Source of the DNA: Candidatus Omnitrophota bacterium | GTDB taxonomy: Bacteria > Omnitrophota > Gorgyraeia > Zapsychrales > Zapsychraceae | NCBI GenBank assembly: GCA_050250375.1 | Contig: JBFWOS010000001.1 | Location: 219,346 to 283,345, forward strand | Direction of reading: 5' to 3' | Length of the DNA: 64,000 nucleotides | In this document: piece by piece, positions 1 through 64,000 of the stretch | Numbering within the stretch: the first letter of the stretch is position 1 | Layout of the letters: the number at the start of each line of letters is the position of its first letter | Position numbers and translations under genes: made by a program | Notes under the pieces: generated by a model | Databases searched by the model: none | The model's input: only the letters and a program-made list of their open reading frames with translations | What the model was told of the DNA's origin: nothing

Positions 1-765
1 TTTGTTCTGTCTTTCATGTTGAAATCGACAGCAACAGCCGCGCTGAAACTGCCCAAAGCACCAAATTCACCCAACGGTCCTTCATCACCGACCGGACCAG
101 CTGCGCCGAATTCACCCAACGGCCCTTCATCTCCAAACGGACCGGCTTCACCGAATTCACCAACAGGACCTGGTACTCCTTCAGATCCGGCAGCTCCTAA
201 CGGACCGAATGCTCCTGGTGATCCGTCAGCACCGAATTCACCAAACGGACCAAACAGTCCTTCAGATCCATCAGCACCAAATTCACCAAACGGACCAAAC
301 AGTCCTTCAGATCCGTCAGCTCCAAATTCACCAACAGGACCGAACAGTCCTTCAGATCCGACAGCGCCTAACGGACCGAATGCACCCACAGGACCGAACA
401 GTCCTTCAGATCCGACAGCGCCTAACGGACCGAATGCACCAACAGGACCGAACAGTCCTTCAGATCCAACAGCACCAAATGGACCATCTGATCCGTCAGC
501 ACCGAATTCTCCAAACGGGCCAAACAGTCCTTCAGATCCGACAGCACCTAACGGACCGAATGCACCTGGCGATCCATCAGCTCCAAATTCACCAACAGGA
601 CCAAACGCTCCCGGAGATCCGTCAGCACCGAATTCACCGACTGGACCAAACGCTCCCGGAGATCCGTCAGCACCGAATTCTCCTAACGGACCGAATTCAC
701 CGACTGGACCAAACGCTCCTGATTCACCAAACGGACCGACACCTCCAGAATCACCAGACATCTAA
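1..765 (+). CDS. Low-complexity (X-P-X)n proline-triplet repeat protein. The 5' end is cut by the window edge and the coding strand is ambiguous, because the opposite strand reads as Gly-X-Y collagen-like repeats.
   Basis: The frame is open from nt 1 and stops with TAA at 763-765. A terminator hairpin lies downstream at 822-853. The PEP-CTERM protein at 43313-44113 contains similar PNSPxxPN linkers. The minus strand, in an offset frame, is also open (ATG at 761-759) and encodes G-E-F-G-A-A-G-P-V-type triplets. Confidence 0.4.
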   Translation, partial: FVLSFMLKSTATAALKLPKAPNSPNGPSSPTGPAAPNSPNGPSSPNGPASPNSPTGPGTPSDPAAPNGPNAPGDPSAPNSPNGPNSPSDPSAPNSPNGPNSPSDPSAPNSPTGPNSPSDPTAPNGPNAPTGPNSPSDPTAPNGPNAPTGPNSPSDPTAPNGPSDPSAPNSPNGPNSPSDPTAPNGPNAPGDPSAPNSPTGPNAPGDPSAPNSPTGPNAPGDPSAPNSPNGPNSPTGPNAPDSPNGPTPPESPDI

Positions 766-821
766 TGATCGGATGATCCGGCATTCCGGATCAGCTTGAA
801 GATCATTGATCATAAATAAAA

Positions 822-853
822 AGGGCCGGATATGATTAACATATCCGGCCCTT
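822..853. terminator. Bidirectional rho-independent terminator hairpin shared by convergent genes
   Basis: The inverted repeat is gggccggatat / atatccggccc. It is followed by a T-run on the + strand and an A-run, which is a T-run on the minus strand, on the other side. Confidence 0.55.
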
Positions 854-879
854 CTTCTTTGTACTCTCTAATTTATTTC

Positions 880-2235
880 TTAAAAATAATAAGTGAATTT
901 AAGCGCGGAAAAGAACCGGTTGTTTTCCTGGAAGGAATGGTTTGAATTGTTATCGTTGTAAGAAACACTGAAATTCAAATAGGCCTTATCGTTCTTAAAA
1001 AACCGTTTCAGGGAATAAGCCAGGTTCAAATAATACTTATGACCGTTATCTTTGCGGGCTGACCCGAAGGCCGGATCCGTATCGTCATAATAAAACAGCT
1101 GAAGGTTATACCCTACGGCCGCCGTCAGGTGCGTTGTAATCGTCCGGTTGATGCTGGCCCCCAAAAACACGTTGTTGTACGTAAACCGGTCGTTGTCCGC
1201 GTTATTATAAGTGAAGAAAATGCTGTTGATCAGGGCCGTCCGGTCATTGATCTTGTACGACGCGCTGCTCCCCAGCGAAAACCCGTTGGAATCCCGCGGG
1301 TTATCCTTATAAAAATTCTGGGCGTACCAGCCGACGCTCGGCCAGACATTCACCCGTTCATTCACCCTGACCGCTCCCGAAAGGTTGAGACCGCTGCTGA
1401 TCTGGTAACTGGACTCGTCCAGGGTCTGGTAATTCACAAACGGGCTTAAGGTCACGCTCTTGCCGTTAAAGACCTTCTGATACCCCAGCGAAGTCGATAA
1501 AATCGTGCTGTCGAATTCATCTTCCGAAAAATAAGTCGTGTTATAAGCCCCCGCGTTCAGGAAGACGTTGGTCCCCGGGTCCAGGGCCTTTTTAAGCGCG
1601 GTCGTCACGCTGTTGTAAAAATAGAAATCGTCGCGGGGTTTGTCATCCGAACTGAGCGTGTAGTTGACGACCCCGTACAGCAGATGGATCGTGTCCTGAG
1701 GACCTGAGTTGACATTGTCGTCGTAACCGATCCCGGTGGAGACAGTGAAGTTGTTTTTTAACTGGCCCGGTGTTTTCAGGATCATGGCCCGGACTTTTTC
1801 CCGTTCCGCCTCATTGTCCCCCACCCTTTTCAGGGCGGCCTTGTAATTTTTCAGGGCCTCGGCATACTGCCCCTGCTGAAGGTAAACCGTGCCCGCGTCC
1901 AGAAGCGGGTGATGGTCGGCCGGGCTGATATCCGCGACCTTCTTATAATAGAGAACGGCCTTCCCTAATTCTTTAAGCTGATAGTTGCAATTGCCCAGAA
2001 AATAATACGCCTCTTTGAGGTCGTCCGGGTTCAGCGTCTCCATTTCGGGAGACTGCGCGGCCGCTTCGAGCTGACGGCAGGATTCAGCCGGGTCCTGCCG
2101 GTAAAGGCTGTACATATTCCTTAATTTCGTTTTGAACGATTCATGATTGCCTTCATCGGCAAACAGATTGGCGTTGGTGTTGATCGTAAGAAAAGCGGTG
2201 AACAGGGAAAGAACGATGAGATTGTTTTTTTTCAT
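880..2235 (-). CDS. Outer-membrane protein with N-terminal TPR repeats and a C-terminal beta-barrel (Slam/DUF560-like architecture)
   Basis: There is a signal peptide, MKKNNLIVLSLFTAFLTINTNA. TPR-like helices include AYYFLGNCNYQLKELGKAVLYYKKV and YLQQGQYAEALKNYKAAL. The C-terminal half has alternating aromatic beta-strands and ends in FTYYF, a terminal Phe. Confidence 0.6.
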   Translation of the reverse strand: MKKNNLIVLSLFTAFLTINTNANLFADEGNHESFKTKLRNMYSLYRQDPAESCRQLEAAAQSPEMETLNPDDLKEAYYFLGNCNYQLKELGKAVLYYKKVADISPADHHPLLDAGTVYLQQGQYAEALKNYKAALKRVGDNEAEREKVRAMILKTPGQLKNNFTVSTGIGYDDNVNSGPQDTIHLLYGVVNYTLSSDDKPRDDFYFYNSVTTALKKALDPGTNVFLNAGAYNTTYFSEDEFDSTILSTSLGYQKVFNGKSVTLSPFVNYQTLDESSYQISSGLNLSGAVRVNERVNVWPSVGWYAQNFYKDNPRDSNGFSLGSSASYKINDRTALINSIFFTYNNADNDRFTYNNVFLGASINRTITTHLTAAVGYNLQLFYYDDTDPAFGSARKDNGHKYYLNLAYSLKRFFKNDKAYLNFSVSYNDNNSNHSFQENNRFFSALKFTYYF

Positions 2236-2320
2236 AAAAATTTCCGTGAATGGTTAATTTTAATAATCAGTTATGGCATTAACGGAAACTTTTGTCAATC
2301 AAAAAATCCCGGACAGCGTC

Positions 2321-3277
2321 CTATTTTGACGGCAGCTCCAGATACCGGGCGGTCACATCCTCGGCATAAATGTCATCGACCTGAAGGTTCCAGACGGCGG
2401 GATATAAAACAGCGGTGCGCCGGAAACTCACGGCGTAAATCCGGTGCGCGGGATGCGACGGGTCGGTGTGCGCCGCCTTCTCATTAAACCAGGCCTCGTT
2501 GTACCCTCCGGCCTCGGCCGCTCCCAGATGATACCATTGTCCGTGATCCCACACCTCGATCCAGGTATGGTTTCCGCTTTTGTCGGCCCAGATCGGTATC
2601 CCGGCGATCCGCACGGGTATTCCTGCCGAACGCAGAACGTCCGCCGCCAGGATGGAAAGCCCGGTGCACGACGCGTAACCAAGCGTAATACTCTCGTAAG
2701 GGCTTTGATCCGGTTTATGCCGTTTGGTCGCGTGGTATTCGACGCCGAGAACCTCAAACGCTTTTGTGTTCAGATAAACCGCGGCCTTGTTGATGCTGCC
2801 CTGTTCTTTGGCCAGCGGGAGAAAACGCGCGGTAAAATCCCCGCGCCAGTTGTCGCGCCGTTCATTGACGTTCACGTACGGCAGGACATAATTCAAAAAA
2901 ACATCTTTCGGGATGTCTTTGCCCCAGGGCACTTCATCCCGGGACTGATAGGCCAGACGGACATTGTTAATCAAAAATTCCGAAGAGAGTGTTTCCAAAT
3001 CACGCGCCGGCATATAACGGACTAAAAAGGCCATGGCCTCCCGGCGCTCTCCGTCAAAATAACTGAGGGCCTTGACCAGTTCCCCGGCATTCTTTTTGGC
3101 GCGGTGAAGGGCGAGTTCAACATCCAGCTGATATTCCCTGGGAAGGGCATCGACAATCGCATTGATCTGTCCGATAACCGCCTGAGGCTGATGATAAGGA
3201 CTGGAATAATGCGGCGCGCATCCGGCCAGGAGGATGAAGATTACGAGATTAAAGATTATTCTGGGAGGCATAGGCAT
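2321..3277 (-). CDS. Transglutaminase-like cysteine protease-fold lipoprotein
   Basis: The lipobox is LLAGC. The transglutaminase core motif is GYASCTGLSILAADVLRSAGIPVRIAGIP, followed by the His in GNHTWIEVWD and a downstream Asp. Confidence 0.7.
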   Translation of the reverse strand: MPMPPRIIFNLVIFILLAGCAPHYSSPYHQPQAVIGQINAIVDALPREYQLDVELALHRAKKNAGELVKALSYFDGERREAMAFLVRYMPARDLETLSSEFLINNVRLAYQSRDEVPWGKDIPKDVFLNYVLPYVNVNERRDNWRGDFTARFLPLAKEQGSINKAAVYLNTKAFEVLGVEYHATKRHKPDQSPYESITLGYASCTGLSILAADVLRSAGIPVRIAGIPIWADKSGNHTWIEVWDHGQWYHLGAAEAGGYNEAWFNEKAAHTDPSHPAHRIYAVSFRRTAVLYPAVWNLQVDDIYAEDVTARYLELPSK

Positions 3278-3345
3278 TAAAATTCTTTTATAAAAAAAAG
3301 CGATAAAAAAATTTTAACATAATTGAAGGGAAACGAAATAAAAAA

Positions 3346-3840
3346 CTACCGCTTTTTCTGGTCCTTCCTGACTTTCGATTCCAGCTCAAGGATCTTGGCG
3401 TTCAATTCCTCGATCTTTTTGTGTTTGGTAATATCTTTGATGGACAGGATGATCAGCTTGGTGCGGTTTTCTTTCATATAGATCCGACGGGCATTGAGCA
3501 GTTTGACGCATTTACCGACACCGGGGAAATCATGTTCCACTTCAAAATGATCAAAACTGGTCGTCTTGGGGAGGATTTCCTCCAGCAGGACCCGCAGTTC
3601 CGGAATGTCCCACTGGCCATCTCCCAGGTCATAAATATATTCCCCTTCCGTATTCTCGGATTGGACGCCGAAAGTCGAATAAAACGAATCATTGGCCATC
3701 GCCACCTTTAAATCTTCATAAAGAATAATTAACGGCTCATGAACGGTGTTGATGATGCCTTCGGTGTATTCGAGGGCGTCCTGGATATTCAGCTCACTCA
3801 GTTTCTTTTTCGGCCCATGACTGTCTTTCGGTTTTTTCAC
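3346..3840 (-). CDS. Hypothetical protein, possibly a PAS-like fold
   Basis: The ORF is 164 aa with a basic N-terminus and a coiled-coil C-terminus. The middle region is PAS-like by eye only. Confidence 0.4.
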   Translation of the reverse strand: MKKPKDSHGPKKKLSELNIQDALEYTEGIINTVHEPLIILYEDLKVAMANDSFYSTFGVQSENTEGEYIYDLGDGQWDIPELRVLLEEILPKTTSFDHFEVEHDFPGVGKCVKLLNARRIYMKENRTKLIILSIKDITKHKKIEELNAKILELESKVRKDQKKR

Positions 3841-3885
3841 GGATAATTCCCTTTTCGTTTTACGAATCCAATACCTTTTGGTTCA

Positions 3886-4098
3886 TTATGGAAGATTCCT
3901 GAGATTAACGGCCCGGACCCCATGGCCCACATAAATATCAAAATTAAACTGGTCGCCTTTATTCACTGAACGGTTACCGGTGGTAATATCGTTGGTATAA
4001 AAACAATACTCCGCTCTGAGCTCATCACAAAGGTATCCGTATCCTCTCGTCGGGTAAAATTCTGTCACGGTTCCTTTTAAATTCAGCCTGTTTTCCAT
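3886..4098 (-). CDS. Divergent cold-shock-domain-like (OB-fold) small protein
   Basis: The core is GTVTEFYPTRGYGYL...FYTNDI...GDQFNFDI...RAVNL, which matches the CSD pattern G.V.+F...G+GF...F.H......G..V.F......A.NV. The likely start is the internal MENRL. The tracked ORF extends to 4185. Confidence 0.45.
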   Translation of the reverse strand: MENRLNLKGTVTEFYPTRGYGYLCDELRAEYCFYTNDITTGNRSVNKGDQFNFDIYVGHGVRAVNLRNLP

Positions 4099-4151
4099 AG
4101 CCCCTCCGATACATTCAAAAGGTTTTAAATTCTCAATTTTACTAAGAGAAT

Positions 4152-4298
4152 TTATCGCTGGCTTTCCCGGTAATGGACATGACAAAACTCTTCGGCGTTA
4201 TAAATGCTCAGCTTCTGCTTGCAGCCGGTTTTTTTACACACCCTTCCCGCCTTGGATTTCTTGACCGGACCGTTTTTTCTTGTCTTTTTGGGGTACAT
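4152..4298 (-). CDS. Small basic zinc-ribbon protein (48 aa), paralogue A
   Basis: Manual translation gives MYPKKTRKNGPVKKSKAGRVCKKTGCKQKLSIYNAEEFCHVHYRESQR*. The pattern is C-x4-C...C-x-V-H. It is below the size cut-off of the ORF track. Confidence 0.5.
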   Translation of the reverse strand: MYPKKTRKNGPVKKSKAGRVCKKTGCKQKLSIYNAEEFCHVHYRESQR

Positions 4299-4300
4299 GC

Positions 4301-4522
4301 CTAATTCTTATGCCGGAAGGTTATCCGCCCTTTTCCCAAATCATACGGGGACAAAAACACGGTCACCTTGTCTCCGGGCAAGATCTTGATGGAGAACTTG
4401 CGCATCTTCCCGGCGATGTAAGCGACCACCATAAACCCGTTCTCCGTCTCCACGCTGAATTTCGCGTTGGATAACGCTTTTTTAACCACTCCCTGGACTT
4501 CAACTGCTTCTTCTTTCGACAT
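4301..4522 (-). CDS. infA: Translation initiation factor IF-1
   Basis: [70 protein letters not shown] aligns by eye to E. coli IF-1. The RBS is GGGAG, located before the internal ATG at 4522. Confidence 0.85.
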
Positions 4523-4573
4523 ACTCCCTGCTTTCCTTTTATCCGCCCACAAATTGACCAGATATTATTCGTC

Positions 4574-4720
4574 TAACTTAAAAACTCCTTAACATGAACG
4601 TTGCAATATAATTCCGAGTTATAGATGCTCAAACGCTGTTTGCAACCGAATTTTTTGCAGACCCTTCCTGTCTTAAACCGCTGAACCGGACCTCTCTTCT
4701 TTGTTTTTCGAGAATGCATG
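4574..4720 (-). CDS. Small basic zinc-ribbon protein (48 aa), paralogue B
   Basis: Manual translation gives MHSRKTKKRGPVQRFKTGRVCKKFGCKQRLSIYNSELYCNVHVKEFLS*. It is clearly paralogous to the 4152-4298 ORF. Its stop overlaps the infA RBS region. Confidence 0.5.
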
Positions 4721-4767
4721 CGTGGCCTTGTGTTTTACAAAAGCCCGGACGCCTATGTTCGGCGCCG

Positions 4768-5826
4768 TTACTTTTGTGTTGTTTTTCCGTTTTTTCGGTT
4801 TGAAATTCTTCTTAAGAATGCCGATGATTTGAGCCATTCACTCACCGGACGGGCCGGGTGCCCGCCGTAGACGGCCCGTTCAGGGACATGTCCGGTAACG
4901 CCCGACATCCCCCCGATCTGCGCCCCCTGTCCGACCACCACATTCGGGGCCACATTGACGGCCCCGCCCAGCACAACATAATCTCCAAGTGTCACGCTGC
5001 CGGCCAGCCCTGACTGTCCGCAGATAATCACGCCTTTTCCCAAAATACAATTGTGGGCGATATGGACCTGGTTATCAATTTTCGACCCCTTCCCGATGAT
5101 CGTCGGTGAAAAAGTCCCCTGGGCGACAGAACTGGTGGACCCGATCTCAACGGAATCCCCGATGGAGACCCCGCCGAAATGCCAAACCTTGTGATGCACG
5201 CCCTGGTCATAATTGTAACCGAACCCGTCCGACCCGATGGTGGTGTTGCCGTGAATGATGCAGTCTTGCCCGATCGATACGTTGCGGTATAGAACAACGT
5301 TGGGGAATAACACTGTATTTTTCCCGATCCTGGAATTCGACAGGATGACGCATCCCGCGTGGACGATCACATGTTCCGCGATTTCCACACCTTCGGCGAT
5401 AAAAACGTCCGGCGCGATTGAACTGGAAGGATGCACCCTGGCTGTCCCGGTTGTCCTCCCGTCGGTGAAATCGTCCCACTTCGTTTTGAGCTCATCAAAA
5501 AATAATTTGGAATAACGCGAAATCGCCAGGTCGACCGACCGGACCGTGGCGTAAAACCTGAATTTCTTCAGGTGCGCCGATACCTCGGAGGTATTGAGGC
5601 CCTTTAAAAACTCTTCGGGAAAAATGATGCCGATGTTCTTAATGACATCGGCATCCGTATGGATATCCTGTAATTTCTGATAATACTTTTTATTCTTGAT
5701 AAAAACAACACCGTTCTCCATGAGACAGTCAAGAGAACACAGCGTGGAGATGTCTCCCGTTATGTCACCGGATGACCGGATTTGAAAACTGGGATCTGTT
5801 GCTTTAAATTGATTCAGTGTAACCAA
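4768..5826 (-). CDS. lpxD: UDP-3-O-acylglucosamine N-acyltransferase
   Basis: Hexapeptide left-handed beta-helix repeats are present: GVEIAEHVIVHAGCVILSNSRIGKNTVLFPNVVLYRNVSIGQDCIIHGNTTIGSDGFGY. The N-terminal and C-terminal layout matches LpxD by eye. Confidence 0.8.
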   Translation of the reverse strand: MVTLNQFKATDPSFQIRSSGDITGDISTLCSLDCLMENGVVFIKNKKYYQKLQDIHTDADVIKNIGIIFPEEFLKGLNTSEVSAHLKKFRFYATVRSVDLAISRYSKLFFDELKTKWDDFTDGRTTGTARVHPSSSIAPDVFIAEGVEIAEHVIVHAGCVILSNSRIGKNTVLFPNVVLYRNVSIGQDCIIHGNTTIGSDGFGYNYDQGVHHKVWHFGGVSIGDSVEIGSTSSVAQGTFSPTIIGKGSKIDNQVHIAHNCILGKGVIICGQSGLAGSVTLGDYVVLGGAVNVAPNVVVGQGAQIGGMSGVTGHVPERAVYGGHPARPVSEWLKSSAFLRRISNRKNGKTTQK

Positions 5827-5895
5827 ATTTGCCCTTTTGTTCAGTTAGATCTTGGTTTACCGTTTTATCCCCTGCCGCTGGAATCGGGACAATGA

Positions 5896-6207
5896 TTAAT
5901 ATTTCCAACCGTTGCGGTATGTTGTTCGTTCACGGTCGTCTTCTTTATTCCGGGTGCTTGTGGCGTAAGGGACCATCGGTTTGGCTTCGTTGATGGTGAT
6001 CCGTTTTCCTTTGATTTCCTTAATCCCGTCCATGGCGGCCATGGCCTCAACTTTATTCGGCATTTCCACAAAACCGTACCCCTTGGAATCGCCGGAAAAC
6101 TTGTCTTTGATAATTCTGGCGGTCTCCACCTGGCCGAACGCCGTGAACACAGATTTTAATTCTTCCTCGTTTATATCATATGAAAAATTTCCGACATAAA
6201 TATTCAT
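5896..6207 (-). CDS. RRM-type RNA-binding protein
   Basis: RNP2 is MNIYVGNFSY and RNP1 is KGYGFVEM. Confidence 0.8.
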   Translation of the reverse strand: MNIYVGNFSYDINEEELKSVFTAFGQVETARIIKDKFSGDSKGYGFVEMPNKVEAMAAMDGIKEIKGKRITINEAKPMVPYATSTRNKEDDRERTTYRNGWKY

Positions 6208-6231
6208 GCACCCTGCTCCTTAACGGTTTAT

Positions 6232-6450
6232 TTACTCTTTTTCCGTATTTTTTTCTTTAACTTTTTTTATAATTCTTGAATTCTCATCAAATTGAACCTT
6301 CCCCTGGGCAATTTCTTCAAGGGCAATGCTGGTAAGATTTCTTGTCGGGGTGTGCTGAACAAGCGCGGGACTCCCCGAGGCCAATTCTAAGGCCCTGACC
6401 ATAGCCATACGGGTCAGGCGGAATATACTCCCTCCTGATTTTTCCAGCAA
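6232..6450 (-). CDS. rpoZ: DNA-directed RNA polymerase subunit omega (possibly with an N-terminal extension or non-ATG start)
   Basis: SIFRLTRMAMVRALELASGSPALV...TSIALEEIAQGKV matches the omega pattern NRF.L...A.+RARQ+..G..P.V....K...IAL+EI..G. The in-frame ORF remains open upstream with no ATG, so a TTG or other non-ATG start is likely. Confidence 0.55.
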   Translation of the reverse strand: MLEKSGGSIFRLTRMAMVRALELASGSPALVQHTPTRNLTSIALEEIAQGKVQFDENSRIIKKVKEKNTEKE

Positions 6451-6596
6451 TTCATCGGAACAATAATATCCGTCGGTTTTCTTTTCTAGGTTGATTTTCT
6501 TTACGATTGGAGCCTCCCGTTTTTTTCCTCATTTCCCTAATTGAAAATGACGAGGACCGCCTTCGGTGAATTCACCGTCTTTACCGGCGGCCTGTT

Positions 6597-6806
6597 TTAT
6601 CCTAAGATTATTCTTAGATTGACGACCCAGTCTCTGTTGCGGTTATTTTCGATTTCAAACTCAACATCCTGCCCTTCTTTTAATTCCTCGCCCGCTCTCA
6701 GGAAGATATAATTCGCGTAAATGTTATGCTGCTGTTTGCTTTCCTGGTCAATGACCACTCCGCATCCGCGGTTCGGGTCATACTCCTTGACTTTACCTTT
6801 TTTCAT
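6597..6806 (-). CDS. CSD-like small OB-fold protein
   Basis: GKVKEYDPNRGCGVVID...NIYANYIFL...LKEGQDVEFEIENNRNRDWVVNL follows the CSD topology. Confidence 0.45.
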   Translation of the reverse strand: MKKGKVKEYDPNRGCGVVIDQESKQQHNIYANYIFLRAGEELKEGQDVEFEIENNRNRDWVVNLRIILG

Positions 6807-6830
6807 TCAGACTCCCATGATACCGGGTCA

Positions 6831-7049
6831 TTAAATATTTTCTGCGCCGACACAGGGACGGATATGAAACGCCAGGAACCCGTGATAAGCGGATTGCATC
6901 TCAAATTCGACCTCCAGCCCTTCTCCCAGCGATTCAAACGGCGTGTCCCACAAACAATCCTTGTGAAAATGGGCTTCTTTACCGTCGCTGGTTTTGATCT
7001 TTCCATATTGTTCGTCCTGGAACAATTTCGAAATACGGCCTGTATGCAT
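6831..7049 (-). CDS. CSD-like small OB-fold protein
   Basis: GRISKLFQDEQYGKIKTSDGKEAHFHKDCL...LGEGLEVEFEMQS...AFHIRP follows the CSD topology. Confidence 0.45.
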   Translation of the reverse strand: MHTGRISKLFQDEQYGKIKTSDGKEAHFHKDCLWDTPFESLGEGLEVEFEMQSAYHGFLAFHIRPCVGAENI

Positions 7050-7113
7050 TTTTCAACTCCGTTCGGTTGATTGATTAAACATCACCTGGAATTTTCGGAA
7101 AGACTTTCGTTTG

Positions 7114-8148
7114 TTAGACGTGCTTTAATTTATTGAGATACCCGAACCCGACCAATTTCTTATTCTGCTCATCCCACAGCCGGAAGGTCAAAGATTTAAG
7201 ACTGGTTAAAAACGTGATCGCCTTGATTTCCTGGAACATCGGGTTTTCCTTGTAACAGCGTTCGAGAAAATAATTGGGGATGCGCGGAGACAAATGGTGG
7301 ATATGATGGAACCCGATATTCCCGGTGAACCACTGCAGGATCCTCGGCAATTTTAAATACGAACTGCCCTGCATCGCCTCGTCGACATAATCCCATTCTT
7401 CGTGCCGTTCCCAATAGACCCCTTCAAATTGATGCTGAACGTAAAACAGCCAGACCCCGGCTGAACCGGCGACCATGATAATTGGAAGTTGAATCAGAAG
7501 GTAGGCTTTTAACCCGATAAAAAAGCTGATGGTTGAGGCCAAGAGTAATATCCCCAAATTGGTCAGATGGACACTTTTAATCCCCCGCTTTCCGGCGTGA
7601 CTGTAGGGCAGGCGGTGGACAATCAAAAAGAGGATCGTCGGCCCGATGATAAAAAGACAGATCGGGTTACGGGCAAAGCGGTATTTAATCCGCGTCCAGC
7701 GGGGGGCTTTTAAATATTCTTCAACGGTCATGGTCCACACATCCCCCCATCCCCGTTCATCCAGGTCGCCCGCGTGGGAATGATGCACCGCGTGGGAGTG
7801 CCACCAATAATGATAAGGCGTAAAGGTGAGGATGCCGGTGATAACGCCCCAAAAACGGTTCGCTGCCCTGGATTTGAAAAAGGAGCCGTGACCGCAGTCA
7901 TGAAAGATAATAAAGACGCGCACCAGCAGTCCCGCCGCAAACAAACCCAAAAACAGGACCAGCCAATAGGAGACACTCAGGCATTTATACATCAGGACCC
8001 ACAGGATCACATACGGGATCAGCGTATTGCAGAGCTGTCCGATGCTCCGGCTGAGTTTGGGGTTCTGGTACTTGGCCACAATCTTTTGCCAGGACTTCTT
8101 GTATTGATCACTTCCCGACGAGATATCCATACCTGCGTTCCTTTTCAT
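7114..8148 (-). CDS. Membrane fatty-acid desaturase
   Basis: The three histidine boxes are present: HDCGHGSF, HYWWHSHAVHHSH and FHHIHHLSP. There are several transmembrane helices. Confidence 0.85.
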   Translation of the reverse strand: MKRNAGMDISSGSDQYKKSWQKIVAKYQNPKLSRSIGQLCNTLIPYVILWVLMYKCLSVSYWLVLFLGLFAAGLLVRVFIIFHDCGHGSFFKSRAANRFWGVITGILTFTPYHYWWHSHAVHHSHAGDLDERGWGDVWTMTVEEYLKAPRWTRIKYRFARNPICLFIIGPTILFLIVHRLPYSHAGKRGIKSVHLTNLGILLLASTISFFIGLKAYLLIQLPIIMVAGSAGVWLFYVQHQFEGVYWERHEEWDYVDEAMQGSSYLKLPRILQWFTGNIGFHHIHHLSPRIPNYFLERCYKENPMFQEIKAITFLTSLKSLTFRLWDEQNKKLVGFGYLNKLKHV

Positions 8149-8416
8149 TTTGACTGGGCATAATTCTCACAACAAGCTTATTTCAAAAATAAGACCGCTA
8201 AATAGATGCATAAAATCGCAGACAGGTATATTAAGATAGGAAGGTCTGTTGTTGGAAAGATTTATCTATCTAATTGATCTGTTATAAGTATAACGTTAAA
8301 TATCTGAAAATACAAAGGTTAATTTAAAATAACTGCCCAAAAAAATAAGGGACGTACACCTTTTACCCCGTTTTTTACGCCATAAATTGGAGGACTAGGT
8401 CTACGTCCCTAATTTA

Positions 8417-8974
8417 TTATTCGGTGGCGATGTAACCGATGACGCCGCAGCCGATGCGGGCCCCCGCGTTACCGGTTGGCTGGCCGAAATCATCTTCCTT
8501 TTCATGCAGGATCACCGCGCGTCCGGCGATGCCGTTCTCTCCGGAAAGCGTCACATGCGGAAGGAACAAAGACAAGGTCCCTTCACCCGTTTCCGCGATC
8601 TCGATATTCCCCATATCCCCCAGATGCGCGTTTTCTCCGTCATCTGGTTTAAAACCGTGCTGGACCCCGTGCGGATTAAAGTGTCCGCCGGCCCCGTTCC
8701 CTTTGTCCGCGCAGCTGCCGAACTGATGGACATGGAATCCGTGTTTGCCCGGCACATCCACACCGGAAACATTGGCCTCAACCATGACACCGTCGGCTTT
8801 CTGGATAAAGACAGCCTCCCCGAAAAGTTCCGACCCTTCCGCGGTTCCGGTGATCATGGCCCGGGCCATGACCGGCGCCGGCATTTCTTCATGATCATGC
8901 ATCATCTCGGCCTGCGCGTACACAGTCCAGGATACAATCATCACCAGCATTAATCTCACAAAATTCTTTTTCAT
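8417..8974 (-). CDS. sodC: Periplasmic Cu/Zn superoxide dismutase
   Basis: Motifs GFHVHQFGSC, GGHFNPHG, HLGDMGN and GNAGARIGCGVIG are present. The signal peptide is MKKNFVRLMLVMIVSWTVYAQA. There is an AAGGAGG RBS 5 nt before the internal ATG. Confidence 0.85.
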   Translation of the reverse strand: MKKNFVRLMLVMIVSWTVYAQAEMMHDHEEMPAPVMARAMITGTAEGSELFGEAVFIQKADGVMVEANVSGVDVPGKHGFHVHQFGSCADKGNGAGGHFNPHGVQHGFKPDDGENAHLGDMGNIEIAETGEGTLSLFLPHVTLSGENGIAGRAVILHEKEDDFGQPTGNAGARIGCGVIGYIATE

Positions 8975-9177
8975 CAATTCCTCCTTTGGATTAATCAAAT
9001 AAAAGACCTCACAACCCCTTCAGTGTACCAAAGGAATCCAGGACAAGCAAGCGCCGGATGGCTTCAAATGGCATGACGCTCTGCCTGGGGGTTTAAAAAA
9101 GTACGGAACTTTTTGAAACCCTGCGTGTTTACCCCTACAATAGTTACACAAACGCACCATCAACTAAGGAGAAACAC

Positions 9178-9924
9178 ATGTCCACCAAAATGATCATCAC
9201 CGGAATATTAACCCTGGCGGTTATGGCCGCTTCCGGTTCGGATGCCCTGGCCAAAGAACGCAAAAAATCCGGAAGTTATCAGGGAAAGAAAACAAAAGGC
9301 ACATTCCAGAAAAAAATCGACCGGGAACCGGGCCAGGTCAAAAAGAAAACGAACTGGCAGAACGAACGCGGCGAAGGCACCCGCGAGAGCGAACGCAAAT
9401 GGAACAAAGAAAGCAAGTCCGGGACCTATTCCTCCAGCACGACTACGGCCGGCGGCAAAAAATTCTCCCGGGAAGGCACCGTCACCAAAACCGGCCAGGG
9501 CGCGTACACCCAGCAGGGAACCATCACCGGGCCCAACGGCAAGACCGGCACCGTTGAGCGTACTTCCCTCCGCAATGAAGACGGCAGCCGCTCCGTTGAT
9601 ACCACTTATACCGGACCCGGCGGCAACACGCTGGACAGCCAGAAAAAGATCACCTTCGAAGACGGCGTACGTAATGTCGAAGGCCATTATTCATCCAGCA
9701 CCGGAAAAAGCGGGACATTCACGGGCCAATCCAAATTTGAAGACGGAAAAATCATCACCGAACGCTCCCTGACAAACCAGGACGGAAAAACCTGGCGGCA
9801 GGACGTTGAAATTGACAGAGACGGCAACACCATCACCCGGGATGTCACCAACACCAACCCGTGGGGAGAAAGCCGCTCGTTTAACCAGAGTGTAACCGTT
9901 GAGGAATCCGAAATAAATCCGTAA
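9178..9924 (+). CDS. Secreted low-complexity (K/G/T/S-rich) hypothetical protein
   Basis: There is an AAGGAG RBS and a signal peptide, MSTKMIITGILTLAVMAASGSDALA. The rest of the protein is a hydrophilic repetitive body. Confidence 0.6.
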   Translation: MSTKMIITGILTLAVMAASGSDALAKERKKSGSYQGKKTKGTFQKKIDREPGQVKKKTNWQNERGEGTRESERKWNKESKSGTYSSSTTTAGGKKFSREGTVTKTGQGAYTQQGTITGPNGKTGTVERTSLRNEDGSRSVDTTYTGPGGNTLDSQKKITFEDGVRNVEGHYSSSTGKSGTFTGQSKFEDGKIITERSLTNQDGKTWRQDVEIDRDGNTITRDVTNTNPWGESRSFNQSVTVEESEINP

Positions 9925-9957
9925 ACAACGAATCGCTCCCCTGAAATTCTCTCACGA

Positions 9958-9995
9958 AAAAGAGCCATCCAGCCGGTGGCTCTTTTTTTTATTAT
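9958..9995 (+). terminator. Rho-independent terminator
   Basis: The stem is AAGAGCCA...TGGCTCTT, followed by T8. Confidence 0.5.
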
Positions 9996-10034
9996 TTTTT
10001 TTATCTTCCCGGAGTTTCGGTATATCATACTCCT

Positions 10035-11657
10035 ATGCCTAAACCGTCCGGTTGTTCGCCATGGGCCCAAAAGGCCTGCCTGCTGTTAACCATAGTCTTC
10101 GGACTGGTCTATCTTGCGCCGTTCGTCAATTACCAGCCCTTTCTTTCCACCGGTGACCACGGCCTGAACCTTTACAACGCCCGGGCCGTCCTCGCCGGGC
10201 AAAGGCCCTATCACGATTTCCACTGGTTTTACGGGCCGCTCATGCTGTATTACTCCGCCTTCTGCTTAAAAATATTCGGCATCGGGATTCAAGGCATCTT
10301 GATGGGTTCCGTCATCCTCAAACTGATCAGCGGCCTGCTGGTCTTTGCCCTGTGTTCTCTTTATATTTCTCCGTTTTTGGCCTTCGGCGCGGCCGCGTGG
10401 TTCTGGCTGTTCAACTTTGATTTCTTTTACACCTACAATCACACCGGCGGGATCACTCTGTCGCTGGCCGTCTTGTATTGCCTGTTTCTGCATTTTAAAT
10501 CGGACCGTCTGCGGTATTTGATCCTGGGAAGCCTGGCCTGCGCGGGGCTGGGCATGATCAAGGTCAATCTGGGTTTCTGCGGGATCTTCTGCCTGAATGC
10601 CGGGGCCGTCCTGAACCGCCTGATCGTTCAGAAAAAATTCTCGCCGGGGCTGACCTATTATCTGGCAGCCAGTTCCCTGGTGCTGCCTGTCTTTGTCATC
10701 GCGGCCAACTGGATGTTCATTATCGGCCTGCCGTTTTATGTCATCAGACAGTGTTATCAGTACTTCGGCAACGACACCCAGGCCTGGGAATATACCTCCC
10801 CGCTCCAGGCGGTCGTCAAACTCAAGGATTATCTGGTCGGACGGGTCGGTCCGCATAAAGACCTGGCCGCTTTTTCTCTGGCGTCCGCGGGCGCATTGAT
10901 CTTTTTTGTGATCCAGACCGCCCGGTCCTTTAAAAGGCCGGAACACCAACGGGAAGGTCTGCTGGTGATCACAACCGTTGTGATGTTCACCGTTTGTTTT
11001 CTACATGAATATCTCCTCAGCGGGGTCATCTTCCGCGCGTTCTGGGCCCAGCCGTTTTTATTTGTATTGATGTTTTTATCCATCGGCCTGGCCGCCGCGC
11101 CCTTTCCGCGGCGGGTGCAATCCATTGTGTTTTTGATCCTGTTCGCGCTGATCGGTACACGCGGCGCGCAGAAAACCGTCCTGATCAATTCCCTGAAAAA
11201 CCGGGACCAGTTCCTCGCGCTCGAACGGGCGAACATCTACGTCGGCAATTCGCATGACTGGATCTACACTGTGACACGCGCGGCCCGTTATCTCGAAAAA
11301 AACCTGGGACCAGACGATTCGATCTTTGTCCTGCCTTACGACCCGCTTTATTATTTCCTGCTGGACAAACCCAGCCCGACCCGCCAGCTGGCCATCCTGA
11401 GTTTCGTCAATATCCCGGACGAACAGGAACGTTCCATTGTTGATGACCTGAAAAAAAATAAGCCGCAGTGGGTGCTCCTTTCAAACAGGGCGGCCGCGGA
11501 TTTGCAAGGGACGGGTCAATTGGGCGTGACGTACGGAAAAATGATCGGTCAATACATCAAAGAAAATTATTCGGTTGAAAAGGAATTCGGGAACTGGGAC
11601 GGGGTTGCCGGCTGGACGTCAAACCACGCGGTGCGGATTTTACGGCGGACACCTTAA
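10035..11657 (+). CDS. Polytopic membrane protein with a C-terminal soluble domain (ArnT/PMT-like glycosyltransferase architecture, tentative)
   Basis: There are at least 10 hydrophobic helices followed by about 170 aa of hydrophilic C-terminus. The gene sits next to GT2 and epimerase genes. Confidence 0.6.
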   Translation: MPKPSGCSPWAQKACLLLTIVFGLVYLAPFVNYQPFLSTGDHGLNLYNARAVLAGQRPYHDFHWFYGPLMLYYSAFCLKIFGIGIQGILMGSVILKLISGLLVFALCSLYISPFLAFGAAAWFWLFNFDFFYTYNHTGGITLSLAVLYCLFLHFKSDRLRYLILGSLACAGLGMIKVNLGFCGIFCLNAGAVLNRLIVQKKFSPGLTYYLAASSLVLPVFVIAANWMFIIGLPFYVIRQCYQYFGNDTQAWEYTSPLQAVVKLKDYLVGRVGPHKDLAAFSLASAGALIFFVIQTARSFKRPEHQREGLLVITTVVMFTVCFLHEYLLSGVIFRAFWAQPFLFVLMFLSIGLAAAPFPRRVQSIVFLILFALIGTRGAQKTVLINSLKNRDQFLALERANIYVGNSHDWIYTVTRAARYLEKNLGPDDSIFVLPYDPLYYFLLDKPSPTRQLAILSFVNIPDEQERSIVDDLKKNKPQWVLLSNRAAADLQGTGQLGVTYGKMIGQYIKENYSVEKEFGNWDGVAGWTSNHAVRILRRTP

Positions 11658-12709
11658 ATATCGGACAGTCTTTCTTTAAACGGTCCCATCCACTGAAATG
11701 TGTCGGCGCAGATGGTTTTAAGATCTTTTTTCGGCGACCAGCCCGTCTTTTCCGTCACTGCCTGGTTGTCCGTCAAATAAATCCGGACATCGCCTTTGCG
11801 TTGCTCCGGGACCGAACGCACCTCAACTGTCCGGCGGGTGATCCGGCTGACCATCGCCGTCAGTTCCATCAGGGAAAATGTGTTAGCCCGTCCGCCGCCG
11901 GCGTTGTACACCCGGCCGCTGCAGGAGTGGATATGCTCCATCTGGTAAAAAATCAGTTCACAGACATCATCAATGTGGAGCGCGTCGCGCATTTGTTTTC
12001 CGGTCCCGCCGAACCCGATATAACCCAGCGGCCGCCCGAGAAGGTGCTGGAGGATCCAGAACCCGATGATGCCCTGGTCAATGCGTCCCATCTGCCACGC
12101 CCCGGCGATCACCCCGAAACGGTTGATGACCCCCCGGATCCCGTACATGTCCATATATTCCGTCAAAAGAAGTTCACTCGCGAGTTTGGTCGCCCCGTAC
12201 AGGGACTTGGCGCCGTAAATGGAGAAATCCAGCGTGACCCCCGCGCGGCTGTAACCGGCCCCCTGTTTCTGCATCCAGTCAAAACGCGTCGGGGTTTCCT
12301 CATACGGCACCTGGTTCAGCGCGTCATAAGGATAGACCCGGCTTGAGGAGAGATAAATCACGTGCGCGCGGTCGCGCCGGGCCAGTTCCAGGCAGTTGAG
12401 CGTCCCGTTGAGGCTGGTGTCGATGGTGTACGCCGGGTCTTCGTACGATTTTAAGACACTCGGTTCCGCGGAACATTCAATCAGGTAATCGATTTTGGGC
12501 AGGACCAGCAACTGATCTTTGTGACGGATGTCGGCGCGGACAAATTCGATTCCCGCGTCCTGCAGGCGCGCAAGATTCAGTTCAGACCCGGCCCGGTGCA
12601 GATTGTCCAGGCACACGACCCGGCAGTCCGTCCAGCGCTGTTTGATAAAAACAGCCAGGTTCGACCCCACAAAACCGGCCCCGCCGGTAATCAAGAGTGT
12701 TTTATTCAA
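11654..12709 (-). CDS. NAD-dependent epimerase/dehydratase (extended SDR)
   Basis: The Rossmann motif TGGAGFVGSNL is present, with a YxxxK-type region downstream. Confidence 0.8.
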   Translation of the reverse strand: MNKTLLITGGAGFVGSNLAVFIKQRWTDCRVVCLDNLHRAGSELNLARLQDAGIEFVRADIRHKDQLLVLPKIDYLIECSAEPSVLKSYEDPAYTIDTSLNGTLNCLELARRDRAHVIYLSSSRVYPYDALNQVPYEETPTRFDWMQKQGAGYSRAGVTLDFSIYGAKSLYGATKLASELLLTEYMDMYGIRGVINRFGVIAGAWQMGRIDQGIIGFWILQHLLGRPLGYIGFGGTGKQMRDALHIDDVCELIFYQMEHIHSCSGRVYNAGGGRANTFSLMELTAMVSRITRRTVEVRSVPEQRKGDVRIYLTDNQAVTEKTGWSPKKDLKTICADTFQWMGPFKERLSDI

Positions 12710-13481
12710 CCGGTTTCTCCTCGTTCGGTTTCACGCGTTTCCTGATCTCGCCTTTCTGGTAATCTCCCCCGCACAATAACCGTTCCAGGAACACGTAAAT
12801 AATGATAAACAGATACCGGCTGCCCATCTCCTGCAGCCGCAGGCTTGAAGGCCCTTTACGTTTGTTGTACCAGTGCGTGGGGATCACGGCAAAACTGTAC
12901 CCCCGCACGATCGCCTTCAGCGGAAGCTCAACGGTGATGTTAAAATGGCGGGACAAAACCGGCCGGATCCCGTTGACCGCTTCCCGGGAAAAACACTTAA
13001 ACGCGTTGGTCACGTCATTGTATTTCAGGCCGAACAAAATATTGATAAACCCGTTCACCACGCGGTTGAGCACCAGCTTGAACCCCGGATAACCGATGAC
13101 GCGCGCGTCCTTGTGCCAGCGGGTCCCGAAACAGCAGTCGTACCCTTCGCGGATTTTCTCGACGTATTTGACCATGTCCTTTGGGTCGTCCGAGGAATCG
13201 GCCATGGCGATGATCGCGATGTCCCCTTTAAACCGGTCCAGTCCCTTCTTGATCGCGTGGCCGAAACCGAACGGCGGTTGGTTGCGCACCAGGCGCACCC
13301 GCGGGTCTTTTTGCGAATACTCCGCGATCACCTCTTCCATCCGGTCCGTGCTGCCGTCGTTGACAATGACGATCTCAAAGTCAAACTGATGTTTTTCAAA
13401 TTCCTGGCGGATCCCGTCGATCGTCGCGCCGATATTGACCGCCTCGTTTTTGGCCGGAATAATGACCGATATTAGGCTCAT
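12702..13481 (-). CDS. GT2 polyprenyl-phosphate glycosyltransferase (DPM1/ArnC-like)
   Basis: Motifs ISVIIPAKNEAVNI and IVIVNDGSTD are present, with a DxD region. The 3' end overlaps the epimerase gene by 8 nt. Confidence 0.8.
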   Translation of the reverse strand: MSLISVIIPAKNEAVNIGATIDGIRQEFEKHQFDFEIVIVNDGSTDRMEEVIAEYSQKDPRVRLVRNQPPFGFGHAIKKGLDRFKGDIAIIAMADSSDDPKDMVKYVEKIREGYDCCFGTRWHKDARVIGYPGFKLVLNRVVNGFINILFGLKYNDVTNAFKCFSREAVNGIRPVLSRHFNITVELPLKAIVRGYSFAVIPTHWYNKRKGPSSLRLQEMGSRYLFIIIYVFLERLLCGGDYQKGEIRKRVKPNEEKPVE

Positions 13482-13570
13482 GAAAATTAGTCCCTTTGAT
13501 TGTCACTTCATAAAAATATTTTCAGAAGGCCTCATTATACAAGGAATCCAGGAAAAAAGGTAGGGCTGAT

Positions 13571-14332
13571 TTAACTCTTCAGCTTGAAGCCGGTCTTGAA
13601 CATCCAGCGGACCATGGCGATGCAGGCGGTGAGGAAAACCGTGATCATCACCAGGCTGACGCCGAGGCTCACATCCGCGGCCTCATAAAAACTCCAGCGG
13701 AACCCGCTGATCAGATAAACCACCGGGTTAAACAGCGACACCTTCTGCCAGAACACAGGCAGCATGTCGATCGTGTAAAAACTCCCGCCCAAGAACGTGA
13801 GCGGTGTGATGACCAGGATCGGGATGATCTGCAGTTTCTCAAACCCGTCGGCCCAGATCCCGATGATAAACCCGAACAAGCTGAACGTAATGGCCGTCAG
13901 AATAAGGAAAAACAACATCAGAAACGGATGGCTGATCTGCATCGGCACAAAGAAAAACGCCGTCGCCAGGATCAGGACCCCGAGGATAATCGACTTGGTG
14001 GCCGCGGCCCCCACGTACCCGAGCAGGATCTCGATGTACGACACCGGCGCGGTGAGGATCTCGTAAATCGTGCCCGTGAACTTGGGGAAATAAATCCCGA
14101 AAGAGGCGTTTGAAATGCTTTCGGTCAGCACCGAGAGCATAATCAGCCCCGGGACAATAAACGACCCGTAACTGATCCCGTCAATCGATTCGATGCGCGA
14201 ACCGATGGCCGAACCGAAAACAACGAAATACAATCCCGTTGAGATCACCGGAGACGCCACACTCTGGCCCAACGTCCGGAACCAGCGGGCCATTTCAAAA
14301 CAGAATATCGCTTTAACCGCGCGCCAATTCAT
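13571..14332 (-). CDS. ABC-2 family exporter permease
   Basis: There are six transmembrane helices. The gene overlaps the upstream ATPase gene by 4 nt. Confidence 0.75.
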
Positions 14333-15252
14333 TTCTTCTTCACCAGTTTGATAAATATGTCTTCAAGAGAACTTTGTTTCGTGTGAATGTCTTTATACGT
14401 GAACCCGGCCCGGTTGAGGACCGACAAGACACTTGAGATCCCGTTGTCCTCAAGCGTCGAATTAAAACTGTAGACCAGCTGTGTCTTTTCCGCGTTTAAC
14501 GCCAGCGTGAATTGATTGAGTTCCGCGGGGATTTCCCCGAGCGGTTCGTTCAGGTCCAGGATGAGTTCCTTGCGTCCGAGTTTTTTCATCAGCTTCGCCT
14601 TCTCTTCCGTGAGGATGAGCTCGCCGTTGTCGATGATCCCGATGCGGTCGGCCATCTCCTCGGCCTCGTCAATGTAATGCGTCGTGAGAATGATGGTCAC
14701 GCCCGTCTGCTGCAGGGCGCGCACCTGCTCCCACATGTCCTTGCGCAGTTCAACGTCCACCCCCGCGGTCGGCTCATCCAGGAACAACAGCCGCGGTTCG
14801 TGCGACAGGGCCTTGGCGATCATCAAACGCCGTTTCATCCCGCCGGACAAGGTCCGGATCTTGTTCTTGCGTTTGTCCCAGAGCGATAATTTTTTCAGCG
14901 TCGATTCGATGTACGCGGCGTCAAACGGTTTGCCGAACAGCCCGCGGCTGAAGGTGACCGTGTCCCACACCGTTTCAAAGGCGTCGGTGGCCAGCTCCTG
15001 CGGGACAAGGCCGACTAAGGAGCGGGTCAGGCGGAAATCCGTGAGGATGTCGTGCCCGTCCACATGAATAGTCCCTGCCGTCGGATTGATGATCCCGCAG
15101 ACCGCGCTGATCAAGGTCGTCTTGCCCGCGCCGTTGGGCCCGAGCAAGGCAAAGATCTCTCCCTTGCGGATTTCGAGATTAATGTTCTTTAAAGCCTGAA
15201 ACCCGCCGGCATAAGTCTTGTTTAAATTTTGAATGGATAAAATCGAGCGCAT
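14329..15252 (-). CDS. ABC transporter ATP-binding protein
   Basis: Walker A is GPNGAGKTT, the signature is LSGGMKRR, and Walker B is LLFLDEPT. Confidence 0.9.
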
Positions 15253-15272
15253 TCGAATGATTATCTGTTTTT

Positions 15273-15776
15273 CTACTTTCCTGAATGAAATCCAATCGGA
15301 GTTTTGGGTTTTTCGTCTTCAGAGATTAAACGGCGGAGCGCATTAAAAACACCCTGGAATTGAGCATCATATTTCTTCTCCAGATCCTTCAATTTTCTGG
15401 CCAGATTCTTATGCGTACTCAATATTTCCCTTAACTTAATAAATGCCCGCATAATATCAATATTAGCCAGGACAGCCCGCTCACTGTTCAATACACTAGA
15501 CAGCATCGCAACACCATGCTCTGTAAACGTATAAGGCAGGTATCGTCTTCCGCCTCTCTTTGAGGTGCCATTTTGGCACCTCAAATATTCATCCTTTGTC
15601 AGTTGAAACATAAAATCAGAAGGAAACCGTATCTTGTTTCTTCGAACCTGCCGTGTCAGATGTTTCGTTTCAACCTCATACAACTGGGCCAGGTCATGAT
15701 CCAAAATAACCTTTTGCCCCCGAACGATAAAAATCTTATTGGCGATAACTGTTACAACGGCTGTTTTCCCGGACAT
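15273..15776 (-). CDS. ORF6N-domain protein (phage antirepressor-like), copy A
   Basis: [44 protein letters not shown] is the hallmark ORF6N N-terminus. Confidence 0.7.
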
Positions 15777-16095
15777 AAAAACCCCCCTTTCAATATTAAT
15801 GAAATCGAATGGGGGAATTAAGTGTCCCTATTATATATGAGTTAATTGTGATGTCAATCAACAGATCCCTGCTTACTCTAACCGCTGGAATTCGGGGGTA
15901 GCTCATGTACCTAATTAATTGCGTAAGTGTCCATGAAATTCGTCATCATAATATAAAAGAATAAAAAAGAATAAAAAAGGAAAAAAATTATTAAAAGAAT
16001 GTGTACCTAAAGATTTAATTTGCCAAATCCGGACGGATTTTCTAAAATACTGACAACACCCCCGCTCTATTCCCCTTATAACGAAAGGGGAACTA

Positions 16096-16614
16096 ATGTC
16101 AAACACCACAATTCCATCGCGTTTCATTGAAGAACGTATCTTTCTGATCAGAGGCCAGAAGGTCATGCTTGACCGGGACCTGGCAGAATTGTATCAGGTA
16201 AAATCCATTGCTTTACGCCAGCAAGTGATGAGAAATAAAGAGCGGTTTCCAGACGATTTTTGTTTTCAACTGAACGAAGATGAAACGAATCGATTGGTAT
16301 CACAATTTGTGATACCTTCCAAACAGAGCTTAGGGGGGCATCAACCCTATGTTTTTACTGAGCAAGGAGTTTCCATGCTTTCCAGCGTATTACGTTCAAA
16401 ACAGGCTGTATTGGTCAATGTCGCCATTATGCGGGCGTTTGTGAAATTGCGCGAGACGCTTTCGTTACACAAAGAACTGGCCGTGAAACTGAGGGAACTG
16501 GAACGCAAAGTCGAGGGCCACGATGTCGCCATTCACAATATCTTTGAAGCCATCCGTCGATTGATGAATGAAAATGAAAAACCCAAACGCAAGATCGGGT
16601 TTCATGAGGAATGA
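16096..16614 (+). CDS. ORF6N-domain protein, copy B
   Basis: [18 protein letters not shown]...RFPDDFCFQL is present. It shares a conserved leader, CCCCGCTCTATTCCCCTTATAAC, with copy C. Confidence 0.7.
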   Translation: MSNTTIPSRFIEERIFLIRGQKVMLDRDLAELYQVKSIALRQQVMRNKERFPDDFCFQLNEDETNRLVSQFVIPSKQSLGGHQPYVFTEQGVSMLSSVLRSKQAVLVNVAIMRAFVKLRETLSLHKELAVKLRELERKVEGHDVAIHNIFEAIRRLMNENEKPKRKIGFHEE

Positions 16615-16620
16615 GCCTCT

Positions 16621-17895
16621 TCATCGTTTCTCCGAACGGAAGATCAGCCTTAAACCGCGGTCGTAACTGAAATAATTCCACGCCCAGTTCACAAAGGCGA
16701 CCGCCTTGTTGCGGAACCCGACCAGCGACATCAGATGCACAAACAGCCAGACCAGCCAGCCGAAGATGCCCTGGAATTTGATCACACCCAGGTCCACCAC
16801 CGCGTTATTCCTCCCGACCGTGGCCATCACGCCCGGGTCCCTGTACTGGAACGGGACAAGCGGTTTGTTGTTGAGCCGCGCGTCCAGATTTTTGGCGAGG
16901 CGTTTCGCCTGCTGGATCGCGACCGGGGCCAGCTGCGGGTGGCCGCGGGGCATGTCTTTGGAAATCATCCCGGCGATATCACCGATCGCGAAAATATTCG
17001 CGAGCCCTTCCACTTCATTAAATTCGTTCACCCTGATCCGGTTACCGGGAAGGATCACCTCCGCCGGAAAACCCGGGATAACGGCGCCGGTGACCCCGGC
17101 CGCCCAGATCAGGTTTCCGGTAGACAAAGTCTTCCCGTTGGAGAGGACCGCGTTTTTTCCGTCGTAAGAAACCACCTTCGTTTTCAGCCAGATGTTCACG
17201 CTGTATTTGCTTAAAAACTTCTCCGTGCTGGCCGAGGCCTCTTTAGACATCGTGCGCAGGAGCCGTTCGTCCATATCGACAATATGGATCTGCATGTTCT
17301 GAAAATCAAGCTCGGGATAATCATGCGGCAGGACGATCTTCTTGAGTTCCCCCAAAGCGCCTGCGGTCTCAACACCGGTGGGGCCGCCGCCGACAATGAC
17401 AAACGTCATCAGCCGGGAGCGCTCTTCAATGCTTTCGGTGAGGATCGCCTTCTCAAAACTCTCCAGGATCAGGTTGCGCAGCTCCATCGCCTGGGACACC
17501 GTCTTCATCCGCATGGCGTTTTTTTCAATATCCGCCTGGCCGAAAAAATTCGTTTTGGTCCCGAGCGCCAGGACAAGGTAATCATACGAAATGTCCCCGA
17601 TCGACGTTTCCAGGCACTGATCCGCCGGCCGCACCTTAAAAACCTCGGCCATGCGGAAATACACATTGTCCTGTTTTTTAAAGATCTCGCGCAGCGGATA
17701 AGCGATCGAATCCGGTTCCAGGGCCGCGGTCGCCACCTGGTATAACAGCGGCTGAAACGTGTGAAAATTATTTTTGTCAATCAGGACGATCTGGGCGTCC
17801 AGAGACCTGAGCTTTTTGGTCAGCTCCAGTCCGCCGAAGCCCCCGCCGACAATCACGATGCGGGGTTTGCTGGTCACAGGGAGATTTACAGACAT
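16621..17895 (-). CDS. ndh: Type II NADH:quinone oxidoreductase (NDH-2)
   Basis: The FAD-binding motif is PRIVIVGGGFGGLE. A second dinucleotide-binding motif is VIVGGGPTGVE. Confidence 0.8.
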   Translation of the reverse strand: MSVNLPVTSKPRIVIVGGGFGGLELTKKLRSLDAQIVLIDKNNFHTFQPLLYQVATAALEPDSIAYPLREIFKKQDNVYFRMAEVFKVRPADQCLETSIGDISYDYLVLALGTKTNFFGQADIEKNAMRMKTVSQAMELRNLILESFEKAILTESIEERSRLMTFVIVGGGPTGVETAGALGELKKIVLPHDYPELDFQNMQIHIVDMDERLLRTMSKEASASTEKFLSKYSVNIWLKTKVVSYDGKNAVLSNGKTLSTGNLIWAAGVTGAVIPGFPAEVILPGNRIRVNEFNEVEGLANIFAIGDIAGMISKDMPRGHPQLAPVAIQQAKRLAKNLDARLNNKPLVPFQYRDPGVMATVGRNNAVVDLGVIKFQGIFGWLVWLFVHLMSLVGFRNKAVAFVNWAWNYFSYDRGLRLIFRSEKR

Positions 17896-18131
17896 GGTTC
17901 ATTTCCTTGCAAAGATTGATTCAAGACGCCCGCACACACCGGCGCCTTGGAAGAGAATATCATAATATAATTCACGTGAAAAAGGAAGGAAATGTGGGGA
18001 ATATAAAGTGATCGGTGATGTGTGATCAGTGATCAGAGCGCTGTCGCGTATCTTGCGGACTTCTCATTCGACATGTATAATTATTTCAATCCCCCGCTCG
18101 ATCTCCCCTTATAACCATAAGGAGAGCATAA

Positions 18132-18464
18132 ATGCCGTCAAAAACCATTTCCACCGAAATTGTATCCAACAAAATATTTTTCATCCGCGGCCAGAAAGTG
18201 ATGATCGACCGCGACCTAGCCGAACTTTATGGTGTAGCCACAAAGGTATTAAATCAGGCCGTTAAGAGAAACATTGACCGGTTTCCGGATGATTTTATGT
18301 TTCAACTGACCTGGGAAGAGGCCGAATCTTTGAGGTCACAATTTGTGATCTCAAACCAGGTTGACAGCCAAAGTTCAAGGTCACAAATTGTGACCTTGAA
18401 CAGAGGTAAAAATGTTAAATATCTTCCCTCTTCTTTCTTTTTTCACAGATCCCTGATCACTTAA
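18132..18464 (+). pseudogene. ORF6N-domain paralogue, copy C, truncated/degenerate at the C-terminus
   Basis: The N-terminus [19 protein letters not shown]...[11 protein letters not shown] is intact. After RSQFVISN the frame runs into a duplicated palindrome and ends early, without the FTEQGVSMLSSVL block that copies A and B have. Confidence 0.45.
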
Positions 18465-18466
18465 AT

Positions 18467-18495
18467 CCTTGACAAAAAAATCAATCCGGGTTAAA
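18467..18495 (+). promoter_or_regulatory. Sigma-70-like promoter (TTGACA-N17-TAAACT)
   Basis: A consensus -35 element lies at 18468-18473. It is upstream of the 18728 gene. Confidence 0.35.
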
Positions 18496-18727
18496 CTTTC
18501 AATGTTTCCTTGAACAACGGTGTTTCGGGAAAAGACATTTTAACCGGCGGTGAGCGCCGGACCAGGACCACGAGGCCCTTAACCAGAACCAATCGGTTAG
18601 GGGTTTTTTATTTGGGCAAGGCCGCCCTCTTCCGCTGACTGCCGTCAGCGCGCGAAGGGGGTTTTTTATTGTCTCCGTAAAGATTGTTTCAGCACACATG
18701 TTTAACCAACCAACAAGGAGGACCATC

Positions 18728-19531
18728 ATGAAGCACGGCAGCACAATCAGTCAAATCTTGTCCCTAACCCTTGTCCTTTTCCTCGGCCTATCGGTGTTAC
18801 CCAAGACCTGCACCGCGGAGGATATGGACGAGCCCCCCACCCTGTTCGGGAGTTTCCTGAAAGACATGGGCGTTGAGATCAGCGGCGGCGCAACCATGGA
18901 TTATTACGACCGTTACGTCTGGCGCGGCCAGTACCTGGACCGGGACAGCGTCCTGCAGCCCGGGATCAGTTTCTCAACACTGGGGTTCACCGTGGGGTAC
19001 TGGGGCAGTTTCGACATGGAAAACGGGGACTCGCTCACCTCCGATGAAAGCGACTATTACGTCTCTTACGGGTACACGCTTGACCCGGTCACCGTCAGCG
19101 TCGGGCACACCTGGTATGATTTCCCCGAATACGACGGATCATCCAAGGAGTTCTTCGTGTCGGTCGCGGTCGACACGTTGTTGTCTCCCACGTTCTCCGT
19201 CTTCCACGATTACGAAGACGGGAAAGACCTGAACACGGACGGCGACGGAAATTATTACACCCTGGCCCTGTCCCACAGCGTCCCGCTCTGCGAAAAGACC
19301 GGGATCGCGCTGGACCTGGGGCTGACCTTCGGGTACGTCGACGGACAATGGCTGTCCGGCGAAGGCACCCATCTCACGCCAACCATCGGACTGAACATTC
19401 CGCTCACCCCCAATCTCACCATCATCCCGACCATCGGGTACAACGCGCCGATGGGCGACCTGGAAGACGCGGATATCGGCAACCAGGAAGACAAGGTCTT
19501 CGGCGGTATCAAAACAGCGTTCGCCTTCTAG
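18728..19531 (+). CDS. Outer-membrane beta-barrel protein (Gcw_chp/TIGR02001-like)
   Basis: An AGGAGG RBS precedes the ATG at 18728. The signal peptide is MKHGSTISQILSLTLVLFLGLSVLP. There are alternating aromatic strands and a C-terminal AFAF. Confidence 0.6.
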   Translation: MKHGSTISQILSLTLVLFLGLSVLPKTCTAEDMDEPPTLFGSFLKDMGVEISGGATMDYYDRYVWRGQYLDRDSVLQPGISFSTLGFTVGYWGSFDMENGDSLTSDESDYYVSYGYTLDPVTVSVGHTWYDFPEYDGSSKEFFVSVAVDTLLSPTFSVFHDYEDGKDLNTDGDGNYYTLALSHSVPLCEKTGIALDLGLTFGYVDGQWLSGEGTHLTPTIGLNIPLTPNLTIIPTIGYNAPMGDLEDADIGNQEDKVFGGIKTAFAF

Positions 19532-19729
19532 CGCGGGCCTGGATTCACCAAGAGGAGTTGGTAAGGAGGGCAACTCCTCGCCTTTTATCAATTGGAAAAT
19601 TAAGAAGTGTGCGGCGGACTGTATCCGTGATCGGACTGTTGGAGGGTATATGTATAAAAGGAATGCCCAGATCACTAGCCAGGCCGCTGTCCCGTATCTT
19701 TATTTTTCCTGACGCCAGTGTTATTTGAC

Positions 19730-20749
19730 TTAATTGAGGGCACGCCCCAGCTGTTTGGAAACACACTCTGCCCATTGATTATTCATATCGGCGTTCGGAT
19801 GCCCATCGCCAGGCAGACCGTACTCACTGGTCATTAGAGGACATTGAAGAAAATTGATGCCATGTGACAAAACAAAATCAGAATACTGAGCATATTTCTG
19901 TGCATCGGCCTGAAGAATAAGCACAGAGAACTTGACTCCTTGTTCACGGCAATAACGATCCATATCTAACAACAAAAATTCCAGCACCTTGTCTTTATAC
20001 CGCTCTCTCCTTCGGGAAACAATCTGCATCACAGCTTTAAGAATCAGCCGGGGCATGACAAATTTCGAAACTGCCCGGCTATAGGGATACCCCAAAAAAA
20101 TCTCCGAATGAAAATCCATCCCGTCCACTGATTTGATATACGGAAACCTCACCTTACCCGAATGCGCCCTAAGTACAAAATCCTCCACCCATGAAGCAGC
20201 CGCGACATTCCGCTCTTCATGTTCCTGAATCAATCCGTAAATAACCAGCCGGGCACCCGTCGTCTTGGGTATAATTTCTTTCATATATAAACTTGTCTGG
20301 TATGTGCCATACCCCATAACACCATAATTCCGGACTGTAATATCCGGTTGGTTTTCCTGAAACTTCCAGGACAGGGTTTCATCATCATCAAGCCCCTGTC
20401 CAAAGACGAAAGACCCTCCCAAAAAAAACACCGACTGTTCCGCGGACCTATCGGAACCGCCGGTATCCCTGCCACGCAATTCATGTAAGGTATACTGGAT
20501 CCCTTTCTCCCCTTCCGCAGTAAAAACGTCATAACTCCCGCTCCTCAGCCTCCATCCCAATGTATCATCCAAAGCTATCATGTTCAGCTCGCGGAACGGC
20601 CCCTCGCCCGGATTTTTGAAAAATTTACTCCCCATAAAAAACTCGACACACAAAAAGAAAATAATCACCGCTATACCTATAACAGCGCAATAAACACCCA
20701 GATGATTTCTGAGTAAAAGAGCCCGAACTTGTCTGTTTTTATTGCCCAT
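19730..20749 (-). CDS. SGNH/GDSL-like hydrolase with an N-terminal transmembrane anchor
   Basis: FFLGGSFVFGQG is a GDS-block variant. GDGHPN near the C-terminus is the DxxH block. Confidence 0.5.
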   Translation of the reverse strand: MGNKNRQVRALLLRNHLGVYCAVIGIAVIIFFLCVEFFMGSKFFKNPGEGPFRELNMIALDDTLGWRLRSGSYDVFTAEGEKGIQYTLHELRGRDTGGSDRSAEQSVFFLGGSFVFGQGLDDDETLSWKFQENQPDITVRNYGVMGYGTYQTSLYMKEIIPKTTGARLVIYGLIQEHEERNVAAASWVEDFVLRAHSGKVRFPYIKSVDGMDFHSEIFLGYPYSRAVSKFVMPRLILKAVMQIVSRRRERYKDKVLEFLLLDMDRYCREQGVKFSVLILQADAQKYAQYSDFVLSHGINFLQCPLMTSEYGLPGDGHPNADMNNQWAECVSKQLGRALN

Positions 20750-20814
20750 AAAATATACCCTTCGTGTTCTATAAGAAAATTTAGTTTATCATTAAACGTG
20801 AACGGAGAAAATAA

Positions 20815-21045
20815 TTAATAGGGACGGAGGTGATTTATTGAACAAACGCTAAAAGCAGGGTGCGACCCTATTTATTCAACGTTAAACGTTACACGTTACT
20901 CCTTAAACCCCATTCTCCCTCTTCCCTCTTTTTCCATTATCACACCCCCCATCAATTAATTTGCACAACAGTCAAAATTCTTATCCCTTATCACTGCTTT
21001 CGATCCCTGATCACTGATTAGGGCGCTGTCCCGTATCTTAATCTT
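20815..21045. repeat. About 230-bp direct repeat, copy 1
   Basis: It is near-identical to 21905-22140: ...gggacggaggtgatttattgaacaaacgctaaaagcagggtgcgaccctatttattcaacgttaaacgttacacgttactcc...ttatcccttatcactgctttcgatccctgatcact. Confidence 0.6.
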
Positions 21046-21053
21046 GTTCGTCA

Positions 21054-21878
21054 CTAATCCAAAATCACAGCCCTCAGATCACTGACCGCACCCTTCGTTC
21101 CCGCATCCCTGATCTCCGATCCCTTGATCCACTGCCCCCCGTTCTGCTCAATTTTTTGAATCACGGCCGGCTGATCAGGGTCAAGCTCCAGGGATTTCGC
21201 CCAATACTCCATGGCCTTTTCAGGGTTGTTCATGGACCGGTAAACGTCCCCCAGATGATCACTGATGGCCGGGTCTTTATACAGACGATCAGCTTTTTGT
21301 AAATTCGCGAGGGCCAGGTCTTCCCGTCCCTGTTTATAATAAGCCCAGCCCAAACTGTCATAATAGGCGCCGTTCCCGGGCCTCAACCTGATGGCCTTTT
21401 GAACCATTTCCGTCGCCTCCGCCAGGTTCACGGACGCGTCGATATACAAATACCCGAGCGTGTTGAGCGCGTCGGGGTTGTTGGGAGAATACTTCAGGGA
21501 CTTTTGAATCGTTTTGACGGCCTGGTCCTTCTGGCCGGTCTCCATATAAAGATAACCCAGCTGATATAAAGCGTGTCCGTCTTTTGGTTTTAATTCACAC
21601 AACCGGACGAATACGGCCAGAGATTCGTCGTACTTTTTTCGTTCATAATACGCCTGGCCCAATAAAATAAGTGCCTCCGTATCGTTGGGATACTTTTTCA
21701 GGTGTTCGGTTAAGACAAACTCCATGGTCTCCACCGCCTTTTCCATATCGCCCCGCTGGGCGTATTCTTTGGCGGCCATATAATCAAAATAAAGTTCCGG
21801 AGAATATCGATCCATCGTCGAAACGCAGCCCGTCAATGACACCGTGCCCAGGAACAAAATGAAAATTTTACAACGCAT
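21054..21878 (-). CDS. TPR-repeat lipoprotein
   Basis: The lipobox is SLTGC. Multiple TPR motifs are present: AYYERKKYDESLAVF, LGYLYMETGQKDQAVKTIQKSL and LGWAYYKQGREDLALANLQKA. Confidence 0.8.
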   Translation of the reverse strand: MRCKIFILFLGTVSLTGCVSTMDRYSPELYFDYMAAKEYAQRGDMEKAVETMEFVLTEHLKKYPNDTEALILLGQAYYERKKYDESLAVFVRLCELKPKDGHALYQLGYLYMETGQKDQAVKTIQKSLKYSPNNPDALNTLGYLYIDASVNLAEATEMVQKAIRLRPGNGAYYDSLGWAYYKQGREDLALANLQKADRLYKDPAISDHLGDVYRSMNNPEKAMEYWAKSLELDPDQPAVIQKIEQNGGQWIKGSEIRDAGTKGAVSDLRAVILD

Positions 21879-21904
21879 TGATTCCCCTTTAGATTACCAT
21901 TAGA

Positions 21905-22140
21905 AAATAATTAGGAATAATTAGGGACGGAGGCGATTTATTGAACAAACGCTAAAAACAGGGTGCGACCCTATTTATTCAACGTTAAACGTTACACGTT
22001 ACTCCTTAAACCCCATTCTCCCTCTTCCCTCTTTTTCCATTATCACACCCCCCATCAATTAATTTGCACAACAGTCAAAATTCTTATCCCTTATCACTTA
22101 TCCCTTATCACTTATCCCTTATCACTGCTTTCGATCCCTG
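21905..22140. repeat. About 230-bp direct repeat, copy 2 (with a tandem ttatccc expansion)
   Basis: It matches 20815-21045. Partial copies occur at about 26290-26370 and about 27850-27900. Confidence 0.6.
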
Positions 22141-22141
22141 A

Positions 22142-22606
22142 TCACTTCTTCAACGTATTCAAATATTTTTGATATTGTTCCTGCTGATCCGCCCACCGAG
22201 TTAGTATCTTATCAAAAGCATCTATTTGTTTTTTCTGTCTTTCCAAATTCATTTCTGTTTTCTCTAACTGCAGCTTACTCTGTTCCATTTGCCGCTTTTG
22301 CTCTTCTAATAGCAATTTATATTCCTTTTCTAATAGCCTGCCTGATTCTAAATGTTTCCTGGTCTCTTCTTGTTGTCGCTTTGCCTCATTCATTCTAGTG
22401 TTATAATCTTCCACTTGCTGTTGATAGATCTTTTTACTTTCTTGCTGCCTTATTTCATTCTCCCTCACCTGTCTGTCATATTCTTCCACCTGCCTTTCAT
22501 AATCTGATTTCTGAGTTTTCCCTTCAGCATGCACGTTGAAACATATTGTTGCCGCAAAAATTATTAAGAAAATCCCGCCGGATAAATTTTTTATACCCTT
22601 GTTCAT
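22142..22606 (-). CDS. Secreted coiled-coil (Q/E/K-rich) hypothetical protein
   Basis: There is a signal peptide followed by heptad-like QQ/EE/KK repeats. The gene is AT-rich. Confidence 0.5.
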   Translation of the reverse strand: MNKGIKNLSGGIFLIIFAATICFNVHAEGKTQKSDYERQVEEYDRQVRENEIRQQESKKIYQQQVEDYNTRMNEAKRQQEETRKHLESGRLLEKEYKLLLEEQKRQMEQSKLQLEKTEMNLERQKKQIDAFDKILTRWADQQEQYQKYLNTLKK

Positions 22607-22678
22607 ATGTCTCCTTTCGATGGTGGTAATCGTTTCCCTTTGAAATTCATATAAGCTTTTGTGAAAAATTCCGGGATT

Positions 22679-23866
22679 TCATGGGGCAAACCTCTTCATT
22701 TTCTCTTTGTCATCATCATATAAGACCAGTACAACAGGCCTGTCCGCCCCGACTTTGTCCAGCCGGCTCTGCAGATCGGCGAAATGCTCGACAAGGTCTT
22801 CATCATCCCAGTATTCCTTATATACGAGCAGCTGGTATTCATACACCTGCGTCTTTTCCTGCAGGCGGATGATCCACTCTTCTTCCTCTTCAAACAATTT
22901 CGCGCCGCGGCTGGCCTCGATGATGCGGTGCACCGCGTCATACTTCATTTCCGGCGGATAATAAATAGTGTTGTCATATTCACCAAAAACGACCGACTCT
23001 CCCTCAAAATACGGAGCGGTCCATAGTGAATAAGCCCCGGTGATCATCAGCGCCCCGGAAACAAAGACAGCCAGCGCAAGGCTTTTTCGGCTGGGGACAT
23101 CCGCGCGGTCATCGCGGGAATCTGTGCGCTGAATATCCGGACGGCCCACGGGCCTGGCCAGGTCAAGACGATCCGTTATATCCGCGTAAAAAAGACAGAT
23201 GCCGACAGACCAAAGCGCACCCAGAAAATTCCACGGAATACACAACAGGGCCCCCTGCAGGGGCGATTTCTGTTCCGGGAGTAAAACGGCCAACCCCAGT
23301 GACCCGAAAATATAGATCACGAAAGCCAACAATCCGAATTTAAAATAACGCAGGCACTGGCCCTGCATACAGGTTTCACTCTTGGACAGCGCGTCGGAAA
23401 CGTCCAGATCATCAAAGATCAGGATTGGAGCAGCCATTGCCAGTTGACACGCCTTCTTGATCCCGGGAACAATCAAAAGTAAAACCTTCAAAAAAATCCG
23501 CTTGGCCGCAACCAGCAGGCACCCGAGCAGGTTCGAATAATAGCGGCCAGCCAGCGACATCACCTCACCTGGAGTAACCTTTTCCCGGTTAGACATCTTC
23601 TTGACCGTGACTATATGAATGGCAAAGATGTAACTGCCGACAAACAGTTCAACGATACCGGATATCCGGTAATAGATCCTCATCTGTTTCCAGAAATCAG
23701 TTTCCAGACGGGAAGATACCACCTCGTTGAAATAGTCAAAAGGAAAATAAATAAGCGCCGGGAGGATAAAAAAGATAAACGGATATTTGAGAACACAGGC
23801 CCACATATCCTGGTGAAGCTGGGCGAAACTTCTATTTTTCTGCGGCTGTTTGATGATTTGATCCAA
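22679..23866 (-). CDS. Polytopic membrane protein, hypothetical
   Basis: There are multiple hydrophobic helices and no catalytic motif. Confidence 0.5.
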   Translation of the reverse strand: MDQIIKQPQKNRSFAQLHQDMWACVLKYPFIFFILPALIYFPFDYFNEVVSSRLETDFWKQMRIYYRISGIVELFVGSYIFAIHIVTVKKMSNREKVTPGEVMSLAGRYYSNLLGCLLVAAKRIFLKVLLLIVPGIKKACQLAMAAPILIFDDLDVSDALSKSETCMQGQCLRYFKFGLLAFVIYIFGSLGLAVLLPEQKSPLQGALLCIPWNFLGALWSVGICLFYADITDRLDLARPVGRPDIQRTDSRDDRADVPSRKSLALAVFVSGALMITGAYSLWTAPYFEGESVVFGEYDNTIYYPPEMKYDAVHRIIEASRGAKLFEEEEEWIIRLQEKTQVYEYQLLVYKEYWDDEDLVEHFADLQSRLDKVGADRPVVLVLYDDDKEKMKRFAP

Positions 23867-24177
23867 ACTTCTTTACTCCTGTTTTCTTTTATTATCGCTG
23901 ATCACTGATTATAGTTCGTCCCTATTTATTGGATCTTTCAAATCATCATTCCGAGTAAAAAAACCGCCAAACCTAAATAGGAAATGACTTTTGCCATCGT
24001 AAATTTTTTAATATAGATGTTCGATATTCCCAGATAAGTTAATTTCTTAGAAACAATCAAATTCATCACTGTTACAAACCCCAAAAATAACGAATAAAGG
24101 AATTAAAGAGTATGCCCGCATCCCGGAAAATTTGTCCACTAATAATATTTTCTCTTCATTGGTCAATTCCTTGTTAT

Positions 24178-25083
24178 TCATTTTTTGTACTTATAGAATT
24201 CACCCTTACTGTTGCAGTATGCTTGCCGTAAATAAACCCCGATCTTATACTTCTGGGATACTTCATCAAACGTAGGAACAATCGAATATTCCCTCCGGTC
24301 AGTCACAATGCGCCATGGATCATTGTTTTGCTTTTTTCCAGTATAGCTCAACAAGATTTCCGGAGTAACCGTCTTGATTCCATCCAATTCGTTAATCACC
24401 TCGCCATTTTGCATACCGGCTTTTTCAGCCGGCTTATCCGGATATATATCAACCTGCGCCCCACACGCATCGTATTTCGTATGGAAATCGATCGCATTAT
24501 CTACATGAATCCCGATTGTGCTGAAGTATGGATTTATAATCACCGCCAATATTATCCAGGGCAACAAGCCCTCTCGCAGCCCTTCACGCCACCGGCAATA
24601 TACGTAATTCACAAGGGCAGCGAAGGGAAACAAATGCAATACCCCCTGCATAAATCCGACGGAGACGCCCCAAAGGGCTTTAACAATTTCCTGAGAACTT
24701 GCCCACAACCACCACGATCTCGTTTCATGACTAAAAACAAACAAGCAGACGCCAAGTATGGCCGTTATGGCTACACTGACTTTTATATTCGCCAAAGTCG
24801 GCCAGAAAACTTGATACAGGATATTTCTTTTACGGACAGACCATAACCCAAAGCCCACTCCGAAAAACATAATTACATATCCGAGCACCTCATAAATGGT
24901 AGAGTACGGCGAAAGTGTTTTATAATTGTAAATCTCCGACCACCATGCTAATGGAACTAAAAGCAGGGCTATGAATATTTGTGCTACCAGGCACCAGCCG
25001 ATGTACCCGCCCAGTGTGTACCTTAAAATTGTTTTTATCCTATTTTTCATATTTCGGGGACTGTTCCGTTCTCCCGTTCTCAA
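24178..25083 (-). CDS. Membrane protein with a C-terminal PDZ-like domain
   Basis: There are six to seven transmembrane helices. GMQNGEVINELDGIKTVTPEILL is PDZ-like. Confidence 0.5.
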   Translation of the reverse strand: MRTGERNSPRNMKNRIKTILRYTLGGYIGWCLVAQIFIALLLVPLAWWSEIYNYKTLSPYSTIYEVLGYVIMFFGVGFGLWSVRKRNILYQVFWPTLANIKVSVAITAILGVCLFVFSHETRSWWLWASSQEIVKALWGVSVGFMQGVLHLFPFAALVNYVYCRWREGLREGLLPWIILAVIINPYFSTIGIHVDNAIDFHTKYDACGAQVDIYPDKPAEKAGMQNGEVINELDGIKTVTPEILLSYTGKKQNNDPWRIVTDRREYSIVPTFDEVSQKYKIGVYLRQAYCNSKGEFYKYKK

Positions 25084-25088
25084 GTTAA

Positions 25089-25562
25089 TTAATCAGGAGC
25101 AATAACATTGAGAGGCAAGGTTGTATAAAGTGTTCCATTAATGAACACCTCTATCCTATATTCTCCCAGCGGATCACCAGGATGAAAATCATAACAAAAT
25201 GGCCGGATGCCCTGAGCATGCTCAATCGGGGTTTTTATTCCCGAAACAGCAGTGTTGGTATCATACTCTCGAAAAATTCCTGTCAAGTTCTTCGGCGTGG
25301 CAGGAAGATAATGCACCGAATATATTTCATAGGGTTCGTCATTGGGTGGATCAATGAGGAAACAAAACCCAGGACGTCTTGAAGGATCCATTGTGATCTC
25401 ATTAGTTTCGCGAAGCACGTCTTGATTTGCTGTCGCGCTCTCCATGATACCGACTTTAACCAGAAATTCCGATCGTTCTTTTACAGAAAGCGCCGATTCA
25501 TCGCAAAGGCTTGGGGCCGCGAATGACATTAAGATTATTGTGATTAGGATTTCTTTTATCAT
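25089..25562 (-). CDS. Secreted hypothetical protein
   Basis: There is a signal peptide. The conserved upstream motif lies at 25590-25650. Confidence 0.45.
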   Translation of the reverse strand: MIKEILITIILMSFAAPSLCDESALSVKERSEFLVKVGIMESATANQDVLRETNEITMDPSRRPGFCFLIDPPNDEPYEIYSVHYLPATPKNLTGIFREYDTNTAVSGIKTPIEHAQGIRPFCYDFHPGDPLGEYRIEVFINGTLYTTLPLNVIAPD

Positions 25563-25653
25563 TGTGCGTTATTTTGATAAAGGGAACGGGTCAGCTCAAG
25601 CCTCTTCAATTTCCCTCTGTCCCTTTTCGGGGACTATCCCGTTCTCCTGATAT

Positions 25654-26277
25654 TTAATTGTCTCCAAATCCAAACTCAGGACCATCCAGATTATCATCCT
25701 CGGGATCATTTCGATTGATTATCCGCTCCTTAAGAAGTATAAACTCTTCCTCGGTTATATCGCCGTTTTTCTTCAAGATACTGAGATTATTGAGCTGCGT
25801 GACGATCGGTAACCCATCCGAGCTGGGTAAATAGGCATTGCGCACATACTCGCGTTTTTGTTGCAACATGGCTACAACAAATAGATCCACTGCTTTTTGG
25901 GATGGATTATTTTTTAGCAGGGCGAGCTCGCGACTGCCTGTGGAAAACAGAATAAACGTTCGCCGTGAAAGCAGATACATCCCCACCGAGATTATGGTCC
26001 CGCTCGACCAAGCAATGAGATTCTCCTGCAAAGTGGCCGCATCCTTTCTTCCAAATCCGAACCACACACAGAGGACCAGGAACATCAAGCATATAGCTCC
26101 AGCGGTAAACCAGCCCTTGGAAGAAACACCCACCTCTACCGGATGAGCGGTCACTTCTTCGAAGGGTACGATATACCGGTGTGAAGAGAACCACCGCTCC
26201 AGATGCACGTTGACCCCGCCGCTGTCGACCTCAAATGTGTTTTTACCTGAAGGGTATTTTTGGACAAGTTTTTTCAT
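25654..26277 (-). CDS. Membrane protein with a C-terminal SHOCT-like motif
   Basis: There are two transmembrane helices. GDITEEEFILLKERII is SHOCT-like. Confidence 0.5.
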   Translation of the reverse strand: MKKLVQKYPSGKNTFEVDSGGVNVHLERWFSSHRYIVPFEEVTAHPVEVGVSSKGWFTAGAICLMFLVLCVWFGFGRKDAATLQENLIAWSSGTIISVGMYLLSRRTFILFSTGSRELALLKNNPSQKAVDLFVVAMLQQKREYVRNAYLPSSDGLPIVTQLNNLSILKKNGDITEEEFILLKERIINRNDPEDDNLDGPEFGFGDN

Positions 26278-26423
26278 GTTAGTTTTTCTGTTTTTTAATT
26301 AATAAATTGGGACGAAGGTGATTTATTGTACAACCGCTAAAAGCAGGGTGCGTCCCTATTTATTTCCAAACACTAAAGCAGGAGCCGTCACTAGTTATTT
26401 TATTTAAGAAACCCGTTCTTGCT

Positions 26424-27674
26424 CTATTCCCATGACAATCCTGCTCCATGGATTTTTAAATCAACATTGTTACTGGTCGTAATTTTATAACTCATCTCCG
26501 TATCTGTTGGTGTGGAAAGGGTCACAGTTCCCGTCAGAATACGCCGATTGTTTTCGAAATTACCCACATCGCTGAGGGCCACTTCATCCCATGTACCACC
26601 GTTATCCGAACTGATGTAAGCTTGGATATCGGGAGACCCTCCACCCACAGTTACAGGATCTATGTCTTCTTCCAAAATGACGATTTTTGCGTCTGTAGGG
26701 GCCGCTTCCGCATCGATTTGCTGAGATACCAGCGTCATATTACCGCCTGATGGTTGAACAAAATGTTGCCGTTCAATGGTGAACGGTTCTGTTGCAATAT
26801 TTATCGTATCAGTTTTATTGGAGTTTGGAGCGGCGTTATAAATATTTTGTGTCGACGCAAAGGCGTGATCAACATATCCATCCAGATATGAGCCCCCTCC
26901 TCCTGAGGAACTACCAATGTATATATGGGAGTTTTGTCCGATGGATTGAATCGTTCCGGTTGCGTATCCTGTTTGCTTGCCATTGAGATAAAGGCCCAGA
27001 TTATTTCCATCTCTGATAAAAGCCACGTGATACCATTCATCAGTGTTTAACGTCCCGGTCGAGGTCACGTAAACATTAGAACCATCATTGGTCATAGCGA
27101 ATATTTTACCATCGCCGGAGCTTTCTCCCAGCCGAATTTCCAGTTCATCGTTTCCGGAACCGATTCTTTGATGGAATATTTCCTGATACCCATCTGTATC
27201 ATTAAACCTTACCCAGGCCGCATAAGTAAAATCACCAGTAGCGGGACTAAGATTATTCCCGGAAGCGGTTACTTTAACATAATCCCCGGAACCGTCTAAC
27301 ATAAGGGATGTTACGCCTGACATTTGTTGACTGTCGTCAAGTCTGGCATTTCCGAAGAAGTCAACTGGATGACGCCGGACAGTCCGGTCAAAATCGCTTA
27401 CAGCATCATCATCGCCGTCAAAAGCCAGCCAAACAAGCATATTCGCGTTAGGAGCCCATGACTGTATTACATAATCAAAGTTAGTAGAATCGGTGGAATT
27501 GATAAAATAATCGGTGATGTAGGCGTCCATATATCCATCCTTAAACCGGGCCGCATCTATCCCAATAGCAACTGCCGTTCGATAAGCATTAAGACTGATA
27601 TTGGTGTCAACTTGTGCATATAATGGGGGCGATCCTAATAAAAACGCAATCCCTAAAATTATTATTTTTCGCAC
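26424..27674 (-). CDS. Secreted LamG/concanavalin-like jelly-roll domain protein
   Basis: There is a signal peptide. The LamG_3-like block is DFTYAAWVRF...WYHVAFIRDGNNLGLYLNGK. Confidence 0.6.
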   Translation of the reverse strand: MRKIIILGIAFLLGSPPLYAQVDTNISLNAYRTAVAIGIDAARFKDGYMDAYITDYFINSTDSTNFDYVIQSWAPNANMLVWLAFDGDDDAVSDFDRTVRRHPVDFFGNARLDDSQQMSGVTSLMLDGSGDYVKVTASGNNLSPATGDFTYAAWVRFNDTDGYQEIFHQRIGSGNDELEIRLGESSGDGKIFAMTNDGSNVYVTSTGTLNTDEWYHVAFIRDGNNLGLYLNGKQTGYATGTIQSIGQNSHIYIGSSSGGGGSYLDGYVDHAFASTQNIYNAAPNSNKTDTINIATEPFTIERQHFVQPSGGNMTLVSQQIDAEAAPTDAKIVILEEDIDPVTVGGGSPDIQAYISSDNGGTWDEVALSDVGNFENNRRILTGTVTLSTPTDTEMSYKITTSNNVDLKIHGAGLSWE

Positions 27675-27904
27675 GTTATCCTCCTTAATAATGATATGTT
27701 AGTAATACGTTAAAAATCACATTTTTTGTATGCACCTGGATCTCTTGACTCCGGTTTATCGTTCTTCGAAGAAAATTACTATCTCCTTTCCGGTACAGGT
27801 TCCATATGAAATTCCGCCAAGTGATGGAATTCTTGAAAACTGAGCAGGGAAGCTGAATAATTAGGGGCGGAGGACAAACACTAAAAGCAGGGATGCGTCG
27901 CTTA

Positions 27905-28162
27905 TTATTTAACTTCATCCAACAACAATTCATCTCCTCCCTGGCGTAAAATCCATCTTTTATGTTCAGGATCAACTTCATTCAATTCAATTTGAACCAA
28001 TCCATCTCCTCGGCGTTTTACACGATAAAAAATTAAAGGAACGGCCTCTCTTGTGGAACCAAAAGTGATTTCTGTATCATCTGAATATCCCTGAAGATCC
28101 TCTCTCAGCCTCCCTATAGTTATTCTGCTCTCTCTTTCTACCTGATCAGGATTCCTTTGCAT
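27905..28162 (-). CDS. Small hypothetical protein
   Basis: It is an 85-aa ORF. The overlapping ORF 27685-27981 contains a repeat fragment and is probably spurious. Confidence 0.3.
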   Translation of the reverse strand: MQRNPDQVERESRITIGRLREDLQGYSDDTEITFGSTREAVPLIFYRVKRRGDGLVQIELNEVDPEHKRWILRQGGDELLLDEVK

Positions 28163-28264
28163 TAAATCCTCCTTAATTAATCAATTTTATATAATTTCTT
28201 TAATGAAAAACGGCATTATTTTTCGACAATCGGCAATATTATATTTATTCTCATTCGAATACTC

Positions 28265-28672
28265 TCAGTACGGGAACCGATAAATTTTTGCCACCCATCT
28301 TTCATCTGGTGTAAATTCTAACAATAATTCAGCATCAAGTTGAGGCGGCCTTAACCCATTCAGATCTATTGTGTCAACGTGCACTTGACCCTTCGAATCC
28401 CACCACGTATTTAAGTCCTCACTATACCACCAATGAATGCGCACTTCCTCGGGAAAGGGCATACGATACATAAATGAACCCGCTGAGGCCCCTGCAGTAA
28501 GAATCCCGCAGGGAGGCTCGTATTTAAATCCTTCCAGTTTTCGAACGACAATGTCGCGGGAACTCGCGTTTTGGATCTTGATATTTCCATTAAACGTACC
28601 ACAGCCGGTCAGCAAAAAAGTAGACAGCAAAAAGATGAACGTATGTTTGAATTCGACTTTCGTAATTTTCAT
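28265..28672 (-). CDS. Lipoprotein, hypothetical
   Basis: The internal start is MKITKVEFKHTFIFLLSTFLLTGC, which contains a lipobox. The conserved promoter motif lies immediately upstream at 28690-28740. Confidence 0.5.
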   Translation of the reverse strand: MKITKVEFKHTFIFLLSTFLLTGCGTFNGNIKIQNASSRDIVVRKLEGFKYEPPCGILTAGASAGSFMYRMPFPEEVRIHWWYSEDLNTWWDSKGQVHVDTIDLNGLRPPQLDAELLLEFTPDERWVAKIYRFPY

Positions 28673-28748
28673 AACGGGTATATTTTGAAAGCACCAAGAC
28701 AGGTCAAGCCCCTTCAATTTCCCTCTGTCCTTTTCTACTTTCTCCTAT

Positions 28749-29300
28749 TTATTTTTCTGATCGAAAAACTGCATTAGTTCCTTTATTTTTCATAGTCTTT
28801 AGCAAATTATATAAACTTTTTGTTTCCTTGTAATATTCAATATTGTCGAAGAACCAGGCACGGTGCATTTCTAATATATCGTTAACCCATGGTTCAAAAA
28901 AAGACCACCCTTCTTTTTTATATTCATTGTTAAAAAGATCTTCAATATAACCACCAACCCACCTAACATATACTTCATACTCTATTTTCTTATCACCTTG
29001 AAAGGAATTCATATAAGTTGATGTTTTTGTTTTATCATTAAATTCTGGGTATTTAATTGACTCTTTCATAATGTCATTCCATACGCTAGTTAGATACATA
29101 TACTTCGTGTTTTTAGCATTCTCTCTAACCTGATAACAAGTAAAAAAAAATCCAAATAAAGTTAGTATGATAAAAATGATTTTGTTGTTTTCATTGACCC
29201 AAGATATAAATTTTTTTTTAAATTTACAGAGAATAATGAATATGACTAGCACAATCATTATTAGACTTTCTAAAAGATAATTCTGAAGTATGTATAACAT
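28749..29300 (-). CDS. Membrane protein with two transmembrane helices plus a soluble domain, hypothetical (island-associated)
   Basis: The internal start MLYILQNYLL is the likely one. The gene is AT-rich. The conserved upstream motif lies at 29345-29400. Confidence 0.4.
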   Translation of the reverse strand: MLYILQNYLLESLIMIVLVIFIILCKFKKKFISWVNENNKIIFIILTLFGFFFTCYQVRENAKNTKYMYLTSVWNDIMKESIKYPEFNDKTKTSTYMNSFQGDKKIEYEVYVRWVGGYIEDLFNNEYKKEGWSFFEPWVNDILEMHRAWFFDNIEYYKETKSLYNLLKTMKNKGTNAVFRSEK

Positions 29301-29511
29301 AGCGGCCTCTTTCAAATCACATATTTTTAGATTTAATAGAAAGAAACGGAAACAGTTCAAACCTCGTCAATTTCCCTCTGTCGCATTTGGGGGACTATCA
29401 CATTCTCTGCAGTGACCTGGCACAACGGGCTAACCGTTTCCTTCTTCCTTCTTCTTACTTCCCTCTTTTAACCAATCCTTCCCGCCAATCAACCCGTCCT
29501 GTCCCGTTCTC

Positions 29512-32500
29512 TTATAAATTCTGATTCTTCGCCCACAACTCTTTCAAAAAATGTATCCCCCTCCGCCCGTAAGCATTACAGATCATATCGGCGTTTGTTT
29601 TGATAGATTTATCTTTCTCACCAACATTATAAAGGCGTTCAATGATGATCTTAATCTCTTGTTCTCGAAACATTGGCGTTGCGTACTCTAAAATTTTTAG
29701 AAATATATTACTTATACGCCTGACACTTTCCTCATCGGTAAATTTCGTCATATATTCAATCAGAAAACCAGAACGATGTTGAATTTCAATATACGGGGCC
29801 GATAGAATAATCCACTTTTCTGCGGATTCATCTATTCTATCGAGCCATATTGTCAACTCTGCCATTCGGCTTAGAAAAGAGCTGTATGCATCGCCTAATT
29901 TCTCTTTAACTTGCGCCTGCTCCTTATATGTCCACGCCCAGAAAGCCACGATTCTTTTTTTTATATCTTCTGATGGTTCATCTTGACTCTCCTTATCCTC
30001 TTTTCTTAAGGTCCTTGGAGATATTGACCAAAAAAAGCTAGCCACATCTTCCCATCGGCCTCGTTTATCATCCGCAGCATCATTAAGCATTTTCCAAAAT
30101 AAACTGTGCGTTCCGTCTTTATTATTTTCTGCCAACGCTTCATCCATCTGCAGATATCCGATGCAGATATGCTCAACGAGTCTTTCTTCTGTACGACCTT
30201 CAAATATTTTATTTTCAATAGCCTTTAAATAATTTAAACGCATCAACCCATATAAGTCCCTGTACACCCGAGACCCTGTTAAATATCCTTCCATGAACAT
30301 TTGCCATTCAAAATCATCAGAAGTTTTTTGAGCGAAAAATTTGATTTTCTCATCAACATACTCATTATCCAAATATCTCATCTGCGGCAAATAACAGCCA
30401 AACCAGATGTATCCATCAATGCCAATTGACAAAAATCTTTCAAACTTATCTGAACCCCAATTCTTTTGTTTCTTCTGAGTCGCCCTTGCCACCCTCAAAG
30501 AAAAAGAAACGTAAGTCATAACTGACCGGCCAAGGGTGGTATTAAGCGCATATGTAAGAGCGTCTCTTTGAGTGTCTGGATGCTTTTCTCCTTTTAGCAA
30601 AGGTATTATCAAATCGAATATCTGCTCGACTTTATCAAAATATTCAGGCAAAAAAGCCTTGTTATCATCTTTTGAACCATCTTCGATTAAATTAACAATA
30701 GCATCGATAATCCAGAGATATCTACCTTTCCCACTGTCTTCACCCTGGGCCTCAAGCGCCTCTTTTGTTATGTTGTCCTTACCTCGCTTAAGATATTCTA
30801 AATAAAAATCAAAAATCTTATTCCAGTCTAATTCTTTACCCGAGGCCCCAGCATCCTTCAATCCCCGTAAAATTCGATGCAAATAAAAATAATCCAAACC
30901 CACTAATGCCTCGAGTCCGTCTGTAAATTTCTTGGGTTCCTCTTTAACAGCAGCTTGCAAAGTATCGGCCAGACCTTCTTTATCGGGTTCCCCCTCAAAA
31001 ACACCATGCCAGAAGTCAGCACCTTTAAAATCCGCCAAATATTTGACTAATTCACCGATTGGCTTTTGAAGAATTTCCTCTTTAGTAACCGGTGATTTAT
31101 GGGTAATAAAGCCCCCTTTAAAAGATGATCGTTCTGGTTCGTATGGTTTGCCATCTTTTGGCTCAACTTTTTGCTTCGCCTGTTCATATAAAACGGAGAA
31201 ATCGGCGTTCTCCCTGAGAGGGGAAAGCCATTTATATTTCCAATAAGCAATTAACTTTTCATCTCCCTTTTTCAGATAATATTCGGGGACTTGGTTAATA
31301 AGTTCTTTAATCTTTGTCTTAATTTTGGGAGTAAAGGAAATGTTATGGTGTTGAAAAACATCCTGCGTCTCAACTTCAAGATCGGATTCCCCAAGAATTG
31401 TTGGAACAACTTCAAGCAATTTCTCCAACAGTTCGGAATAATCAGCCCAATATCTATCGGCACATATCAAGACAAACCGTCTAAATATGGGAAACTGAAA
31501 TTTATCAGTTAAAAATGTGTTTAATATCTCTCTGCCCCCGGCACGGTTTATCTCACATTTAACAAGCAAAACGTCTCGTAAAATATTCGTTAAGATTTCT
31601 TCGGCTCCATCGCCATTCTCAGGCCCGCTTTTTAAACTGCGGCACCATACATGGGAATAATCCGAGAAAAGCCCGGTATAGATGCTCGAAAGTTTATTTT
31701 CAAAGTTATCTGTACTCTGCCAATTTATATCTTTAGGCAATTTGCTTTTGAGTTCCGTGAGGAAAACATCTTTTGTTAAAGCGCTAAAGAAATATTGATT
31801 TATATCTGTTTCTGGATCGGCTTTATGGAGCGCCCAGAAATCTTGTCCACGGTCAATATTTCTTAACTGCTCATCTGAAAACTGTTTCACAACACACTGA
31901 TATTGTCCCTCTTGAAACCCGATCTGCCCGGGCTGTAATCCATCGATTGAAACACGCTCTACAGTAATCCGATAAACATTATTATCGACATCAAAATCAG
32001 AATAATGATTCTTCTGTTTATATTCCAATGCCCTCCTTAATCTTTCTGCCAGCCCAAGAACAACCTTGATGGAGCATTTTTTACCGATCAATTCACCATA
32101 TTTCTTGAAGGCATCCTGAATCCAATATGAATCCCAAGCCAACACAGCGTCATCTCGTCTGGTAAATGAGTATGATTTTCCTCCAGCTTTAATAGCCGTA
32201 ATTACCTCAATGATTGTTTCAGCAAAAGGATAATCAGGTGCAAAATCATCACTTAAAAATTTTGGCAAAAGTTTTTCGCCGATGTCACTTATCCCCATAT
32301 CATTCTTACTTGAATAATTCACCCAAACTGAAATCCAAGTATTAAATTTATCGATTTTGAGGTTATCTTTTATAACGGAGGATGGAAGATTTTTTAAAAT
32401 CTTAACAAAGTACCACCAAAAATGTGGATTGTTAATTGGCTTCCTATGTATGGTAAATTGAATAACATCATCAATAATTTTAATTAAATCCTTGCCATAT

Positions 32501-32775
32501 TTTGGCTGTTGACTCGCATGTCCAGAAACCTTCTCTAAATAATCAAGAACCCCCCAAAACAAAGCATTTCCTTTCACATCGAATGCGATTGTCTCTGGTT
32601 TAAAATAATTATTGTCTTGCATCCACTCGAACCAATCTAAAGAGGAAAGTTTATTTAAAAACTCTCGTTCCAAATCCTTGTCAGCACGCACCAGTAGCTT
32701 TAAACTTGCAGCGTTGGTGTCATTGTATTGTTGAATCAGGAATTCAATTTTTTCTAAATTTTGATAGTAACTCAT
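29512..32775 (-). CDS. Large (1087 aa) uncharacterised alpha-helical protein, translationally coupled to the upstream SIR2-family gene
   Basis: The ORF is 3.26 kb, unbroken and AT-rich. A GGTGA RBS lies 4 nt before the ATG and the gap to the SIR2 gene is 13 bp. No convincing catalytic motif is visible; AIKAGGKS is a weak P-loop-like match with no Walker B. Confidence 0.7.
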   Translation of the reverse strand: MSYYQNLEKIEFLIQQYNDTNAASLKLLVRADKDLEREFLNKLSSLDWFEWMQDNNYFKPETIAFDVKGNALFWGVLDYLEKVSGHASQQPKYGKDLIKIIDDVIQFTIHRKPINNPHFWWYFVKILKNLPSSVIKDNLKIDKFNTWISVWVNYSSKNDMGISDIGEKLLPKFLSDDFAPDYPFAETIIEVITAIKAGGKSYSFTRRDDAVLAWDSYWIQDAFKKYGELIGKKCSIKVVLGLAERLRRALEYKQKNHYSDFDVDNNVYRITVERVSIDGLQPGQIGFQEGQYQCVVKQFSDEQLRNIDRGQDFWALHKADPETDINQYFFSALTKDVFLTELKSKLPKDINWQSTDNFENKLSSIYTGLFSDYSHVWCRSLKSGPENGDGAEEILTNILRDVLLVKCEINRAGGREILNTFLTDKFQFPIFRRFVLICADRYWADYSELLEKLLEVVPTILGESDLEVETQDVFQHHNISFTPKIKTKIKELINQVPEYYLKKGDEKLIAYWKYKWLSPLRENADFSVLYEQAKQKVEPKDGKPYEPERSSFKGGFITHKSPVTKEEILQKPIGELVKYLADFKGADFWHGVFEGEPDKEGLADTLQAAVKEEPKKFTDGLEALVGLDYFYLHRILRGLKDAGASGKELDWNKIFDFYLEYLKRGKDNITKEALEAQGEDSGKGRYLWIIDAIVNLIEDGSKDDNKAFLPEYFDKVEQIFDLIIPLLKGEKHPDTQRDALTYALNTTLGRSVMTYVSFSLRVARATQKKQKNWGSDKFERFLSIGIDGYIWFGCYLPQMRYLDNEYVDEKIKFFAQKTSDDFEWQMFMEGYLTGSRVYRDLYGLMRLNYLKAIENKIFEGRTEERLVEHICIGYLQMDEALAENNKDGTHSLFWKMLNDAADDKRGRWEDVASFFWSISPRTLRKEDKESQDEPSEDIKKRIVAFWAWTYKEQAQVKEKLGDAYSSFLSRMAELTIWLDRIDESAEKWIILSAPYIEIQHRSGFLIEYMTKFTDEESVRRISNIFLKILEYATPMFREQEIKIIIERLYNVGEKDKSIKTNADMICNAYGRRGIHFLKELWAKNQNL

Positions 32776-32788
32776 AAATCACCTATTT

Positions 32789-33787
32789 CTATGATGGGGT
32801 ATAAGTGCTGCCCGCTAAACTTGTCGTTCTGGCCTCTAATAATTTGGCTAAAGTTTTGCATAAATCTTCTACGAAAATATGATCGCCTGTATATATCACT
32901 GGCTTAACATTCATTTGGCTATAATCATGAAAATATTTTTGCTGAAAATTCTCCTTTTGCTCTTCAGGAGCAGCTCCCAAATATTTATTAATTTCGGAAT
33001 CACTAGTTACCCAATAATGCATTTTAACTTCTCTTTTTGTCTCATTATCGGACTTACTACTATTTTCTTTTGCAATCTTAGCCAGTAAGTGTTTAAGAAA
33101 TGATCGCAAATGGAATTCCAAAGAGGACCCAAGAAAAATTATTGTGTAATTTGTCAAAATATCACACAAACTATTTTCTACGACGTAAACCCCATTATGC
33201 CTTTCATAAAGCGAAGGATAAAAATATTGATAATCTTTCTTTCGTAAAATACAAAATCCTGTGTTGGGATTGCCATGCAAATAAGTTAATGAATGTCTTG
33301 CCCTTTCTTGGGGTGGAAAGACAAAATAAAATTTCGTCAATTCTTCAGGCTTGGAACTTGTTAAATCTTGCTTCTGCCTAAATCCATCTTCAATTGGATC
33401 GTAATAGTTTGTTGTAACAAAACAATTAAAAGCACGAGCAATTTCAATATGAGTAGATGTATGCCTCGTATTTTTCGGAATTGTTTTAGTAAATAGCTCT
33501 TGATCAAATTTTTCCTTATCCTCAACATGCTTATATAAGACTCCGAATGCTTCCGGTGATTCACCATTACCATCGACTGAACACCCGTATTTTTCACACC
33601 AGGAAACATATAATCCTTTGAGATCAGGAACCCCTGTTATAGCCGAACTAATTCCGGCACCGATAAAAGCAACAAAGACATCAGGCGCTTTTGAATACAG
33701 TTCTAGCAAGGAACTGAAATTGTCCTTATTGACCTTAGAATTAAATAAAGCATCTTCCAATTTAGCTGCCATACTTATCCAAAACAC
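32789..33787 (-). CDS. SIR2_2-family (sirtuin-like, defence-associated type) protein
   Basis: Motifs FIGAGISSAITGVPD (GAGIS), FVTTNYYDPIE (TTNYD), TYLHGNPN (LHG) and IIFLGSSLEF (F.GYS-like) are present. Confidence 0.7.
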   Translation of the reverse strand: MFWISMAAKLEDALFNSKVNKDNFSSLLELYSKAPDVFVAFIGAGISSAITGVPDLKGLYVSWCEKYGCSVDGNGESPEAFGVLYKHVEDKEKFDQELFTKTIPKNTRHTSTHIEIARAFNCFVTTNYYDPIEDGFRQKQDLTSSKPEELTKFYFVFPPQERARHSLTYLHGNPNTGFCILRKKDYQYFYPSLYERHNGVYVVENSLCDILTNYTIIFLGSSLEFHLRSFLKHLLAKIAKENSSKSDNETKREVKMHYWVTSDSEINKYLGAAPEEQKENFQQKYFHDYSQMNVKPVIYTGDHIFVEDLCKTLAKLLEARTTSLAGSTYTPS

Positions 33788-33934
33788 CTCTGCGTCAGGG
33801 TGTTGAATTGGTTATAAATTTCAATATGACTTTCTATCATATTTTCGATCATCGTAACAGTAATCTTCGCAATGTAGAAAGAGAAGGGGCCAGTCCATAC
33901 CACTTCAATTTGCCTCCGTTCCCTTCTTCGGACT

Positions 33935-34816
33935 CTATATTACAAACCTTTTATCTATTTCTTGCATTCTTTTATTGTGATATTCTTTAAACCAAAACCA
34001 CTTATTCCAAATATCACGTTTTTTCTCCTTCTCGGAGCTTAATTCGTTTAACCTTTTTGAAATAATGTTATGGAAAGAATCTTTATTTGACGTATTTAAA
34101 TGTCCCTTAAAACAACTATCTATCAGTTCGGGAAGGTTTTTATAATACCCAGGGAAATGATAAATATCCAACACGTTTTCCCCATCAGCATCTGTCCAAA
34201 TTAACGAGTGATCCATCCACGCACAATCTTTCAACTTTTCATGTATTTTATCTGAAATAATTATTCTAGGCATGCGGGCATTCTTCTCCAGATTAAAGGC
34301 ATCAATTAAAGCCTGACTAAAAAGAAATTCACCCTTTATATCTTTGCCGAATGTACTGCAATGAAAATCTCCGTCCGCAATACCACCACGAGCCAATAAA
34401 TGTGTTTCACAAGTTAACATGAAAACTGTCATTGCTATATAATTTAGAAAAAACCTATAGTCGGTAACCGTGTGAATCTTAAGAATTTCCCTTTCTTGCT
34501 CTGCATTGTCAAAAGACTCAAACCCTATACTTCTTCTCGCCTCCAAATGATCACTTATTCTTTTACCCATGTCTAACCAAATTATCAAAGAATCGCTGAA
34601 CATAATAAACTCAACATCACTCATATCCATAACTAAATAGTCAGAAACTAGACGATATTCTTCTTTTTCGTGCCTGATAATATCATTGAGTTGTCCTCTT
34701 ACACTATCAAAAACTCCCTCCAATTTAATCTTAAACTCTGCCGCGGTCTGATTGGTTTTAACATATTCAGAAAATCCCAACAGGTCAATATAAGCTAATA
34801 TCACTTTTTTATTCAT
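33935..34816 (-). CDS. Hypothetical protein with a possible palm-domain nucleotidyl-cyclase-like core (tentative)
   Basis: VILAYIDLLGFSEYV resembles the class III cyclase metal-binding motif F.DI.GFT. IMFSDSLII resembles the second Asp block. RGGIADGDF...GEFLFSQALIDAFNLE resembles the C-terminal half. Confidence 0.45.
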   Translation of the reverse strand: MNKKVILAYIDLLGFSEYVKTNQTAAEFKIKLEGVFDSVRGQLNDIIRHEKEEYRLVSDYLVMDMSDVEFIMFSDSLIIWLDMGKRISDHLEARRSIGFESFDNAEQEREILKIHTVTDYRFFLNYIAMTVFMLTCETHLLARGGIADGDFHCSTFGKDIKGEFLFSQALIDAFNLEKNARMPRIIISDKIHEKLKDCAWMDHSLIWTDADGENVLDIYHFPGYYKNLPELIDSCFKGHLNTSNKDSFHNIISKRLNELSSEKEKKRDIWNKWFWFKEYHNKRMQEIDKRFVI

Positions 34817-34845
34817 ATTATCCGTTCAAGGGGTTCAGACCCATT

Positions 34846-35904
34846 TCACACTCGACTGGCATACCCCTTCTCCAACAACAAATTATTCAAATAAACATCC
34901 GTCGCCGGATCTGGTTCTTTTCCCTGCGGGATGAAGACGTCCGCGAGGTAGCGGTCGTATTTGTCGGCTTTGCTGGAGCGCAGGATGATAAGCGACGCTT
35001 CTTTGAGGAGCGAACGCACGAATGTTTTGGCGGCGTCGCCTTCTTTGGTCCCCGCCTCGGGGCAGTCGATATCGCGCAGGCGAAGGACCTCCCGGTGCCA
35101 GCTTAAAAAGCCCAGGTCGACGCGCACTTTAAGAGTGTCGCCGTCCACCACCTTCTCTATATAGGCACGGTAGGTGAACAGGTCTTTGGCGGTGCGCTCA
35201 CCCGCGGAAAATGTGTAGTCGCCGTTTTTGGGGCGCGACTCAACGATCGCCTCATCCGCGAACCGTGCCGAGACGCGGGGGTCGATGTCCCGAAACACCC
35301 CGAAGCCCTGGTCCAGGAGCAAGGCGCGCGCCTCGGGGTTGTCGCCCAGGGCCGGCCTCGACACAAAGCGGTAGGTGTAAAGCGTGCCGCGGGAAGGGGT
35401 CAAGGGAGCATTTGGCCGGCCGTAATGCGCCGGCTCTTCTGAACGGACCAGGGCCCCCTCCCCTGACGGGCGAATCTTGACCCGCGCCTGCAGTTCCTTG
35501 GATGACCAGCCGTTTCGCCCGGCTTTCTCCTCGATCAACAGACGTTCCTTGTCATCAGGGATGGCCATCAGCTGGCGGTAATGGCTCCAGGTGAATTGGT
35601 GCCCCGGGGCACCAATTGGCGGACTGGCATAGGTCCGGGCAAACTTAAAACAGCGGTTCAGCAAGGTCTTATCGACGCCGAGGTCACGGGCAAGACGGGC
35701 GATCACTTCAACTCCATAATCCGCGCGGTCTTTATTTTTAAGGATATGCGTGTGGATGATCCGTCCGGTTTCCCAGTACGTGCGCACGCGCTCCTGTTCG
35801 ATGCGGGCCTGGCCCTCGAGCAGGGTCTTTTCCACCTGTTTGAGCAGGGACCGGTAATTGGATGCTTGAATTGTGGTGGTTTTTGAGGACATATCCCTTA
35901 TCAC
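34846..35904 (-). CDS. Nuclease with a C-terminal SNase (thermonuclease) domain and an N-terminal YhcG/DUF1016-like region
   Basis: LRLRDIDCPE...DKYDRYLADVF...NNLLLEKGYA is the SNase pattern. The gene is GC-rich, unlike the adjacent island. Confidence 0.6.
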   Translation of the reverse strand: MIRDMSSKTTTIQASNYRSLLKQVEKTLLEGQARIEQERVRTYWETGRIIHTHILKNKDRADYGVEVIARLARDLGVDKTLLNRCFKFARTYASPPIGAPGHQFTWSHYRQLMAIPDDKERLLIEEKAGRNGWSSKELQARVKIRPSGEGALVRSEEPAHYGRPNAPLTPSRGTLYTYRFVSRPALGDNPEARALLLDQGFGVFRDIDPRVSARFADEAIVESRPKNGDYTFSAGERTAKDLFTYRAYIEKVVDGDTLKVRVDLGFLSWHREVLRLRDIDCPEAGTKEGDAAKTFVRSLLKEASLIILRSSKADKYDRYLADVFIPQGKEPDPATDVYLNNLLLEKGYASRV

Positions 35905-36061
35905 ATTTTACCAAAATTTCCGCTAATTTCGATAGCCTAAGCGCACTTCGTGCTATCTTTTTTCCACCTTTTGGGCAAAATAGGGGCTTTTTTGAGCGAT
36001 CCGGGAGGCGGAATCGTAATTTTCATTTCGGGCAGGCCCGTTACTGATTTGAAAATTCCAT

Positions 36062-36090
36062 TGACCGGGATGCCGCGAGCCTCTATATTG
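36062..36090 (+). promoter_or_regulatory. Sigma-70-like promoter (TTGACC-N17-TATATT)
   Basis: It lies about 30 nt upstream of the 36123 ATG. Confidence 0.4.
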
Positions 36091-36122
36091 AGAGAAAATC
36101 AATCTCTACAAAGGACATTACG

Positions 36123-36548
36123 ATGCGTATCTTCCCCGTTCTGGTTTTAACCGTGCTCTCTTTAACGTCTGTTCTGCCGCAGGCCGGCGCCGGGGGAACG
36201 GACGACCCTCTGCCCGCGTCCGCGCAAGAGGCGTTTTCCCGGGCCCAGTTTGTGTTCGCGGCCACGGTCGAGACGCGCTACGCGGATGACCGGGGTTTCC
36301 CGTCCAGGGCCGAGGCCTTCTGGAACAAATGCTGGAAAGGGTGCGCGGACCTGCCGAAACTCCTCACCATCGACGGCGGCAGCGCTCCGTCCCTGCCTGC
36401 CCAGGTGTTTGAGGCCGGCGAGACCTATCTGTTTTATGTGAACGAAAAACTCGCGGACGGATCGTACCGGGCAGACCCCAACCTGACCCGTGTCCTGAAG
36501 TTTTCCGAGGCCGAACCCGACCTGATCTTCCTTAATCAGCAAAAATAA
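36123..36548 (+). CDS. Secreted hypothetical protein
   Basis: The signal peptide is MRIFPVLVLTVLSLTSVLPQAGA. Confidence 0.5.
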   Translation: MRIFPVLVLTVLSLTSVLPQAGAGGTDDPLPASAQEAFSRAQFVFAATVETRYADDRGFPSRAEAFWNKCWKGCADLPKLLTIDGGSAPSLPAQVFEAGETYLFYVNEKLADGSYRADPNLTRVLKFSEAEPDLIFLNQQK

Positions 36549-36618
36549 TCAGCGCCCCCAGCCGACCCGTTAGACCGGATATTTCTGCACGTAGGATTCT
36601 CATATCACTTACCACTAA

Positions 36619-37527
36619 TCAATCCACCCCCCACCGCTTATTCAGCCACCCGCCCCATTGCACCGGATATTTCTGCACGTACGACTCGATCACGCGGGTG
36701 AGGGCGGTGATATTTTTGATGTCATTTTCGGCGGGGCTTAAGGCCTTCTCGATATTCAGCGCCTCTTCGATCACGATCCGGAAGGTCCGGTCTTCTTTGA
36801 CGACAAAGACGGGCAGGATCGGGGAACCCGTGCGCGCGTGAAATAACAAAGGCCCGGCCGCGCGGGTGACGCGGCTGTTTAAAAAATCCACCTCGACCCC
36901 GGCCTCCTCCTTTGCCTCTTCATCCAGCAGGATAAACAAGAGTTCATTGCGCCGCAGGGCGCTGAGAGAGTCCTTGAAAAATTTTCGGGGAGGTACGGTC
37001 TGGATCATGTTGATCTTCCATTGTTCGCACAGGCCGAACATGAAACGGCTGAACGTCTTGTTGCGCATGGGGCGGATGATGACGTTGATTTTATATCCGC
37101 GCTGAACCAGCGAGACAAACAGCAGAGGAAAGTTCCCCAGATGCGCCGAGACCGCGATCACCCCCTTGCCCTGCGCCAGCGCCTTGATGAGCCGGTCTTC
37201 ATGTTCGAGGGTGACAAGCCGGGACAATTGCTTCGGCCGCTCGACGTAATAAAGCAGGTCCGTCATGCTGTGTCCGATGTTTTTGATGCAGGCCGCGGCC
37301 AGGGCCTTGTATTCCCGCGGGCTTTTGGTTTCGCCGTAAACCGACCGCAGGTTTTTAAGACAGATCCCACGCTGTTTTTTAAGGCCGATCAGCGCGATGA
37401 AAAAAAGCCCGTTTAAAATGAAGGAAATAAACCAGCGCGGCAAATGGAACAGCGCCCATTTCAGTGCATTCAGGGAAAAATTGGACAGGCGGCTTTTAAA
37501 CTCTTCGGGGGGAAGATTCATCGGCAA
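36619..37527 (-). CDS. Lipid A biosynthesis acyltransferase (LpxL/LpxM-type LPLAT)
   Basis: There is an N-terminal transmembrane helix. The HX4D-type block is VSAHLGNFPL. The overall length fits the family. Confidence 0.7.
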   Translation of the reverse strand: MPMNLPPEEFKSRLSNFSLNALKWALFHLPRWFISFILNGLFFIALIGLKKQRGICLKNLRSVYGETKSPREYKALAAACIKNIGHSMTDLLYYVERPKQLSRLVTLEHEDRLIKALAQGKGVIAVSAHLGNFPLLFVSLVQRGYKINVIIRPMRNKTFSRFMFGLCEQWKINMIQTVPPRKFFKDSLSALRRNELLFILLDEEAKEEAGVEVDFLNSRVTRAAGPLLFHARTGSPILPVFVVKEDRTFRIVIEEALNIEKALSPAENDIKNITALTRVIESYVQKYPVQWGGWLNKRWGVD

Positions 37528-37635
37528 AAAAGGGGACGTACACCTTTTATCCCGGTTTCCTCAAAAAATCCGGACAATCGGACATACGTGCGTTGATTTA
37601 AAATTTTATAAATAGGGGTAATAGATGTATGTCCC

Positions 37636-38397
37636 TTATTTTTTCTCCGGACGGATAGAATCCGGGAAGATTTCTTCGATCAGTTTGAAAAGTTCCGGGT
37701 CACCCTGTTCAAGGGTCGCACGGCTTTTAAACGCGTAACCTCCGCCCCTGACAGAATCCTTGTCCGCCCAGAAATTATAATACACCTCCAGGCCGAGGAC
37801 CAGATATGTGGCCGGCCAATAGTCCTTGAGCTGGTCGGGGTCGCTGATCTGCGGGCTGAAAATATGTCCGGAAACCGCCTGGTCCATGGCCTTCTTCAGC
37901 CGTTTGATCCAGCCGGAGTTGGCTTTCATGATCCCGTACTGGTAGACCAGGTTGATCATTTCTTCCACCGTCGCGTCCCTGACGCCGTACTGCGTTTCGC
38001 CGGGGGATCCGTACGGAACGATCTCGGCCAACTGGAATACCTGCACCGGGCAGGCGCTGACGGCCCGGGCGTATTTCCCGCCGTCCTCATCAAAGTCGCG
38101 GCCGCTGTTGACAATCAGAACGGACGGCTGCCTCTGGCTGATCGCCTTTCGCAATATGCCGCCGGTGTCGTCATCTTTTTTCAGCAGGGCATTATAAATT
38201 AACTTCACGTGATCAACCTGTTCAGGCAGGGTTTCGGATACGGCGAGGATTGAAATGCCGCCGGCCTCCTCCCTGATCGTGAACTGGCCGGTTATTTCTT
38301 CGGGAAGACACTCGGCCCGGGCTGATTGGTTAACGCTGATGAAAGATCCCAGGGTGAGAAAAATGATTCCGGAAATGGTTAAGATTGTTTTGTTCAT
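37636..38397 (-). CDS. Secreted hypothetical protein
   Basis: There is a signal peptide. Confidence 0.5.
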   Translation of the reverse strand: MNKTILTISGIIFLTLGSFISVNQSARAECLPEEITGQFTIREEAGGISILAVSETLPEQVDHVKLIYNALLKKDDDTGGILRKAISQRQPSVLIVNSGRDFDEDGGKYARAVSACPVQVFQLAEIVPYGSPGETQYGVRDATVEEMINLVYQYGIMKANSGWIKRLKKAMDQAVSGHIFSPQISDPDQLKDYWPATYLVLGLEVYYNFWADKDSVRGGGYAFKSRATLEQGDPELFKLIEEIFPDSIRPEKK

Positions 38398-38498
38398 ACG
38401 CCGTCCGTTTCCTGATGGATTAAAATTTCTGATTAATGGAATTATAACACAGAGCGCAGGATGTTGGGCATGGATTTATTCAATCATCCATCGCCCGC

Positions 38499-38873
38499 TC
38501 ACAGGGCTTCTCCCAATAAAATCCCCAGATATAAAACCGCCAGACCGAGCAATACACTGCCCAGGACATTGACCGCGGACAGAAAAAACTCTCCGTCTTT
38601 CATCAGGGCGAACGTCTCCAGGATAAAGGTCGAGAATGTGGTAAACGCCCCCAGCAGGCCGACCATCAGATATAGGCGCGTGTCGGGCGACAACGCCAGC
38701 TTTGAGTCCGTCAACGCGAACAGAAAACCGATGATCAAACATCCGGCCAGGTTCACGATGAGCGTGCCGTAGGGAAACCGCGCGCCCAGGGCCTGGAAAA
38801 CCACTCCCGTCAGAACGTAACGCATCAGCGTTCCCGCGCCTCCGGCCAAAAACAGCCAACCCAATTTAACCAT
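38499..38873 (-). CDS. crcB: Fluoride channel CrcB/Fluc
   Basis: GTLMRY...PYGTLIVNLAGCLIIGF...GLLGAFTTFSTF is present. Confidence 0.85.
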   Translation of the reverse strand: MVKLGWLFLAGGAGTLMRYVLTGVVFQALGARFPYGTLIVNLAGCLIIGFLFALTDSKLALSPDTRLYLMVGLLGAFTTFSTFILETFALMKDGEFFLSAVNVLGSVLLGLAVLYLGILLGEAL

Positions 38874-39035
38874 ATCCCCTCCTTAAAATAAAAAACTCCC
38901 ACAATCGGATTTCCGTTGCAGGAGTCATCGGCCCCTTCATGAGCGGGCGGTTAAAGGCGAACTCCATCGCCTCAAATCGTTTAGTTGTTAGAAGTCTACC
39001 CCAAGAAACCCCGGCCGTCAAGTCCGCCGATCAAT

Positions 39036-39087
39036 AAGATAGGGGACAGCGCCCTAACTCCCGAGTTAGGGCGCTGTCCCCTATCTT
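39036..39087. repeat. Perfect palindrome of about 52 bp built from two inverted copies of the dispersed 21-bp element AGATAGGGGACAGCGCCCTAA
   Basis: The sequence is aagataggggacagcgccctaactcccgagttagggcgctgtcccctatctt. Confidence 0.6.
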
Positions 39088-39560
39088 ATACGCTGGCGCT
39101 GAATGCGTTGAATGACCTCATTCAATTCCTGAAGAAAGGAAGACCGGTCACTCTTTTTAAACGGGGCGGGCCCTGCGGTGATTTCCCCTGAGTCACGAAG
39201 ATCCGCCATGAGATTGCGGGTCGCGACCGCGTCCCCGATATTGTCTTCCGTGAACGATTTTCCGGATGAGCCGATCACAAACGACCCCTTCTTTAAACAA
39301 CGGTCCGCCAATAAAACATCAATCGTAATCACGATGTCCTGCGGTTGGACCTGCCCGACAATCCAGTCATCGGCCTCGTCCAGATTTCCGCCGACAACCT
39401 TCAGGGCAACGGACGGATCTTCCGGCACCCGCATCCACGAATTGGCCACCAACGTAACGTTCAGTGAATACCGTTTGGCGACACGGAACACCTCTTCTTT
39501 CACCGGGCACGCGTCAGCATCGACAAAAATATGCAGCAAAACAAACTCCTCAGGGATCAA
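39081..39560 (-). CDS. YaiI/UPF0178 (DUF188) family protein
   Basis: HIFVDADACPVKEEV...VTLVAN is present. Confidence 0.6.
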   Translation of the reverse strand: MIPEEFVLLHIFVDADACPVKEEVFRVAKRYSLNVTLVANSWMRVPEDPSVALKVVGGNLDEADDWIVGQVQPQDIVITIDVLLADRCLKKGSFVIGSSGKSFTEDNIGDAVATRNLMADLRDSGEITAGPAPFKKSDRSSFLQELNEVIQRIQRQRIR

Positions 39561-39703
39561 ATCCCTTCTTACTTAATCTGAATTTCCAATAGTTTACAAA
39601 CAAAAGGCGATATCCACAAGGAACAAAAAAGCCCTCAGGCATCGGCCTGAAGGCTTTTGAAAATGCCTCCCTAACGGTGATGAATTTTATATCCGGATTT
39701 AAT

Positions 39704-40279
39704 TCAGACCCTTACCGCTCCGCGGAATCCTCTGGCCGCGTAGTACGATTCCGCGCCATTGTGATAAACGAACACTGTATTGTAACGGCGGTCGCAAAAA
39801 AGGGCGCCGCCGAGTTTTCGGATATCCGCCGGTGTTTTCACCCAGCTCGATGTTTTTGTGTCGAACGTCCCGAGTTTCTGCAGGTCCCGGTATTGGTCTT
39901 CTGTTAAAAGCTCAAGCCCCATGCCCGATGCCATATCCATCGCGCTGTTTTTCGGTTTATGTTCTTTCCTGGATTCCAGCGCTTCGCGGTCATAACAAAG
40001 ACTTCTGCGGCCCTGCGGACTTTCCGCCGAACAATCAAAGAAGATGTATTCACCCGTCTTTTGATCATGACCGACCACATCCGGTTCACCGCCTGAACTT
40101 TCCATTTCATGGAGCGGCGACAGTTTTTCCGGATGAGCGTCCAGCCTTGCCCGCACTTTGGCCCATTCAAGACCCTTATGACGTCCCATATTTTTCTCAA
40201 AGCGGATTTTCAAACCGCTGAGCAGCTCTTCCCGCTGATCGGGTGACAATTTGATTTTTGATATCGTTTTTTTTGACAT
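39704..40279 (-). CDS. Conserved hypothetical protein
   Basis: It is a 191-aa ORF with no recognised motif. Confidence 0.5.
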   Translation of the reverse strand: MSKKTISKIKLSPDQREELLSGLKIRFEKNMGRHKGLEWAKVRARLDAHPEKLSPLHEMESSGGEPDVVGHDQKTGEYIFFDCSAESPQGRRSLCYDREALESRKEHKPKNSAMDMASGMGLELLTEDQYRDLQKLGTFDTKTSSWVKTPADIRKLGGALFCDRRYNTVFVYHNGAESYYAARGFRGAVRV

Positions 40280-40300
40280 AGTTTTTGTTTGCTTTCAGGA

Positions 40301-40693
40301 TCAGGCCTTGTCCGGAAAGTCCTCAACATGAAACTCTCCCTTGCGGCCGTAATAAACGGCCTTTCTGCCGGTGAGAAATACAATGTACCGGGTCGTTCCC
40401 GCGGCCAAAATTCGGTTTAAGAATTCAACATAGTTAATCTCTTGTTTCTGAATGGCCTTGAGTGCCGCGACCACGGCCTCCCGGGAAAAATCCCGGGATA
40501 TGGCCGGCCCCTTAATCCCGAGTTTTTCGATATGGGTCTCGCCGTTTGGCATATAATATGTTTTTTCCATACGCACTAAATCGGCGTCATAGGACTCGAC
40601 CCCGATCGCTAAAAGGTCCCGCACGACTTCACCAAAGGTGATCGTTCCCTGCAGCGAACGGCTTGTTGCCTGCTGTATGACTTGCGTATCCAT
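40301..40693 (-). CDS. Conserved hypothetical protein
   Basis: It is a 130-aa ORF. Confidence 0.5.
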   Translation of the reverse strand: MDTQVIQQATSRSLQGTITFGEVVRDLLAIGVESYDADLVRMEKTYYMPNGETHIEKLGIKGPAISRDFSREAVVAALKAIQKQEINYVEFLNRILAAGTTRYIVFLTGRKAVYYGRKGEFHVEDFPDKA

Positions 40694-40736
40694 TCTTTGC
40701 TCCTTAGTTTAGATGAATAAGATAGGACGCTGTCCC

Positions 40737-41639
40737 CTATCTTACCGGTTCAACATGCGTAATCACATCAAGGATGTTCAGCCTGGCATCAAATAAAGCC
40801 TGCTTAACCGCATGACCAATGCGGTGGCCTTCTGTCACAGAGATTCCACCGTCAACCATGACATGAATTTCAATAAAAAAATATAAACCGCTTTTTCTTA
40901 TACGGCATTTCTCAATACCTATGACCCCAGCCACTGTTTTGGATATCCCTTTGACTTTTTCATCAAACTCAGGTGACACGGCGGCGTCCATCACATCCGC
41001 GACAGCGGCCCGCAGCAGCCTAAATCCATTAAAGAAAATCACGCCGCTGGCAAAAAGCGCGGCCCAATCATCGGCGCTTTCGTACCCTTTTCCGCCTATC
41101 AAAGAAACGGATATCCCAATAAACGCGGCTAAAGATGTTAACGCGTCTGACCGGCTATGCCAGGCATCGGCTTTGAGCGCGTTGCTGTCAATATCAGCGC
41201 CGGCCTTTAATAAAAACCGATACATCAGCTCCTTAATGAGAATAACGGCCACCAATACAAACAAGGTGAATGAAGCCGGCGCCTGATGGGGCGTTAAGAC
41301 TTCTTTAACGCTGTGAACGGCAATGCCCGCAGCGACGCCGATTAAGGTGGCTGAAACAATCATGGCGGCTAAGGATTCCGCCTTGCCGTGACCATACGGA
41401 TGATTATCATCCGGTGGACGAGCCCCTATTTTTAGACCCCCCCATACAACGGCGGATGAAAAAATATCCATCAGCGATTCAATCCCGTCAGTAATCAGCG
41501 CGTAACTGCTGCCCATGAATCCCGTGACAATTTTGACGGCCGCAAGCAGCATGTTAATCGAAACATTGATCAAGGCCATTTTCATCCCTCTTCCGGAACG
41601 ATGCGCGTTAATGTCGATTTGATCGGGATTGATGCCCAT
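40737..41639 (-). CDS. Cation diffusion facilitator (CDF) family metal efflux transporter
   Basis: The ALITDGIESLMD and HPYGHGKAESL blocks are present, with a C-terminal cytoplasmic domain. Confidence 0.85.
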   Translation of the reverse strand: MGINPDQIDINAHRSGRGMKMALINVSINMLLAAVKIVTGFMGSSYALITDGIESLMDIFSSAVVWGGLKIGARPPDDNHPYGHGKAESLAAMIVSATLIGVAAGIAVHSVKEVLTPHQAPASFTLFVLVAVILIKELMYRFLLKAGADIDSNALKADAWHSRSDALTSLAAFIGISVSLIGGKGYESADDWAALFASGVIFFNGFRLLRAAVADVMDAAVSPEFDEKVKGISKTVAGVIGIEKCRIRKSGLYFFIEIHVMVDGGISVTEGHRIGHAVKQALFDARLNILDVITHVEPVR

Positions 41640-41725
41640 ATTTTCAAGACTTCCTCAAATAAAAACAATTTTAAGAAATAAAAATGGACCCTATTTCTTT
41701 ATTTTACTATTTCATTCGTTTCGCT

Positions 41726-42136
41726 CTAAAGCAACAATCCGATCCCCAGGACCATAAGCCCGTAAGTTAAAACGCCCGCTCCGATCATAATGAGGACGGC
41801 CAGTTTATTCGGTTTTTCGATATTCTTCCCGATCGCGGACGCGAAAAAACCGCCGCTGATCAGCATGGCGGCTAATGGAAAGGCCAGCCGTACACTCCAG
41901 CGTAACGGCGCGGAATAACCGGTGGCATCTGTTAAGATCTGGGCGATCAACGCCAGCATCACCAGGACCCCGGCGTGCGCGTGACCCGCCTTAAAAAAGT
42001 TTTTCTGAAACGGCGTCAATTGCAGATTCTGGTGTTTCCCCTGCCACAAACTCAATAAAAAGTATCCTCCGTATTCAATCGATACCATGGTTAACAAAAT
42101 AACACCGCACATCATTTTCGTTTCACCCGAGAGCAT
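41726..42136 (-). CDS. Small membrane protein, hypothetical
   Basis: There are four transmembrane helices. Confidence 0.45.
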   Translation of the reverse strand: MLSGETKMMCGVILLTMVSIEYGGYFLLSLWQGKHQNLQLTPFQKNFFKAGHAHAGVLVMLALIAQILTDATGYSAPLRWSVRLAFPLAAMLISGGFFASAIGKNIEKPNKLAVLIMIGAGVLTYGLMVLGIGLLL

Positions 42137-42285
42137 TGATCTTCTCCTTTTTTTTTAGATAGGGGACAGCGCCCTGCTAATCATTAACTTTATCTTGAGT
42201 GAAACAACCCGGAATTTGCAGCAAATAAAGGGCGGGATAAAAAAATAAGGTCCGGCACAATGGCCGGACCTTATCTGGATTAAAA

Positions 42286-42489
42286 TTAAACCTTTACGAC
42301 ATTCGTTGCTTGGGGACCTTTAGGACCTTCTCCGGTTTCGTACTCAACGGCGTCACCTTCGCTTAAAGACTTGAATCCTTCACCCTGAATTTCACTATGA
42401 TGAACAAAACAATCCTTGCTTCCATCATCGGGAGTTATGAATCCAAATCCCTTTTGGTCATTGAACCACTTTACTTTACCTCTTACCAT
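42286..42489 (-). CDS. cspA: Cold-shock protein
   Basis: [31 protein letters not shown]...[14 protein letters not shown] is canonical. Confidence 0.9.
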
Positions 42490-42677
42490 TTGTTTACCCT
42501 CCTTTCAATCAAACTTGAGTAAACAATGACGATTGAAAACAAATAACCACAAAAGACTTTTTCCATGTGTATTAAGATTTCACTTGTTAATTTACTCGTT
42601 CAATATTTTATATGCTTCCGGGGCTAAGTCAATAAATATAATAGATAGGGGACAGCGCCCTAACTCCTATAAAATGG

Positions 42678-42742
42678 ACACAGAGTTAAGTTACGGAGGG
42701 TTGGGATGAATCATTTTCGCAAGCGGATGAATTTTGTTACCG
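42678..42742. repeat. 70-bp intergenic repeat, divergent copy 1
   Basis: It is related to copies at 43213, 44226 and 44966. Confidence 0.45.
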
Positions 42743-42746
42743 GATG

Positions 42747-43172
42747 CTACAACGGCCAGTCGCGCAAGATGCGCTCTGTTTCTTCTGAGTGCGCGCTTTC
42801 ATCCCGTATGATGTCTTCTAATTGGACAACCAATCCTTTGTCCCCAAACTTTTCAGCATCCAACGCGCGTTGAGTATAATTCTTTTTTGCCAAATTCTCT
42901 GCTTCCAAGACAGCCTCAAGCATAGCACGGTTGGATTTTGCTTCTTTGACAGGATTAGGTTTTGTTACCGGTTCTCCGCCCAAAGCCACAATTTTATTCG
43001 CGAGAAATTGCGCGTGTAACTGCTCATCAGCAACTTCCTGAAGAAAAAATTGGGCCAATTGCGGACGAAACGGGCCCGTTGCTTTAGCCGCATAAGAAAT
43101 GTATTGAATAATTGCGCTAAACTCGCCGGCCAGATCTTCATTAAGTTTATGAATCAAAGTTGCCTTATCCAT
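42747..43172 (-). CDS. Ferritin-like / bacterioferritin-family protein
   Basis: LNEDLAGEFSAIIQY...EVADEQLHAQFLANKI is a di-iron four-helix-bundle signature. Confidence 0.6.
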   Translation of the reverse strand: MDKATLIHKLNEDLAGEFSAIIQYISYAAKATGPFRPQLAQFFLQEVADEQLHAQFLANKIVALGGEPVTKPNPVKEAKSNRAMLEAVLEAENLAKKNYTQRALDAEKFGDKGLVVQLEDIIRDESAHSEETERILRDWPL

Positions 43173-43212
43173 GAATACCCTCCTCTTATTTGTATTTCAA
43201 TCATAACAAAAG

Positions 43213-43281
43213 AAAAAACCCTCTGCAATGTTAAGTTACAGAGGGTTGTGATGAATCATTTCCGCAAGCGGACGAGTTTTG
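43213..43281. repeat. 70-bp intergenic repeat, copy 2 (on the minus strand it reads as a hairpin plus T-run terminator)
   Basis: The sequence is aaaaaccctctgcaatgttaagttacagagggttgtgatgaatcatttccgcaagcggacgagttttg. Confidence 0.55.
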
Positions 43282-43312
43282 TATTTGGATAAACAATACC
43301 GGAACTAAAGAT

Positions 43313-44113
43313 CTATTTTCTGAACGGAACTCTTTTTCTTCTGAAGAACAAACCAGCGATTCCACTGCCGAACAAGGCCAGGGTTGCGGGTTCGGGATTG
43401 GTGGTTGTTTGAACGTCTCTCTCCTGGGCGAACACGATTGAAGCAGGCGAATCGGGAGCAAACGGCGAATCAGGAGATGTCGGCACGGTGATTGAAAAAA
43501 GCGCGCCTAGGTTTGGCGGATTAGGACTTTTAGGAACGTTCGGTGAAACGGGTGACTTCGGCAAATTCGGAGCATTTGGACTGTTCGGCGCGTTTGGAAC
43601 GATTGGTGAATTGGGAGCTATGGGCAATTTTGGCTTATTGGGCAATCCTTCTTCCGGAGGTAATCCGGTAGGTCGGATACTAGACAACCGGTCTATCAGA
43701 GCCTCATCCCAATTCGGATTAAAATCATCATGGATATTTGTAATACCAAAATAATATTCCAACGGCCATCGATGATATCCATGCGGTTCAAGATGCGTGA
43801 TTGTGTTTCCAACTGTGAACGGCAAAACCTGTGTACCTTCATTCAGCATTTCTCTCGACCACCAATTCAAATTCAGCTGGGTAGTCTCTTCAAAATTAAA
43901 TTCGCCCAAATAAAGGCTTAACCTGGAACCCAAGTCATTTGGATCAGCTTTTACCTGAAACCATAATTCTCCTTCTCCGAGAGCATCAAATGACAAATCT
44001 AAAGTATCCGTCTCCCCTGCCCTAAAAGTTAAATTATCAAGCGAAATTAAAGCCTGTGCTTTGGGACTGAATAAGACCAACATACCAACTGAAATTAAAA
44101 GTATTCGTTTCAT
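43313..44113 (-). CDS. PEP-CTERM sorting-domain protein with a Pro-triplet linker
   Basis: The signal peptide is MKRILLISVGMLVLFSPKAQA. The C-terminus is NPEPATLALFGSGIAGLFFRRKR. The linker is PNSPIVPNAPNSPNAPNLPKSP. Confidence 0.7.
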   Translation of the reverse strand: MKRILLISVGMLVLFSPKAQALISLDNLTFRAGETDTLDLSFDALGEGELWFQVKADPNDLGSRLSLYLGEFNFEETTQLNLNWWSREMLNEGTQVLPFTVGNTITHLEPHGYHRWPLEYYFGITNIHDDFNPNWDEALIDRLSSIRPTGLPPEEGLPNKPKLPIAPNSPIVPNAPNSPNAPNLPKSPVSPNVPKSPNPPNLGALFSITVPTSPDSPFAPDSPASIVFAQERDVQTTTNPEPATLALFGSGIAGLFFRRKRVPFRK

Positions 44114-44225
44114 AAATATTTTCTCTTTTTATTTAATTGAATTTATTTTAACCGCACCTGGTGCCCACAATAAGTTAAATGCTGTAATTTGTCAATACAC
44201 CAACATATGACAAACTATGACAAAC

Positions 44226-44292
44226 AAAAACCCTCTGCAACGTTAAGTTACAGAGGGTTATGATAAGTCTTTTCCGCAAGCGGACGAGTTTT
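44226..44292. repeat. 70-bp intergenic repeat, copy 3
   Basis: It is near-identical to copy 2. Confidence 0.55.
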
Positions 44293-44446
44293 GCAGCTAT
44301 TTAAATTCAGAGGATCTAATATTTTTGTTGAATGAATTAAAATATTATCGTTTAAACCTCATTAATTCTAATTAATCATATCAAAACTCTTACAAAAACA
44401 GATACTACAAATCAAAACAAATCAGGACTAATAGCCCCTCTATTTT

Positions 44447-44815
44447 CTAAAATATTCTTTTAAGATGATATACAGCTAATCCGCACAAATAAGGCAAATA
44501 ATAAAGTGCCATGAATCCTGAATAAAGCAAAAGACCTTTCCACTTGCGAGACTTAAACAAATACCAAGGCAGCAACAAAAAACCAGCAGAAAACATAAAG
44601 TATCCATAATCATACACACTCGGATAATTTCGAATTGATCTATCAGTGACAGCCCACAAGGCTATCAGGCTACTTAAACTATACATATAAATACTGCCAA
44701 CATCAGCTGATACCATCTGTCCAAAACTAACAACGGCAATATTGTACACACAGTATATCAAACAGGTATACCATATATAACGGATGTTTGGATTTGAGGT
44801 CAGGCCAGATTCCAT
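44447..44815 (-). CDS. Small membrane protein, hypothetical
   Basis: There are four transmembrane helices. The gene is AT-rich. Confidence 0.45.
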   Translation of the reverse strand: MESGLTSNPNIRYIWYTCLIYCVYNIAVVSFGQMVSADVGSIYMYSLSSLIALWAVTDRSIRNYPSVYDYGYFMFSAGFLLLPWYLFKSRKWKGLLLYSGFMALYYLPYLCGLAVYHLKRIF

Positions 44816-44965
44816 TTTAGATTTTTTTATTTTGATGGGTCAGCATTTCAACATATCTGAAATAAATAAAGTCGTTTCTCACATCTCAAATATTTCTACA
44901 GTTTAGAATTAAATTCTAAGAATATGAGTCAGCACCATAATAGACAATTCCTATTCTATGCCAAA

Positions 44966-45034
44966 CAAAAACCCTCTGCAATGTTAAGTTACAGAGGGTT
45001 GTGATGATCATTTCCGCAAGCGGACGAATTTTGC
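44966..45034. repeat. 70-bp intergenic repeat, copy 4
   Basis: It is near-identical to copy 2. Confidence 0.55.
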
Positions 45035-45156
45035 AATTGACTGTTTTACCATGCTCCAGTTGCAGAAAACAAAAAATCAATATCTAGGGTTCTTCGAAAA
45101 AAAACTCGCTTCACTAACTCAAAAACTTGTTCTGAGCGAGCGAAGCGAGTCGAAGC

Positions 45157-45174
45157 ACTCCCCCGCGAGGACTC
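45157..45174 (-). repeat. 18-bp direct repeat of the tRNA-Asn 3' end, possibly an att remnant
   Basis: The sequence actcccccgcgaggactc is identical to 50760-50777, which is the T-stem and acceptor 3' strand of the tRNA. Confidence 0.5.
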
Positions 45175-46015
45175 CGGCCTACGGCCTAGAACCTGTCGTC
45201 GCTTCGCTCCTCCCCATAGGGGCTCTGCCCCTCTGGTGCTCCCCGCCAAAAATCTTGGCGGGTCGCTGTCACCCCGTTTTATTCATCCGAGTATCCTTGG
45301 GGGAACAATCTTCCCCCAAACCCCCTTTAGGTTCTCGTCTTTTAGGGGATCCCAATAAAAAAGCCCTCAGGCAAATACCTGAGGGCTTTCGAAAATGGCT
45401 CCCCGGTCGCCCCCAAAATCCGAACTTTTCGTATGAGGTCATTCTGGGCCTTACGAATGCCAAAAGTGGTGAACGATGGTTGGTTATCAATTAAGGGGTA
45501 ATTGCTATTCCGATGGCATATTCCAATACTCAATAATTTTTCCATCTGCTGCTTTACAGACCCATGCGATATTTCCTGAAGAGGTTACGGTTGTCAACAC
45601 ACCATGCCAGCTTTCACATAAAGGTTTTAAATATTCAGGAGAATCTTTTTTTGGGCGTTCCCGGTCTCGCTCTTCATCGGACTTAGTTCTCAATTTACCA
45701 GTTGATGCATCGAAAGACATTTCACTGTCCTCCACAGTAACAACATCAAATGCATACGCATCAATCCCAATGGCGCGAAACCCCTTCAGATTTTCCTTTG
45801 GAAAGTTGTGCCAATTCCAATAAAGCTTTAATTACTTGTAAACTCGTTTTCGAAATCATAATAGGATATCCAGATGTGATTATCTAATATCCCACATCTC
45901 TCAGTAGAAGCAAATCGTGGAAACTACCTAAATAGTGCGTAGAATTACGTAGGACACCATTGAAAATCACTAATCATCAACAAACTCAATTGTACCGGGG
46001 ATATTTAGTAAAAAA

Positions 46016-47821
46016 TTATTTCCAAATTGATTCTCTCTTATTCTCTTCCTCCATACGGCGCATCCATGCCATAAAAACACTTGGCCGTCCCAAATAACCG
46101 ATAATGCGGGTAGGATCTTTTCGACTGACAACCAGAAGGCGTCCTACATTCTGACGCAGCATTTTATGAACAGCATCTCGGACAATTTCATCAGGGTAGA
46201 CTAGAATCAAATCCTTATTACCAGCTTCTAGGACTGTCGTGTTCGATCCTTGGCTCAAGTTACGCAAAACATCTTCCCGACTAATTACACCTACCAAGCG
46301 TTGATCTTCATCCACGATGGGTACAGCACGATGCTTTGTCAAACCCGGATCGCCATTAACAATAAACTCTGCGAGTTCAGAAACTTTCATCGTCGATCTA
46401 ATTGTTTGAACATCCCGATCCATAACATCTCCAACCTTGGCCAATTCTAATGGATCAATACTGTACTCTCTAGTAATGTGGTGCCCCCGGCGGGCAACTT
46501 TTTCTGTCAAGATAGATCGTCGCATAACCAAGACTGTAAAAATATACGCAACAATGCAACCAACCAACAAAGCCGGCATTAAATTAAAATCATGAGTTAG
46601 TTCTACCGTAAAAAGAATAGCGGTCAAAGGTGAACGCATTGTTCCACCCATGACAGCAGCCATGCTGATCATTGCCCACAAACTGCTATCTCCAATTGAA
46701 AGCCACTGAGATTCAAATGCACCCAATGCACCACCGATAATTAAAAGAGGAGCTAGAACTCCTCCAGAAGTTCCTGAACCTAAAGCCACTGCCCACACTA
46801 CAGCTTTAACCAGTAATAAGGTAACTAATGCTACCCCGGCCAAATGTCCTTGCAACAAATCACGTATTACATCATATCCTACACCAAATACTCTAGGCTC
46901 AATTAGCCCGCCTAAACCCACAAAAAGACCGCCAATAGCTGGCCACCACATCCAATGAATAGGGAGCTTCTTAAATAAATCTTCGAATGTATATACCAGT
47001 GTTGTGAGCAACCATGATCCTAAGCCAGCAAATATTCCTACCATGACCGCGATGGCTAGTCCTTCCCAACCTAACGCTTCATGCGGCGCCACAGGAAATA
47101 TCGGCCCCACACCTAATAATTTAATCCGCACGGTTCCAGCAACGATGGAGGCAATGGCAACGGGTATAAAACTGCGAGGCTTCCATTCAAATAATAATAA
47201 TTCCACAGCAAGCAGTACCGCCGCAATAGGAGTAGCAAAAATTGCCGACATCCCTGCTGCGGCGCCTGCAACCAGAAGAGTTTTACGTTCCGCAGCTGAT
47301 AAATGAAAAAGTTGAGCAAACAAAGAACCAAATGCGCCGCCTGTCATAATAATCGGGCCTTCAGCACCAAATGGTCCTCCGGTTCCGATAGAAATTGCGG
47401 AAGAAATGGGTTTTAATACAGCTACTTTAGGTTCCATACGGCTGCCGCCGATTAAAATCGCTTCCAATGCCTCAGGAATTCCATGCCCACGAATTTTCTC
47501 CGAACCGTATTTTGCCATCAAACCAATTAACAATCCGCCGATAGCAGGTATAAAAACGACTAGAAAACCAAGATGATGTTGAGAAGGTGAAGAAAATACG
47601 CTGGACAAATGTTGATAAAAAGCCAGGTTAGTAATAATTCTAATCAACCAAATAAGGGCATAGGCGATAAAAGCACTCATCACTCCTATAACAAATGCCA
47701 ATGAAGCCAGTTTTAGTATAATCAAATCTCGACTAAAGTCAGCCAAACGATCTTTACCGTGAGAAAACTTTTTATCCATATATGCGTTACTTTCCACTCT
47801 CAATCGCAAGACTTCTGCCAA
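46016..47821 (-). CDS. ClC-family chloride channel / H+-Cl- antiporter with C-terminal CBS domains
   Basis: GHGIPEA, GGPFGAEGP and GALGAF blocks are present. There are about 10 transmembrane helices and tandem CBS domains at the C-terminus. Confidence 0.85.
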   Translation of the reverse strand: MAEVLRLRVESNAYMDKKFSHGKDRLADFSRDLIILKLASLAFVIGVMSAFIAYALIWLIRIITNLAFYQHLSSVFSSPSQHHLGFLVVFIPAIGGLLIGLMAKYGSEKIRGHGIPEALEAILIGGSRMEPKVAVLKPISSAISIGTGGPFGAEGPIIMTGGAFGSLFAQLFHLSAAERKTLLVAGAAAGMSAIFATPIAAVLLAVELLLFEWKPRSFIPVAIASIVAGTVRIKLLGVGPIFPVAPHEALGWEGLAIAVMVGIFAGLGSWLLTTLVYTFEDLFKKLPIHWMWWPAIGGLFVGLGGLIEPRVFGVGYDVIRDLLQGHLAGVALVTLLLVKAVVWAVALGSGTSGGVLAPLLIIGGALGAFESQWLSIGDSSLWAMISMAAVMGGTMRSPLTAILFTVELTHDFNLMPALLVGCIVAYIFTVLVMRRSILTEKVARRGHHITREYSIDPLELAKVGDVMDRDVQTIRSTMKVSELAEFIVNGDPGLTKHRAVPIVDEDQRLVGVISREDVLRNLSQGSNTTVLEAGNKDLILVYPDEIVRDAVHKMLRQNVGRLLVVSRKDPTRIIGYLGRPSVFMAWMRRMEEENKRESIWK

Positions 47822-48266
47822 GTCGATGAGTTTTGACTATATTTTTTAAAAATTTAACCAGCTTGTCCTTTTCAAGTTCAGAGAAATTTCCAAAAAAATG
47901 TTTATCATTGTTATCGGCAATCTGAGCAAGCTGAGGAACAAGTCTTTCACCTTTGCTCGTTAGTTTGATTTCTTGACAACGACGATCTGTAGTTGATTCA
48001 TCTCTGACAACCAACCCCTTTTTCAATAAACGACTTATTAATTTCGAAATTGCTCCCTTTGTGAGCCCTGCATTTACCGCAACAACTCCCGGGGAAGTTT
48101 CTACTGTTTCATACATTTGGCGAAGAATAATCCATTCCGCAACAGTTACATTACTCACCTCTAATTTCTTACTAAAAGAATGAGCGACATTATTAGAAAC
48201 GTAACGAAGCCAATACCCTATATGATCTTCTGGAGCGCTGACCTTATTTATTCTCTCATTTTTCAT
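47787..48266 (-). CDS. MarR-family transcriptional regulator
   Basis: The winged helix-turn-helix is LTKGAISKLISRLLKKGLV. Confidence 0.7.
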   Translation of the reverse strand: MKNERINKVSAPEDHIGYWLRYVSNNVAHSFSKKLEVSNVTVAEWIILRQMYETVETSPGVVAVNAGLTKGAISKLISRLLKKGLVVRDESTTDRRCQEIKLTSKGERLVPQLAQIADNNDKHFFGNFSELEKDKLVKFLKNIVKTHRLGRSLAIESGK

Positions 48267-48540
48267 AACATGAATTATAGTTTACTAGGAAACTATTGTC
48301 AAGATTAGCGAAGCTTTTAGTGGATCCAACCTGTAAATACAATCTCGCGCTCAAGAAAATCGTTTCTCAAAACCGCCACTAGGCTCGATCTTTCCGTTTT
48401 GTGTTAACTGAGGGTGTTCGCTAGAGTTAAGCGATCGGTTCAAATAAAAATGGCCGCTGTAAGTAACTGAATTTCAGTCATTTACAGCGGCCTAAAAACT
48501 CCCCGGTCGAGATACTCAGCGCACCAGCAATCGCTTAATC

Positions 48541-48984
48541 TTGCACATGCCAATTCATCTTATTTTCAATGGTAACAAAGCATTAGACATCGTTGAAGGT
48601 CAAGCGCCCTACGGGATTTCGACCTGTGAGCGCGTCACAAAAGCCATTCTGCAGCGATATAAACCGGTTATTTGTAAACCAAATCCTATCACGACCGCCC
48701 TGAAATATAAAAGAATTTATAACGAAGCTGAATATCAATCAATGGAAAAAGTCGCGCAAGAATTTGGTGTTTCGCGCGTCAGAATTCATCAAATGCTGAA
48801 TCTACTCAAACTGGATCAGCGCATTATTGATTACATCGTTGGCATCACAGAAGCGAGACAAAATAACTACTGGACGGAACGAAGGTTACGCGGAATCGCT
48901 CAATTACCGGTCACGGAGCAGTACTGCCGATTTGAAACGATACTAAAGAAAGACATCCTGAAAATCAAAAACAGTAACCGCTAA
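48541..48984 (+). CDS. Hypothetical HTH-containing protein
   Basis: VAQEFGVSRVRIHQMLNLL is a sigma-r4/LuxR-like helix-turn-helix. Confidence 0.45.
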   Translation: MHMPIHLIFNGNKALDIVEGQAPYGISTCERVTKAILQRYKPVICKPNPITTALKYKRIYNEAEYQSMEKVAQEFGVSRVRIHQMLNLLKLDQRIIDYIVGITEARQNNYWTERRLRGIAQLPVTEQYCRFETILKKDILKIKNSNR

Positions 48985-48996
48985 ACTCTATCAAAG

Positions 48997-50466
48997 CTAA
49001 CTTTCTTTCTTGAAATGCGCCAGCGATTGCTGAAAAGCCGCCAGATCCGTATTGCTGGCAAGCACCAACAAAACATCTCCGCCCTCGATCACTGTTGACC
49101 CGGACGGAATAACAAATTTGTCGTTGCGAGAAACAAGCATGATCAGGCATTTTTCCGGAACGTTTAATTCGCGAATCATTTTGCCGATAGCGTCGGAATT
49201 ATAAGGCACAATGATATCGGTTAGTTCCGCATCAATACCTTCGACTTTCTCAAATTCTATAGGATATGCTTTCCTATCAGGCAAAGGTACATCCAGCTTT
49301 AGCAGTTTTGAAACCAGAGGAATTGATGTGCCCTGAATAAAAACAGAAGCAATAACAATGAAAAACACGATATTAAAAATTGTCTCAGCTTGAGGAATAC
49401 CTGCCGCGAGCGGAAATGTTGCTAAAATGATCGGAACTGATCCCCTCAATCCTACCCACGAAAGCATGATCTTTTTCGGCACGGCGAATTTAAACGGCAG
49501 TAAGCATAGAAAAACGCTTACTGGACGGGCAATGAACATAAGGACAATCATAACCAACAACCCTGTTCCAATAAGCGGAACCAAGTGAGACGGAAAAACG
49601 AGCAACCCTAAAGTCACGAACATGACAATTTGGCTGATCCAAGCCAAACCGTCATGAAACTTCATGATGGATTTCTTATTAGGAAATTCCGCCTGCGCTA
49701 GACCGAGCCCCGTAAGATAGACCGCAAGGATCCCGTTTCCCTTTAAAAGAACAGCAATAACGTAAGTAAACAAGATCAATGAGATTGTTATAACCGGATA
49801 AAGGCTTTCATAATCCAATTTAAGCCGCTTGATAAAGAAAACAATGGCCTTCGCCATTAAATAACCGACAAGCGCTCCCATTCCCATATCCAAAACGAAT
49901 CGCGGAATCAGCGAAACGACCCCTGAGCCTTTTACAGTCAGCAAACTCAACAGACCCATGGTCAAAAAGATAGCCATCGGGTCATTGCTACCGGACTCGA
50001 ATTCCAACAACGGCTTCAATGGTTTTTTCAGGCTGATGCGTTTTGATCTTAGAATAGCGAATACCGCGGCGGCATCTGTGGATGAAACGATAGAACCAAG
50101 CAATATTCCCTCTAACAGGGAAAACTTGAGAATATAAACGGCGAACAACCCGGTAATGATTGCCGTGACCAACACCCCCAAAGTCGAAAGCACAACCCCC
50201 GGGATAACAATGGACTTCGCGTCTTTCCAGTCAGTATCAAGTCCGCCTGAAAAGATAATGAAGATGAGCGCCAAAATACCGATATGCTTTGCCAGTTGAG
50301 CATTATCAAAATAAATTTTGCCAATCCCTTCCGATCCGGCAAGCATCCCAACCGCCAAAAATAACAATAAAACAGGAACCGCGAACTTGTCCGATATCTT
50401 GCTCGAGACAACGCTCGCGAACATTAAAACAGCCGCGCACAATAATATGGTTTCAAATGACCACAT
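48997..50466 (-). CDS. NhaP-type (CPA1) Na+/K+:H+ antiporter with a C-terminal RCK_C/TrkA-C domain
   Basis: The membrane core has 12-13 transmembrane helices. GSNDPMAIF is present. The C-terminal domain is VIEGGDVLLV, a TrkA-C-like motif. Confidence 0.8.
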   Translation of the reverse strand: MWSFETILLCAAVLMFASVVSSKISDKFAVPVLLLFLAVGMLAGSEGIGKIYFDNAQLAKHIGILALIFIIFSGGLDTDWKDAKSIVIPGVVLSTLGVLVTAIITGLFAVYILKFSLLEGILLGSIVSSTDAAAVFAILRSKRISLKKPLKPLLEFESGSNDPMAIFLTMGLLSLLTVKGSGVVSLIPRFVLDMGMGALVGYLMAKAIVFFIKRLKLDYESLYPVITISLILFTYVIAVLLKGNGILAVYLTGLGLAQAEFPNKKSIMKFHDGLAWISQIVMFVTLGLLVFPSHLVPLIGTGLLVMIVLMFIARPVSVFLCLLPFKFAVPKKIMLSWVGLRGSVPIILATFPLAAGIPQAETIFNIVFFIVIASVFIQGTSIPLVSKLLKLDVPLPDRKAYPIEFEKVEGIDAELTDIIVPYNSDAIGKMIRELNVPEKCLIMLVSRNDKFVIPSGSTVIEGGDVLLVLASNTDLAAFQQSLAHFKKES

Positions 50467-50798
50467 TTAAAAATTCTTCCTTTTGATCTGATCCCTTTGT
50501 CACATTTGGTTGCTGTCTTATAGTGATTACAAACCAGAAGCATTGCTTAATATTATCTTTTGTTTCAATAGTATACGTTGTATGCAAATTGTAGCAAGTC
50601 AAAAGTTACCAGAACATGGCAATATACTTTATTATGCAATCACACTTATCCCCTTTTCAAGTTGTCAATTTGGTATCTTAAATAAAAAATCCGAAAGCAA
50701 AGTGTTCGCTGAATTTTAGCTGTCAAAAAGAAAGCCGTTGTAACTCATTGAGCTACAACGGCTTATAAAACTCCCCCGCGAGGACTCGAACCTCGGAC

Positions 50799-51428
50799 CC
50801 AGTGGTTACGATCTGACTTCAGTTACCTGAAGAGTCGGACTTTCTCTTCACCGATCATTTCTGATTACGGCGGCGGGTGTAAAGTCTCTGCACTTGCCCT
50901 CCCCGCCACATTGTTTCGCTTTGCTTAAACATGCGAAACAGCGGGGATGCTAGCTCAGGATTGTCCCCAGCGTTTTGATTTGTTTGACTCATCAAAACGA
51001 ATCCGTGGGGATTTCCCTGATTTAGCCCGCTTTTCACTCTGGTGTTTCCACCAGAGGCTGCTAACTTTGAGCATGAAGTTCACGGTGACAGTTCGCGCAT
51101 AACATAATGCACTTATCCAATTCTGCCTTAACTTTATTCCAGCTTCGGGTATACCCTTTTGCGGAAATCGTAAAGTCTTTCTGAACCGGATCAATGTGAT
51201 GAAATTCCAGCGCATCTATACAACGATCATAACCGCAGCGTTCGCATTTCCCACCTTTATATGTCACCGCCATTGCACGTATTTTCTTTCTTCGTGCGTA
51301 AACGGCTTTAATGAGATACTCGCGCCGATCTTTGTATGTACGTTTGTCTTTCTTCACCCGATCACCCCCCTCATGCTTTTGTGTCAATTGAGACACTCGC
51401 CTTGTCTGTTTACAGACAAGGCTCGTGA
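50799..51428 (-). mobile_element. Putative group I intron in tRNA-Asn, inserted between positions 35 and 36 and carrying an HNH ORF
   Basis: Exon 1 ends in U and the intron ends in G, which is the group I rule. GNRA-capped hairpins occur near the 3' end, for example GACUCUUCAG-GUAA-CUGAAGUC. An ORF sits in a 5'-peripheral region and is followed by about 260 nt of structured core. Confidence 0.45.
51061..51396 (-). CDS. HNH homing-type endonuclease
   Basis: CERCGYDRCIDALEFHHIDPV...LCANCH is the HNH signature with zinc-binding Cys pairs. It lies inside the tRNA intervening sequence. Confidence 0.7.
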   Translation of the reverse strand: MSQLTQKHEGGDRVKKDKRTYKDRREYLIKAVYARRKKIRAMAVTYKGGKCERCGYDRCIDALEFHHIDPVQKDFTISAKGYTRSWNKVKAELDKCIMLCANCHRELHAQS

Positions 51429-51717
51429 ACAGCCACTTGCTCTACCAACTGAGCTACAGGGGAATAAATCTGTAAATTTTTTTAAAGAACAACTTCCCCT
51501 GGATTCCATGATTCTTAAGGGAAAATCCGTGCGGGGGAACGCAACCTGTTTGACAGGAATATAATCACAAGATTATATCTAAATACTCTGAAAAGTCAAC
51601 TGTCTAATTCAGACAAAATGACCGGCCATGAAGGCTGCCCTTTATTCCAGATTTTGTTTGGCAATCCCGCCCGCCTGCTTTACAATATGACCATTAATCT
51701 TATAAAATAAATTTCAT

Positions 51718-53898
51718 ATGATTTTTTTCGCCATCAATGTTTTTTTATCCGCGTTCCTGCTCTTTCAGATTGAGCTGATCATCGCCAATTTTTACCTGCC
51801 GATCTACGGCGGGAGTTACGCGGTGTGGGGGTCCTGCGTCGTCTTCTTCCAGACCGTGCTTCTGCTGGGATATTGTTTCGCCAAGTTTATTCCCGAAAAA
51901 ATCGGACTGTTTAATTACCGCAAATTCCACATCCTCTTCATGGCCCTCCCGCTGTTGTTTTTCCCGGGGCGCCCGCTGAAGATTTTCACTTTCAACGAAT
52001 CTTTGCCCATCACCTTTAACATCTTTGCCCAGCTGTTCCTCAATATCGGCGCGGTGTTTTTTGTGCTTTCCTCCTTGAGCGTGGTCAACCAGGTCTGGTT
52101 ATCCAAAACCAAACTCCAGACCAAAACCGATCCGTACATCCTGTTTTCCATCTCGAACCTCGGTTCATTCGGGGGACTCCTGACTTACCCGTTCTTTTTC
52201 GAAGAGCATTTCGGCGTTCAGCAGCAGCTGTTGTTCTGGAGGATCGGATATCTGTGTTTAATCGCCATTAACGTGTTTATCATGCTGCGCTTCAAAGTCC
52301 CGAAAGAAGAAAAAATTGCCGCAGCCCCGCTGGAACCGGTGGAACCCCGGACCATCATCCGCTGGCTTTTGTTGAGCGCGGCGGGCGTCGCGTTCTTTTT
52401 ATCCGTCACGAATGTGATCACGCTTGAAATTGTGCCCATGCCGCTTTTGTGGGTCATCCCCCTTTGTATTTACCTGATTTCTTTCACCTTCAATTTTAAA
52501 AGAAACCCGTGGTGCCCGTCCTGGATTGTGGACAAAATCCACATTTTCATCGGACTGGGAATTTTTATTCACTTCCTGGGCCAGAAAAAGACCATGCAGT
52601 TCCTGGTGGTCGCCGCGGTTTATTTCTTCCTGCTCTTTGTGTACTGCATGTACTGCCAGCGGGAACTCTACCGCACACGCCCCGGGACCGGGCGGCTGCC
52701 GTTTTTTTATGTGATCAACGCGCTCGGCGGATTTATCGGCGGGGTCTTTGTCAGCTGGATCGTCCCTTTGATCAATGATTCGCTGATTGAATTCATGTAT
52801 TCCCTTTTACTGCTGGCCCTGGCGCTCTGTGCCGGACCGCAACGCAAAAAGGCGGGTTTGTTTGACTGGATCCTGCTGGCGGGTTTATTCATCGTCATCT
52901 GGGGATATCCGCAAATCTTCACCGGGTACAGTTTGATCGGTTTGGCCCTGCTCGTTTTAAGTTATATTTATGTCTTCAGCCAGTGGCGGGAAAAATACAC
53001 CCTGATCGTGACCAGCCTGGTGCTGGTCATCGCCCTTAAATCGGTCGTCGGGTTTTACTGGCGGGTCAGGGATTTCACCTTCAGCCACCGCAACTATTAC
53101 GGCATTTACCATATTTATGTCGAAGATCAGAAAAAATATCTCCTGCACGGACAGATCATCCACGGCCTGCAATATGTCGACCCGGCCAAAGAAATGATCC
53201 CGCTCTTGTATTATCATCCGCAGTCCACCTACGGGGACCTCTTCACCTCGGACCGGTTCCATTTTAAGAATGTGGGGATCATCGGGCTGGGCATCGGAGT
53301 GCTGGCCGCCTACGCCAACCCCGGCCAGACCTACGATTTCTTCGAACTGGATTACGATGATTACCTGATCGCCAACAAATATTTTACGTTCCTCAAAAAC
53401 GCCCGGGGCAAGATCAATCATTACATCGGCGACGCCCGCCTGCGCATTGAAGACGCCCCGACCGATCATTACGACCTGTTTGTCGTGGACGCGTTTACCG
53501 GGGATTCGATCCCCAGCCATTTGATCACTTACGAGGCTGTCGAGCGTTACCGGCATCACCTCAAGAAAGACGGGATCATCTTCTTTCATATCAGCAACCG
53601 GTACCTGAGGCTCGGGCCCGTTCTGGGGCGCATCGCCGGAGAACTGGGCGCTTATTTCGCCTGGCAGCAGAAAATCCCGGAATCGGACAATGTGTTCGCG
53701 GCGACATGCGTGGCCATGACGTGGGACAAAGAAAAATACGATATCCTGGTCAACCACCTCCACTGGGATAAGATTGATACGTCCAAGACCGGTAAACAGC
53801 GTTTGTGGACGGACGATTATTCAAACATTTTATCGATTCTGAAGCTGGATACGATTTGGAAAAGTTTTACCCATTTTGATTATCTTAAATTGTTTTAG
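51718..53898 (+). CDS. Membrane-anchored spermidine-synthase-like (aminopropyl/methyltransferase-fold) protein
   Basis: There are about 12 N-terminal transmembrane helices. The C-terminal block GIIGLGIGVLA...DLFVVDAFTGDSIP is the spermidine synthase fold. Confidence 0.65.
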   Translation: MIFFAINVFLSAFLLFQIELIIANFYLPIYGGSYAVWGSCVVFFQTVLLLGYCFAKFIPEKIGLFNYRKFHILFMALPLLFFPGRPLKIFTFNESLPITFNIFAQLFLNIGAVFFVLSSLSVVNQVWLSKTKLQTKTDPYILFSISNLGSFGGLLTYPFFFEEHFGVQQQLLFWRIGYLCLIAINVFIMLRFKVPKEEKIAAAPLEPVEPRTIIRWLLLSAAGVAFFLSVTNVITLEIVPMPLLWVIPLCIYLISFTFNFKRNPWCPSWIVDKIHIFIGLGIFIHFLGQKKTMQFLVVAAVYFFLLFVYCMYCQRELYRTRPGTGRLPFFYVINALGGFIGGVFVSWIVPLINDSLIEFMYSLLLLALALCAGPQRKKAGLFDWILLAGLFIVIWGYPQIFTGYSLIGLALLVLSYIYVFSQWREKYTLIVTSLVLVIALKSVVGFYWRVRDFTFSHRNYYGIYHIYVEDQKKYLLHGQIIHGLQYVDPAKEMIPLLYYHPQSTYGDLFTSDRFHFKNVGIIGLGIGVLAAYANPGQTYDFFELDYDDYLIANKYFTFLKNARGKINHYIGDARLRIEDAPTDHYDLFVVDAFTGDSIPSHLITYEAVERYRHHLKKDGIIFFHISNRYLRLGPVLGRIAGELGAYFAWQQKIPESDNVFAATCVAMTWDKEKYDILVNHLHWDKIDTSKTGKQRLWTDDYSNILSILKLDTIWKSFTHFDYLKLF

Positions 53899-53943
53899 GC
53901 AGGCCTATTTCACGACCCCATTATAAACCTTAAGGAGGATACC

Positions 53944-54204
53944 ATGATCAAAGAAACGTGTTTAATCGATTTTATTGACGGGACATCCATGCGGTTTGAA
54001 TTCCAGGTGGACGGCAGCGACACGATGAGCGTCGCCAACGAGATCCACCGCATTGCGGACAGCCCCACGTTGTGTTTTGAGATTGACAACAAGCTGGTCT
54101 TTCTGCCGACCGCGAACATCCGCTCGATTGAAGTTTATCCGGCCCCGGCCAAGATCCCGTCGAATGTGCTGCGCGGCGCAACCAGCCTCGGAAACCGGCA
54201 ATAA
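53944..54204 (+). CDS. Small hypothetical protein
   Basis: An AAGGAGG RBS lies at 53929. Confidence 0.5.
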   Translation: MIKETCLIDFIDGTSMRFEFQVDGSDTMSVANEIHRIADSPTLCFEIDNKLVFLPTANIRSIEVYPAPAKIPSNVLRGATSLGNRQ

Positions 54205-54209
54205 CGTCT

Positions 54210-55397
54210 ATGCCTGGTTCAGACACGTTATACCCGACGAAATATTACCCCTTTCTGGACGGCCTGCGGGCCCTGTCGATTATATGGGTCATTAGCCATC
54301 ATATTCTTGTTTTTTTTGACCCGAGCGCGCTGGGCAAACCCTGGTTTATCCCGGTCCTTCTTTATGCCAAGATGGGCATGTTAGGGGTGGATATGTTTTT
54401 TGTCATCAGCGGTTTTCTGATCACCGGCCTGCTCTTAAACGACCTTGAAAACAAGGTCCGTCTTAAACGGTTCTATTTACGCCGGATGTTTAAAATCATC
54501 CCCTCTTATCTTTTGGCCGTATTGGGGGGGCTTCTTGTCCTTCATTTTTATCATGAGACGACTGTGTACAATTATGGAATTAAGGATTTCAACGATGGCA
54601 CGGTGCATTTCTTCAGAGGGAAAAGCATCATCAAGGCCAATTGGTCCCTGGTCTCAAACTACCTGCTGTTTATCCAGAATTATAAACGTCATCTCTTTAC
54701 CCTCGCGCACACCTGGTCCATCGCCGTTGAGGAGCATTTTTACCTGGGATACCCGCTGATTTTATGGGGAATTACCGCGTTCATAAAAAAGATCAGCCAC
54801 CGCCGTATCGCCCTTGTCTTGATCTTGTTATTATTAACCGCGGAAGTTTATTATTACCGTTTCTGGTGTATTGCCAACATGTTCAACCCGCCTTTTCAGA
54901 CCACTCTTTTCCGGATTGATGCCCTGATCTTCGGATGTCTTCTGCGGATCTTTGAACCGGCGATGCTGAAATTATTTTCCGGGAAAAAATTTCCCTATTC
55001 CTTAATGGCCCTGTTCATCGGATTGGCGTTTTATTGTTCGCTTTTTCTCGCTTCTTATATCAATTATTCATACACGCAGAGACCTTCGACCATCACACTC
55101 TATTATTATGCCGCGTATTATCTCGCCCCGGGCTTTGTGATCATCTCGGCGCTCCTTGGATTTAAACCGTTACTGGCTGTCCTGCAGAACAAATTCTTAA
55201 TCGGGATCGGTAAACAATCCTACGGCACTTATTTGTGGCATTATGTATTGATCCTTCCCTTTATAAGCCTGCAAAAATGGGTCCCTTCCCCGGTGGTTAT
55301 ATGTCTTTATTTTGGGTGTTCCCTTCTCGTCGGGTTCCTGAGCACCATTACGGTTGAGCGTTATTTTCTTAACTTACGCAGAAAATGGGCTCCTTAA
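54210..55397 (+). CDS. Acyltransferase family 3 (O-acyltransferase) membrane protein
   Basis: FLDGLRALSIIWVISHH is present. There are about 10 transmembrane helices. Confidence 0.7.
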   Translation: MPGSDTLYPTKYYPFLDGLRALSIIWVISHHILVFFDPSALGKPWFIPVLLYAKMGMLGVDMFFVISGFLITGLLLNDLENKVRLKRFYLRRMFKIIPSYLLAVLGGLLVLHFYHETTVYNYGIKDFNDGTVHFFRGKSIIKANWSLVSNYLLFIQNYKRHLFTLAHTWSIAVEEHFYLGYPLILWGITAFIKKISHRRIALVLILLLLTAEVYYYRFWCIANMFNPPFQTTLFRIDALIFGCLLRIFEPAMLKLFSGKKFPYSLMALFIGLAFYCSLFLASYINYSYTQRPSTITLYYYAAYYLAPGFVIISALLGFKPLLAVLQNKFLIGIGKQSYGTYLWHYVLILPFISLQKWVPSPVVICLYFGCSLLVGFLSTITVERYFLNLRRKWAP

Positions 55398-57160
55398 GCA
55401 TGCCTCCCCATCCCTTTAGTTTTAAACGCCTTATTATTTTAATATTCTTAACATTAATCACGTACAGCCCGGTTTTGTTTAACGGATTCGTCGGGGATGA
55501 TGAAGTCATCTTCCTCAAGAATGATTTTTACCATTCCATCGGCAATATTAAAGTCCTGTTTTCGAAGGATTATGTCACGGACCTGTCCCAGTATCACGGC
55601 AGCAAAGACGGGCGTTATCACGGCACGGGGGAGTGGTCGTACCGTCCGGTGCGCACCGCCTCTTATTTTCTGGATGCTTATCTGTACAAGTTCAACCCGT
55701 TCGGTTATCACCTGACCAACCTGCTGCTGCATACCGGCGCGGTGATCTTTTTGTATCTGGCCCTGCTTTATCTTTTGCCGTCGACCGCCGCGGCTTTTTT
55801 GACCGCACTGCTGTTCAGCCTTCATCCACTTCATCTGGAGGCCGTCGCCGGGATCAGTTACCGGACCGATACCCTGGCGGCCCTGTTTACGTTCGGGGCG
55901 TTTTGTTTTTATCTGAAACATGAACGACAGCCCGGTGAACAGATTCACGGGTTCCGGTACTTGTTCCTCTCCCTGCTGTTTTATATATTGGGAATTCTTT
56001 CCAAAGAGTCGGTGATTATTTTTCCGCTGATCATTTTTTTCCACGGCCTACTCGTGTCCAAAACCGGATTCGGCCGGGCTTTCGCGCGCGCGTCCGGATT
56101 TATCCTGATTGCCGCCATCTATCTCGTCCTGTATTTTTATGTCTTTAAAAATTCGTTTATCGGGAATGTCCCTTTTTCCCGTGAACCGTGGATGCCCCGC
56201 CTGATCACCTCGGGTGTCATCCTGGTCCATTACCTGACCTGGATTGTGTTTCCGCAGCAAGTCCATCTCTTGCCCGGATTGTTTACCCCGGCCGCCGGCT
56301 CTCTTACTGCCATCCCTTATTTACCGGCCGGTCTATGTTTGGCGGTTGCTGGCATTCTCCTGTGGACGGACAAGGAACGGCGCGCGACGGCGGTTTTCTT
56401 TTTATTATGGTTTCTGACGGCCTATCTTCCGGTATCCAACATCATCGCGCTGGCCAATCCGTGCGCCCACCGGTTCATGTATTTTCCGTCCGCGGGTATC
56501 TTCGCCCTCTTGTCGATGGCGATCATCCGCCTGACCCAGTCCCCAAAAGTTGCGGCGGTTTTGCCCCGTCTTCAGAACATGATTTTTTTCCTGCTCACCG
56601 GCCTGCTCATGATCCAGACCCTGCCGATGGCTTTTTTCTGGAAAAACAATCTGTCTGTGGCCACCCAGTGGGTTAAACACTATCCCGGATTTTTTAAAGG
56701 TTACGAAGTCCTCGCCCTGGAATATTTCAAACAACTCGACTGTGAGCGGACCCTCGGTTACGCCGGCAAAGCGATCACCCTCAACCCGTCGGTGGACCCG
56801 CGCATGCATTATGTCAAAGGCAGTTGTCTTGATTTGAATCATCCGGATAAGGAAGGTCAGCTTTTAAAGGCCGTTGACTACCAGCCCAATTTTATGCAGG
56901 CCCATTTTGAACTGGGAAAATTGTATTTTTCCCGCGGAGATTTTACCGGAGCTCTTCAGTCCTTTGAAACCGCCTATGCCCTGGCCCCGCAGTTCAACAC
57001 ATCCATTTACCTCATCAGGACATACCTGGCCCTGGGGCAGAGAAAAACGGCCGAACGGTTCTATTCCGACCTGTACGAAGAGAGCAAAGACAAAAGACAA
57101 AAACGATATCTGGATGAATTTTTCCTGAAGAGTTTTAGTGAATTCAGCCCTGTTCCATAA
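55385..57160 (+). CDS. Polytopic membrane protein with C-terminal TPR repeats (PMT/GT39-like architecture, tentative)
   Basis: There are 11 or more transmembrane helices, followed by TPR-like helices: AHFELGKLYFSRGDFTGALQSFETA. Confidence 0.6.
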   Translation: MGSLSMPPHPFSFKRLIILIFLTLITYSPVLFNGFVGDDEVIFLKNDFYHSIGNIKVLFSKDYVTDLSQYHGSKDGRYHGTGEWSYRPVRTASYFLDAYLYKFNPFGYHLTNLLLHTGAVIFLYLALLYLLPSTAAAFLTALLFSLHPLHLEAVAGISYRTDTLAALFTFGAFCFYLKHERQPGEQIHGFRYLFLSLLFYILGILSKESVIIFPLIIFFHGLLVSKTGFGRAFARASGFILIAAIYLVLYFYVFKNSFIGNVPFSREPWMPRLITSGVILVHYLTWIVFPQQVHLLPGLFTPAAGSLTAIPYLPAGLCLAVAGILLWTDKERRATAVFFLLWFLTAYLPVSNIIALANPCAHRFMYFPSAGIFALLSMAIIRLTQSPKVAAVLPRLQNMIFFLLTGLLMIQTLPMAFFWKNNLSVATQWVKHYPGFFKGYEVLALEYFKQLDCERTLGYAGKAITLNPSVDPRMHYVKGSCLDLNHPDKEGQLLKAVDYQPNFMQAHFELGKLYFSRGDFTGALQSFETAYALAPQFNTSIYLIRTYLALGQRKTAERFYSDLYEESKDKRQKRYLDEFFLKSFSEFSPVP

Positions 57161-57165
57161 AAAAA

Positions 57166-57195
57166 GGCCACCCGTTGCGGGTGGCCTAATTTTGA
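57166..57195 (+). terminator. Rho-independent terminator
   Basis: The stem is GGCCACCCG-ttgc-GGGTGGCC, followed by a T-rich tract. Confidence 0.5.
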
Positions 57196-57422
57196 GGGTT
57201 GATACTAGCTGCAAAAAACATTATATCCATTTTCCAGACGCTGTAAATCAACTGGTTTGTCAAACCCTGGTAATAAATTGCTTCCTTGTGTTCCTGCGGG
57301 ATGTATCAGTGAGTCCGGGTCTGTCACCTTGACGAAAATTCCCCTTTGTTATAGATTGAACTCTCCTGATGTAAACCCCGGCCCGGACATTCTGGCCGAC
57401 ATTAACCTGACACCTGAATTTA

Positions 57423-57971
57423 ATGATGAAAAAATACTTCGCCTGGTTTTTAACCGCAGGATTAATTTTACTTCCCGTTCAGGCGGTCGCCGCACAAAAA
57501 GACGACGCCAGGATCCTGGTTAACGGGTACCTCCTGGCCTTCCGGGATAAAAATGAATCCGGAATGAATGAGATCTACGACCGGATCTGGAAAGATCCGG
57601 CCGTTCTCGCGCTGGTTCAAGAGAACCATCCGCGGGAATACGCGCTGATCAATTTACGGACGATATTACGCCGGATTGATGACCTGGAAAGGCGTTATGG
57701 GCAAGGAACCGCCGCTCTCCCGTCTCCTTCCGGATCCCGGACAATCATCTTTACATCGTCCGATAACACCTCCGGAACATTGCTGGGGAACAGGGGGAAC
57801 CGTTCCTTAACAACCGGTTACCCCAATCAATACCGCTTGTCCAACCAAAGCCGGTCCCATTTATCCAACAGCCGCATCCGCCGGACAAATACCGACACAG
57901 TCAGGGCTTATTCCAATCAGGACCGCACCCGTCATCAAAGCAACCAGCAAAGGCTGCGCGGCCGCCGGTAA
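57423..57971 (+). CDS. Secreted hypothetical protein with an S/N/R-rich tail
   Basis: There is a signal peptide. Confidence 0.45.
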   Translation: MMKKYFAWFLTAGLILLPVQAVAAQKDDARILVNGYLLAFRDKNESGMNEIYDRIWKDPAVLALVQENHPREYALINLRTILRRIDDLERRYGQGTAALPSPSGSRTIIFTSSDNTSGTLLGNRGNRSLTTGYPNQYRLSNQSRSHLSNSRIRRTNTDTVRAYSNQDRTRHQSNQQRLRGRR

Positions 57972-57991
57972 CGGGATTCCTAGACCTGGCC

Positions 57992-58726
57992 TTATTGCTG
58001 CCGTCCCAAATCCGCGTTGGGCAGAACCTGCAGCTGCTCAAAGGAATTGATGATCTTCATAATGTCCTGCCGGTTAACGGTATTCTTGAACCGTTCAATC
58101 ACGTACGGGAACCTTAACAATTTACACACGAGCGCCAGCAAACGGACGTGGCTGCATTCATCCGGGGAACAAAGCAGAAAAAACAAGTGCACTTTTTTCT
58201 TGTCCGGAGCGTCGAAGTCAACCCCCGGGATTGATTTTGCCAGAATAACCTTCGGTTCCGCAAAAAGAATTCTTTGGGGAAACCGGGCGTGCGGCAGGGC
58301 TGCTCCGTTACCGATCCCGGTCGACATCTGCTTTTCGCGGTTTTCCAGTTCAATATACAAACTTTCATAAGAAGACGTCACCCTGTTCTCAAAGGCGATC
58401 CGGGCCAGTTTAGACAGGACCTGTTTTTTATTCTGCGCTTTAATATCCAGGTCGATCAACGACTCGCTGATCATCCGGCTTAACGGCAACGGTTTTTCCT
58501 GGGTGTTGATAATCAGATCCAGATCATTCCGGTCGGATTCAATGAGTTGTTTCTGGATCTGATGGTCAATGGCCACCAGGTGTCTGGGAGGAAAATCCGT
58601 TACCTCCGACTTGGCCAGTTTGGCGTATTGGTCCAGCGCCCCTCTGGTCCGGCGTTCGTACATTTTTATATATTGGGCTATTTCATGGGCTGTCATAATT
58701 CGATTGGTTTCCATATGGACCTCCAT
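57992..58726 (-). CDS. PTS EIIA(Ntr/Fru)-type domain regulatory protein
   Basis: GNGAALPHARF...HLFFLLCSP is the EIIA-2 pattern. There is an N-terminal domain of about 100 aa. Confidence 0.5.
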   Translation of the reverse strand: MEVHMETNRIMTAHEIAQYIKMYERRTRGALDQYAKLAKSEVTDFPPRHLVAIDHQIQKQLIESDRNDLDLIINTQEKPLPLSRMISESLIDLDIKAQNKKQVLSKLARIAFENRVTSSYESLYIELENREKQMSTGIGNGAALPHARFPQRILFAEPKVILAKSIPGVDFDAPDKKKVHLFFLLCSPDECSHVRLLALVCKLLRFPYVIERFKNTVNRQDIMKIINSFEQLQVLPNADLGRQQ

Positions 58727-58801
58727 CCATTAAAAAACAATTCTCCCGGTTCATAAAGTAAGCAATACCGGGCTGTTTAATTTAGGTGACTGTGATTGGA
58801 A

Positions 58802-59215
58802 TTAAACCAGGGCTGGAGGGGAACGTCCGCATTCGTAACGCTGGAAGATAAATAAGGAAAGCTTTTGATTAACCGGATTGACCCGCTCCCATGAATCGGG
58901 AATGGGCTGATTTAGAGCGCTTAGATTGGAAATGCCGAACGACTTTTCATGATCATCGGCATTCGTAATTCCCACCAATGTCAGCGGCATTAATAGTCTG
59001 GACGAAACCTGCCACTGATCTCCCCCTGCATCCCCCAGGCCAAAATCTTTAAAAAGAATGCCGGAGATATTGGAAGCCAGGATCAGAAAATAAACCCCGA
59101 AGGTAATCAGGGCGATGTTTTTCTTTAAACGTTTTTTAAAATGTAATATTGGTGTGTTCATAGGGTTAATGACCGTCCATCCTGTATCTGATAAATATAC
59201 TCTAAGACGGTCCAA
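58802..59215 (-). CDS. Hypothetical small membrane protein
   Basis: It is a weak call, based only on an open ORF with one transmembrane helix. Confidence 0.3.
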   Translation of the reverse strand: MDRLRVYLSDTGWTVINPMNTPILHFKKRLKKNIALITFGVYFLILASNISGILFKDFGLGDAGGDQWQVSSRLLMPLTLVGITNADDHEKSFGISNLSALNQPIPDSWERVNPVNQKLSLFIFQRYECGRSPPALV

Positions 59216-59250
59216 AGGTCAATGCCGGAACAAACTATCTATCGTCGCGG

Positions 59251-62200
59251 TCAATCCGCGCGGACGTCCCAGCTGCCGCCGATTGCCTTGATCAGCTGGA
59301 CCGCTGAGATCAGCCGCTGGGCCACGATCTGTGTGGCCTGCAGTTCCGCATCCAAACGGGAACGTTCGGCATCGATGACTTCAAGAAATGTGACTAATCC
59401 TTCTTTATACCGGGAAATGGAAAGCTCCGCTGTTTGCCGGGAAGACTTAAGGACCTCCTGCTGCGCGACGGCCTGTTCTTTTCTTAACTTTAAATTGCTT
59501 AACGACGTCTCGACCTCTTCAACCGCTTTTAAGACAATCTGTCTGTACTCTTCGACCGTGCGGGTGAAATCAGCCCGGTTCGCCTCCAGGTTGGCCTGGC
59601 CGCGGCCGCCGGTAAGAACCGGGATCGTCACGCTCGGCCCGAAGGACCAGTAATGGCTTTCCCAATCAAACAGATTCCCGAACTCAACGCTCTTAAGCCC
59701 GCCATTGGCGGACAATGTCAGGCGTGGAAAAAAGGCCGCCTCAGCCACGCCGATCCGGGCATTCGCCGCCGCCACAAGCCTCTCAGCCCGCGCGATATCG
59801 GGCCGGCGCTCAAGGAGTTCAGAAGGCAGGATGATCGGGACCCGCGGAACGTCCGTGTTCAGCGCCTCGGGTTCAATCAGAAACTCAGACGGCTGCTGTC
59901 CGCACAAGACAGCCAAAGCATTCTCCAGTTCTTTACGCCGGCGCAGGACATCAATCCTTTCCGCCTTGACCTTGGCCAATTCGGTTTTGGCCCGGTTAAA
60001 GTCCAGTTCACTGGTGACTCCGCCCTGCATCCGTTCATTGACCACGTCAACGGCATACTGCCGCAGTTTGATGGTTTCATCAATGATCTCAACTTCCTTA
60101 TCCAGCTCACGCAATGAAAAATAGTTGATCGCGATATCGGCGCTGAGGATGAGACGGACCGAATGGTACTCGGCAATGCTGGCTTCGGCCTCGGCATGCC
60201 CGGCTTCAAACCCCCGCTTCACCCGTCCCCATAAATCGACTTCATAACTTAAATCCAGCGGCAGCGTATACTGCCTGGACACAAAACTTCCGGAACTGGC
60301 GGAAGATGAATTAAAACTGTTTTTGGTTGAACGTGAACGTTCAAATTCTGTTTCCGATTCCATCACCGGATAAAACTCCGCCCGGTCGATCCTGGCCAGC
60401 GCGCGCGCCTTTTCCACATTAGCCACGGCACTTTTGAGGTCGTGATTGAAATTCAGGGCCGCTTCCTGCAGATCGTTTAATTCCTCGTCCCGGAATACGG
60501 TCCACCAACGGCCGCGGTCCAGATGGTCCTTTGGTTCGGCAATCTTCCATTGGTCGTCTTCTTCAAGACTCCAGCCGTCCGGCATGGAGACCTCAGGACG
60601 TGAAAAATCCGTTCCGACAATCGTCTTGCAGCCAAAGGACGTCAACACCAGCAAGGCAACCACCGAAACCACGGCCTTTTCCGGAAGCGATTTGGCTGAT
60701 TCAATGGTCTTAGTTCGGTTACGGTTGATAAGAACGTACACGGCCGGAATGACAAAAAACGTCAGGAATGTTCCCAGTGTGATCCCTCCGACGGCAGCCA
60801 CACCCAAAGGCCGGCGGCTTTCCGCCCCGGCGCCGAACCCGATCGCGATCGGCAATATCCCGGCAATGGTCGAAAACGCCGTCATCAGGATCGGACGAAA
60901 ACGCATCTTGCCCGCACCCATCATGGCCCGGACCGCGCCCTTCCCTTTTCGCATTTCCTGGTTCGCAAAATCGACCAGAAGAATCCCGTTTTTGGTCACA
61001 ATCCCGACCAGCAGGATAATCCCGATCTGGCTGAACAGGTTGATCCCCATCGCCGGAATGCGCGGCCAGGATTTCAAAAAGCTGTCCGGCCCCGCCGCGA
61101 TGATCATCTGGTCCAAATAATTCAATCCCCACAAACTGGCCAGCGCCCCGAAAAAGGACAACGGCAGGGTGAATAAAATGACAAACGGGTCGGACAGACT
61201 TTCAAACTGGGACGCGAGCACCATGTAAATAATCAGGATGGCCAGCAGAAGGATAAAAAGCATTTCGTTGCCTGTTTCGCGCAGGTCGGATGCTTCACCG
61301 GCCCATTCATAACGAAGTCCTTTTTCATCCAGCTGTTTTAACAGGACTTCGGTTTTCTCAAGGGCTGTCCCCAGAGGAATATTCATCGGGGTCGCTTCAA
61401 TGGTCGCGGACCGCAGACGGTTAAAATGGTTGATTGAACTGGGGCCGCCTCCTGTTTCATATTCAATTAAGTTAATCAACTGGATCAACTGCCCGTCCCG
61501 GTTGTTAATGTACAATTTATCAAGATCCGACGGAGACAATCTGGATTCCCGTTCAAGCTGGACAATGACGTCGTATTCTTTCCCTTCCAGGTTGACCTTT
61601 GAAAGGTCCAGCCCGCCGAATAAAATCTGCAGGACCTTGGAGATATCCTGGATCGAAACGCCCAGGACAGCGGCGCGGTTACGGTTAATCCGGATGCGTA
61701 ATTCCGGTTTATTCAATTCAAATGTTGAGCGGACATTGATCAGGAAACCTTCCTGCCGGAGTTTTTGGCTGAATTCCTCGGCGATGCGGTTCAATTCATT
61801 CAAATCCTGATGCTGCAGGACCAGCTGAAACGGCTGTGAAAATCCGCGGCCGATCGCCTTGGGGATGATCGGGATGACCAGGGCCCCTTCGATATTCATG
61901 AAAAACTGCCCGCTTAACCCTTGCGGCCCGTTGACAATATCACGCACATGGCGTTCACGGTCGGCTTTTAAACGGATAAACGACAAACCCTGCGCCGCCT
62001 GACCGGGCCCGCCTCTGGCGAGCGCAACGGCGGAGAAAAACCCTTCGACTTCCGGTGTCGCGCTGATGATTTCTTCCATCTTGCGGACCATCCGGTTGGT
62101 GTATTCGCTCGTAGACCCCTGCGGGGCGATCGCGATACAGAACAATCGTCCTTTGTCTTCCTCCGGAAGAAATTCATTATCGAGATGTTTATAAAAATAA

Positions 62201-63822
62201 AATGTTCCGGCCATGGCCAGTAGACAGACGACCAGGACCAGATAACTGTATTTGAACACCCAGCGCAACGACTTCACATAACCCTTGCGGCGTCGGAGCA
62301 GCCAGTTCTCAAAATGGATCAGTATCCCCTTTTTCTTATTTTCGTCATGCGGTTTTAAAATCCGGGCACACATCATCGGGGTGAACGTCAGCGCCACAAA
62401 GGAGGAAATAATAACGCTGAAAGAAATGGCGATGGCAAATTCAATAAACAGACGCCCGGTATCGCTGGTCTGAAAGGCCATGGGCAAAAATACGGACACC
62501 AGGGCTACGGTGGTCGCGATGACGGCAAACCCGATTTCATTCATCCCCTGGTAGGCGGCCTTAAACGGCGGCATCCCGTCTTCGATATGCCGGTGGATAT
62601 TTTCAAGGACAATAATCGCGTCGTCAACAACGAGACCGATCGCCAGGACAAACGCCAGCATGGTCACCACATTGATCGAAAAACCGAAGAAATAAAGAAC
62701 ACCGAATGTGGAAATAATCGAAATGGGGATCGTCAGGCTAGGGATCAGCGTTGAACGGACATTATGGAGAAAAATAAAGATAACAAAAACAACCAGCGCA
62801 AACGCCAGCCCCAGCGTAATCCAGACTTCCTTGATTGACTCTTCAATAAAGATCGATTCATCATAAGGGATGTTGTAGGTGATGCCTTCGGGAATGAGCG
62901 GCTTGAGCCGTTCCAGTTCTTTCTTGATGCCGGTCGCGACATCAATAATATTCGCCTTGGATTGTTTGATAACCCCGATACCGACAGCCGGTTTCCCGTT
63001 ATACCTTGCCACTGACCGTTCGTCTTCCACGCCGATTTCGGCAAAACCGATGTCGCTCAGCCGGACCAGGTCATCCCCCTGCCGGGTAATGACAAGGTCA
63101 TTAAATTCTTCCGGTGTTTTCAGCTGTCCTTTGGTTTCGATGGACAATTCCCGCTGCCAGCTCTCCACCCGCCCGCTGGGTAATTCCACGCTCTGTTCGT
63201 TTAACGCGCGTTCAACATCCAGGACCGTCACCCGGTGAGCAGCCATTTTGTCCGAATTGAGACGGATACGGATGGCGAAACGTTTTGACCCTCCGAAGAT
63301 AACCGAACTGACCCCCGGCACGGTCTGCAGGCGGTCTTTAAATAAGTTTTCCGCGATCGTGGTCAGTTCCAGCGTTGAAAAACGTTCGCTGTACAACGCG
63401 ACCCAGATCGACGGGTTGGCGTCGGCATCCTGCTTGGAGACGATCGGCTCTTCGATATCATCCGGCAGTCGCCCGCGCACCCGGGAGATCCGGTCGCGCA
63501 CATCCTGCGCGGCGATGTCAACATCTTCCGACAAATCGAATTCAATCGTGATTGAACTGAGTTGTTCACGGCTTTCGCTGGTGATCTGTTTAATCCCTTC
63601 AACGCTGGTGAGGGCATCTTCCAACGGCTCGGTGATCTGGGTCTCCATGACCGCGGCGCTTGCCCCCGGATAAATGGTCTGCACGTTGATGATCGGCGGA
63701 TCAATGTCGGGAAGTTCGCGGACCGGCAGACGGAACACACCCACCACGCCGAACAGAACTAACAACAGGCTCATCATGGACGCCAGAACCGGGCGCTGAA
63801 TACTGATTTCAGATAATTTCAT
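59251..63822 (-). CDS. RND efflux pump (AcrB-like) in one continuous frame with a NodT-type outer-membrane factor lipoprotein
   Basis: The N-terminus MKLSEISIQRPVLASMM is an RND start, and an ATG at 63822 overlaps the MFP stop. The RND body of about 1040 aa ends at ...VYVLINRNR. The same frame continues through LLVLTSFGC, a lipobox, into OMF repeats. No in-frame stop was found. Confidence 0.65.
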   Translation of the reverse strand: MKLSEISIQRPVLASMMSLLLVLFGVVGVFRLPVRELPDIDPPIINVQTIYPGASAAVMETQITEPLEDALTSVEGIKQITSESREQLSSITIEFDLSEDVDIAAQDVRDRISRVRGRLPDDIEEPIVSKQDADANPSIWVALYSERFSTLELTTIAENLFKDRLQTVPGVSSVIFGGSKRFAIRIRLNSDKMAAHRVTVLDVERALNEQSVELPSGRVESWQRELSIETKGQLKTPEEFNDLVITRQGDDLVRLSDIGFAEIGVEDERSVARYNGKPAVGIGVIKQSKANIIDVATGIKKELERLKPLIPEGITYNIPYDESIFIEESIKEVWITLGLAFALVVFVIFIFLHNVRSTLIPSLTIPISIISTFGVLYFFGFSINVVTMLAFVLAIGLVVDDAIIVLENIHRHIEDGMPPFKAAYQGMNEIGFAVIATTVALVSVFLPMAFQTSDTGRLFIEFAIAISFSVIISSFVALTFTPMMCARILKPHDENKKKGILIHFENWLLRRRKGYVKSLRWVFKYSYLVLVVCLLAMAGTFYFYKHLDNEFLPEEDKGRLFCIAIAPQGSTSEYTNRMVRKMEEIISATPEVEGFFSAVALARGGPGQAAQGLSFIRLKADRERHVRDIVNGPQGLSGQFFMNIEGALVIPIIPKAIGRGFSQPFQLVLQHQDLNELNRIAEEFSQKLRQEGFLINVRSTFELNKPELRIRINRNRAAVLGVSIQDISKVLQILFGGLDLSKVNLEGKEYDVIVQLERESRLSPSDLDKLYINNRDGQLIQLINLIEYETGGGPSSINHFNRLRSATIEATPMNIPLGTALEKTEVLLKQLDEKGLRYEWAGEASDLRETGNEMLFILLLAILIIYMVLASQFESLSDPFVILFTLPLSFFGALASLWGLNYLDQMIIAAGPDSFLKSWPRIPAMGINLFSQIGIILLVGIVTKNGILLVDFANQEMRKGKGAVRAMMGAGKMRFRPILMTAFSTIAGILPIAIGFGAGAESRRPLGVAAVGGITLGTFLTFFVIPAVYVLINRNRTKTIESAKSLPEKAVVSVVALLVLTSFGCKTIVGTDFSRPEVSMPDGWSLEEDDQWKIAEPKDHLDRGRWWTVFRDEELNDLQEAALNFNHDLKSAVANVEKARALARIDRAEFYPVMESETEFERSRSTKNSFNSSSASSGSFVSRQYTLPLDLSYEVDLWGRVKRGFEAGHAEAEASIAEYHSVRLILSADIAINYFSLRELDKEVEIIDETIKLRQYAVDVVNERMQGGVTSELDFNRAKTELAKVKAERIDVLRRRKELENALAVLCGQQPSEFLIEPEALNTDVPRVPIILPSELLERRPDIARAERLVAAANARIGVAEAAFFPRLTLSANGGLKSVEFGNLFDWESHYWSFGPSVTIPVLTGGRGQANLEANRADFTRTVEEYRQIVLKAVEEVETSLSNLKLRKEQAVAQQEVLKSSRQTAELSISRYKEGLVTFLEVIDAERSRLDAELQATQIVAQRLISAVQLIKAIGGSWDVRAD

Positions 63823-64000
63823 AGAATTTTCTTTCTGACGGGTCTTCGAACCGGACCGTGACTTTTGATCCCGGGCCGATTTTCTGGTAACCTTCAATGA
63901 CGATCACTTCGTCTTCTTTGACCCCGGAGATAATTTCAACCATGCCGTCAAACCGTTTCCCGGTCGTGATCCCGCGCAGTTCAACAGCGTCTTCATTCCC
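63809..64000 (-). CDS. RND membrane-fusion (periplasmic adaptor) protein, 3' portion; the gene continues beyond the window
   Basis: The C-terminus translates to ...DAVELRGITTGKRFDGMVEIISGVKEDEVIVIEGYQKIGPGSKVTVRFEDPSERKFYEII*. The stop overlaps the RND start, ATGAAATTATCTGA. Confidence 0.6.
   Translation of the reverse strand, partial: GNEDAVELRGITTGKRFDGMVEIISGVKEDEVIVIEGYQKIGPGSKVTVRFEDPSERKFYEII

Follow-up and report, generated by a model that had tools for sequence, protein, structure and literature searches.

The window, that is, the whole 64,000-nucleotide stretch of Candidatus Omnitrophota bacterium DNA that was analysed, contains an AT-rich block in which a gene for a SIR2 protein lies directly upstream of a gene for a protein of 1087 amino acids (aa), here called the sensor. 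The open reading frames (ORFs) of the block lie where an earlier note on this DNA had placed them, all on the minus strand. The features are as follows.

28749-34840, strand not applicable: AT-rich block, comprising the SIR2-sensor operon plus an unrelated 293-aa gene and the TM203 gene
33935-34816, minus strand: gene for a 293-aa protein with a predicted cyclase fold (ORF listing)
33890-33920, minus strand: copy of a promoter-like repeat, 118 nt upstream of the SIR2 ATG
32789-33772, minus strand: predicted SIR2_2 NADase effector gene, 327 aa from the ATG at 33772
32776-32788, minus strand: spacer between the SIR2 stop codon (TAG) and the sensor ATG, 13 nt, including a GGTGA ribosome-binding site (read from the sequence)
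29512-32775, minus strand: gene for the putative DSR1-type helical-repeat sensor, 1087 aa, equivalent to all of DSR1 after the SIR2 domain
28749-29360, minus strand: gene for a two-TM 203-aa protein, TM203 (ORF listing)
28265-28717, minus strand: 150-aa lipoprotein-like ORF (ORF listing)
25591-25621, 28699-28729 and 29352-29382, minus strand: other copies of the promoter-like repeat on the same strand, each just upstream of a gene

The genes of the block have G+C contents of 0.27 (TM203), 0.38 (sensor), 0.35 (SIR2) and 0.34 (293-aa gene), in a window with an overall value of 0.47. Compared with this range of 0.27–0.38, the right flank has 0.55–0.61 and the left flank 0.44, and the right border of the block, at around position 34,850, is abrupt. 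The distinction drawn in the earlier note between the AT-rich block and the nuclease and lpxL genes beside it is borne out by values of 0.59 for the DUF1016_N+SNase nuclease gene and 0.55 for lpxL (Lip_A_acyltrans). The small membrane and lipoprotein genes that it saw downstream of the pair are also present, as the 203-aa two-TM and the 150-aa lipoprotein-like ORFs. A search for direct repeats resembling target-site duplications on either side of the SIR2-sensor cassette found none, and the unknown ORFs at 18.7–26.3 kb gave no significant match to PADLOC models.

The promoter-like repeat was found in front of the SIR2 gene, TM203, the lipoprotein gene and a 157-aa ORF, and its 15-nt core has four matches, compared with 0.38 expected by chance. 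The copy at 33890-33920 is possibly the control region of the two-gene operon. No copy precedes the 293-aa gene, and none was present in any of the fetched related loci or in viral contigs. The repeat came to light during the search for direct repeats around the SIR2-sensor cassette. As a candidate RNA structure it was rejected, because it folds no better than shuffled sequences.

The SIR2 protein

The SIR2 ORF was listed from a GTG at 33787; the homologues and the NCBI gene call start at the ATG at 33772 instead, which makes the protein 327 aa long. The motifs GAGIS, TTNY, LHG and FLGSS are located at residues 43, 125, 170 and 218, respectively. Three of the SIR2_2 signatures named in the earlier note (GAGIS, LHG and F.GSS) can thus be confirmed, but the fourth, TTNYD, cannot, for the letters read TTNYYD. 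Pfam SIR2_2 is matched with E=3.2e-9, above the family cut-off, and the best PADLOC match is the SIR2 region of ThsA1 (3.9e-8). A SIR2 profile also matches the solved SIR2 domains of ThsA, DSR2, KomC and FAM118B in the PDB, with E=2e-21 for the DSR2 chains. In a 24-sequence SIR2 alignment G43, G45, T126, N127, H171, F218 and G220 are invariant. In the window protein the GAG loop is intact, as are the catalytic residues Asn127 and His171, and all of them align with those of ThsA and DSR2, so that its description as a defence-type SIR2_2 with catalytic residues holds. All proteins in the 15 clusters of SIR2 homologues are 273–333 aa long and have SIR2_2 as their sole Pfam domain.

None of the PADLOC Dsr1 models was matched by the SIR2 protein, nor was a hidden Markov model (HMM) built from the SIR2 domains of fused DSR1 proteins, even at E<=10, and the identity to one fused DSR1 SIR2 domain is 23% (E=1e-3). 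By sequence, the window SIR2 belongs to a small divergent clade, distinct from the SIR2 clade in the Dsr1 models. Close relatives of the window sensor, for example at locus L001, do have a Dsr1-type SIR2.

The sensor and the split between the two genes

According to the earlier note, the 1087-aa ORF has no recognisable domain. This is correct for Pfam and NCBIfam, neither of which gave a match, but not for PADLOC, in which the Dsr1 model PDLC04166 is matched with E=3.3e-101; a search of PHROGs returned noise only. The sensor is collinear with the part following the SIR2 domain in fused DSR1 proteins (residues 293–1233 in one of them), as at loci L055 (4e-78 and 9e-14) and L050. These two fused proteins match the PADLOC Dsr1 model end to end (E=0), and that of L055 has weak matches to the two other PADLOC Dsr1 models (9e-22 and 7e-9), which connect it to the characterised EcDsr1 indirectly at most. 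Sensor residues 39–1085 are, moreover, homologous to fused 'SIR2 family' proteins of Bacillus plasmids, of which that of B. mycoides scores 6.5e-159 against Dsr1. Judging from these alignments, the 1087-aa protein is the sensor half of DSR1, i.e. everything after the SIR2 domain. The locus is consequently a variant of a known defence system, not a new one, and the earlier note's claim of a new pairing with an uncharacterised partner fails, on a finding that the note itself had named as fatal to it.

Relatives with 45–69% identity to the sensor over its full length occur in around 95 protein clusters. The predicted fold is an alpha-solenoid, for which fold searches return generic solenoids only, and neither the sensor protein by itself nor a 32-sequence profile matched any PDB sequence at E<=1. 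A beta-rich insert of around 95 aa (residues ~251–345) is absent from the fused relatives in the alignment. No ATPase domain was detected in the sensor by Pfam or PADLOC; the sole match to the loose pattern [AG]xxxxGK[ST], AIKAGGKS at residue 194, lies at the edge of a loop that is modelled with low confidence.

The 13-bp gap between the SIR2 stop codon and the sensor ATG, and the GGTGA ribosome-binding site just 5' of this ATG, were correctly noted before and can be read in the sequence. The two ORFs are in different frames and, with a stop codon and 13 nt between them, the SIR2 protein and the sensor are separate polypeptides. Related loci were collected by similarity to the window sensor (80 sensor loci). 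Those with an effector-less sensor comprise 43 assessable loci, in 40 of which a SIR2_2 gene lies directly upstream, so the SIR2 protein and its partner are tightly co-conserved. The commonest spacing is –4, that is, a 4-bp ATGA overlap at the junction (19 of the 43 loci). At L001 the SIR2 gene corresponds to Dsr1 model positions 6–283 and the sensor gene to 519–1225. The split point lies in the SIR2-sensor linker, before the linker helix in the window lineage and after it in L001-type loci, two distinct break positions thus being used in different lineages. Genuine frameshifted copies (L030 and L065) differ in that their matches are spread across two frames. Since the split with ATGA overlaps recurs across bacterial and archaeal phyla, it is a conserved architecture and not a frameshift.

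Sensor residues 1–50 are 50% identical to those of L008, which has a SIR2 of the same clade, but just 14–28% identical to those of L001, L003, L004 and L007, which have a Dsr1-type SIR2. Beyond the first 50 residues, the identity to the sensors of all five loci is mostly 44–90%. On these identities, the window SIR2 appears to have replaced a Dsr1-type SIR2 together with the first ~40 sensor codons.

Among the sampled relatives, which were collected by similarity to the window sensor, split genes are the most frequent arrangement. They occur in many phyla, among them Omnitrophota, Planctomycetota, Nitrospirota, Patescibacteria and several archaeal groups, in metagenome-assembled genomes (MAGs), single-cell genomes and the genome of at least one cultured isolate (Thermosulfurimonas, L049). 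Four further contigs (L084, L086, L087 and L088) have a window-type SIR2 and a partner of ~1090 aa with a 4-bp overlap. The pair in L088 adjoins a type I R-M system and GmrSD, and that in L086 an integrase, a HEPN/NTase pair and a helicase plus methyltransferase; the setting in a defence island that was suggested for the window therefore finds support elsewhere, at these two loci. The patchy phyletic distribution suggests horizontal transfer.

Proposed mechanism and alternative explanations

We interpret the locus as a two-gene ('split') DSR1-type defence-associated sirtuin system, with a probability of about 0.8. The upstream gene would encode a stand-alone SIR2 NAD+ hydrolase, and the downstream gene a large alpha-helical repeat sensor such as is fused C-terminally in canonical DSR1. 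Both proteins would be produced from one operon and would form a complex, probably via linker helices at the N terminus of the sensor. The sensor would then bind a phage structural protein, and this binding would release or assemble the SIR2 NADase, whereupon, by analogy with fused DSR1 and DSR2, NAD+ would run down and phage replication would halt. The physical coupling of the SIR2 protein to the sensor is proposed from gene order alone, since the SIR2 protein matches no Dsr1 model and has the low identity (23%) given above.

The 293-aa protein encoded next to the pair might instead belong with it to a larger system of three or four genes, in which a nucleotide signal from this cyclase-like protein would control the SIR2-sensor pair or act on TM203. 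A class III cyclase fold is predicted for it: the model is confident (pLDDT 89.8) and the top 50 Foldseek hits in the PDB are all adenylyl or guanylyl cyclases, which vindicates the earlier description of the upstream ORF as palm/cyclase-like. D11, D75, R143 and G144 are invariant, and Pfam Guanylate_cyc has weak matches in six of 50 proteins of the family. One relative of the gene is followed by a CAP12/Pycsar-type TIR protein and the closest (67% identity), in another Omnitrophota MAG, by a two-TM 292-aa protein. An effector-like neighbour was present in two of about six informative contexts, several contigs of the family being too short to display neighbours. Furthermore, all four genes of the window are within one AT-rich block. 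However, the MAG with the closest homologue has no SIR2 or sensor and no synteny with the window beyond the 293-aa gene itself. A metagenome scan for the family yielded two further loci, in neither of which a co-directional partner adjoins the cyclase-like gene, and PADLOC, including its Pycsar models, gave no match to the 293-aa protein. The gene is also about 150–160 nt away from the SIR2 gene and lacks the repeat common to the SIR2 operon, TM203 and the lipoprotein gene. The 293-, 203- and 150-aa proteins had no tblastn match in the 80 sensor loci, no counterpart of the 293-aa gene or of the downstream small genes was found in the contigs examined after these, and the called genes that flank the pairs in L084–L088 are different ones. 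The three-gene cassette envisaged earlier is thus not supported, and we consider a system of three or four genes improbable. It is similarly improbable that the AT-rich block is a composite and that the cyclase-like protein works together with its neighbours, either signalling to the SIR2-sensor pair or being the cyclase of a Pycsar-like pair whose TM203 effector was separated from it by insertion of the split DSR1. If this were true, a sensor of the DSR type would be coupled to nucleotide signalling, and the repeat shared by SIR2, TM203, the lipoprotein gene and the 157-aa ORF would mark one regulon.

A decaying DSR1, disrupted by a frameshift, a nonsense mutation or an assembly error and no longer functional, would explain why the two ORFs of the window are together collinear with a single fused protein elsewhere. 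Such an origin is very improbable, however, given that both ORFs are intact, that the sensor has its own ATG and ribosome-binding site, and that the same split occurs in 40 of 43 loci from many phyla, with proper start codons and most often ATGA overlaps. The full-length conservation of the sensor, the invariant catalytic residues of the SIR2 protein and the two-frame matches of the real frameshifted copies also speak against it. In both PADLOC and the PDB the SIR2 protein matches ThsA-type SIR2 domains best, as would be expected of a Thoeris-like or other signal-activated SIR2 that is switched on by a small molecule, the big protein being otherwise employed. Yet the SIR2 protein has only 327–332 aa and its ThsA1 match ends at model position 289 of 478, so that no SLOG or other ligand-binding domain is present; the block contains no TIR gene, and the partner appears to be a DSR1 sensor. 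We therefore give this explanation extremely little credence. Hardly more than nominal weight is due to a housekeeping pair without a role in defence, for instance a protein deacylase acting alongside a helical scaffold protein: deacetylases do occur among SIR2 domains generally, but the window protein is of the SIR2_2 defence type, and its closest solved relatives are the NADase effectors ThsA, DSR2 and KomC, plus vertebrate FAM118B. Such a pair would also hardly be expected beside the defence and mobile-element genes of L086 and L088, with a patchy phyletic spread and a composition atypical for the genome region.

Comparison with known systems

As a proposed split DSR1-type system, the locus is to be compared above all with DSR1, defence-associated sirtuin 1, which reportedly goes back to Gao et al. 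in 2020 and Garb et al. in 2022. Both have a SIR2_2 NADase-type effector with catalytic Asn and His, a helical-repeat sensor homologous over its full length (as judged by PADLOC model PDLC04166), and the module order SIR2, linker helix, sensor. They differ in that the window system consists of two polypeptides and DSR1 of one, the window SIR2 comes from another clade than that in the Dsr1 models, and the window sensor has the extra beta-rich insert of ~95 aa. Phage protection by DSR1 and its depletion of NAD+ are established (bioRxiv 10.1101/2021.12.14.472415), and the trigger of the sensor of E. coli EcDsr1 is the phage major capsid protein (PMC12803255, PMC13581612). This trigger may not be transferable to the distant subfamily of the window. 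That the sensor family is modular and that split forms exist has already been published (PMC13581612): effectors are interchangeable within the Avs7/Dsr1-type sensor family, and the methods refer to 'split proteins' (PMC12803255, PMC13581612).

The locus brings no new type of immune mechanism. A DSR1 that is split in nature does provide a clean experimental handle on how a helical sensor of phage proteins switches a SIR2 NADase, and its halves can be expressed, mixed and swapped separately. One such swap has apparently been done in nature, where two SIR2 clades were exchanged along with ~40 N-terminal sensor residues and two fission points occur. An annotation rule that requires a single gene could miss the pair, because the sensor alone spans roughly the C-terminal 60–75% of the PADLOC Dsr1 model and the SIR2 protein does not match it.

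DSR2 is composed of SIR2, MID and an alpha-solenoid CTD and senses the phage tail tube protein; for fused DSR2, as for fused DSR1, NAD+ depletion has been shown to halt phage replication. Like the system proposed here, it places a SIR2 NADase under the control of a large alpha-solenoid, to which a phage structural protein binds. Unlike the two-gene window system, DSR2 consists of one polypeptide only and assembles into tetramers, and the window sensor has no sequence similarity to the DSR2 chains in the PDB. Thoeris ThsA (SIR2-SLOG) has the closest SIR2 domain by PADLOC and PDB profile, but the window lacks a SLOG domain and a ThsB/TIR gene, with no TIR match among the eight scanned ORFs of the block and its flanks. 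Its partner is predicted to be a protein sensor, whereas Thoeris has a second-messenger module. The window differs from SIR2-HerA in that the partner is a predicted alpha-solenoid with no ATPase match in Pfam or PADLOC.

The short pAgo system SPARSA (SIR2-APAZ plus pAgo) belongs to a family of SIR2-effector defences that occur either fused or as two adjacent genes, and in this respect it resembles the DSR1 case. The SPARSA sensor, however, is an Argonaute with nucleic-acid guides, and no PIWI or APAZ domain is present in the window. Avs7 is similar in that one sensor family has exchangeable effectors, a likeness taken from its published description and not from sequence, and it differs by a STAND NTPase module, which the window system lacks. 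The relatives of the window sensor themselves include fusions with SIR2, TIR and PIN domains and with an unknown domain of ~145 aa.

The SIR2 gene and its partner

The ORF positions of the earlier note are exact, with all ORFs on the minus strand. The two genes of the pair are:

32789-33787, minus strand: SIR2 ORF, as listed from a GTG
29512-32775, minus strand: ORF of the 1087-aa partner (the sensor), with an ATG start

Homologues and the NCBI annotation of an identical protein set the SIR2 start to the ATG at 33772, for a length of 327 aa. Thirteen nucleotides containing GGTGA separate the SIR2 TAG stop from the sensor ATG. Because the ORFs are in different frames, joining by read-through is impossible. 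The AT-rich block reported here is real, extending from 28,749 to ~34,840 with 0.27-0.38 GC per gene; GC is 0.55-0.61 in the right flank (nuclease, next ORF and lpxL) and 0.44 in the left. Identical proteins appear in the annotation of a Candidatus Omnitrophota MAG.

The sensor matches nothing in Pfam or NCBIfam; in PADLOC it matches the Dsr1 sub-model PDLC04166 (E=3.3e-101), its residues 339-1085 corresponding to model positions 513-1225 of 1227. A one-genome-per-species scan gave 80 loci encoding sensor relatives, some of which are fused proteins of ~1230 aa (for example, at L050 and L055) that cover the Dsr1 model from 6 to ~1224 (E=0). The sensor is collinear with the L055 protein (4-299 on 293-582, and 360-1086 on 542-1233), and thus represents the whole of DSR1 downstream of SIR2. 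Homology over residues 39-1085 extends to fused 'SIR2 family proteins' of Bacillus plasmids, among them pXO1, and a fused SIR2 protein of B. mycoides matches the same Dsr1 model at 6.5e-159. The suggestion of a new pairing with an unknown partner therefore does not hold. From these comparisons and those below, we put at about 0.8 the probability that the pair is a split DSR1-type system with a swapped, divergent SIR2; such a system is of use in annotation and offers a handle for experiments.

Within the sensor solenoid lies a beta-rich insert of ~95 aa (residues ~251-345; window 31741-32025, minus strand). All members of the close clade and some few distant relatives have it; the fused SIR2 relative P0101, two of three TIR-fused relatives and some others do not. 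The insert might form a surface that binds the trigger in a lineage-specific way.

Split architecture and a proposed SIR2 exchange

From each locus, the ORF holding the match and its upstream neighbour were extracted; neighbours were classed by HMMs, and N-terminal extensions of the sensors by clustering and Pfam. A SIR2_2 gene lies directly upstream on the same strand in 40 of the 43 assessable loci whose sensor carries no N-terminal effector domain, with gaps of -44 to +43 nt and a 4-bp ATGA overlap in 19 cases; of the three that do not fit, L030 and L065 carry visible frameshifts. The SIR2/sensor split is a conserved architecture. At L001, the SIR2 gene spans 6-283 of the Dsr1 model, and the sensor gene 519-1225. 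The junction alignment places the break within the interdomain linker, at two distinct positions. A linker helix opens the sensor protein in the window (YYQNLEKIEFLI) and at L008, L028, L046, L024, L007, L009, L018 and L029, and the homologous helix closes the SIR2 protein at L001 (FYGFNQIIEKNL), L004, L013, L016, L033, L035, L003, L012, L054, L060 and L076. The two break positions suggest that fission (or fusion) occurred more than once, and speak against the split being a sequencing artefact.

The window SIR2 exceeds the Pfam SIR2_2 cut-off. Among the motifs read in it previously, GAGIS (43), LHG (170) and FLGSS (218) are present, and TTNYD is not, the TTNY at 125 reading TTNYYD. Residues G43, G45, T126, N127, H171, F218 and G220 are invariant in a 24-sequence alignment spanning both SIR2 clades and fused forms, and the SIR2 profile, which also matches DSR2 (E=2e-21), places the invariant residues on the TTN and HG motifs of ThsA. 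The active site is intact. Just 15 homologue clusters exist in a collection of 5.8 billion proteins, all of 273-333 aa with SIR2_2 as the sole Pfam domain. The window SIR2 matches no Dsr1 model in PADLOC, its top match there being the SIR2 part of ThsA1; an HMM of SIR2 domains from fused DSR1 proteins does not match it, and its identity to one of these domains is 23%. Judged by sequence, it belongs to a clade distinct from the Dsr1-type SIR2. Gene-neighbourhood look-ups for three of its homologues (L084, L086/L087 and L088) showed that the SIR2 gene immediately precedes that of a ~1090-aa partner and overlaps it by 4 bp; the L088 pair adjoins a type I R-M system and GmrSD, and the L086 pair an integrase, a HEPN/NTase pair, and a helicase plus methyltransferase.

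The sensors most similar to that of the window (L001-L007, 61-65% identity) are paired with Dsr1-type SIR2 instead. In a segment-wise comparison, sensor residues 1-50 are 50% identical to those of L008, which has the same SIR2 clade, versus only 14-28% for L001, L003, L004 and L007; the remainder shows mostly 44-90% identity to the same sensors. We interpret this as an exchange in which the SIR2 gene was replaced along with the 5' end of the sensor gene; the N-terminal helices of the sensor would then be the likely docking element.

Alternative effectors and a possible mechanism

An N-terminal TIR domain is fused to the sensor relatives of eight loci, four of which (L019, L023, L042 and L049) keep a Dsr1-type SIR2 gene directly upstream, so that one sensor is associated with two NAD-consuming effector types; this gene pairing is Thoeris-like, but without a SLOG domain. 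The sensor relative of L044 carries an N-terminal PIN_12 domain. An unannotated helical N-terminal domain of ~145 aa, with no match in Pfam or PADLOC, occurs at L002, L005, L010, L011, L014, L039, L041 and L077 and in sensor homologues of 1220-1250 aa (for example, P0007 and P0015); the sensors bearing it are up to 64-66% identical to that of the window. Its conserved motifs are HxAREIxGGxRD and HKYAHRxGxWK, and it is possibly a small nuclease-like effector; at L002 and L005 its gene adjoins a type I restriction R subunit. These fusions fit published work in which the Dsr1/Avs7 sensor is a module whose effectors are exchangeable (PMC12803255, PMC13581612).

Fused DSR1 confers protection against phage and reduces NAD+ in the course of infection (bioRxiv 10.1101/2021.12.14.472415). 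E. coli Dsr1 is triggered through its sensor by the phage major capsid protein, and effector disruption abolishes defence (PMC12803255, PMC13581612). The window pair has the gene order, the domain homology and intact catalytic residues; its SIR2 and sensor would form a complex, the sensor would bind a phage structural protein, and binding would activate the SIR2 NADase. The identity of the trigger is the weakest step, the link between PDLC04166 and the characterised EcDsr1 being indirect.

Neighbouring genes and other elements of the window

The features around the pair, all on the minus strand, are:

33935-34816, minus strand: gene of a 293-aa protein
34846-35904, minus strand: GC-rich DUF1016_N plus SNase gene
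27905-28162, minus strand: 85-aa ORF
25591-25621, 28699-28729, 29352-29382 and 33890-33920, minus strand: repeated element of ~31-60 nt

The 293-aa gene and the small downstream genes do not appear to belong to the system: none of the 80 sensor loci has a match to the 293-aa, 203-aa or 150-aa protein. The guess that the 293-aa protein is cyclase-like proved sound: its model (pLDDT 89.8) shows the fold of class III nucleotidyl cyclases, and every one of the 50 best Foldseek hits is an adenylyl or guanylyl cyclase. In a 50-sequence alignment of its family, D11, G14, D75 and G144 are invariant and R143 nearly so, and six of the 50 members weakly match Pfam Guanylate_cyc. The family comprises ~150 clusters of stand-alone proteins, mostly of 200-350 aa, without a Pfam family. 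The closest homologue of the 293-aa protein (67% identity), in another Omnitrophota MAG, adjoins unrelated genes. Informative contexts in the family are few, and their neighbours vary, with a CAP12/Pycsar-type TIR gene once (L091) and a two-TM protein once (L081); the others have no co-directional gene directly downstream. We treat the 293-aa gene as separate, and possibly defence-related itself.

The repeated element (consensus GACAGAGGGAAATTGAAGrGGCTTGAcCTG) lies directly upstream of four minus-strand genes, namely a 157-aa ORF, the lipoprotein ORF, the 203-aa two-TM protein gene and SIR2. Within it, a TTGAC-like hexamer precedes an A/T-rich hexamer by 17 nt, and the 15-nt core of the element has four hits against 0.38 expected by chance. 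It was not found in the remaining window, the 97 fetched loci or viral contigs. Its probable role is that of a shared promoter or operator; an RNA-structure reading was rejected, the element folding no better than shuffled sequences.

The DUF1016_N plus SNase gene has hits to many PADLOC models of the phage-defence-candidate type 'PDC-S02' (best E=1.3e-22), so a candidate defence gene abuts the AT-rich block. The sole phage-family hit near the block is that of the 85-aa ORF to phrog_21180 (unknown function; E=1.8e-9).

Elsewhere in the window, the anticodon loop of tRNA-Asn(GUU) (50771-51463, minus strand) is interrupted by a 620-nt group I intron, which holds an HNH endonuclease ORF and, downstream of it, the Rfam RF00028 core (65.5 bits); in-silico splicing is needed for ARAGORN to find this tRNA. 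These parts and a riboswitch are located as follows:

51463-51428, minus strand: 5' exon of tRNA-Asn(GUU)
51427-50808, minus strand: group I intron
50807-50771, minus strand: 3' exon of tRNA-Asn(GUU)
38912-38980, minus strand: fluoride riboswitch (Rfam RF01734, 55.2 bits against a gathering score of 34)

What the first reader, a model, noticed from the sequence alone, without database searches (positions are those of the whole stretch)
33935..34816. Possible nucleotidyl-cyclase-like (palm domain) protein just upstream of the SIR2 operon
The N-terminal VILAYIDLLGFSEYV resembles the class III cyclase / GGDEF / mCpol metal-binding motif (F.DIvGFT). IMFSDSLII could be the second Asp block. A signal-producing cyclase next to an NADase-type effector would suggest a cyclic-nucleotide-signalling defence logic like Pycsar, CBASS or Thoeris, but with a domain combination that is not described.
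Basis: inference. Interest (0 to 1): 0.6.

Follow-up and report, generated by a model that had tools for sequence, protein, structure and literature searches.

The report
Orphan cyclase-like gene beside SIR2 defence module
The gene really does encode a protein with the fold and metal-binding residues of an adenylyl/guanylyl cyclase. It belongs to an unnamed, horizontally moving family that usually stands alone, so it is probably not the signal generator for the neighbouring NAD-destroying SIR2 defence genes.

Summary
The 293-aa ORF at 33935-34816 (-) is real, and both quoted motifs are present. It belongs to an unannotated family of about 270-aa proteins (442 cluster representatives). No Pfam, NCBIfam or PADLOC model covers it; its only label is phrog_23933, 'unknown function'.

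An AlphaFold model (pLDDT 90) matches only class III adenylyl/guanylyl cyclases in the PDB (top 50 hits, E down to 9e-7). The two predicted metal-binding Asp residues (D11, D75) are invariant in 66 diverse members, and the beta4 R-G-G-I-x-x-G motif is kept. The cyclase-specific Asn/Arg transition-state pair is not conserved. A family-specific C-terminal helical module carries a conserved K..WF..YHN motif.

The palm/cyclase reading is therefore supported. The signalling link to SIR2 is not:
- The closest homologues (67% and 56% identity) have other neighbours.
- About 35 family loci share no conserved partner. Some sit in type I R-M or defence islands; others are single insertions between housekeeping genes.
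- The SIR2 + ~1090-aa pair (a split DSR1-like module) recurs in four other loci without any cyclase-like gene.

Best reading: an autonomous, horizontally acquired, divergent cyclase-like nucleotidyltransferase, probably a single-gene defence or conflict gene. Its substrate and product are unknown.

The parts
33935..34816 (-). Gene for a 293-aa class III cyclase-like (CHD-like) protein, a member of an unannotated family (phrog_23933)
   Evidence: ORF and translation. Identical NCBI protein P0001. 442 family representatives. AF2 pLDDT 90.4. Foldseek top 50 are all class III cyclases. GC is 33.6% against 58.8% for the upstream gene.
34166..34816 (-). Cyclase-homology (palm) domain, residues ~1-217: beta1 (3-13), beta2-beta3 hairpin (68-82), long helical insert (83-138), beta4-beta5 arm (141-167), alpha4 (168-179), beta6 (185-187)
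   Evidence: Secondary structure of the model. Foldseek alignments of 200-240 columns to 180-200-aa cyclase domains. HMMER alignment to 3et6.
34784..34786 (-). Codon of D11 (motif Y-I-D-L-L-G-F), predicted metal-binding Asp on beta1
   Evidence: D in 66/66 members and G14 in 66/66. Aligned to the FSDIVGF Asp of guanylyl cyclase 3et6.
34592..34594 (-). Codon of D75 (motif F-S-D-S), predicted second metal-binding Asp in the beta2-beta3 hairpin
   Evidence: D in 66/66 and S74 in 59/66. It lies between strands 68-73 and 76-82 of the model.
34370..34390 (-). Codons of R143-G-G-I-A-D-G149, the beta4 motif equivalent to the class III R-x-G-[IL]-x-x-G
   Evidence: R143 63/66, G144 65/66, G149 62/66. 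The equivalence to the class III motif is my inference from established knowledge of class III cyclases.
33938..34165 (-). Family-specific C-terminal helical module (residues ~218-293) with the conserved motif K272-x2-W-F-x2-Y279-H280-N281
   Evidence: Helices 220-224, 229-237, 248-260 and 267-287. K272 62/66, Y279 57/66, H280 61/66, N281 59/66. No Pfam match.
33867..33945 (-). Stem-loop directly after the stop codon. It may be a weak terminator separating this gene from the SIR2 genes.
   Evidence: RNA fold of 33775-33945 (-): -41.3 kcal/mol, z = -2.2. The simple terminator scan did not call it.
32789..33787 (-). Neighbour, not part of the system: SIR2_2 protein, first gene of a conserved two-gene split DSR1-like module
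   Evidence: Pfam SIR2_2 3.2e-9. PADLOC ThsA SIR2 part 3.9e-8. Homologues are always followed by a ~1090-aa gene.
29512..32775 (-). Neighbour, not part of the system: 1087-aa DSR1 C-terminal-like protein
   Evidence: PADLOC Dsr1 3.3e-101, profile positions 513-1225 of 1227. Conserved partner of the SIR2 gene in L044, L045, L047 and L049.
34846..35904 (-). Upstream neighbour, 29 nt away: DUF1016_N + SNase nuclease (PADLOC candidate PDC-S02), with a different base composition
   Evidence: Pfam and PADLOC. GC 58.8%. A DUF1016_N/YhcG_C gene also precedes a family member in L007/L009.

Best explanation
The gene encodes a divergent, self-contained class III cyclase-like nucleotidyltransferase. It belongs to a sporadically distributed, horizontally transferred family found in defence islands, inside type I restriction-modification operons, on plasmids, in phage-derived protein families, and as single-gene insertions between housekeeping genes.

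Shown:
- the fold;
- the invariant two-Asp metal site plus the beta4 Arg;
- loss of the cyclase-specific Asn/Arg pair;
- a conserved C-terminal helical module;
- no conserved partner gene;
- low GC relative to flanking genes.

Inferred:
- The protein binds an NTP and two divalent metals like the C1 half of an adenylyl cyclase and catalyses a nucleotidyl-transfer or cyclisation reaction.
- The residues lost from alpha4 are replaced by family-specific basic/polar residues (R184, K272, H280, N281).
- It works on its own as a single-gene conflict or defence (abortive-infection-type) protein. On an infection cue it either consumes NTPs or makes a nucleotide product that acts on targets not encoded next to it.
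- In this window it simply shares a low-GC defence island with an independent split DSR1-like SIR2 module.
For: Fold: the AF2 model has pLDDT 90.4 and pTM 0.90. The top 50 Foldseek PDB hits are all class III AC/GC (E 8.9e-7 to 1e-4, prob 1.0, TM 0.46-0.58 on the target). In BFVD only giant-virus cyclase-domain proteins match.

Sequence: the best PDB profile hit is guanylyl cyclase 3et6, aligned at the beta1 and alpha4 motifs. Seven of 66 members give sub-threshold PF00211 hits.

Catalytic core: D11, G14 and D75 are 66/66; R143 is 63/66 and R184 64/66.

Autonomy:
- BLAST clustering of 138 neighbours finds no conserved neighbour.
- Neighbours range from HsdM/HsdS, MmeI, PLD, Fic, Schlafen, TIR, FRG and HNH to DnaX, aconitase, UbiD, RodA and SAICAR synthase.
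- On B. cereus pHT1 it is an isolated transcription unit between genes on the opposite strand.
- TM proteins are not enriched next to it: 25% of adjacent genes versus 29% of distant ones.

Mobility: the family gene has lower GC than its flanking genes in the window, L007, L008, L019 and L025. Members occur on Bacillus, Acinetobacter and Pseudorhizobium plasmids. 65 of 66 members hit phrog_23933.

Independence from SIR2.
Against: No activity, product or phenotype is known for any member. The class III transition-state Asn and Arg align to I171 and N175 (V/I/L and E/K/N in the family), so it may not cyclise nucleotides, or may be inactive. The defence role rests only on neighbourhood. Many contigs are short, several loci are purely housekeeping, and I could not compute a formal defence-association score. 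tblastn found no homologue in 50,697 phage genomes or in IMG/VR, despite the PHROG match. SIR2-domain genes lie near family members in two other family loci (Pfam count; probably L030 and L031) and on a B. thuringiensis plasmid, so some functional link to NADases is not excluded.
Confidence: 0.5

Rival explanations
1. One reading: the cyclase-like protein senses infection and makes a (cyclic) nucleotide that switches on the adjacent SIR2 NADase module. This would be a Pycsar/Thoeris-like signalling system with a new domain combination.
For: Same strand, 147 nt apart, in the same low-GC island (33.6%, 34.9% and 37.6% GC against 58.8% upstream). SIR2_2-type genes are among the neighbours in two other family loci (probably L031:4063-5199 and L030:6915-7973, judging by the GAGxS motif and clustering). 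A >1300-aa SIR2 protein lies 2.4 kb from a Bacillus plasmid homologue.
Against: The nearest homologues (67% and 56% identity) sit next to a TM/coiled-coil protein and an HNH nuclease, not SIR2. The SIR2 + ~1090-aa pair is conserved (39-68% identity, 4-nt overlap) in L044, L045, L047 and L049, and none of these has a family member even at E<=10. The SIR2 protein has no room for a sensor domain: the ThsA profile matches only over its SIR2 part, positions 22-289 of 478. Pfam finds no cNMP-binding, SAVED, CARF or SLOG domain in either partner. DSR1 defends as a single protein. A hairpin follows the cyclase-like stop codon. The SIR2 proteins near other family members differ in architecture, position and orientation.
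Confidence: 0.1
2. A counter-defence, addiction or superinfection-exclusion gene of mobile elements and phages: a nucleotidyltransferase that serves the element rather than the host.
For: 65 of 66 members match phrog_23933 and 25 match phrog_21097, both phage protein families of unknown function. It occurs on conjugative and mega-plasmids. Low GC and a patchy distribution.
Against: No hit in INPHARED phage genomes with three queries or in IMG/VR. Most loci show no phage or plasmid genes nearby. Embedding between hsdM and hsdS (L007, L030) is typical of host defence add-ons.
Confidence: 0.15
3. An ordinary regulatory cNMP cyclase, or a catalytically dead cyclase-fold protein used for binding or scaffolding, with no role in conflict.
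For: Several loci are flanked only by housekeeping genes (rodA/radical SAM, dnaX, acn, ubiD, purC). The Asn/Arg pair is lost.
Against: A dead enzyme would not be expected to keep both metal-binding Asp residues invariant at 22% mean column identity. The family is rare (442 representatives among 1.8 billion), patchy across phyla, compositionally foreign, lacks the sensor or membrane domains typical of signalling cyclases, and recurs in R-M and defence contexts.
Confidence: 0.15

Closest known systems
Class III adenylyl/guanylyl cyclase catalytic domain (CHD, Pfam PF00211), especially the C1-type half-site of heterodimeric cyclases
   Same: Same palm fold. Beta1 D-[IL]-x-G-[FY] and beta2-beta3 hairpin Asp. 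Beta4 R-x-G-I-x-x-G. The alpha4 region aligns in register: F-S/G, A, L/M-E.
   Different: Below the Pfam threshold. The transition-state Asn and Arg are replaced by V/I/L and E/K/N. The hairpin reads S-D-S rather than G-D. There is a long helical insert (residues 83-138) and an extra ~75-aa C-terminal helical module with a K..WF..YHN motif. There are no sensor or membrane domains.
Pycsar pyrimidine cyclase PycC with its effector (and the cGMP-making 'Pucsar' offshoot; only the abstract was seen)
   Same: A stand-alone small class III-type cyclase fold found in defence contexts. One family locus (L014) has a TIR-domain gene immediately downstream.
   Different: The query gives no PycC HMM match, and only 1 of 66 relatives does, at E 0.0097. 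There is no conserved adjacent effector, TM neighbours are not enriched, and no cNMP-binding domain is nearby.
GGDEF / Cas10-palm / mCpol (Panoptes) nucleotide cyclases
   Same: A homologous palm core with two acidic metal ligands, used for nucleotide-signal synthesis in immunity (established knowledge).
   Different: No GGDEF-type motif, no Pfam or PADLOC hit, and none among the top 50 structural matches.
phrog_23933 and phrog_21097
   Same: Direct sequence family membership: 65 of 66 and 25 of 66 members respectively; the query scores 7.6e-12.
   Different: These PHROGs carry no functional annotation, so the match names the family but explains nothing.
DSR1 (defence-associated sirtuin 1), for the neighbouring genes only
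   Same: SIR2 domain plus a large C-terminal region; the 1087-aa protein matches the PADLOC Dsr1 profile at 3.3e-101.
   Different: Split into two genes. The SIR2 part does not hit the Dsr1 profile; its best match is ThsA-type SIR2. It is unrelated to the cyclase-like gene.

Membership tests
Class III nucleotidyl cyclase (CHD, PF00211) | Beta-alpha-alpha-beta-beta-alpha-beta palm fold of the cyclase homology domain | tested here: met
   AF2 model pLDDT 90.4. The top 50 Foldseek PDB hits are all class III cyclases, E down to 8.9e-7.
Class III nucleotidyl cyclase (CHD, PF00211) | Two metal-binding Asp residues (beta1 and the beta2-beta3 hairpin) | tested here: met
   D11 and D75 are invariant in 66/66 members. 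D11 aligns to the FSDIVGF Asp of 3et6.
Class III nucleotidyl cyclase (CHD, PF00211) | Transition-state-stabilising Asn and Arg on alpha4 | tested here: not met
   In the HMMER alignment to 3et6 they fall on I171 and N175. The family columns are V/I/L (N in 5/66) and E/K/N (R in 3/66). The alignment is weak (E 0.26) but anchored by four conserved positions.
Class III nucleotidyl cyclase (CHD, PF00211) | Score above the Pfam gathering threshold | tested here: not met
   No hit for the query at E<=1. Seven of 66 relatives hit below threshold, best E 5.8e-4.
Class III nucleotidyl cyclase (CHD, PF00211) | Head-to-tail dimer with the active site at the interface; cNMP + PPi formation | not testable with these tools
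   No multimer prediction, model coordinates or biochemistry were available.
Pycsar | PycC-type cyclase recognised by the PycC profile | tested here: not met
   PADLOC gives no hit for the query, and 1 of 66 relatives at E 0.0097.
Pycsar | Adjacent effector with a cNMP-binding domain fused to TM or TIR | tested here: not met
   No conserved neighbour. TM neighbours are not enriched. Pfam finds no cNMP-binding domain in the window neighbours. One TIR neighbour among ~35 loci.
Thoeris | TIR (ThsB) signal producer plus ThsA with SIR2 and a SLOG/STALD sensor domain | tested here: not met
   No TIR gene in the island. The SIR2 protein matches only positions 22-289 of the 478-position ThsA profile and is 332 aa long.
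CBASS | CD-NTase (Pol-beta-type fold) cyclase | tested here: not met
   The fold is CHD palm, not Pol-beta. No PADLOC CBASS hit.
GGDEF / mCpol | GGDEF-type hairpin motif and a profile match | tested here: not met
   The hairpin is F-S-D-S. No Pfam or PADLOC hit. None among the top 50 fold matches.
DSR1 (neighbouring genes) | A single polypeptide with an N-terminal SIR2 domain and a large C-terminal domain | tested here: not met
   There are two ORFs, of 332 aa and 1087 aa. The C-terminal part matches Dsr1 at 3.3e-101. The two-gene form is conserved in four other loci.

The most novel reading that the evidence does not exclude
The family is a new kind of single-gene immune or conflict protein. 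In it, a C1-like cyclase half-site is completed by its own C-terminal K/H/N helix and makes a nucleotide product (cyclic or linear) that is not yet known from bacterial immunity. Less likely, that product feeds into NADase effectors such as the adjacent split DSR1-like module, which would add a cyclase-to-SIR2 signalling axis.
Probability: 0.25. Interest if true: 0.75.

Novelty: new variant of a known kind. Interest (0 to 1): 0.45.

Why it matters
Class III-type cyclases are already known to generate immune signals in Pycsar. This family keeps the metal centre of that fold, discards the cyclase-specific transition-state residues, and adds its own C-terminal module. It moves between genomes as a lone gene, often into restriction-modification operons and defence islands. 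Pfam, NCBIfam and PADLOC do not detect it. If it is active, it would be either a new nucleotide-producing or nucleotide-consuming single-gene defence, or a new chemistry on the cyclase palm. It is small, soluble and has cultured-host homologues (Bacillus cereus-group plasmids), so it is easy to test. The analysis also warns against reading 'cyclase next to NADase' as a signalling system from adjacency alone.

Tried and rejected
Searches that found nothing or little:
- Pfam, NCBIfam and PADLOC on the query gave nothing.
- The PDB sequence search with the 3-sequence profile gave nothing.
- The word-indexed homologue search found only 3, and later 16, relatives. The exhaustive HMMER search was needed to see the family.
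- The search for related loci with the 66-sequence alignment failed because no stretch was conserved enough. The genome-contig scan gave only 2 loci and viral contigs gave none.
- tblastn against phage genomes with three queries gave nothing.
- Source names for ten representatives were all 'hypothetical' or absent.
- Six literature searches found no paper on this family.

- The Pucsar preprint could not be opened.

Attempts to pin down which neighbours are the SIR2_2 hits:
- phmmer and hmmsearch with the window's SIR2 family found none.
- My hhalign loop gave no usable signal, not even for the window's own SIR2, and is probably a parsing or format fault.
- PDB searches were uninformative.
- The identification of L031:4063-5199 and L030:6915-7973 therefore rests on the GAGxS motif and clustering only.

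Hypotheses considered and rejected:
- A conserved TM effector, as in Pycsar: the Bacillus and L001 homologues have TM/coiled-coil genes downstream, but the two proteins gave no BLAST match to each other, and TM proteins are no more frequent next to the gene than farther away.
- A DUF1016 partnership: seen in only 2 of ~35 loci, and in the window the two genes differ by 25 GC points.

Full report
**1. The observation**

The ORF at 33935-34816 on the minus strand encodes 293 aa. Its translation contains the two quoted strings, VILAYIDLLGFSEYV (residues 5-19) and IMFSDSLII (residues 71-79). The identical protein is called as a hypothetical protein in a Candidatus Omnitrophota MAG.

It lies 29 nt downstream of a DUF1016_N + SNase nuclease gene (34846-35904). 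It lies 147-162 nt upstream of a SIR2_2 gene (32789-33787), which is followed by a 1087-aa gene (29512-32775) and a 203-aa membrane-protein ORF.

Base composition changes sharply at about 34830. The upstream nuclease gene has 58.8% GC. The cyclase-like gene has 33.6%, SIR2 34.9%, the 1087-aa gene 37.6% and the TM ORF 27.3%. The gene is therefore part of a low-GC, presumably acquired, island.

**2. What the protein is**

Pfam, NCBIfam and PADLOC give no hit for it. Its only label is phrog_23933, 'unknown function', at E 7.6e-12.

The word-indexed search found three relatives. An exhaustive HMMER profile search of 1.84 billion cluster representatives found 442 at E<=1e-3 and 50 at E<=1e-10. Nearly all are stand-alone proteins of 250-300 aa.

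In an alignment of 66 diverse members (mean column identity 22%), conservation is as follows:
- D11, G14 and D75 are invariant.
- R143 (63/66), G144 (65/66), G149 (62/66), R184 (64/66), K272 (62/66), H280 (61/66), N281 (59/66), Y279 (57/66) and S74 (59/66) are nearly invariant.

Evidence that this is a cyclase fold:
- Seven of 66 members give sub-threshold hits to PF00211, the adenylate/guanylate cyclase domain (best E 5.8e-4).
- The family profile's best PDB sequence hit is a guanylyl cyclase (3et6, E 0.26). It aligns aylDILGYse with FSDIVGFTE, and FifSkAlvdAvele with CLFGDTVNTASRME.
- AlphaFold2 with the 66-sequence alignment gave a confident model (mean pLDDT 90.4, pTM 0.90).
- Foldseek against the PDB returned only class III adenylyl/guanylyl cyclases in the top 50. 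These include eukaryotic sGC, mammalian AC C1/C2, Rv1625c, CyaB, CyaC, Cya2 and rhodopsin-GCs. E values run from 8.9e-7 to 1e-4, probability is 1.0, and TM-score on the target is 0.46-0.58.
- In BFVD only giant-virus cyclase-domain proteins matched.

The palm/cyclase reading is therefore confirmed at the level of fold and metal site.

**3. How it differs from a canonical cyclase**

Three hallmark elements are kept:
- the beta1 Asp (D-[IL]-L-G-[YF]);
- the beta2-beta3 hairpin Asp (S-D-S here, rather than G-D);
- the beta4 R-G-G-I-x-x-G motif.

These are the residues that the C1 half of a heterodimeric cyclase contributes (established knowledge of class III cyclases).

The fourth hallmark is the Asn and Arg on alpha4 that stabilise the transition state. 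They align to I171 and N175. The family columns there are V/I/L (Asn in 5/66) and E/K/N (Arg in 3/66). No member reaches the Pfam threshold.

The model also shows a long helical insert (residues 83-138) and an extra C-terminal four-helix module (about residues 218-293). That module carries the conserved K272-x2-W-F-x2-Y-H-N motif.

Invariant metal ligands at such low overall identity argue for catalysis. Whether the reaction is cyclisation is open.

**4. Is it coupled to the SIR2 genes?**

Comparative evidence says no.

(a) The closest homologue (P0002, 67% identical, another Omnitrophota MAG) sits between a peptidase/TM gene cluster and a 292-aa TM/coiled-coil protein. The next closest (P0003, 56%) is followed by an HNH_2 nuclease.

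(b) Across about 35 non-redundant family loci, BLAST clustering of 138 neighbouring proteins finds no conserved partner. The loci come from the metagenome scan, contig look-ups, plasmids and a Sedimentisphaerales MAG.

(c) The neighbours fall into two groups:
- Defence-type genes: HsdM/N6_Mtase (3), HsdS (2), MmeI (2), PLDc_2 (2), Fic (2), Schlafen AlbA_2 (2), SIR2_2 (2), TIR_2, FRG, HNH, DUF4365, DprA/SLOG and RelE. The arrangements hsdM-DUF1016-X-hsdS (L007/L009) and hsdM-X-hsdS (L030) occur.
- Plain housekeeping genes. Here the family gene is a lone insertion between SMC and purC, next to dnaX, beside aconitase, after ubiD, or between rodA and a radical-SAM gene.

(d) On B. cereus plasmid pHT1 the gene is an isolated transcription unit between genes on the opposite strand.

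(e) Its GC is lower than that of flanking genes in the window and in L007, L008, L019 and L025.

(f) Membrane proteins are not enriched next to it: 15 of 60 adjacent genes versus 36 of 126 distant ones. This argues against a Pycsar-like TM effector.

(g) From the other side, the SIR2 gene has 15 homologues. In four independent loci (39-68% identity) it is always followed, with a 4-nt overlap, by a 1080-1094-aa gene. These loci usually lie beside type I R-M genes. None contains a cyclase-like family member, even at E<=10.

(h) The 1087-aa protein matches the PADLOC Dsr1 profile (positions 513-1225 of 1227) at 3.3e-101. The pair is therefore a split DSR1-like module. DSR1 is reported to defend and deplete NAD as a single protein.

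(i) The 332-aa SIR2 protein is essentially only a SIR2 domain. Pfam finds no nucleotide-sensor domain in either partner.

(j) A stem-loop follows the cyclase-like stop codon (-41 kcal/mol, z -2.2). This is weakly consistent with a separate transcription unit.

**5. Residual link to SIR2**

SIR2-type genes do recur near family members. Two of 116 scanned neighbours are SIR2_2 hits. These are probably L031:4063-5199, directly upstream, and L030:6915-7973, two genes downstream; that identification is inferred from the GAGxS motif and clustering. A >1300-aa SIR2 protein lies 2.4 kb from a B. thuringiensis plasmid homologue.

These SIR2 proteins differ in architecture, position and orientation. SIR2 is also a common defence-island domain. 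I read this as co-location in islands, and I keep about 10% for functional coupling.

**6. Best explanation and rivals**

Best explanation (confidence ~0.5): an autonomous, horizontally acquired, divergent class III cyclase-like nucleotidyltransferase acting as a single-gene conflict or defence protein. Either its enzymatic output is the effector (NTP consumption), or it makes a nucleotide product that acts on unlinked targets. The C-terminal helical module is the candidate regulatory or sensor part.

Shown:
- fold;
- metal site;
- loss of the Asn/Arg pair;
- lack of a conserved partner;
- compositional foreignness;
- recurrent R-M and defence contexts.

Inferred:
- catalysis;
- the defence role;
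- the role of the C-terminal motif.

Rivals:
- signal generator for the SIR2 module (~0.1);
- a mobile-element or phage gene for counter-defence or exclusion (~0.15; PHROG membership, but no hits in phage genome collections);
- a non-conflict regulatory cyclase or an inactive scaffold (~0.15).

**7. Comparison with known systems and novelty**

The closest known systems are class III cyclases (fold and C1-type residues), PycC of Pycsar and the cGMP-making Pucsar offshoot (abstract only). Membership in Pycsar, Thoeris, CBASS and GGDEF/mCpol was tested and not met.

No paper, Pfam, NCBIfam or PADLOC entry, or source annotation describes the family. I rate it a new variant of a known kind.

It is of moderate interest. 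The proposed 'cyclase + NADase signalling' novelty is not supported, but the gene exposes an uncharacterised cyclase-fold family that is easy to test experimentally.

Noticed in passing
window 29512-33787 (-): The SIR2 gene (332 aa) and the 1087-aa gene form a conserved two-gene 'split DSR1-like' module. The 1087-aa protein hits PADLOC Dsr1 at 3.3e-101 over the C-terminal two-thirds of the profile. The SIR2 part resembles ThsA-type SIR2 rather than Dsr1. The same pair, with a 4-nt overlap, occurs in four other metagenomic loci, usually next to type I R-M genes.
   Followed up: partly
window 50816-51085 (-): Rfam gathering-level match to a group I catalytic intron (RF00028, 65.5 bits, full model length).
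   Followed up: no
window 38912-38980 (-): Fluoride riboswitch (RF01734, 55.2 bits) directly upstream of a 124-aa membrane ORF (38499-38873). The ORF is presumably the CrcB fluoride channel, but I did not test this.
   Followed up: no
window 34846-35904 (-): A DUF1016_N domain fused to a staphylococcal-nuclease (SNase) domain instead of the usual YhcG/PDDEXK nuclease. It matches PADLOC candidate PDC-S02. A DUF1016_N/YhcG_C gene also directly precedes a cyclase-like family member inside a type I R-M operon in L007/L009.
   Followed up: partly
window 28749-29360 (-): A 203-aa ORF with two predicted TM helices and very low GC (27%) at the distal end of the island. It gives only weak hits: PADLOC Drt1b/RTasTM at 0.0035 and a holin PHROG at 0.035.
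   Followed up: no
L051, L054, L056 (Bacillus cereus-group plasmids), ~6870-7620: In three Bacillus plasmids the family gene is followed by the same 228-aa single-pass TM/coiled-coil protein (93-99% identical), although the upstream genes differ (DNA methyltransferase versus an ABC-three-component system). This may be a lineage-specific two-gene cassette. The closest Omnitrophota homologue (L001) also has a TM/coiled-coil gene downstream, which gave no BLAST match to the Bacillus protein.
   Followed up: partly
L028:2041-3489; L035:1396-3256; L037:4535-6396: Some family genes are interrupted or extended. In L028 the gene is frameshifted and its C-terminus runs in frame into a DUF6988/DUF5677 domain. 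In L035 and L037 the N- and C-terminal halves are separated by inserted sequence of different lengths.
   Followed up: no
L014:1916-2974: One family member is followed, 83 nt downstream, by a 352-aa TIR_2-domain protein. This is the only locus that looks like a Pycsar/Pucsar-TIR arrangement.
   Followed up: no

Follow-up and report, generated by a model that had tools for sequence, protein, structure and literature searches.

A tRNA-Asn(GUU) gene of an Omnitrophota bacterium split by a predicted self-splicing group I intron with an HNH endonuclease gene in its P1 loop

Group I introns inserted between positions 35 and 36 of tRNA-Asn(GUU) have been catalogued as the class 'Asn.4Ug' (Williams 2020, bioRxiv 10.1101/2020.01.27.920355), and precise self-splicing in vitro has been demonstrated for two 35/36 introns, both ORF-less (Nakagawa et al. 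2026, mSystems, PMC13011429). In the survey of complete genomes that accompanied the latter work, 35/36 introns were found mostly in Patescibacteria and the HNH-bearing form only there. Four Patescibacteria tRNA-Asn introns carried HNH genes, with a PF01844 HNH in the long versions, and were interpreted as homing elements; 25 of 28 such introns were placed in subgroup IA (PMC13011429). In the supplement of that survey, one Omnitrophota genome is entered with an fMet intron. A tRNA-Asn 35/36 group I intron with an HNH gene, first published for Patescibacteria between 2020 and 2026, is therefore not new, and the remark in a first-pass annotation of this DNA that a tRNA-Asn insertion at 35/36 would be unusual was out of date. 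The element described here, found in a 64-kb stretch of an Omnitrophota genome (the window), has a well-known mechanism, and what it adds is Omnitrophota as a host phylum. We interpret the locus, with a probability of roughly 0.9, as a functional tRNA-Asn(GUU) gene that is split at 35/36 by a self-splicing group I intron whose P1 loop encodes an HNH homing endonuclease.

The window intron agrees with the Asn.4Ug class in host gene, insertion site and the U(-1)/omega-G rule, and differs in its host phylum. Relatedness to this class was measured via L079, a locus from Magasanikiibacteriota (Patescibacteria) that has the same layout, an HNH protein 70% identical to that of the window, and an intron that aligns with the window intron and scores 75 bits on the Rfam group I model RF00028; the introns of the published genomes are set beside it by description. 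Like the classical tRNA introns (Leu UAA, fMet, Arg CCU and Ile CAU, e.g. Azoarcus pre-tRNA-Ile; IC3), the window intron lies in the anticodon loop, has a guide that pairs with bases of the anticodon arm, and is compact in its core, P2 being capped by GAAA and P9 by a GNRA loop. It differs from them in its host tRNA, in its site, which in the classical introns is 33/34, 34/35 or 36/37 (PMC13011429), and in a 300-nt ORF and an extra hairpin in L1. Its nuclease gene also differs from that of Synechocystis I-Ssp6803I, which is described as a PD-(D/E)XK enzyme of tRNA-fMet 33/34 (Bonocora and Shub 2001, as cited in PMC3984707), whereas the window encodes a 98-aa predicted HNH protein in tRNA-Asn at 35/36.

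The split tRNA-Asn gene and its group I intron

All features of the locus are on the minus strand. Exon 1 (51429..51463; tRNA positions 1–35, ending ...GGCUGU) and exon 2 (50771..50808; positions 36–73, discriminator G) were identified by ARAGORN as a canonical tRNA-Asn(gtt) when joined, and the group I intron that separates them (50809..51428) is 620 nt long and lies between anticodon positions 35 and 36. The first-pass annotation had proposed a tRNA-Asn(GUU) gene split by a group-I-type insert, and both the joined exons and the RF00028 match bear this out. Its boundaries at 51463 and 51428 stand, whereas those at 50799 and 50761 were both 10 nt too low (50809 and 50771); the insert is shorter than the 630 bp or so that it gave, and excision of 50799–51428 loses UAACCACUGG and leaves no cloverleaf. 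The RF00028 search that it had suggested as a check was positive, with a full-length match to the covariance model at 51085–50816 of the minus strand (65.5 bits, gathering score 50; E = 2e-14). This E-value, together with recurrence of the arrangement at all 80 related genome loci, argues that it did not arise by chance.

As had been noticed from the letters, the last nucleotide is U in exon 1 (51429) and G in the intron (50809). Only with the intron at 35/36 does U fall at -1 and G at omega while the anticodon reads GUU, and the guide pairing of P1 and P10 agrees with this placement. All 10 nt of the internal guide sequence GUUA|GCAGCC (51056..51065) can pair with the ligated exons, the one G.U pair falling exactly at the splice site. 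By eye, at the sequence level, P1 forms between GCAGCC of the guide and the last 6 nt of exon 1 (GGCUGU, 51434–51429), where U35 at the 5' splice site makes the U.G wobble, and GUUA of the guide forms a 4-bp P10 with UAAC of exon 2. Each of the 79 aligned homologues has GCAGCY, which is followed by P2 at every locus. The omega-G preceding UAAC is likewise invariant across the 79 homologues, and the exon/exon junction GGCUGU|UAAC is common to 79 loci. P10 is not kept in the family as a whole, being paired in 52% of the alignment cells. L1 also contains a P1-extension hairpin (51394..51427; CAC-GA-[10-bp stem, loop UAAA]-GA-GUG, with tandem G.A) with a z-score of -3.3, and its CACGAG...CGAGUG frame recurs in many homologues. 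An alternative P1, GUUCACG/CGUGAAC, offers seven Watson-Crick pairs and was rejected: it has no U.G wobble, it sits in the CHREL codons of a conserved protein motif, and relatives with G as the first intron nucleotide do not have it. Rfam aligns model positions 1–30 to this same region, where they are probably misplaced.

Downstream of the guide, the P2 hairpin (51038..51055; UCUGGUG-GAAA-CACCAGA) is 97.7% paired among the homologues, with compensatory changes in six of seven pairs. The catalytic core (50837..51030) comprises P3 to P8. P3 (51030-26/50877-73) is 100% paired and compensatory in 5/5 pairs, P4 (51020-15/50960-55) is 98.9% paired and P6 (50954-52/50894-92) 97.5%; the core also includes P5 (51011-07/50968-64) and P6a (50947-41/50906-00). 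P7 (50888-83/50841-37), GAGACU/AGUCC with a bulged A, holds the guanosine-site sequence; it is invariant in the 79 sequences and agrees with the Rfam consensus AGACU/AGUC. P8 (50871-68/50853-50) is 91% paired. The 3' segment (50809..50836) contains P9.0 (50836-35/50811-10), which is 88.6% paired and covaries in both pairs, the P9 hairpin (50832-50817; CUUCAG-GUAA-CUGAAG), which is 93% paired, and the omega-G. The GNRA-capped hairpins noted earlier can now be named as L2 (GAAA), L8 (GAAA) and L9 (GUAA). The window P8 is without the canonical CCUAAG/UAUGG receptor that its relatives possess and that is also found, as CCUAAG...UAUGG, in P8 of the Azoarcus intron. An insert between P7 and P3', seen for example in the relatives L019, L031 and L079, is absent from the window core; the Acidobacteriota loci have such an insert in common, along with a common guide-sequence flank.

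Our own P2–P10 structure was scored for covariation on a MAFFT alignment of 79 homologous introns, using 500 shuffles and slid structures as controls. Cells were paired in 86% of cases versus 69% in shuffles, and the covariation score was 0.47 versus 0.17 in shuffles, none of the 500 reaching it, and 0.07–0.13 in the slid controls. Both-sided changes occurred in 38 of 54 pairs. P6a and distal P5 were poorly paired (51% and 77%); since these are regions of variable length, we attribute this to the alignment and do not count it against the fold. As P1, P10, the U.G pair, the omega-G and the P7 site can all be placed, and P2–P9 covary in the 79 homologues, a P3–P7 core can be modelled for this insert.

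A promoter-like site (51572..51599; TTGACT, 16-nt spacer, TATAAT) precedes the tRNA by about 110 nt and is assigned by consensus match alone (11/12 positions); TTGACA...TATAAT is also found upstream of tRNA-Asn in the relatives L002, L010 and L017. An intrinsic-terminator-like hairpin of 15 pairs with a U-run (50722..50764) begins 7 nt 3' of the tRNA. We propose that a single precursor would be transcribed from this promoter to the terminator just 3' of exon 2, and that the guide GUUAGCAGCC would pair with GGCUGU of exon 1 to form P1, with U35 in the U.G wobble. A free guanosine held in P7 would attack after U35; the terminal G of the intron would then occupy the P7 site while P10 (GUUA/UAAC) aligns exon 2, and ligation of the exons would produce a tRNA-Asn reading ...GGCUGUUAACC...

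The HNH gene and its relatives

The HNH endonuclease ORF (51061..51357; 98 aa plus stop) occupies the part of L1 that follows the P1-extension hairpin and precedes the guide, and extends over 51396-51061 when counted from the first in-frame GTG. A Shine-Dalgarno-like GAGGGGGG (51365..51372) is 7 nt upstream of its GUG start, and homologues have AAGGAGGUG and then a UUG, GUG or AUG start. Its UAG stop overlaps the guide sequence; since the last codons of the ORF share these nucleotides with the guide, translation would compete with P1 formation. The HNH motif (HHIDP...CANCH) recognized in the first reading belongs to this ORF, which matches Pfam PF01844 with 25 bits (cut-off 21.4) and phrog_2255 with E = 1.6e-31. 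The protein is 100% identical to an Omnitrophota protein, and CxxC...HH...CxxCH...H is invariant in 20 HNH homologues. Its AF2 model has a pLDDT of 85, and the top Foldseek matches were all HNH nucleases (Cap5, the Cas9 HNH, Gme HNH and T4 endonuclease VII), though weak (E >= 0.18); a sequence search of the PDB likewise returned weak HNH matches only. Divergence among the homologues is 0.25/0.14/0.56 over the three codon positions at 73% mean amino-acid identity, and the ORF is under purifying selection.

Beyond the host phylum, two things are new: the wide spread of this HNH family and its free-standing relatives beside tRNA-Asn. A scan of species genomes returned at least 567 stretches encoding an HNH relative. 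In the best 80 of these, which carry about ten phylum labels, the HNH gene is in or beside a tRNA-Asn split at 35/36 in every case (80/80), and RF00028 confirmed an intron at each of the 10 split-tRNA loci searched with it. The HNH-bearing form occurs in draft genomes of Omnitrophota, Acidobacteriota, Nitrospirota, Melainabacteria and others, which widens the picture from complete genomes, where it was limited to Patescibacteria. At four bacterial loci (L002, L010, L017 and L042) the HNH relative is free-standing beside an ORF-less tRNA-Asn intron. This layout resembles 'collaborative' or trans homing, in which free-standing nucleases act with ORF-less introns, as in F-CphI/psbA and MobE/I-TevIII (PMC3984707, PMC2790892), whereas the window gene is already inside its intron. 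Viral matches to the family numbered at least 573; in 62 of the 80 viral loci examined, a free-standing HNH relative adjoins an intron-less tRNA-Asn in a phage tRNA array. These relatives are like T4 SegB, which lies in a phage tRNA cluster (PMC2330249), in location, and SegB is a GIY-YIG enzyme. The anticodon arms of the phage tRNA-Asn genes were too diverse for the nuclease target to be deduced from them, and this approach was abandoned.

The HNH protein would be made from its own Shine-Dalgarno sequence and GUG start, and most likely cuts intron-less tRNA-Asn genes, repair of which would copy the intron in; this target is proposed from genomic association. Intron-less tRNA-Asn genes identical at 73/73 positions to the predicted spliced product occur in metagenomes, so targets for homing are available. 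Of 120 metagenome contigs on which tRNA-Asn is intron-less, none had the flanking genes of the window, and no intron presence/absence polymorphism was seen in this lineage among them. At the DNA level the guide, which adjoins the ORF, nearly repeats the presumed target GGCTGTTAAC in inverted orientation (GGCTGCTAAC), and judging from this sequence likeness the guide site may be where the nuclease gene invaded. Comparison of these loci suggests, at slightly less than even odds for the joint reading, that the HNH proteins are a lineage of small nucleases specialized on the tRNA-Asn gene and moving between phages and bacteria, and that their three layouts (free-standing in phages, beside an ORF-less intron, and embedded in the P1 loop) represent stages in the birth of a mobile intron. 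If the invasion reading is true, homing by an HNH nuclease that is possibly phage-borne spread the intron across many bacterial phyla, contradicting the published view that tRNA introns are mostly without nucleases and rarely transferred. One nuclease family at one gene, both free-standing and embedded in introns, offers a natural system for the assembly of mobile group I introns.

The ribozyme might instead be real and self-splicing, and the HNH protein might have no role in homing to the tRNA-Asn 35/36 site, or have lost one; the intron would then be inherited mainly by vertical descent. The function under selection may then be that of a splicing helper, of a nuclease acting on foreign intron-less tRNA-Asn, or of an enzyme with some other target. 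The conservation of the protein is unusual for a selfish nuclease, with 73% identity on average and third codon positions near saturation; clade-specific intron variants follow host groups, such as the Acidobacteriota; 98 aa is very small for a sequence-specific enzyme; and the phage relatives adjoin intron-less tRNA-Asn genes of their own that are evidently not destroyed. Against this, association with tRNA-Asn in three layouts is what is expected of a nuclease that recognizes this gene, the sharing of the intron and HNH unit by distant phyla at about 70% protein identity fits horizontal spread, and the HNH-bearing introns were read as homing elements in PMC13011429 as well. We consider this alternative unlikely and favor a homing endonuclease.

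Integrity of the gene and its detection by standard tools

It is very improbable that the locus is a dead tRNA-Asn gene broken by a decaying insertion, with a second, intact tRNA-Asn elsewhere serving translation. CCA is not encoded after exon 2, which would suit such a relic, but the gene also ends without CCA in about 30 relatives. Moreover, both exons are intact and fold perfectly when joined, the core scores above the Rfam threshold and its P2–P9 helices show compensatory changes in the 79 homologues, and the reading frame is uninterrupted and kept by purifying selection. Although tRNA genes are common integration sites and ARAGORN alone cannot tell intron types apart, a group II intron, an IStron, a protein-spliced bulge-helix-bulge intron or an integrated mobile element using a tRNA attachment site is already refuted by RF00028, the only Rfam match, and by the covariation, and is further opposed by the U/omega-G boundaries with their fitting guide, by a tRNA end that is not duplicated, and by an ORF scan in which neither the insert nor its flanks gave a reverse transcriptase, transposase or integrase ORF.

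The functional split gene favored here is easily missed by standard tools. ARAGORN with default settings called zero tRNAs in the raw 64-kb window, part of a 1.23-Mb contig, and this stretch holds no second, intact tRNA-Asn. In intron mode it recovered the split gene with a 620-nt intron, its boundary shifted by 2 nt and the label Thr(cgt). We dropped this call, as its placement puts U rather than G at the intron end, the tRNA body is Asn-like, and the guide sequence matches GGCUGU|UAAC. Because split tRNA-Asn genes are overlooked or labelled tRNA-Thr in this way, Omnitrophota and other genomes would appear to be without tRNA-Asn, and their completeness scores would drop. The identical 2-nt shift and miscall as tRNA-Thr by ARAGORN/tFind is described in PMC13011429.

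A tRNA-Asn(GUU) gene split within its anticodon

On the minus strand of the window, a tRNA 5' half (UCCCCUGUAGCUCAGUUGGUAGAGCAAGUGGCUGU) starts at 51463 and runs to anticodon position 35, and is followed by a 620-nt intron (51428-50809) and a tRNA 3' half (UAACCACUGGGUCCGAGGUUCGAGUCCUCGCGGGGGAG; 50808-50771). Using its default settings on the raw 64-kb window, ARAGORN found no tRNA anywhere. When the halves were joined, it returned tRNA-Asn(gtt) with a regular cloverleaf. Intron mode detected the split gene and the 620-nt intron, but set the boundary 2 nt upstream and labelled the gene tRNA-Thr(cgt), an artefact known for the class of tRNA-Asn introns at 35/36 (Nakagawa et al., PMC13011429). 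The first-pass annotation had read the locus as an intron-split tRNA-Asn gene; our analysis confirms this reading apart from a 10-nt slip, as the positions 50799 and 50761 that it assigned to the intron end and the tRNA end are each 10 nt too low and should be 50809 and 50771. A promoter-like site (51599-51572, minus) lies on one flank of the gene and a strong terminator-like hairpin (50764-50722, minus) on the other. The gene does not encode a 3' CCA (50768-50771, minus), which must therefore be added post-transcriptionally; CCA is encoded in ~45 of ~75 related tRNA-Asn genes. Elsewhere in the window, a fluoride riboswitch (38912-38980, minus; RF01734, 55.2 bits versus a threshold of 34, Rfam) precedes minus-strand ORFs.

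A group I core conserved across 79 homologues

A cmsearch of the insert with RF00028 was positive over the full model length (51085-50816, minus; 65.5 bits versus a gathering score of 50, E = 2e-14), and this was the sole intron family in Rfam with a match. The sequence contains an internal guide (GUUA/GCAGCC; 51065-51056, minus) in which GCAGCC pairs with exon 1 GGCUGU to form P1, placing U35 in a U.G wobble, and GUUA pairs with exon 2 UAAC to form P10. This makes 10 nt of the ligated anticodon arm complementary to the guide, with a single wobble, exactly at the splice site. Downstream of the guide follow P2, P3, P4, P5, P6/P6a, P7, P8, P9.0, P9 and the terminal G (50809). P2 and P9 are capped by GAAA and GUAA loops, respectively, and P7 (GAGACU/AGUCC, with a bulged A) agrees with the guanosine-site region of the Rfam consensus. 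An insert between P7 and P3' is present in several relatives and absent from the window intron. Directly 3' of the 5' splice site is a hairpin (51427-51394, minus) with a CAC-GA...GA-GUG frame containing tandem G.A; it occupies the same position in most loci, and is kept in introns with and without an ORF.

Relatives of the HNH protein encoded in the insert were sought using one genome per species, which gave at least 567 coding stretches, and the best 80 loci were kept. Forty of these are labelled Omnitrophota, 13 Planctomycetia/Planctomycetales bins, 11 Acidobacteriota, two Melainabacteria and two Nitrospira; the remainder are singles, including Elusimicrobia, Aerophobetes, Scalinduaceae and the Patescibacteria member Magasanikiibacteriota (L079). 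All 80 have a tRNA-Asn(GUU) split at 35/36 at or beside the HNH gene, as judged by ARAGORN on spliced exons for 77 and by eye for one (L066), while two run off the contig. Across 79 aligned ribozyme domains, with pairs counted on our own structure, 86% of cells were paired (69% in shuffles, 32-47% in slid controls) and the covariation score was 0.47 (0.17 in shuffles, with 0/500 reaching 0.47; 0.07-0.13 in slid controls). Pairing was found in 97.7% of cells in P2 (compensatory pairs 6/7), 100% in P3 (5/5), 98.9% in P4, 97.5% in P6, 100% in the invariant P7, 91% in P8, 88.6% in P9.0 (covariation in both pairs) and 93% in P9. P10 was paired in 52%, its conservation being confined to the closer relatives of the window intron. 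Independently of this count, Rfam matched an intron in 10/10 split-tRNA loci tested. The guide pairing, terminal G, RF00028 match and helix covariation bear out the earlier proposal of a group-I-type intron. A decaying pseudogene is ruled out because the split tRNA recurs in 80 loci, the helices covary and the relatives match Rfam.

The HNH gene and its proposed mobility

The HNH ORF lies in the P1 loop, 3' of the tandem-G.A hairpin. Its likely frame (51357-51061, minus; 98 aa) has a GUG start 7 nt downstream of GAGGGGGG; the mechanical ORF starts at 51396. Its earlier identification as HNH holds, as it matched Pfam HNH as well as phage HNH families (phrog_2255, E = 1.6e-31). The protein is 100% identical to one from a Candidatus Omnitrophota MAG (1.23-Mb contig) and has >1000 homologues, with identity of at least 69% in all of the best 120 and invariant CxxC...HH...CxxCH...H residues. 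An AlphaFold model (pLDDT 85) places the HNH core after a long N-terminal helix, and the PDB matches, all weak, are every one HNH nucleases. Among 64 ungapped homologues, divergence by codon position was 0.25/0.14/0.56 at a mean amino-acid identity of 73%, which indicates purifying selection on the protein. The UAG stop overlaps the guide in the window. In many homologues (L030, L033, L045, L063, L076 and others; proteins P0009, P0023 and P0037) the frame stays open beyond the guide, crosses P2-P8 and reaches a UAG in J8/7 after 150-180 nt; the apparent conservation of these C-terminal tails reflects only that of the underlying RNA. On the other DNA strand the guide (51056-51065) reads GGCTGCTAAC, which nearly repeats, in inverted orientation, the exon junction GGCTGTTAAC. 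The ORF terminates precisely at this point, and the DNA here could have been the pseudo-target that let the nuclease gene into the intron.

The reading with the most support is that group I self-splicing of the ordinary kind would restore tRNA-Asn and that the HNH protein would drive homing into tRNA-Asn genes that lack an intron. Strong support for the RNA part comes from sequence and covariation, and further support from published in vitro splicing of two other 35/36 introns; for the HNH protein we infer nuclease activity and a tRNA-Asn target. Intron-less tRNA-Asn genes sharing the anticodon and T arms of the spliced tRNA were found on at least 120 metagenome contigs, and none of 120 such contigs shares the window's neighbouring genes. 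Six (L187, L188, L201, L214, L232 and L245), in unrelated genomic contexts, are identical to the spliced tRNA (73/73) and are potential homing targets.

Three Omnitrophota loci (L002:1501-2300, L010:1501-2272 and L017:1501-2210) have a tRNA-Asn gene with a short 35/36 intron (236-312 nt) that lacks an ORF; there a free-standing HNH gene immediately precedes the TTGACA/TATAAT promoter of the tRNA gene. In Saccharicenans (L042:1023-1790) the HNH gene follows the split gene at a distance of ~150 nt. The gene positions in these four loci therefore point to a nuclease gene that enters and leaves the intron. The four proteins nest in the intron-borne cluster and are 80-87% identical to their nearest intron-borne neighbours. 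Viral contigs (IMG/VR) encode at least 573 relatives, 55-70% identical, free-standing in phage tRNA arrays and more diverse than the bacterial cluster. An intron-less tRNA-Asn(GUU) is the closest tRNA gene in 62/80 viral loci (for example, L139:1501-1866 and L082:1114-1883), often 9-33 nt 3' of the ORF, and in five loci tRNA-Asn flanks the ORF on each side. No Rfam intron was found in three phage tRNA arrays tested. Within 1.5 kb of the viral HNH closest to that of the window (L081:1501-1779; 70% identical), no tRNA and no group I intron were detected. In residing in phage tRNA clusters these relatives are like T4 SegB, reportedly a nuclease in such a cluster. The free-standing and phage pattern also resembles 'collaborative homing' and 'endonuclease-gene invasion', two routes to mobile introns (PMC3984707), a likeness that we regard as a lead rather than a result.

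Relation to published 35/36 introns

The first-pass annotation considered a 35/36 insertion in tRNA-Asn unusual, which does not stand. Bacterial tRNA intron classes were raised from 4 to 21 (Williams 2020, bioRxiv 10.1101/2020.01.27.920355), among them 'Asn.4Ug' as stated by Nakagawa et al. (2026, PMC13011429), who described 15 tRNA-Asn(GUU) introns at 35/36 in Patescibacteria. That study also reported precise in vitro self-splicing for one tRNA-Asn and one tRNA-Asp example at this site, assigned 25/28 introns at 35/36 to subgroup IA and found PF01844 HNH genes in four tRNA-Asn introns. In its survey of complete genomes, 35/36 introns were called rare outside Patescibacteria and nuclease-bearing ones occurred in Patescibacteria only, with the authors' caveat that draft genomes might alter the distribution (PMC13011429). 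The window intron shares the tRNA-Asn(GUU) and the site with those introns, and the HNH gene with four of them, but its host belongs to Omnitrophota. Its mechanism would be ordinary for group I, and only the host range, the distribution and the wider associations of the nuclease are new. The Omnitrophota host and the breadth of the 80 loci substantially extend the published distribution.
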